From Eledone cirrhosa (lineage: Eukaryota), in the NCBI GenBank assembly GCA_964016885.1, contig OZ024760.1, forward strand, positions 4,030,001-4,094,000: a stretch of 64,000 bases of DNA, written 5' to 3'. Position 1 is the first letter of the stretch. Each line of letters begins with the position of its first letter. Positions 1-64,000 of the stretch are shown here, piece after piece. The notes beneath the pieces were generated by a model. It searched no databases, had not been told where the DNA came from, and saw nothing but the letters and a program-made list of their open reading frames with translations. The position numbers and the translations under genes are program-made.

Positions 1-3000
1 TGTTTCCTCAAAAACCAGTATGACTCTAAAAACCGGTTTGTCTGTGTGTTTACATACAGAATAGCTGGCCACTCACAGTAAAGTGATCAGTGAAAAAAAA
101 ACTTGGTACATCTACATATGTATACGTTTGTGTATTCATATACATACTAGTATTTCAGTATACATATATGGATGTACATCTTTGACTTAATTGTTTGAGC
201 GTCAGTCATACAAAAGTGAGTTACAAACGAAACGAAATTTAATTTCGTTTCGTTATTTGTTTTTATCGTCTCCGTTGAACCGGTACTTACTCACACTCTA
301 TGCAAGTTGGTCTGCCCACTACTAATTTTCATAGAAAAAGCATATAGCGATATGTGCTTTTACGATTCTCTAGAGAGGCCGGAAGATAGGTAAATATTGC
401 TGATGAGTTGTAACAACAACGAAACTAGTTCAATATTCCTTGTCTGGCTTTCTGGAGAATAGAGGAAAGATGTTTCCTCAAAAACCAGTATGACTCTAAA
501 AACCGGTTTGTCTGTGTGTTTACATACAGAATAGCTGGCCACTCACAGTAAAGTGATCAGTGAAAAAAAACTTGGTACATCTACATATGTATACGTTTGT
601 GTATTCATATACATACTAGTATTTCAGTATACATATATGGATGTACATCTTTGACTTAATTGTTTGAGCGTCAGTCATACAAAAGTGAGTTACAAACGAA
701 ACGAAATTTAATTTCGTTTCGTTATTTGTTTTTATCGTCTCCGTTGAACCGGTACTTACTCACACTCTATGCAAGTTGGTCTGCCCACTACTAATTTTCA
801 TAGAAAAAGCATATAGCGATATGTGCTTTTACGATTCTCTAGAGAGGCCGGAAGATAGGTAAATATTGCTGATGAGTTGTAACAACAACGAAACTAGTTC
901 AATATTCCTTGTCTGGCTTTCTGGAGAATAGAGGAAAGATGTTTCCTCAAAAACCAGTATGACTCTAAAAACCGGTTTGTCTGTGTGTTTACATACAGAA
1001 TAGCTGGCCACTCACAGTAAAGTGATCAGTGAAAAAAAAACTTGGTACATCTACATATGTATACGTTTGTGTATTCATATACATACTAGTATTTCAGTAT
1101 ACATATATGGATGTACATCTTTGACTTAATTGTTTGAGCGTCAGTCATACAAAAGTGAGTTACAAACGAAACGAAATTTAATTTCGTTTCGTTATTTGTT
1201 TTTATCGTCTCCGTTGAACCGGTACTTACTCACACTCTATGCAAGTTGGTCTGCCCACTACTAATTTTCATAGAAAAAGCATATAGCGATATGTGCTTTT
1301 ACGATTCTCTAGAGAGGCCGGAAGATAGGTAAATATTGCTGATGAGTTGTAACAACAACGAAACTAGTTCAATATTCCTTGTCTGGCTTTCTGGAGAATA
1401 GAGGAAAGATGTTTCCTCAAAAACCAGTATGACTCTAAAAACCGGTTTGTCTGTGTGTTTACATACAGAATAGCTGGCCACTCACAGTAAAGTGATCAGT
1501 GAAAAAAAAACTTGGTACATCTACATATGTATACGTTTGTGTATTCATATACATACTAGTATTTCAGTATACATATATGGATGTACATCTTTGACTTAAT
1601 TGTTTGAGCGTCAGTCATACAAAAGTGAGTTACAAACGAAACGAAATTTAATTTCGTTTCGTTATTTGTTTTTATCGTCTCCGTTGAACCGGTACTTACT
1701 CACACTCTATGCAAGTTGGTCTGCCCACTACTAATTTTCATAGAAAAAGCATATAGCGATATGTGCTTTTACGATTCTCTAGAGAGGCCGGAAGATAGGT
1801 AAATATTGCTGATGAGTTGTAACAACAACGAAACTAGTTCAATATTCCTTGTCTGGCTTTCTGGAGAATAGAGGAAAGATGTTTCCTCAAAAACCAGTAT
1901 GACTCTAAAAACCGGTTTGTCTGTGTGTTTACATACAGAATAGCTGGCCACTCACAGTAAAGTGATCAGTGAAAAAAAAACTTGGTACATCTACATATGT
2001 ATACGTTTGTGTATTCATATACATACTAGTATTTCAGTATACATATATGGATGTACATCTTTGACTTAATTGTTTGAGCGTCAGTCATACAAAAGTGAGT
2101 TACAAACGAAACGAAATTTAATTTCGTTTCGTTATTTGTTTTTATCGTCTCCGTTGAACCGGTACTTACTCACACTCTATGCAAGTTGGTCTGCCCACTA
2201 CTAATTTTCATAGAAAAAGCATATAGCGATATGTGCTTTTACGATTCTCTAGAGAGGCCGGAAGATAGGTAAATATTGCTGATGAGTTGTAACAACAACG
2301 AAACTAGTTCAATATTCCTTGTCTGGCTTTCTGGAGAATAGAGGAAAGATGTTTCCTCAAAAACCAGTATGACTCTAAAAACCGGTTTGTCTGTGTGTTT
2401 ACATACAGAATAGCTGGCCACTCACAGTAAAGTGATCAGTGAAAAAAAAAAACTTGGTACATCTACATATGTATACGTTTGTGTATTCATATACATACTA
2501 GTATTTCAGTATACATATATGGATGTACATCTTTGACTTAATTGTTTGAGCGTCAGTCATACAAAAGTGAGTTACAAACGAAACGAAATTTAATTTCGTT
2601 TCGTTATTTGTTTTTATCGTCTCCGTTGAACCGGTACTTACTCACACTCTATGCAAGTTGGTCTGCCCACTACTAATTTTCATAGAAAAAGCATATAGCG
2701 ATATGTGCTTTTACGATTCTCTAGAGAGGCCGGAAGATAGGTAAATATTGCTGATGAGTTGTAACAACAACGAAACTAGTTCAATATTCCTTGTCTGGCT
2801 TTCTGGAGAATAGAGGAAAGATGTTTCCTCAAAAACCAGTATGACTCTAAAAACCGGTTTGTCTGTGTGTTTACATACAGAATAGCTGGCCACTCACAGT
2901 AAAGTGATCAGTGAAAAAAAAACTTGGTACATCTACATATGTATACGTTTGTGTATTCATATACATACTAGTATTTCAGTATACATATATGGATGTACAT

Positions 3001-3011
3001 CTTTGACTTAA
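1..3011 (+). repeat. Tandem array of ~470-bp units (>=6.4 copies, starts before the window), one hammerhead ribozyme per unit; retrozyme-like
   Basis: Units start at 1, 471, 940, 1410, 1880, 2350 and 2822. By eye they differ only in the length of one A-tract. Each unit contains CTGATGA...GAAA plus several hairpins. Confidence 0.97.
393..437 (+). ncRNA. Type I hammerhead ribozyme (copies at 862-906, 1332-1376, 1802-1846, 2272-2316, 2744-2788)
   Basis: AATATTG-CTGATGA-GTTGT(AACA)ACAAC-GAAA-CTAG-TT-CAATATT: 7-bp helix I, intact core, 5-bp helix II, palindromic mini-helix III (ACTAGT), GUU cleavage triplet. Helix I can extend over ~366-459. Confidence 0.9.
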
Positions 3012-3135
3012 TCATATATATATAAATATATATATATACAATATATTAATAAATGGAAACTATATTTATAAAACCATATTTATTTTATTATACATATTTC
3101 AAGGGCCACCAAGGCAAATTATGGTGTGATTTCAT

Positions 3136-4263
3136 AATAATAATAATAATGAAATATTGTGTACAGTGCTCAGGTACACTACAACTCATCAAAAAGTGTA
3201 TGTATAGTACATAGGGTAATGTACAAACATCAGGAAAATGAACAGTGCATGAGTCATGATACACACATGTGTGCATGTGTATGGAAGGGGTACATCAGGT
3301 ATAGTTTTGGCGTATTTCAGGAAGCATGAGTGTCTTAAAGGATGCAGTGTCTCGGCAGCTAACAACTGATGCAGGCAGTTTGTTCCATGCTTCAGCAACT
3401 CTGAGCGTGAAAAAATGTTTACGAAAGTCATGGGAGCTGTGCTGTTTTCTGATTTTGTAGGCATGTCCACGTGTGTTAGACACATGGAGATCAAAAAGGT
3501 GCTCAGGATTGCAATTGGCGAGATGGTTAATAACAGGAGGTCAATGTTCTGAGCAAGATAGGGGTTCCAGACTGATGATGCGAATTTCAAGTGTGGTCGT
3601 ACCATAGCTGTATACAGTTTTAAATAGATGGCTGGAGAGCGGCTAACAAAGGTCTTGCTGAGTGATGCCAAGACACCCTCGGCCTTCTTGACAATCTTAG
3701 AGACATGCTTTGTCCAACGCAAATCGCTGCCCAGGTCACGTTCACAAGAGGACTTCTTGATATCAGTGTTGTGGAGGGAGTATGTGGACGCTGGATTTTT
3801 CCTCCCAAAATGCATGGTGGTACACTTGTCCACAGCCAGCTTCAGTTGCCAGTCTGTGATCCATTGCTGCATTGTGTCCAGGTCTGATTGTAAGAAAGAG
3901 TTGTAGATTTCAGGATCAGTCCTTTTGATTTCAAGGTACAGCTTGATGTCATCTGCATATTTCAGTACCGTGGCATTCTGTAAGTTGGCATCTATGTCAT
4001 TAATATATGCCACAAACAAAAGGGGACCAAGAACAGATCCCTGTGGTACACCAGATGACATCTCATATGGTGAAGAATGCTGTCCTAGAACCGTGACTAC
4101 CTCTTTTCGGCTGAGAATGAAGGATTTCAAACAGTCGAAAAGATCATCCCTCACACCCATTGCAGAGAGTTTTGCCATAAGTCTTTTGTGTGGCACAGAA
4201 TTAAAAGCCTTAGCAAAGTCAAGGTAAACAACATCCACCCATGAGCCGCTGTCAGTGATCCGG
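3136..4263 (-). mobile_element. 5'-truncated CR1/L2-group LINE (RT C-terminal part plus 3' UTR)
   Basis: ORF 3189-4322 has YLDFAKAF, GVPQGSVLGP and YADD motifs and is frameshifted near its C-terminus. (TAT)n tail at 3136-3150. 3'-end copies at ~21110-21240 (-) and ~34333-34665 (+). Confidence 0.93.
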
Positions 4264-4503
4264 CAGATAAAATACAGATTTGTTTTATAAATAAATATTG
4301 ACATACCCGGAAAAAAAGACAACCTTAACAGTTTGAGCTTCCTGGATATTGTATTTACTCCACTAATCTGTTGAGTGCTTTATATCAGTTATAAAAATGT
4401 TTAAGCTTGTTGAATCCCAACAAATTAAATATAACCTCTGCATATATATATATATATATTAATTCAAAATATTAACAAATATAGACATTCGTGTGATCAA
4501 GTA

Positions 4504-4570
4504 TATTTTATTATACATATTTCAGAGGTACTGAGCTATCTTCAACAGTACGTCCTCATCAGATAAAATA
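4504..4570 (-). ncRNA. Type I hammerhead ribozyme
   Basis: Minus strand reads TATTTTAT-CTGATGA-GGACGTACTG...CAGTACCTCT-GAAA-TATGTA-TA-ATAAAATA: 8-bp helix I, AUA site. Confidence 0.8.
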
Positions 4571-4672
4571 AGATGATGCTTGACATACCTTGACTAAGTA
4601 GATGGTTAAAATTCAGTCATATATATATACCAAGATATTAATAAATGGAAACTATATTTATAAAACCATATT

Positions 4673-4737
4673 TATTTTATTATATATATTTCAAGAGCGA
4701 CCAAGCCAATCTTGGTGCGCTTTCATCAGATAAAATA
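4673..4737 (-). ncRNA. Type I hammerhead ribozyme
   Basis: Minus strand reads TATTTTAT-CTGATGA-AAGCGCACCAAG(ATTGG)CTTGGTCGCTCTT-GAAA-TATATA-TA-ATAAAATA. Confidence 0.82.
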
Positions 4738-4873
4738 CAAATGGAAATCAACCTTAACGGTCGGAAATTCGCTGGATATTCCAATAACCTGTTACTCCAG
4801 AATCTGTTGAGTACTCTATATCAGTTATAAACATTTATGTTTGTCGGAACTCCAACAAATTAAATATAACTTC

Positions 4874-4945
<72 letters not shown>

Positions 4946-5012
4946 CGTGTGTGGGTGTGTATGTATGTTTGTATGATGTATATATATATATTATGTAATA
5001 AACAGCACAATG

Positions 5013-5129
5013 TAATTATTCCATTACCCAAGGTTTCACGAAGACAGGTGACCCCCAACAGAGGCGTCCGACGTCGTTCATCTGTTGGGGTCACCTGTCT
5101 TCGTGAAACCTTGGGTAATGGAATAATTA
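5013..5129. repeat. Near-perfect inverted repeat (~50-bp arms), derived from a hammerhead/pLTR
   Basis: Arms 5013-5062 and 5081-5129. Each ends in GAAACC-TTG-GGTA-ATGG, the 3' half of the hammerhead family also seen at 40252-40320 and 63071-63134. Confidence 0.9.
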
Positions 5130-5153
5130 TATAATACACAAAATAAAAACTCA

Positions 5154-5196
5154 GTCACTGAGGAGGTCACAGAATGTGTAACGAAAGAGCTTTGAC
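5154..5196 (+). ncRNA. Type I hammerhead ribozyme (Penelope pLTR type)
   Basis: GTCA-CTGAGGA-GGTCAC(AGAAT)GTGTAAC-GAAA-GAGC-TT-TGAC. Downstream sequence (GAAAACCAAC...ATGACCCTCCCAA) resembles the pLTR at 31560-31640. Confidence 0.7.
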
Positions 5197-5409
5197 AATA
5201 TATAAACAACTATCTGGTTATCAAAGCAACCAACCGAAAATTTATAATAAATTGAAGTGAAAACCAACAGGTGCATATGTTTTTATTGGCAGCATGACCC
5301 TCCCAAAGTATATATATATATATATATATATAACGAAGGAGTTGTGGTAAGGAACCAGGTGGACCATAACGCACCAAAGTACTCAATACTTAGGGTAGTA
5401 GAGTGGGTA

Positions 5410-5525
5410 ATAGGAACCAGTAAGACCCCGACGGCTGAGCTCAAGCCGTTTCGACGGCTAATTCTGGACTGTCCAGAATTAGCCGTCGAAACGGCTTGAG
5501 CTCAGCCGTCGGGGTCTTACTGGTT

Positions 5526-5530
<5 letters not shown>
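5410..5530. repeat. Perfect 121-bp palindrome (60-bp arms, 1-nt spacer)
   Basis: 5410-5469 is the exact reverse complement of 5471-5530. A related element lies at 51154-51335. Confidence 0.95.
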
Positions 5531-5590
<60 letters not shown>

Positions 5591-5619
5591 AGAAGAAGTT
5601 TATGAAACGGAAATGCGGG

Positions 5620-5654
<35 letters not shown>

Positions 5655-6927
5655 GTATATATATAAATGTGTATGTAGATTTATATATATACACACACAT
5701 ATACATATATATATATATATACATACATATATATATATATACACACATACATATATATATATATATATACACACACACACGCATACACATATATACATGT
5801 ATGTAAGTATAGATGCATATGTACATATACATACATTATATAACCATTTTTTGACAGTATTAAGACATTGATTTACCATTTGGTAATGTCTCAATGGAGC
5901 AACAGATGGTTATTCCTGTTTTTATGGACAGGCCAGCGTTGAATTTTTCTTTTCTTTTCTTCTTTGCTTTCTTTATATCTTTCTTTCTCTTTCTCTTTCT
6001 TTTTGTCTTTCCTTCTCTCTATCTTTTGTTCTTTCTTTATTTCTCTTTCTCTTTCTTTTAGTCTTTCCTTCTCTCTATCTTTTGTTCTTTCTTTATTTCT
6101 CTTTCTCTTTCTTTTTGTCCTTCCTTCTCTCTATCTTTTGTTCTTGCTTCCTTTATTTCTTTCTATATTTATTCATTGTACCTTTTTTTCTATTTTTTTT
6201 CTTACACTTCTTACTTTAGTTTTTTTTTGTTTGTTTTTCTTATTCTTAGGATGGTAGATTGCCAGAATTGGTAGAGCATCAGACAAAACGGCATTGCAGT
6301 ATTTGTTCTGGCCCTCAACATTCTGAGTTCAAATCCCACCATCCTTCTAGGATGAAAATAAAGTACCAGATGGTACTGCTAACCCATCCCCTCCTACTTT
6401 TCAATGGTGCACCCTTGGATTTAGAAAATAGAGTTTGTATATAAAAAAAAAAAGCATTCTGAATGATGTTCCTTGTGTTGGTGCCATAATAAAATGCACC
6501 CAGTACAAGAGTTTGAGAATGTATGTAAGTGTGCTGTAGCCCTTGACATGTCTGATAAGTCTGTAGATTGGATTAAATACTGATTTGGTCTGTAACAACC
6601 CATCCAACTCTGGCTAGCATGGAAAATGGATGTTAAATGATGATGGTGATGATAGATTAATAGATAGATTTACATATATATATATATATATATATGTATA
6701 TATTTATAAATAGATAGATTAATATAGATAGATAGATAGACAGACACCACTAAAATGATGATAATGATGATGAAATTTCAATCAATAACTTTCAATATTC
6801 AATTATCTCTTTAAGTATAAAGTCACGTATGTATTATGGAAACATATGTTAGATATTCACGTGATGGGAGTCAGGAGAATCTTTGTCAATGGTCAATGGT
6901 AGAAACACTAAGGACATTGGTTACCCT

Positions 6928-7147
6928 TAACCTTTTAGCATTTAAACCAGCTGTATCCAGCCAGAATTCTCTCACATCTTTCTGTTCAAACTGGCTGTGA
7001 CTGGCCACTCATAGTGATGTTAGTATTGTTCTCAAAATAAATAACATCAAAATCTCAGATTCGATATTATGTGAGATTATCGTGTGAGGTAAACTCTTTA
7101 TGAAAATATAATAGTAAATATAGAGTAATGTAAATGATAAAGGGTTA
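6928..7147. mobile_element. piggyBac-like MITE family (TTAA-flanked, TIR CCCTTTAGCATTTA)
   Basis: Family consensus TTAA|CCCTTTAGCATTTA...TAAATGCTAAAGGG|TTAA, ~210 bp. Further copies at ~20882-21097, 23872-24075, 26161-26379, 26421-26642, 61773-61947 and 63715-63928; partial copies at 17090-17217 and 52855-52975. Confidence 0.8.
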
Positions 7148-7535
7148 AGAAGTCTTTCTCTGAGAAGTTTGTTTTTGTAAGGGAGTATTTTTTTTATTTT
7201 TATTTTTTTCGTATTTTATTTATTTATATACATTTATATATGGCTTATTAGCCTTGTTTCTTGGTTGCAAAAATAGATCCATTGTATTTCAAATCCTGTA
7301 TTTATGTAAAATTACTATGATTCTTTTCCAAGAGGTTTCATCACCAGCAGAGTCATTAGTTCCTCCAGGCAACAGTAGGCATCCCACTGATATTTCTCTC
7401 ATTCTCTCTCCCACAACTCTCTTTCCCCCACTATATATATATATATATATGTGTATGTATGTGTGTGTGTGTATATATATAAAACTGCACATATATGCGT
7501 ATACATTTACATATATGTTTATATATATTCATTTG

Positions 7536-7972
7536 GTCTCCTAGTTAGAATTTTAGTCTACGACTTCTGCTATACCATTTACGTGGTTTTGTCTTTGCGT
7601 GCTATTGTTCTCCACGCTCCACATATGACTTATTATCTTCGTTTTTTCATTCATTGCCAGAGAACGTCTCTATGCACCACCTAAGAGAACATTAGTCTAC
7701 GACCTCTTTTATACCATAAACGTGGTTCTGTCTTTGCGCGTAATTGTTTTTCACCGCTCCTATTAATGACGTATTATTCGTTTTTTCCCGTTCTTTGCCA
7801 GCGAACGGTTCCACGAACCAAAGTATTGTCTTCCTGTCTTCCACCGGTTGCAACGTTTTTTGAAATATCCAGTTCTGCGTTTACAGATTGACTTTGTTAG
7901 TTTCAGAAGATCCCGTTAAGGGTGAAAGCAGCGATTCTTTGCTTAAACTTTAATCTGTTATTTTAATAAATA
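7536..7972 (+). mobile_element. Dispersed pLTR-like repeat with internal ~130-bp duplication and hammerhead-like motif
   Basis: 7667-7972 is nearly identical to 28768-29072. A partial minus-strand copy lies at 39317-39376. Inserted in (TA)n and ends with AATAAA. Confidence 0.6.
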
Positions 7973-8566
7973 AATATATATATATATATATATATTTCAT
8001 TTTTGAATTTGTTTTGTAAGATTTCTTATCTGAAAACGTGTGTTGAAACATGTTGTCAATAAAAACACATGCACCTGTTGGTTTTCACCTCAATTTATTA
8101 GTAGTAGTTCCACAACAGTTAGTTCACCATACCGAGAACAAATGTTTCACCGTATTCAGACCCTCAGGTCGGATATATATATTATCATCATCATCATCAT
8201 CATCATTGTTTAACGTCCATCTTCCACGCTTGCATGGGTTAGACATGATTGTCCCACTTGAGGCAAGATTGGTCAGGTGACTGTGTCTTGTTCGTATAGA
8301 ACTATATATATATATTATCATCATCGTTTAACGTCCATTTTCCACGCTAGCATGTTGTATTTCGAGTATTAGACTTATATTGTACTTTTAACGTGGGTTT
8401 GTTTAATGTTTGCTTGCTCTCTTGCCCTATAGTTTTTATTTACAAATGCACCCTATTAGGTTTAACATGTCTTTCCATGATAATTTTCCTAAATTTTCCT
8501 AAATATCCATTCGCTATTCTTCTGAATTTTGGCTTGTTCTAGCCGATGATATTTCTTGTCTTTTCC

Positions 8567-8611
8567 TTGCTCTGATGAGTCCTAATTAATGGGACGAAAC
8601 ATTGTCAGCAA
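8567..8611 (+). ncRNA. Type I hammerhead ribozyme, canonical GUC site
   Basis: TTGCT-CTGATGA-GTCCT(AATTAAT)GGGAC-GAAAC-ATT-GTC-AGCAA, immediately followed by AATAAA. Confidence 0.88.
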
Positions 8612-8925
8612 ATAAAGATTTTTAATGTATTAAAGGCTTCTTTGTTAATTTATATAATTTTTCGGGTCTGTTTGATAACATTGAGCTATATCTTATACTG
8701 TCATTTCTCTAATACGACGAGTGTGTTTAACTCTAATGCACTCAAGTATTTTTATTTTTATCTTATATATATATATATTTAATACTAATAATAATAATAA
8801 TAACAGTGTTGCTATTATTGGGTATTAGCTTGATGTAGTGGGGTTCATGCAGAGCTGATATATAAAGAATAAGAAGTACCATGTGTTAGTTTGATAGCTT
8901 ATTGACTCTTTGGTGCTTCTTATTC

Positions 8926-8956
<31 letters not shown>

Positions 8957-9147
8957 TTGTATATCTCTGTGTATGTGTATGTGAATCTCTTTGTGCTTGA
9001 CTTTTTAGTGATATGCATGTGTATGTACATGTGTGAGTGGCTTATGTGTGTATGTGTTGATGTGTATGTGTGTGTTTGTATATATTCCGTTTTCACCTGT
9101 ACATATCACAAAGACACATCAGGTGTGTAGATATATTAGTGATGATG

Positions 9148-9217
<70 letters not shown>
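9148..9217. repeat. (AGT)n microsatellite
   Basis: Direct reading. Confidence 0.95.
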
Positions 9218-9220
<3 letters not shown>

Positions 9221-9907
9221 AGGTGGTGGTAGGAGTAGCAGCAATAGTATTTGTAGTAGTAGTGCAGTAGTGGTGGTGGTTGTGGTGTGTGGTGTTGGTG
9301 GTGGTGGTTGTTGTAGAGATATTGGTTTTTTGAGAGTGCTTGTATAGATGTGTGTATGTATGTATAAGTGAGTGAATGTGTGGGAGACAGATGTATATAT
9401 ATACACATATGTATGCATGTGTATGTATGTGTATATGTGTGTGTATGTATGTGTGTGAGGAGGAATAAGAGGGAGAGAGAGAAAGAGATATAGAAACTAA
9501 CGGGAGGTGGGGGGAGCTAAACATTGAACACAGTTCATCTCAGACCAGACAAGATTTAGCCAGGTCAGACAGACAAGCCATCCATCAATCTATCCAACTG
9601 ATCAGTTCTCCTCAAAGAAAGGGACCAGCCTGAAACCTTCCAACACCTTTCTTTTCATTAGTCCAACAAACTTTATTCCATTTTTTTTGAGAGATCAGAC
9701 ACAGATTTATCAACAGAGATTTACCGATGTAGACAGCCATTACGACTGTCAGCACAGGCTTACTGGGACCTTACTTAACTAATCATCTAATCAATTAACC
9801 ACCAAGCAAGTATACTAGGGTTAATGAACAAACCACTACGTGGTCATTTGGTCTGCTAGAAACAGTAGCAGAATCTCCCTCTTTCTCTCTCTGTTTATAT
9901 ATATATA

Positions 9908-10011
<104 letters not shown>

Positions 10012-10272
10012 ATACATATATACATATAAACACACATATATATATACATACACACACACACACACATATATATACATACACACATACATACATACATACA
10101 TACACACGCATACATATATATGCATATATACATATGCTTATGAATATACATTAATATATTAATATATATATATAGAGAGAGAGAGATAATTTAGTATCCT
10201 TGAAATATGAAAATAAATATGATGTTATAGTGATATTTTCCATTTATTACTATTTTTAATATATATATAAAT

Positions 10273-10337
<65 letters not shown>

Positions 10338-10350
10338 CACACATATATAT

Positions 10351-10433
<83 letters not shown>

Positions 10434-10537
10434 TACACACTGCCATCAGTATCTGCATATAAGATGGGATGTGGTGAAAATTAAGGACTTGCTCAAGGCT
10501 AAGACAGTAATACTATTGGAAGGTTCTCACTACTGAA

Positions 10538-19139
<8,602 letters not shown>

Positions 19140-19759
19140 AGACAGACAAATGGCATAAAAAACTGTAGAGGTTGAGGCTTCTTTCTTTATTTAACTTTAC
19201 TGCTTTACTGTTGTGATGTAGGAAATCTTGGAAGATGTCGCCAGGAAGAAATACATATAGAGATGGAAAACTGATGTTAAAATGGAATGTTTATGTTCAC
19301 ATAGAAGAAGGACATATGTACAAGTGTTATTGTGAACATGAATAGATGTATACACAAGCATATACATATGCTAACAAATATATTTACTTTTGTTATACGT
19401 TTTCTTAAAGAAGTGTTTAACAAACTATATTTTTAACAGTATCTTCAAACTTGTCCAAGTGCCTGAAGACTAGGTTACAGATTTGACCCCTCTTACAGTC
19501 TGGGGATATTCTCAAAATTGAGCCTTAAAACCCTAGGTAGTGCTTTTGTTCCGTGTATAATAATATGAACATAAATAAATTATATATCAGTTCATATACC
19601 TGATTGAGCAGTTTTCCCTTTTTTCCTTTCTCACTTCCACCGATATTTTACTACACACACACATACACATATATATAGCCATTTCTGTATTAGATACTTA
19701 TACTCTCCTATGTATTGAGTACCTTACTTACTGTGGTTACCCCCGATTAAACCCGGGAT

Positions 19760-19805
<46 letters not shown>

Positions 19806-20119
19806 TCGTATGATGATTTCCTTTAAATGAAACAGTTCTAGTCATGTAGAAGCCATTTCTATATAAAATTTGTTATGCATAAATATTTATTAATTTATCC
19901 TTTTAATTTTTATGTATTTTCCATTCTGTTCGTAGATAATATGATTTTTCCTCTGGTGGTATTATATCCCCTTTAATTAAACACATGCCTCTTTCTGTGT
20001 TTTTCTCTATATGCTGTCTTATAAAGAGACCGGATCTATATTTGAGCTCATTAAACTATAGGGGATTAATGTGAGTCTTTAACTCCATTTTTAAATTTGA
20101 GAATAAATAAATAAATAAA

Positions 20120-20415
20120 TAAATAAAAATAAAAATGGCGTAGATATGCAATACAATACAATAGGAGGAAACATAATAGTACCACTGATGATGTTCCAGA
20201 TGTGCAACGAAAGAACTTTGATAGACTATATATATATATATTTATATCTGTATTTTTAACCGCTGGTCAATCAATGATAAACATTGATTGTCAAATAAAT
20301 GAACTATGGAGATATAAAAGATACAGAAGCGAAAACCAACCAAACAGTGAGTGTGTTCTGTTATTATTTCTGGCAATATTACAACAATATGATCCTCCTC
20401 AAGTATAACAATATA
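20120..20415 (+). mobile_element. Solo Penelope pseudo-LTR fragment with hammerhead (20181-20222)
   Basis: Homologous to 31350-31645 (AAAATGGCGTAGA...ACCACTGA[C/T]GATGTT...CAACGAAAGA...CAAGTATAACAATA). A minus-strand copy with an inverted end lies at ~50149-50425. Confidence 0.8.
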
Positions 20416-23400
20416 TATATATATATTTCAAGAATAGACAAGACAAACTCAGAGGTGCAAGAAGACAAAATCTTATTAGTTTCACGCTTATGTTGTTGGA
20501 GTAATGAAAGGATGGGACAAAAGTTCACAATAAAATATGTATTCCCACAACATGTATTGAGTACTCTTTACTTTGTTCATATCACAACTTTCAAACATAA
20601 TATGATATATATATGTGTATACACACACACACACATATATATATATATATCATCATACAAGTCCATGTTCTATGCTTGCAAGTACGCAGGTTAATAACCT
20701 CTCAGATAAGCCAGGAGCTCACATTTTGCTTACATACATTCTTGTGCTCTACTGAGTGCATTTTATAATAGCATCAGCACTAGTGAGGTTGTCATTTCTT
20801 GTGTACCTTTCTATCCTCAACAGGGTACCTTTTCATATGGCTGTAAACTATACTTATTTGTTTCATTCAAAAGAGGTTTATTTAACCCTTTAGCATTTAA
20901 ACCAGCTGTATCTAACCAGAATTCTCTCACCCTTTCTGATGTTAAGGTATTATGCTCATACTGATGTTAACGTATTATTCTCAAAATAAATAGTATCAAA
21001 ATCTCATAGATTCAATATTATGTGAGATAATTAAGATAATTAATTTACCATGAAAATATAATTATAAATATAGAATAATGTAAATGCTAAAGGGTTAAAA
21101 TAATGAAAATTATTATCTATGGTGCTCAGGTGCACTACAACTCATCAAAGGTGTCTGTATAGTACATAGAATAATGTACAAATGTCAGGAAAGTGAATAG
21201 TGTATGAGTCATGATATACGCACAGATACACACACACATTGTAGCAGCTGGCTGTTTTACTGCTATTTCTGCATTTGAGATTCTTACAATTTTTACAAAA
21301 TATTCACACACCCATCGTTCCAAATCATTTCATACCCTATTTATTTGTATTTTATAACAGTTTATATAATGTCAACAATGAGATAAATGGAAGACTTGGA
21401 TGACAAACATGAAATTCCATTTCAAACTATACAAACATATACTATTGAGTTTGTTGAATATCAATAAAAATTAACTATTCTCCACCAGTTTTAATCTGTA
21501 TATACTATCACACAATTGGAATAACGACTAAATGATAGAGTTATGAGTGGGTATATGAGTGGGTATATGTGTGTGAGTGTGTGTATATGTAGGTGTACAT
21601 TTATGTGTGTGAGTGGGAGTATGTGTATGTGTTTAAGGTTGTGAATGCCGTTAACATTGATCTTAACTAAAAAATAATGTTACCTCCACCCCTCTTCACT
21701 AGATATACATAAAAGAATTTATTGGTGTGAAACAAATGAAGTTTGCTTCTTCTGTATTTGTGTAAATATATACACATGTGTGTGTGTAAATATGTAAATC
21801 TATACATATATATATGTGTGTATATATACATTCCAATTTGCTGGTTTACCACTGGGTAGAATTGGTCATTCTGCAATGTTAATCATGTCGTAATATGAGA
21901 AAAGCACTCATGGTGTGGGAACGCAGTGTGTGTGTTTCTGTGTATATATATCATCATCATTTAACATCTATCTTCCACGCTAGCATGAGTTAGACGGGAA
22001 TTGTCGTCCCATTTGAGACAAGATTGGCCGGGTGACTGTGTCTCGCTTGTATAGGACTATCTGGCAGGTTTTCTATGGCTGGATGCCCTTCCTAACACCA
22101 ACCACATTTACAGTGTGGACTGGAGGTTTTTACCGTGTTACCTACATGGCCACATTACAGCGTGGACTGTGTTTTATATATATATATGATGATGATGATA
22201 TGAGGGGACCTCAAAACGTTTGTGGAAAAAGTACATAGCTAAAGATCAATACATGTTCTCGTACTAGCGTGTGATAACATGTTCTAAAATGAACCCTTAA
22301 ATGCATATATATATATATATAATATGTAGATTCCCGAGTTGTGTCGAGGATAGTGGGGGTAACCACAGTTGAAAAAGGTACTCAATAAATTTCTATATAA
22401 AATATATGTGTTAAGTATTTCTGTGGAAAAGGTAAAGGAAAGAGTGCTCTATGTATAGAACAGAGCTATTTAATTATGTAATAAATTATGTTGTTTATTA
22501 CATAATTAAATTAAATATAATAAATGCACACACACACATATATATGTGGGAGATACTTTATTTCACATTGTTCCAGTTCACTGATTTGGGAAAAAAAATG
22601 AGTTGCACCTATTATTCAAAGGGTCAGCCATGTCACATACTGTCATGCTCAGGGACGCGCAGCAATTTTCACGTTCAAATCACGAACAAGCTGTTCTCGT
22701 TGTTCAAACAACAGGAACACTCGTCGTCGGAACCGACGGAAGACCAACACACACATGGACATTTGATCGTACAGTAGAATTCACATCGTCGAAACCAATA
22801 TATGAATCATCATCATTATCGTCATCATCATCATGGTGTGTGTGTGTGTGTGTTTAGTGGAGAGGGGGGAAATACCATTTGTTTATGCGACATTGATTTA
22901 TTTTTACCTTGAGAACCATAACAGCTTGACGTTGTTCACAAGCCGTGTGTGTTTGTTTATCTCTGTGTATGTGCGCGACCGCGTGTGTGTGTGTTTGTAT
23001 GAACGTATGTGTATTTGTATGTATTAAGATAAAGGTAGGTAGAAAGAAATATTCCATCTATATTAATATTCAAACAACGTCTGTCTAACAAGTCAATTCA
23101 TTTTGACATTGAAATGTCGAAATCAAATCCACCTTCCACACTGTTGTCAAAATTAATTTTTACAATTTAAAAATTGTAAAAAAATAACTACGTGAAGTAA
23201 AATGTAAGAAAAAAATAACAAGGGACACGACTCGTTAAAACCCCATTTAAAACGCATTATACAAAGTTACTTCCCTTTTTATTATTTGTTTGTATCTATA
23301 TATAAAGTTGAGTGACTTCCGTCCGTCCTTACGTCACACAATGTGTATTTGTGTGAATGTATGTGTGTGTGTGTAAAAGGAAGGAAGGGGATGGTGAAAA

Positions 23401-24776
23401 AACTATACAAAAACAGCGGCTGGCGTTCTATGGCTGTGTTTGTGCATTTATATTTACATACTTATACATATAAATGTATGCATATGCACATACACACACG
23501 CACATTCACCTCAGCGTTTTGAAAAAATCCTAGTTTTGGTAAAAAATAACAGCACGAGATTATACTAACTGTCTTGTACGTTGTAAACACATCAGTACAC
23601 TCTACTATCAGCTTATAGAACTTTGTTTTCCAGCATCCATCATTAATTTACACCAACACATATATATACTAGAGCAGACAATCTCTCTTACATACATACA
23701 TAGACTGATTGCTTTAATACTCACCTACTCTCTCCATTTCATTACAGCTGCTGTAAATATTCCACCTATAACAATCACTAACATCTATAGGAAGCGCAGT
23801 GCTGTTTTCAGTGAGTGCGGAGCTAATAAAAAGAAGTGCACGCTTGCACACACATGTACATATATATTAAGTTAACCCTTTAGCATTTAAACTGGCCAGA
23901 ATTCTTTCACCTCTTTCTGTTCAAACCAGCCATAATTGACCACTCAAACTGATGTTAAGGTATTCTTCTCAAAATCTCATAGATTCGATGTTACGTGAGA
24001 TATTTATGTGAGGTAAAGCTTTTACCATGAAAATATAATAGTAAATATAGAGTAATGTAAATGCTAAAGGGTTAAAGTTTCTCTCAAGCCTGGAGGCTCA
24101 TTAGGCCAGTACTTATCCCAATCTCCTTGGCATTAAACAACTGGAGCAATAGTAGCCCAACTGTCCAGCATACAGCAGATGTGAGTTTAAGTTCCACAGG
24201 CGATGCTGTTAACTTTTTTCCATCCAGGGAATTTTACACCAAATTTGTTAAGACTATTTTTCATAGTAAAAACAAAAACATCCATTGAAGCTTCTAACAC
24301 TAAATTAATCTATATACTACTAAAACTCTGTGATTGTGTGCTCACCTCTAATTTAATACAGCCAAAACAGCACATAATGGTAAAATACTTTGAAAGGAAG
24401 TTGACCCTGAAATGGGAATACAAATGGAATAAAACAAGTTTCATGTTAATCAAACCATGAGTTCCCGAGATACGATTTTTTTCCGGGTACCTCCATAAAT
24501 AGAGAGAGAGAAAGAAATTGTGGTTGTGAGAGAGTAGATTGAAATTTTTATTTTACATTATATACATCATCATCATTTTATGTCCGCTTTTCCCTGCTTG
24601 CAAGGGTGGGACATATACATGTCTGTACATATTTTAATTATTTATAAATTATTTTTAAGTGACCATGATTTTAAAAAAAATCTTTAAGTGAACGTGACTC
24701 ACACACCCACATATATATATATATATATCATCATCATCATCACCGTTTTACGTCCGTTCTTCCATGCTAGCATGGG

Positions 24777-24813
<37 letters not shown>

Positions 24814-25107
24814 ATTAAAGACAAAGGAAAAAACAATGGTGGGTGGGAGGGTCATGACTAGAACACTTTGAAACAGGACTCACCGAGGGTTAATCAACAA
24901 CAACAACATTTCATGAAAAATATATTTTATTGTAAAAGTTGTAAAAATTTTATCCAAATTTGTTGCATTTCATCATTATTATTATTATTATTTTATGTTC
25001 GTTTATCCTTGTTGGCATGGGTTTGACAGATAATTACAGACATGTCAGGACTTGATCAGTGCTACTGACTTCCTAGATGGGTCAGGGGACCACATCTTGC
25101 TAATTAT

Positions 25108-27929
25108 TTATGTCACAGTGTGAACTTGATTTAAATTTTGACTTGTCTGTTGGCTTCTTATCATGTCTTCTACCATCAATTCAAAGTTTTTAATCTTCAG
25201 TCTTGGATCAACTGGAGGTAATCGAGGGCATCCACATTGCTCTCGGATTTTCTCCGCCTTCAGAGAAATAATGATAGAACACATGAATGATTGATATATT
25301 TATACTATAGTGGTGGTGATGGTGGTGTGAATGGTGGTGATGGTGGGATGTGTGACAACAATGATGATGATTCTAAGAATGGTGAGGGAGGTGGTGGTGG
25401 TGATGGTAGTGGTGGTGGTAGTGGTGATGGTGGGATGTGTGACAACGATGATGATGATGATGATGATGCTAAGAATGGTGAGGGAGATGGAGTTGATGGT
25501 TGTGGTTGCAGTGGTGGGATGTGGTGACAATGAGAATGATGGAGATGGTAGGGTTGATGGTTGTGGTTGCAGTGATGATGGTGGTGGTAGAGGTGGTGGT
25601 GGTAATGATGGTGATGCTGATGATGGTGATGATGATGATGACGGTAATAATGATGATAATGATGATGATGGTGTTAATGTTGATGATGATGCTGATAATG
25701 GTTATGTTGATGATGATGTAAATGATGATGATAATAATGGTTTCAAAGCCAACAATTTTAAGGGAAGGGAAAATCAATTAAATCGACTCCAGTACATTAC
25801 CGGTGCTTTATTTCATCAACCCCATAAGGATGAAAGGCAAAGGTGGGATTTGAACTCAGAACATAGATGAACTTCTATTGGTACAACTTACCTGTGGTAC
25901 CAAATGATCAATCAGCTGACTACGTTGTGAATGGAGGGGGTGTGTTGATAACCAGTGTAGTGTGTTCACACGGTTTAACTTGTCATTTATTTCCATCTGT
26001 TTCCAGAAATTGCTTCCTTCTCTGACATCGTAACAGGCCTGGCAATTAAGTAGAGAGACACGAGAAACGGTGGATGAATAGAAAGGAATAACTATTATCA
26101 AATAGAAAAATAATGCAGGTACACCTCACCCTATGTAGTTAATTGGTTCCAGAAATTAACTTAACCCTTTAGCATTTAAACTGCCGGCCATATCCAGCCA
26201 GAATTCTCTTACTTCTTTTTGTTCAAACTAGTCGTAACCAGCCATTCATACTGGTGTTAGTGTATTGTTTTCAAAATAAATAACCCAAAAATCTCATAAG
26301 TTCGATATTATATGCAGTAAAGCCTTTACTGTGAAAATATATTAGTAAATATGGAGTAATGTAAATGCTAAAGGGTTAAGGTATCATGATTTCTACTTAA
26401 TTTTAGGGAAGGAAAGTTGATTAACCCTTTAGCATTCAAACTGGCCATATCTGGCCAGAATTCTCTCACCTTTTTCTGTTCAAACCAGCCACAACCGGCC
26501 ACTCATACTGATTTTAAGGTATTGTTCTCAAAATAAATAATAACAAAATCTTATGGATCTGATGTGAGAATTATAAGAGATATAGTCTTTACCATGAAAA
26601 TATAGTAGTAAATATAGAGTAACATAAATGTTAAAGGGCTAAATCGACCTCAGAAGGATTAAAGGCAAAGTTAACCTCAGTAGGATATGAACTCAAACCA
26701 TAAAAGGTAGTATACCAACCTTGGCAGCAAATTTTAAACCAACAATATCTGCTTCAGTTTCCAGTTTTCTACTGTAGGGGAGATCAAGCAGAATCTGTAA
26801 AAAAACAGAAGGGAGAATGACAATTTAAATAGAGATTGTTAAAATTTAATTTTCAATTTCCATCATAATTTTATTTAAGAATCATTTAATTACAAATTCC
26901 AGACACCAGTCTAATAATGTTAGTAACCAAATAAATCCCTCCAAATTCTTTATTATATTCAAAATTAATTATAAACCATAGATAACAAGGCTATTGGTTT
27001 CATAAAATGTAACAGATTGGGTTAGAATACACTCACACTATGTATGTATGTGTATTTTTTTTTTGTGGAGTGAGAGACTCCTAGTCTTCATTAAGACATC
27101 TCTCTGGGAGAAGGTCACTCTGATATAAAACCTGCGACTTCTTTTTTATCCAATGATGTAGTCAAGTTCTTCTTTTTGGGCAAATGCATTCTATGTTCAG
27201 AGAGTGAGATTGGCCCCCGTGCAAAGCCTTTCCTCACTTAAAAAAGCTTCAAGCACAGGCATCGCTTGATATGTGACATTTTTAGCGATGCATGGTATTA
27301 CTTGCCATAAGTAAGTCCCTAGCAGGACTAAAAAGCCACGTCTGTGATGCTCATGCTTAAGTATCAAGCGATGGCATTACTCGAAATCGAGTTGCAGCCA
27401 TCATCATCATCATCATCATCATCATCGCTGTCATCATCGTTGTCATTACTATTATTTTTATATCCATTTTCCATGCTGGCATAGGTTGGACATGTGTTTC
27501 ACAGAAGCAGAGACAGTTTAGGAGCAGATTGGTATCAAGAGTGTTAAACAAAACTCATTAAATGTAAAATCTAGTACCTGAACAACTTTCTCATAGAATG
27601 CCTGTGTCACAAGAGCAATCCCATCAAATGGTAAGAATGTCCAAATAGCTGCCATTGCAATTATAACAAAGATGTCGATGATCTGAGCATAACTCACTTT
27701 CTCAGCCTACAATGTAGTGAAAGAAGAAGTAAATATATTTACAGGTTTGTCTTGGGAGGTTATGTATAAACATAGGGGATAGGTTAACTTGAGATAAATA
27801 CGTAGGTTGTAAAGGTGCATTGGTTAGTGGTTAGGGTATTTGGCTCACTATCATTTTTGGTGGAGGTTAAGTTTAAACAGTAGTTAGGGTAACTAGTGAT
27901 TAAATACATACATATATATATATATATAT

Positions 27930-27961
<32 letters not shown>

Positions 27962-28676
27962 TAGGTATTAATTTAACAATGAAAATAATTGTTTCTACAT
28001 TTGGCACAAGACCAGCAATTACCCAGTGCATTACTGGTACTTTATTTTACAATGAAAATAATAACAACAAAGTCGAGTTATTTTACCTATTCATATTGTT
28101 TTACCATCGTTTCAGAGAATTGACAATATTGACATATTGTCTGATCTATAACAGTTATATAACTATATAACTGCATACTGTCAGATCTCATATATAGGTT
28201 CGATCAAACCGTCTTCTTCAGAAACCATATATATATATATATATTCATTGAAGTTGGTGGTTTACCACTGGATAGAATTTTTCATTCTGTGTAGTTAACC
28301 ACGAGGCAATAGTATGAAAAGCACTCAAAGTGACGCAACTCAATCATCATTGGTATGAGATTCTATTAGTCGTGTGTGGACAGAGTTAAACATTATTGAA
28401 TAAAGTGACAGGCCGAAAATTTTTTAATGAATTTCAACTTTCTGGCCTCCTGTTGCTTTATTCAATAATATATATGTGTGTGTATATATATATGTTCAGG
28501 TTGTGAAGGCATGTTGTTTCGTGTTTAGGGTTATTTAGCTTACAATCATAAGGTTGTGAGTTTGATTTCCAGGAGATTATGTATAAACAGTAGATGGGGA
28601 GGGAGATAACTTGTTACACACACACATATATATATATATACACACACACATATATATATATATACATATATATATG

Positions 28677-28708
<32 letters not shown>

Positions 28709-28718
28709 TATATATATA

Positions 28719-28753
<35 letters not shown>

Positions 28754-29106
28754 GTGTATATATATAGGTCTCTATGCACCACCTAAGAGAACATTAGTCT
28801 ACGACCTCTTTTATACCATAAACGTGGTTTTGTCTTTGCGCGTAATTGTTTTTCACCGCTCCTATTAATGACGTATTATTCGTTTTTTCCCGTTCTTTGC
28901 CAGCGAACGTTACCACAAACCAAAGTATCATCTTCCTGTCTTCCTCCGGTTGCAACGTTTTTTGAAATATCCAGTTCTGCGTTTACAGATTGACTTTGTT
29001 AGTTTCAGAAGATCCCATTAAGGGTGAAAGCAGCGATTCTTTGCTTAAACTTTAATCTGTTATTTTAATAAATATATATATATATATATATATGTATGTA
29101 TATATA

Positions 29107-29161
<55 letters not shown>

Positions 29162-31701
29162 TCAACGCTCACATGATGATGTGGACTGACATCCTAAAGC
29201 CAAGCAGACGCACTGCCAACAACTTCCAGGCGTCTAACAATGGCATAGCACCCTTGTATGGGCTCCGCAAAGACCACAAGACAGTCGACGACCCGACAAC
29301 AGGACCACCAACAAGACCCGTATGCGGAGCTAATATAGCTAGTAACTACAGGATCTCCTACTTCCTCTCAATCGTTATACGCCCCATAATCAAGATGTCC
29401 CCAGATGTATGTGACAGTACAGAGGACCTCCTCAGCAGAATCAGTGAGTGCAACAAAAACAGGAACCTATCCAACTGCATAATAGGCAGCATGGATGTGG
29501 TGTCACTGTACCCATCCATTAACATTGATTTTGCTGTGAAAAGATGTGTGGAGATGATCATTGAGAGTGAGGTGGAGTTCTGCGACGTCGACACAGACCA
29601 ACTGGGCCTCCTACTTAGACTTACCTACGACACTGACTACCTAGACAGCCATGACCTTAGACGTTTCTGCCCTAGTAGACCTATAAGAGGTAGACCCCCC
29701 ACCATAACCTCAATGGCAAAAAAGACTCCCATGGGAAGGTGGATTGGGTGGACCAAAGATATACGGACCCCCCAAAACAATGATCAGGTAAGAAAAATGG
29801 TCGCACATGCAATAGGGGCTAGTATCAAAACTACCCTAAAGGGCCACATATTTAAGTTCAACGAGAAGATCTACACCCAAAATGAGGGAGCAGCCATCGG
29901 CGTCAGCATAGCTGGTGATGTTGCCAACCTTTTCATGGTATGGTGGGAAAGGAGACTTAAAGATCTCCTTAATGAGAGCTCCATAGACCTTATCGTGTAC
30001 TCTCATTATGTAGACGATATCAATATAGTTATAAGAACACCCCCACTAGAGAGCACTAACAAGTTTGATTTAGAACATAGCACGATGGAAAGCACCCAGC
30101 AGATAGCTAATTCCATACACCAGAGTATAACTGTAACTATCGACTTCCCTTCCAAACACCCTAACAATAGACTACCTGTATTAGACACAGAACTCTGGAT
30201 TAACACTATAGACGAGAGAGCTCAAATTCTCCACTCACACTATGCTAAACCCATGGCCTCCAAATACCTGATACTCAAAAACTCAGCAATGTCCAGTAGT
30301 GCTAAGTTTAATATTCTGATCGCAGATTTGGTACGAGTGATGAAGAATGTGTCCCGCATGTGCGACCCAACAGAAATGGAAAGACACATCCAACACTTCA
30401 TCAACCACATGCAGTTCTCTGGCTACAACCAAAGAGACAGAGTCAGAGTATACGAAGGAGCCATGGAGAAGTATAAGACCCTCATAGAACTGGACATGAA
30501 AGGAATTTGCCCATTATACAGGAGCAAATCATGGAATAGCTTAGATAGGGCTAGACATAAGATAGGGAAAGCCACCTCATGGTACAACAACCAGAGATAC
30601 AAGAGTGTCATGTTTGTGGATGCTACCCCTGGAGGGAAATTAGCTAACCAGTGTAGAAAGGCCCTGAGAAAGACCCACTTAAAAATAAAGGTGGTAGAAA
30701 AGCCAGGAACCACCATAAAATCCCTGATCAGCAAAACCTACCCTTTTAAGAAAACCCACTGTACCAATAGGAAATGTATCATATGTAAGGTGAACCCCCG
30801 GATAAACTGTAAAACTAAAAACGTAGTCTATAGCATAAGATGTACAGAGGGTACTTGCAGAAACATGACAACAACATACATAGGTGAGACAGCTCGTAGC
30901 ATAGGTGAAAGGGTAGACCAACACTGGGGGGAACTGAAAGGACGAAAAAACGGGTCAGTACTATACGAACATGCTAGACAACATGACGGTAACATAGACA
31001 ACATAGAAATTAGAATAATATCTAAACATAGAAATGACCCAGCAGATAGGCAAATCAGAGAGGCCAGTGAAATAGAAATTAGAAGACCAAGACTAAACAG
31101 AAAGAATGAATGGAATAACAACAACACCCAAACAAACAACAGTGACCTAAGAGAAGTATAAATAAGTAAATAAAATAAAATAAATAAATAAATACATACA
31201 CAAGCACAATAACAACAAGCACATAAACACACACTAGTCACCCATCACACAGCAAACAAAACACTATACACACACGCAAACGCATGCGCAAAGAAGACAA
31301 AATAAAATAAACAAACAAGCAAATAAATAAATAAATATATAGACAGACTGAATAAAAATGGCGTAGACATACAATACAACAGGAGGAAAATATAGCACCA
31401 CTGACGATGTTGCAGATATGCAACGAAAGATTTATGATAAACTATATATATGTGTTTGTGTCTATATTGTATCTGTATTATTTTTGACCGTCGGTCAGTC
31501 AATGGCAACATTGAGGACCGAGTAAGTTAGATTACCGATATAAAAGACACAGAAGCGAGAAGCGAAAACCAACCAAACAGTGAGTGTGTTCTGTTATTAA
31601 TTCTGGCAATATTACACAAATATGACCCTCCCCAAGTATAACAATATTTGTTTCGACACACGATTTCATATAAAAAACCTCGCAAAACTAATTCATCGCC
31701 G

Positions 31702-31773
<72 letters not shown>

Positions 31774-32205
31774 TGGCTTACAATGTTTCTTCCTTACGTA
31801 ACCTTAGGATTCGTCAGAGCTATAAAAGGGGTTTGATTGGTGCTATGGACTCTACCAACCAAACATTCAAGAACAAAGAGTAAAGAGAGTAAAGAGCAAA
31901 AGTAGGGGACGATAAGTCTAATTTTGGTGCGGGAGGGTGGGGTGTGGGTCCTTGTTTACTATTTGTTCTTGAATGTTTGGTTGGTAGAGTCCATAGCACC
32001 AATCAAACCCCTTTTATAGGTCTGACGAATCCTACGGTTACGTAAGGAAGAAACATTGTAAGCCAATAAAAATCTTTTGATGTTGTAGACGCTCTTGTGT
32101 TCTTTATCATATATACGGCTCTGCTCCAAAGCATAGAGCTAATTATTATGCTGCCAACACCTTAATGGGACACGGGTATACAATACCTAACTCCTATTAA
32201 CCTAA

Positions 32206-32246
<41 letters not shown>

Positions 32247-35200
32247 CATACAGGTCGTGGAAGCACATTGCTTACTGGATAGAATATTTAGCTCATGATT
32301 GTAAGGTTGTGAGTTCAATTACTGGTGGCACATTAGGTCCTTGAGCAAGACACTTAATTTCACATTGCTCAAGTACACACAGCTGGTAAAAATGAGTTGT
32401 ACCCGTAATTCAAGAGGCCAGTCTTGCCACACACTATGTTATGCTGCATCTTCTTGAGGAATATGTTAAAGATGTTAGAATTTATATTACACACAGCAAA
32501 AAAAAAGTGTCTGTAGAGGTGTTAGTGGTGGCAAGAGAGGCATTAGTGGTGACTGTAGAGGTGTTAGTGGTGACTGTAGAGGAATTAGTTGTAGAGGTGT
32601 TAGTGGTGAGTGTAGAGGTGTTAGTGGTGAGTGTAGAGGTGTTAGTGGTGAGTGTAGAGGTGTTAGTGGTGAGTGTAGAGGTGTGAGTGTAGAGGTGTTA
32701 GTGGTAACAGTGGAGGTGTTAGTGGTGACAGTGGAGGTGTTAGTGGTGACAGTAGAGGTGTTAGTTGTGACAGTGGAGGTGTTAGTTGTGACAGTGGAGG
32801 TGTTCATGGTGCTGTGGTTAGTGGTCAAAATAGAGGGGAAAACTTACAGAATGTCCCAGAACAACATGAGCCAATTCATGAGCCAGTATAATAGCAAGCT
32901 GGTCGTCATTAGCAACCATATTCAAGAGTCCTTCATGGACATATACATGGCCTGTCTGTAAAATAAAAATAACATTGCACTGATTTCAAAACTAAGCAAT
33001 TTGATATATAGAATAATTGTTTCTACTTTTGACACAAGGCCAGCAATTACCCAGAACATTACTGGTACTTTATTTTATCGACCCCATATGGATGAAAGGC
33101 AAAGTTAACCTCTCATCCATATGGGGTCGATAAAATAAAGTACCAGTAATGTTCTGGGTAATTGCTGGCCTTGTAAATGCTAAAGGGTTAAATGGATAGA
33201 GAGGAATGGAGTTGAAAGTATTGCTGCTTGCTGGTGTTGATGGTAGTTAGAATGGTGTGTAGGAGAATTTTGTTGTTGTTGTTGTTTTTGAAGTCTATGA
33301 CAGTAGTCTAATTAAAGTCTACTTACCGGGAGAACAAATGCATTTGAATCGAGAGAGCTGATGATGGCAACTTTCCATTTTTGATCTTTGAAAACATTAC
33401 GGTTCCTGCGAACAATACGTTCCAAGATTCTTATGACCCGCTGGTAAGAAGGGTGGGTTGCAGGTAAGAATTGTTCTTTGTAAGAACTCTGTTGCTAGAT
33501 TCAGGAATAATAATTAAAAATAACTCTCTTGAGAATGGATTTTTAAATCAGAAAATATTTGAGATCAATAAAATTGCTAAGGTAAAATTCTACCGTCCTC
33601 ACACTTTTCTCTGTCTTTTATTCTCTATAACTCCTATTGCCATGACACCTTTAATCTTGCATGCATTGTAGGGCTTCCAAATATTTCAACTTATTTAAAT
33701 TTGCATTTCTTATTCCACAATGCTTCAAGCAAACTACATTTGTTAACTAAAAATATATTTTTAAATAAAACATTTAAACCTTAAAGACATTTTATTAGAA
33801 TTAAAATATGAAATGTCAGTTATTAGAGTGTCTCAATGTGGATACTCATCGTGTTAGAAATAGCAACTAAATTTCCCTCAAAGCCAGATTAGATGACAGT
33901 GTCTTGCGCATGCAGAACTGATTTTGGGTTGGCTTCACTGAGACTGGAATAAGTTATAGCTATAATTCTTCTTCACCCACTTATTCCTGAGAGGGTATGG
34001 GGGGGGGGGGGGCAGAGTCCTCAAATACTCCTTCCAGCTGGTCCTGTCAGAAGCAACCATCTCTAGCTGACCAGGCTGGATCCCCAAGCAAGACCAGCCA
34101 AGCTCATGGATGTTATCCAACCATCTTGCTCAGGGTCTAATCCTGGGTCCTTTGCCAGTTGGTTTTGCCCGTAAAATCTGTCCAGTGATTCTTTCTTGAG
34201 ACATTCTAACCACATGAACATAGTATTGGAGCTGTGACCTCTCAATTCAGAGAAGTAGCAACTTTACCTTGAGTGATTCTCTGATCTCTGAGCTACGCAC
34301 TCTATTGAGTGAGAATTAAAATATACTATATCGTGGACATGCTCACAAAGTCAGAAAACAGTACAGCTCCCATGACTTTCGGAAACATTTTTTCATGCTC
34401 AGAGTTGTTGAAGCATGGGACAAACTACTTACATCAGTTGTTAGCTTTCAGGACACTGCATCCTTTAAAACTTCCATACTTCCTGAAATTCGCCAACACT
34501 ACACCTGATATCCCCCCTCCATACACACACACACACATGTATATCATGACTCATACACTGTTCACTTTCCTGACATTATTCTATGTACTATACATACACC
34601 CTTGATGAGTTGTAGTGCACCTGAGCACTATACACAATAATTTTCACTATTATCACTATTATTATTAGAAATATGTTACCAGTTTTGCTTCAAAATTGGC
34701 AATCTTCATGAACTGATCCTCAGTGAAGGCAATAAACCGAAGCCTTTTCGTAACAGGCGTTTCCTGAAGATGAGCGGAGTAATATGTGATGAATACTAGG
34801 ACACCAACCCCAGCAGCAAGCAGGTACCTCTGCCATGCACTGAAGATCTCTGTTTTCACTTGCTTCTTCTTGTGGTGAGGCAAAGATCTCCACCACAGTC
34901 GCAGCCTCCTGAAATGACAAGAATTATTCCATTATGATGGTGGCATAGAGGGGCGAGGAGCGAGGGAGGAGTTGTTATGGTGATGGTATACAATATAGAG
35001 TATAAAGTATAGGATAGGTGCACTGGTGATGATTTATGTTGTTGTGATGATGGTAATGGTGATAGTGGCAGCTGGGCAGTAGTGGTGGAACATACAGTGC
35101 AGTTGAACCAAGTTCCACATAAAAAGAGGCCAACAATAATCGAAAAAATATAAAAATGATATACTATAGATGTGTGTGTGTATATATAAGATGGCAAATT

Positions 35201-35491
35201 GGCAGAGTCGTTAAGATGTCGGAATGATTGCTTCAGAGTATTCATCCCCCCCCCCCTCATTGCGTGCTCAGAGTTCAAATCCCACTGTGGTCAACTTTGC
35301 CTTTCGTCCTTTTGAGGTCAATAAAAAAAAAGTACCAGTCTAGTACTGGGGTCAATTCTTCATCTATAGAAAAAAATCAGCTGTGTTCAGACCTGGAGAG
35401 GGTTGGGCTCTGCCAGGTTTAAAAGTGCCCTAGACACACCGTATGATGGTGCCTCTACAACTCCACAAGGAGTTATGGGATCTTTATCCTT

Positions 35492-35523
<32 letters not shown>

Positions 35524-36826
35524 GTGATCTACATGATAAATACAGCCAGTACATGCTGTAAAGTGGTTTGTGTTAGGAAGAGCATCCAGCCGTAGAAAGC
35601 TTTTCAAACAAAGGGCTGTGAGGAGCCCGCAGTCATGTCAAGGACATGACAACCTCCCTAGTGTTAGTGATCTACACAATAAACACACCCAGTACATGCT
35701 GTAAAGTGGTTGGTGATAGGAAGGGCAGCCATCCAGCTGTAGAAATCTTGGCATACAAAGGGTTAGAAAGACCCCTCAGTTGTGTTAAAAACATGACAAC
35801 CTCTCCTGTGCACTCAGTGGGATGTGAAACTGTACATAGGCCACACATAGAACCCTGGCCTACTTAGTGGTCAGTAGCCTTGCTTTAATACTGAATTTGT
35901 CTATGTAGAGAACGTTAAAACGATGATGATGATGATGATACACACACACACACACATACGTAATTAAAATACAAACTTATTTTAAATACATTTTTTTTTT
36001 ATATATAATAAATTTTATTCAAAATGAATGTATTTATCAATTCCCCAAAGTATTTCTTGCAGACTATATATAATGAAGGGTCATTGTAATCTTTTTAAGT
36101 GCTAAAGGTCTCAAAAGCAGTTGACCCGGTTCTGCAGTAAGATATCAAGGGCAACAACAAGAACATCACATCACATCATTATTACACTATAGGGTCGGAC
36201 GCCATGCTTTGCAGCACAGAGTTACGGCCCTTTACGGTCTGAGTTCAAATCCAGCCGCGGTTAACTTTGCCTTTCATCCTTACGGGGTCGATAAAATAAA
36301 GTACCAGTCATGTACTGAGGTAATTGCTGGCCTTGTGCCAAAAGTAGAAACAATTATTACACTATTTAACCTACCTGCCACCCAGTAGGGCAGTGACTTT
36401 GGCCACAGGTTTAAAGATCATCCAAAAGATAGGGGAGGCATAACGATGACTGCTCGTGTGCAAATAAACTGACGGTTGCGGGCTGGTGTTCACCAAAGAC
36501 GGTCCCAGCTGACCAACAAGACCCGATCCGTGCCACCGCGGGCCTGTCCAGGAAGCAAGGGTGATTTGTTGTGAAACGACCCATGGTCGGGGCAGCGAAA
36601 CTGCTGCTCTGGCACCAGGGTGAGGCGATTCGTACAACCGAGTCAAGTGTAAAAACTGTTGTTGATGATGATTACGATGATGGTGGTGGTGGTGGGTTTG
36701 TAGAGATACGACAACGTTTTCGTTCAATAAGGAACCTGGCAAGTTGTAGTTTCGAGCTGTCCGTGCAGCACAGAAGAGATGTTTGTTGGAAAGGTTACCT
36801 AACATATGCCATTTGACCGCTGTCAT
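25108..36826 (-). CDS. OMA1: Metalloendopeptidase OMA1, mitochondrial (peptidase M48), 485 aa
   Basis: Exons 36826-36375, 34908-34680, 33494-33327, 32955-32848, 27706-27578, 26794-26720, 26038-25892 and 25257-25108 are all GT-AG and in frame (1458 nt). Motifs: [23 protein letters not shown] (HEXXH), [21 protein letters not shown]. Confidence 0.96.
25309..25740. repeat. (GGT/GAT)n low-complexity tract
   Basis: Direct reading. Lies in the last OMA1 intron. Confidence 0.9.
28098..28225 (-). ncRNA. Candidate hammerhead ribozyme with very long helix II region
   Basis: Minus strand reads GTTT-CTGAAGA-AGA...(~95 nt with internal hairpin GCAGTTATATA/TATATAACTGT)...TCT-GAAAC-GATG-GTA-AAAC. Confidence 0.5.
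29160..31161 (+). CDS. Penelope-like reverse transcriptase/GIY-YIG endonuclease (N-terminally truncated)
   Basis: 689-aa ORF call at 29092-31161, of which the first ~23 codons are microsatellite. RT and GIY-YIG motifs are intact. Confidence 0.9.
31397..31438 (+). ncRNA. pLTR hammerhead ribozyme (variant with an extra U after the CUGANGA core)
   Basis: ACCA-CTGACGA-T-GTTGCA(GATA)TGCAAC-GAAA-GATT-TA-TGAT. Helix I is weak. Confidence 0.7.
31769..32070. repeat. 109-bp inverted repeat, each arm carrying a hammerhead (31775-31820 minus; 32019-32064 plus)
   Basis: Arms 31769-31877 and 31962-32070. Each reads CTGACGA-ATCCT...AGGAA-GAAAC-ATT-GTA-AGCC-AATAAA. Confidence 0.85.
32511..32803. repeat. 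21-bp minisatellite (GTAGAGGTGTTAGTGGTGAGT)
   Basis: Direct reading, ~14 units. Confidence 0.9.
33034..33174. repeat. Perfect SINE fold-back (62-bp arms, 17-nt loop)
   Basis: 33034-33095 is the exact reverse complement of 33113-33174. Confidence 0.92.
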
Positions 36827-39800
36827 TCCTTTCCTTTAGCGTCTTTCACTTTATTTTTGTTGTTATTATTTTAGTGGTGTTGGTGGTATCGTTTGTAGTT
36901 CCACTGGCGGCGGAGGAATATTTCAGTATTTATTTCAGTGGTTGTTGTTTGTGTTATTGATGTTTCTATTGCTGATGATGATGCTGATCGTCTTACACCT
37001 GTTGTCCTTCCATAATCTCGTACTTACGAAAGTTAGTGTAGCAACAACATAAGTTGTACTAGGAGTATTAGGCAGTTGAAAAATGGAGGGAAAGCGGTGG
37101 ATACAACTGTAATGCGTATATATTCTTGTAGTAATTAATACATTGCTACCTGGGACATATTATACCTGTTTATTTTAAGCGAGATCTTCAGCTTGTATGA
37201 TCGTCTGTCAGTTTCACCGACCGCCAAATATTGCCGAGCTCCGTAACTACATCGTCGTCATTACTTCGTTGAGCTCCGTATCCACTTCGTAACTGTCCGA
37301 TAGTTTGACTCACATGGACGTCTATATTTCGTTCTTCGCTCCCAGTGTCTGCAGTTCCGTAAATTCAGCGGTGAAAAAACTTCGATGTTTGTGAAGGTCG
37401 CAAAAAGAGATGTAATTGATCCAAATATAAAATTGAGCTGTTTGTATTTACTACTTGCTTCTAACTCTCATCATCATTTCTCGTTTCTTCAGATGATATT
37501 ACTGTTTCGCTATAAATTCATAACACATGTTCACCAACGCAGGCACTAATCCACCAGTTCTTAAAATCGTGTCCGCAAATGCAATACTATGGAGTCCGTG
37601 AGCTTGTTGAGAAGATAGAACTTCAAAAATTCGTTTAAGTAAAAGGAGTATTTAGTAATCCAAAGGTTAAAAACCACTGCACCTAAGCTTTCGTTCATAG
37701 TTATCTCCCTTTGACTGATCAGCATTTATATATGGACCCGTAAAATCCGTTCGAGTCTAGTGGCGCCGTAATGGCATACAGCGTGTGTAGGGCATTTTAA
37801 AAACCTGGCGGTGTCCATCCGCTCTCCATATCTGAGCACAACTGATTTTTTTCCAGAGAAGGACAGAGAGAGTGTGTGTGTATGTATGTGAGGAAGAATC
37901 GACCTCGAAAGGGTGAAAGGCAAAGTTGACCTCGGCGGGATTTGAACTCGGAACGCAATGAACCGGGACGAGTACCGAGGTATTTTAAATCCAACCGCCT
38001 AACAATTCTGCCAATTCGCCGCTTTCGTTGGTATATTACTGGTACTTTTTATTGTCGCCCTTCAAATTCGGCAAATCAAACGCGGACCACCCAATATATA
38101 TATTGGAACATTAAGGTACAAAGTAGCACCAAATACATATGAACAAGAAGCTTTTAGACTCAACAGGTTCGTCGCCAAGCTTTAGTACTCGGGATAATGG
38201 TGGGGTGGATGGTTCCAGAACATTCTGAGTGGCCGTTTTAATTCGCAGCAAATTCTTAGGCGGAGTTTCGGAATAAACATATCACTGTAATTTTTTTTTT
38301 TCCGAGGGTGCACCATTGAAAAGTAGACTAGCGATGCCGTCTAATGTCCCGCTTCCTTGGCGACAGAAGCGCGACTGTAGAAGTTGTGTAGCCGTCGCTA
38401 AATCGATCGATCAATCAATATACCTATGTGTTTATCTTTCTAACAGCGTGTTTGTCTATCGATGAATGTCGTTGTTGCCTGACTATCTGTACACATCTAT
38501 TTAAACGCATACCTATGAATCTATTTATTCATTTATCAATATACCTGTAAATTTGTTCTATTCATCTGGTCTAGTAAAATGGCATGATGGCAGGTGGAAT
38601 TTTTTAGAACGTGGGGGAAGGGGTCGTCGCTATTTCTAGCAGTTCTCTGCGAAGATGATCTTTCGTTTGTTCGATTTAGCCATCTTTCTATTTGTCGAGT
38701 ACTCCATTCATCTATTCGCTGGAATTATATCTTTATGTACGTAAGACAGGTAGAAAGACATATATATTAATAGATAGATAGATAGATGATGAGAGATCCG
38801 GTATATTTTCAGAGGGTTGGCAACCGGGTCCGGTAACCGGCAAGCTTGCCAAAAAAAAGCACCGTCTCTATATATGACGTCACTAAGCCAGTTTCTCTGG
38901 AAGGAGATACCTGTGTTGAGAAAGTTGATGTTTTCTTTAATCTATGGGACCGAAACCAAACTAGGAGGCCGTCCGGTACACTTCTGCTCGGCTTTAAAAA
39001 ATGGTATATATATATATTATTGAATAGACATGCTTAACATGCGTATATAGCTGCAATGACACATACAAATCAACGTATATTTGTATATATACTTTTTTTA
39101 ATCTTTTTGTAAATACACGCATATTTCATATGTTTTTGTCACCTCAACAACATTTCATAGCTACGGTGTGAATCGCCAAACGTCTTCCGAATAATATATA
39201 TACATACAATATGCATACCTATTTACTTGGTTGCAACTGTGCGTATATATATATATGTAACACATCACGTTAATATACATACACTTTATATATATATATA
39301 TATTATATTATAAGTACAGATTAAAGTTTAAGCAAAGAATCGCTGCTTTCACCCTTTACGGGATCTTCTGAAACTATATATATATATATAATAGATAGAT
39401 ATTGTCAAGGAGATCGGTTAAAGTCTGTTGTTGATGTGATACATGATGGTGCAGTTTGTATTCTTGTGCCAGAAAGGATTCCAGAAACCAGTAATCGACA
39501 ACAACAACAACGTGATTGGTGCAGGAAAATGTGCTGCAGCGACAGTTATACTGCACTAAATTTTGCAGTTAATTATTATAATAATAATAGTTGTTGTGGT
39601 AGTGGTAATGTAACTACTGAAAAGAAGACAAAAGAAAATCGAACGGCGTTTGAGGAGGAAGAAGAAGAGAAAGAAGAAATAACTGCATTAGTGTTGGTGT
39701 CTGCAGCAGCAACAACAACAACAACAACTGCTGCTGCTGTGATATATGATCATCAATAGTTAGTAGTAGCAACAGTTTGTGACAAAACAAGCACACCAAT

Positions 39801-41022
39801 AGCAACAAGAAAGACACTTAGAAGAAACATCAAGGATATTAGTTATATAGGAGCAACGGAAATATTTTGGTCACAACAACAACTACTGCTACTACAACAA
39901 TAATAGCTATAACGAAATTTAAAACGCGCGCGCGCGCGCACTCTACAGCAACAAGCATTTTACTTGTTTCAACGGGAACAGGAACAAAGATACTTTTAAC
40001 AGCAACAATAACAGCACCAACTACTACTACTACAAGAGCACTTGTCGGGACGGAAACTAAGAGACGAATTCATGTGTTGTAACAAACATTGAAAGAAACA
40101 TACACACACACATACAAACAAAAATAACGTGACATACAGACAGACGGTAGTAAAAAAGAATTCTTAGTTAATAGAAATTCCAAAGAACTGAGATTTATAT
40201 ATATATAGAGAGAGATATTTAATTGTGTAATAAACAACACAATATAATTATTCCATTACCCAAGGTTTCACGAAGTTAGACGATTCCAACAGAAGCGTCT
40301 GAATTCGTTTACCAGAAGGAACCTTTATTTGGATATAAGATATTGTATATATTTATATATATAGAAATAATAACAACCACGAGAGTGAAAGTATTGATGC
40401 TAATTTCCACGAATAGGATATAATAGGAAGGATTAAGCGAGAAAAACAAGCAATGATTGTTTTTAAAAGACGCCAAAATTAAGGACCATATTGTGGAACA
40501 ACCAACAAGCACCACAGCTGTAGCTACAATTTACAACAAACAATATAAAACTATAACTACAGCTTACAACAAATAATTGTTTATATATGACAACTACAAG
40601 TGCTACAAACGAACGTGTGAATCTCTAAGTTGTTGCTCGGCCTGCTAGTAGTAGCTGTGAAATTCCCTCAAATCACACTTCGCCTGCCATCTTGGAATTA
40701 TCCCCCACCCCCCAAAAAAAATAAACCGAAAAATAAAATAAACTCATTGGATAAGGTGATCCTAGACATATTGTGTCTGACAAAATAAGACGGGATGGTC
40801 CCCGCTGGAACGCCTTTCACCATAGGTCTCTTAGATCAGGGCTGACCTGAAGCTAAGCAACACCATAACTGCAATCTATATATATTTATACAAACATACA
40901 TACATTCACATGCACACATATATACATATGTATATATACAACATTAACAAGTACGACAGCCTATTACACATACACGTACAATAGCAATCACAACAACGAG
41001 AAGGAAGAGAAAGAGTACAGAT
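36827..41022. promoter_or_regulatory. Divergent intergenic/5' UTR region between OMA1 and AREL1
   Basis: Lies between head-to-head start codons and is visibly richer in CpG than the introns. CRE-like TGACGTCA at 38875-38882. The TSSs cannot be located from sequence. Confidence 0.4.
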
Positions 41023-63671
<22,649 letters not shown>

Positions 63672-64000
63672 GTATGAAACATTTTTCAAATATATCTTTT
63701 TTTTATTGTTTATGAACCCTTTAACATTTTCATTACACTATATATGCTATTGTATTTTCACGGTAAAGGCTTTACCTCACATAATATCGAATCTATGAGA
63801 TTTTGATATTATTTATTTTGAGAACAATACTTTAACATAAGTATGAGCAGCCAGTTATGGACGGTTTGAACAGAAAGATGTGAGAGAATTCTGACCGTAT
63901 ATAGCCAGTTTAAATGCTAAAGGTTTAATTTAGTTTACTGCAAATTTTCACAAAAATCTGTCCACTAGTAAAGATACTATAAACCTTTAAATGAACAAAC

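Follow-up and report, generated by a model that had tools for sequence, protein, structure and literature searches.

The tandem organization of retrozymes and Penelope-like elements (PLEs) is of debated origin. One explanation is reverse transcription of circular RNA: circles have been proposed as templates of more than unit length (PMC4209133), and tandem cDNA of animal non-LTR retrozymes has been proposed to be made from circles by a PLE (PMC7229834). The other is local amplification of pLTR DNA (10.64898/2026.07.22.740005), discussed in a study that sampled no mollusc and whose accessible text does not take up tails or inverted arms. The signature of a PLE insertion is an inverted 5′-truncated copy together with a tail at one end (PMC8557442), and a PLE assayed in vitro cut both strands, extended them and began copying at two internal RNA sites, between which the tail lies (PMC11167929). 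Three published observations count against a circular template. For the Anolis PLE, the subject of the only in vitro PLE study, uncleaved RNA is the main substrate and the hammerhead is dispensable (PMC11167929); eight of nine predicted Xenopus dimers are without cleavage (10.64898/2026.07.22.740005); and the non-autonomous Chlamys elements, in a clade mostly lacking canonical hammerheads, are also head-to-tail multimers (PMC8557442).

A young family with more than 2,000 insertions provides genomic evidence that separates these models, and its value is mechanistic. We describe such a family from a 64-kb stretch of octopod DNA (the window, meaning the whole stretch analysed). The anatomy and variation of its insertions suggest that each array is probably the product of twin-primed, rolling-circle reverse transcription of one monomeric RNA circle, and that the family is a non-autonomous retrozyme dependent on a Penelope-type helper.

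A hammerhead array within a bipartite insertion

Window positions 1–3012 form a tandem array (TRF period 470, 6.4 copies, 99% matches) containing six identical 45-nt type I hammerheads at 393–437, 862–906, 1332–1376, 1802–1846, 2272–2316 and 2744–2788. These are on the + strand, the first has a GUU site, and the predicted cuts fall after 430, 899, 1369, 1839, 2309 and 2781. We number the unit u1 to u469, where u1 is window 431, the first base after the predicted cut. Unit length ranges from 469 to 472 bp because one A-run varies. The unit has a GC content of 0.35 and is non-coding, the longest ATG open reading frame being 19 amino acids on the + strand and 23 on the − strand.

The initial annotation of this DNA, made from the letters alone, had reported at least six near-identical units with one complete type I hammerhead each, and six intact hammerheads are confirmed. 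It had called them minimal; by the definition of that term in PMC4209133 they are instead of the canonical animal type I form, with a 2-bp helix III bearing a palindromic loop and a long helix I. The hairpins it listed at 41–60, 226–254 and 336–361 fold as described, as does the long helix at 366–459 (+), a lengthened helix I, which closes the ribozyme and in a circle would lie across the ligation joint. An Rfam covariance search, which the annotation had proposed, supports the motif, with Hammerhead_HH9 as the best clan match (E 9.6e-8 in E-value mode), but at 37.7 bits against a cut-off of 52 this misses the gathering score, and the unit lies below that score for every Rfam family, hammerhead clan CL00010 included. 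Matches to miRNA and sRNA families, which are also below cut-off and fall on TA-rich hairpins, were discarded. The monomer at 431–899 has a folding z-score of −10.4, reached by none of 100 shuffles. Helix III is unformed in the predicted circular monomer (p 0.00), and two loops are predicted to form a duplex at −7.2 kcal/mol.

Adding upstream DNA shows that the window (G000:C21:4030001-4094000) contains only the end of a 15,352-bp insertion (G000:C21:4017661-4033012). The locus runs from (TA)n through an inverted arm of 15.9 units, a head-to-head junction (u344/u351, with a 2-nt overlap) and a + arm of 16.8 units to (TA)n. The outer end of the inverted arm is u305, and the + arm, of which the window holds the last 6.4 units, ends at u230, the short end, at window 3012. 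The head-to-tail arrangement noted initially thus holds within the window and not for the whole locus, where an inverted arm begins 4.86 kb upstream of the window. An 11-bp target-site duplication flanks the 15.35-kb insertion; its right copy, read from the flanks, lies in (TA)n at 3013–3023 (unstranded) and its left copy at the far end, where the last two letters of that copy also belong to the element end. Between the two fixed insertion ends, which are the putative reverse transcription start sites, lies a tail (u231–u305; window 192–266, +) containing the 13-bp hairpin at 226–254. The 33 unit copies at this locus show no substitutions, only changes in A-run length, and carry an allele pair that is absent from the other 22 young loci.

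Family size and conservation of the ribozyme

The annotation had suggested a genome-wide check for dispersed arrays, and these are abundant: exact patterns match 9,224 hammerheads and 2,176 long ends followed by TA, with no matches to the reversed-pattern controls. When 60 of the long-end matches were sampled, 2 turned out to be internal variants and not true ends. The short-end pattern (1,261 forward matches) overcounts on the reverse strand and gives an order of magnitude only. A similarity search with the unit returned 273 matches from the 22 candidates scored among 355.

Subfamilies are 84–100% identical to the window unit. The oldest carries a GUC cleavage site and the youngest GUU, with 380 GUU and 87 GUC copies. 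GUU is a slower hammerhead site, and we count its presence in the youngest subfamilies against a circular template. The hammerhead core is intact in 467 of 479 unit copies. Across 16 chosen haplotypes, two of them from the second family described below, 97% of cells pair. Both sides change in 6 of 16 pairs, a level reached by none of 500 shuffles, with five of these six pairs depending on the two second-family rows, one covarying within the first family, and relatedness inflating the counts.

The second, related family has an insertion at window 13181–14070 (+), with a short inverted arm (13181–13236), a + arm containing two hammerheads (at ~13267 and ~13763, with a GUA site) and (TA)n on both sides. 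It has a 496-nt unit here and the same bipartite build, found also at L130:900–1490 and L144:990–1280. Its unit is identical to that of the first family at 267 of 524 aligned columns and has a U-U pair at the base of helix II. With 23,085 exact hammerhead matches it is about 2.5-fold more numerous, and the two families together account for more than 32,000 such matches in the genome.

Other features were seen nearby. A single canonical type I hammerhead with a GUC site lies at window 8554–8629 (+; HH9 29.3 bits, E 3e-4). On the − strand of locus L175, two tandem hammerhead copies 310 bp apart have a different palindromic helix III and are possibly a third retrozyme family. LINE reverse transcriptase fragments, one with an endonuclease domain, occur at 3189–4379, 44852–45847 and 55109–57991 (−), and no link between these and the array was seen. 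Exon-like frames of a host gene are found 38 kb from the array, at 41221–41316 and 59884–62480 (+), with a weak SAM match (E 0.03) and a filamin repeat (E 4.7e-7); the gene presumably resembles AREL1-type ligases.

Insertions have two fixed ends and an inverted arm

We compared two sets of loci. Set A comprises 23 loci chosen by similarity, and hence not by their ends. Set B was drawn from matches to the long-end pattern, and hence chosen for TA at that end; 90 of the first 100 in the list were taken, and 87 remain after removal of a duplicate (L177) and two internal variants that are not ends (L219 and L220). Locus L032 was left out of the counts of arms, junctions, duplications, 5′ ends, private alleles and substitution spectra, and a few complex loci were either dropped from the junction tallies or added to them manually.

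The u305 end is present in all 23 set A loci and an end at u230–235 on the inverted arm in 20; of the remaining three, one runs into a gap and two are single-armed. For 77 of the 87 set B loci the far end lies within the DNA examined. BLAST detects an inverted arm in 60 of these 77, ending at u228–236 in 55; four more loci show the short-end letters in the flank and one has an arm beyond a foreign insert. Insertions have two fixed outer ends about 72 nt apart (u305 and u230–236), which sit in (TA)n and are never at the ribozyme site, delimiting a tail of 70–74 nt. These ends are PLE-like and not LTR-like. The (TA)n target is seen in the flanks of set B and also in set A, which was not selected for TA. 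Contigs of four runs, of unspecified kind, were also compared. In those of public run X1, which may derive from the source sample, the unit gives way to (AT)n at window 192, 196 and 266 (u231, u235 and u305). A 469-nt backward joint in contigs of runs X4 and X6 was rejected as evidence of RNA, as it is equally expected from tandem DNA. Target duplications of 9–11 bp were found in 9 of 12 informative flanks among 68 tested, and the other three have longer matches in periodic microsatellite.

The inner junctions are scattered. Among 79 of them, 34 overlap by 1–4 nt, 16 are blunt, 9 have longer overlaps and 20 contain inserted letters, and near fold-backs occur at 11 of 85 (5.6 expected, p 0.02). 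Median arm lengths are 1.2 and 1.0 units; the longest arm has 31 units, each with its hammerhead, and contains two adjacent shorter units. Each arm would correspond to one priming event. The long arms of L192 and L197 lack part of the unit in their first turn (u275 to u98 and u105 to u59) but in no later turn, suggesting that jumps on the template happened soon after copying began. The inner junction of L228 (oriented 2670–2736) holds some 70 nt of foreign, GC-rich sequence, possibly a captured piece of cellular RNA.

A proposed mechanism: copying of a single circular monomer

The proposed mechanism would begin with transcription of an array. Adjacent hammerheads would pair by way of their palindromic helix III and release a 469-nt monomer, to be ligated into a circle. 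A Penelope-like protein with reverse transcriptase and GIY-YIG domains, probably acting as a dimer, would nick (TA)n on both strands at points about 10 bp from each other, and each DNA 3′ end would prime at one of two internal RNA sites (u303–305 and u230–236). Both reverse transcriptases would run round the same circle, for less than 1 to as many as 31 turns, and stop at random, and the two cDNA ends would be joined by 0–4 nt of microhomology. If both arms are copied round one circle at insertion, the array is made then rather than grown later. We infer all RNA-level steps from genomic sequence. The annotation had suggested rolling-circle cDNA made by a Penelope reverse transcriptase, and this fits the dispersed family, the Penelope-type ends and a variant pattern expected from copying of one monomer; the element that it gave as an example of such an enzyme is considered below.

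The ribozyme site is crossed by 62 of 82 long arms and 39 of 55 short arms, so a cut linear monomer that is read once cannot be the template. At least 10 haplotypes are present among the 23 young loci, each uniform. Nine of 50 informative loci have private alleles, ten in all, that are fixed throughout the two arms; of the other private alleles, one is fixed in one arm only, 9 are partial and 80 occur in a single unit. The nearest relative of an arm among the inverted arms is that of its own locus in 32 of 56 cases, tied in 12 and that of another locus in 12. The nine partial alleles and an ABAB pattern of variants between units at L035 show that some DNA-level duplication or assembly noise exists.

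Substitutions were polarized against the five nearest loci. The 88 changes fixed across a whole array include 30 A>G and 9 T>C (p 3e-4), with 14 C>T and 8 G>A, whereas the 230 single-unit changes include 25 A>G, 30 T>C, 29 C>T and 40 G>A (Fisher p 0.003 between fixed and single changes for A>G/T>C, and 0.09 for C>T/G>A). The array-wide A>G changes fall at 25 distinct sites, and the events lack full independence. Normalized per base, C>T matches A>G in frequency. The A>G excess is found at predicted unpaired sites (9 versus 2, p 0.04) and at paired sites (16 versus 7, p 0.03), which makes selection for G-U pairs at most part of its cause. The neighbour preference of ADAR is in the right direction and non-significant (a 5′ G at 2 of 25 sites versus 16%, p 0.20). 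Because the strand bias is confined to array-wide changes, these changes arise on one strand, most simply in RNA, and then go through a single molecule that is read repeatedly; the simplest such molecule is a circle.

The same Penelope-type twin priming could act on a long multimeric RNA, transcribed from a homogeneous donor array and left uncleaved, with the hammerhead a passenger or rarely active. This is the substrate that the Anolis PLE favours (PMC11167929), donors of up to 31 units exist, and precise joints are expected here as well. However, most arms are short, and if read-through transcripts of typical donors were copied, some copies should extend beyond the donor's inner junction, yet we found a second strand switch in none of 109 chains and a shared inner junction in none of 85. 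RNA-stage changes to a multimer should also appear unit by unit, whereas the A>G bias is seen only in array-wide changes, and the uniformity of each of the haplotypes among the young loci likewise speaks against it; we regard a multimeric template as unlikely. Growth of a short PLE-type insertion by later DNA expansion, through unequal crossover or slippage as in the local-amplification scenario (10.64898/2026.07.22.740005), would account for the L035 pattern, the partial alleles and the two adjacent shorter units in the 31-unit arm. It sits poorly with arrays of 16–17 units at the window's locus without a substitution between units, with inverted arms that are both long and have private alleles in common, and with older subfamilies that are not longer, the long arrays found being mostly young or middle-aged, and is in our judgement very improbable.

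A linear monomer released by the hammerhead would pass through the same one-molecule bottleneck if the reverse transcriptase, on reaching its 5′ end, jumped each time to its 3′ end, with no covalent circle. The distribution of 5′ ends gives this some encouragement, with a mild and marginal excess at u1–30 (18 versus 12 expected, p 0.055) and a deficit at u440–469 (4 versus 12, p 0.007), but the expected run-off peak is absent, only 3 of 187 ends falling at u1–5 (2.0 expected) with no pile-up at the cut site. An apparent pile-up at u1–5 (7 of 187, p 0.004) was a reference-boundary artefact that fell to 3 after exact extension, and a simulated excess at u1–30 (17 versus 8.2, p 0.0035) was set aside as based on uncorrected ends. 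Jumping reverse transcriptases often leave added or lost letters at joints, and there are no insertions or deletions at the ribozyme joint in the 23 young loci, making such jumping an improbable explanation. An origin of the arrays as artefacts of assembling one or a few copies is scarcely credible: A-run length does differ between units, and copy number at this locus comes from the assembly alone, but thousands of loci each have distinct flanks, duplications and haplotypes and belong to subfamilies 84–100% alike, and the same ends are present in contigs of a public run.

A putative Penelope-type helper

The rolling-circle reading calls for an enzyme supplied in trans, and the window contains a 5′-truncated PLE of two-end architecture (29160–31702, +) with a 662-amino-acid open frame encoding a reverse transcriptase, a Cys linker and a GIY-YIG-like end. 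The best homologue of this protein is from Octopus vulgaris (67% identity). Its family has 1,666 candidates, the best copies being 97–99% alike, and its ends near 31647 and 31702 have the same build as the retrozyme insertions. The annotation had suggested a helper like this element, but the element itself is not supported in that role. The architecture is common to both, but no sequence similarity was found between it and the retrozyme unit, and the two fusions described next involve another, Neptune-like family. Apparent fusions with the window PLE proved spurious, L178 being adjacent DNA that is folded back and L181, L209 and L233 independent insertions into a single microsatellite.

At L105, a single (TA)n-bounded insertion consists of a retrozyme arm with its long end, 41 nt of retrozyme and then a 5′-truncated PLE that ends at the short end of the Neptune-like family. 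At L191 the long end of that family is joined to a retrozyme arm. We call the family Neptune-like because of its CxxPxCxxC linker (after PMC8557442), a provisional name. It has 2,056–2,728 candidates, with two ends 33 nt apart; no homology to the retrozyme unit was found in 60 loci, and the family shows no intact hammerhead pattern. Two fusions among 87 loci point weakly to the Neptune-like family as a candidate helper; both could be deletions between neighbours, because these elements often lie together in one microsatellite. An open reading frame taking the place of the unit on the long arm, as expected of a helper with a shared end, occurs at none of the 87 long-end loci, and comparison of target duplications between PLE families gave no discrimination because the flanks are pure (TA)n. 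No relatives of solved structure were found for either PLE protein.

In 26 of 31 copies of the Neptune-like family (L105, L116–L175), the reverse transcriptase and endonuclease frames are offset at an A-rich spacer, indicating either a defective lineage moved in trans or a programmed frameshift. A third PLE family, with 71% amino-acid identity to the Neptune-like one, lies in the same microsatellite as a retrozyme (L203:2–2345, oriented).

We put forward one further idea tentatively, regarding it as possible but doubtful. Circles may be deaminated (A-to-I, presumably by ADAR) before copying, such that the edit of one molecule is stamped into every unit and inherited, and a helper dimer may recognize the circle by structure rather than shared sequence and be able to start its arms on two RNAs, its own mRNA and the circle. 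If true, both rolling-circle retrotransposition and heritable RNA editing would be naturally recorded in this family.

Comparison with known systems

On sequence grounds the octopod family is one of the animal non-LTR retrozymes, and appears to be mobilized in the manner of a PLE insertion. A search of the open literature on hammerheads, retrozymes and Penelope in octopus and cephalopods found no description of the family or its anatomy, in keeping with the annotation's impression that it was undescribed in octopus. The array is less strange than the annotation supposed, because both the class and the rolling-circle idea are in print, and more useful, because the insertions carry evidence on mechanism. 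With two priming sites and a target named, they define a 469-nt substrate for a direct test.

Like the retrozymes of coral, mussel and axolotl and newt satellite 2 (PMC7229834), the family consists of dispersed tandem non-coding units with one type I hammerhead each, low GC content (<50%), strong self-pairing and duplications of more than 4 bp. It differs in its monomer (469–472 nt here versus 150–450 nt), in belonging to a new host group and in an insertion anatomy worked out here as two inverted arms, two fixed ends and a (TA)n target; the word 'inverted' is absent from the main text of PMC7229834. Circles have been demonstrated for those retrozymes, whereas the octopod family is known here from DNA. 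In common with the Xenopus retrozymes (Li, Clavereau & Pollet 2026, 10.64898/2026.07.22.740005), it co-occurs with PLEs, ranges from dispersed monomers to multimers and has a unit within 51–972 bp. However, 24 of the 57 Xenopus families match known elements, nearly all of them PLE pLTRs, and the octopod unit showed no homology to either of the two PLE families tested; the Xenopus study discusses local amplification of DNA, and the octopod data favour amplification during reverse transcription.

The non-autonomous Chlamys elements, MRC1 among them, are likewise PLE-mobilized and form multicopy head-to-tail insertions, but they generally resemble their helper at the 3′ end and mostly lack canonical hammerheads (PMC8557442), and the octopod unit differs in this. 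The closest match in anatomy is to EN+ PLEs (Poseidon PAc, PMC11167929; Neptune and Naiad, PMC8557442), which have an inverted 5′-truncated copy, a tail at one end, two internal reverse transcription starts and an AT-rich or (TA)n target. Unlike these, the octopod unit has no open reading frame with a reverse transcriptase and GIY-YIG domain, and the family is not an autonomous PLE; its tail is 70–74 nt rather than 30–40 nt, and its arms hold up to 31 tandem units. The retrozyme hammerhead is intact, whereas that of the candidate helper looks degenerate. The octopod insertions link the inverted copy plus tail of PLEs to priming on both strands in one event.
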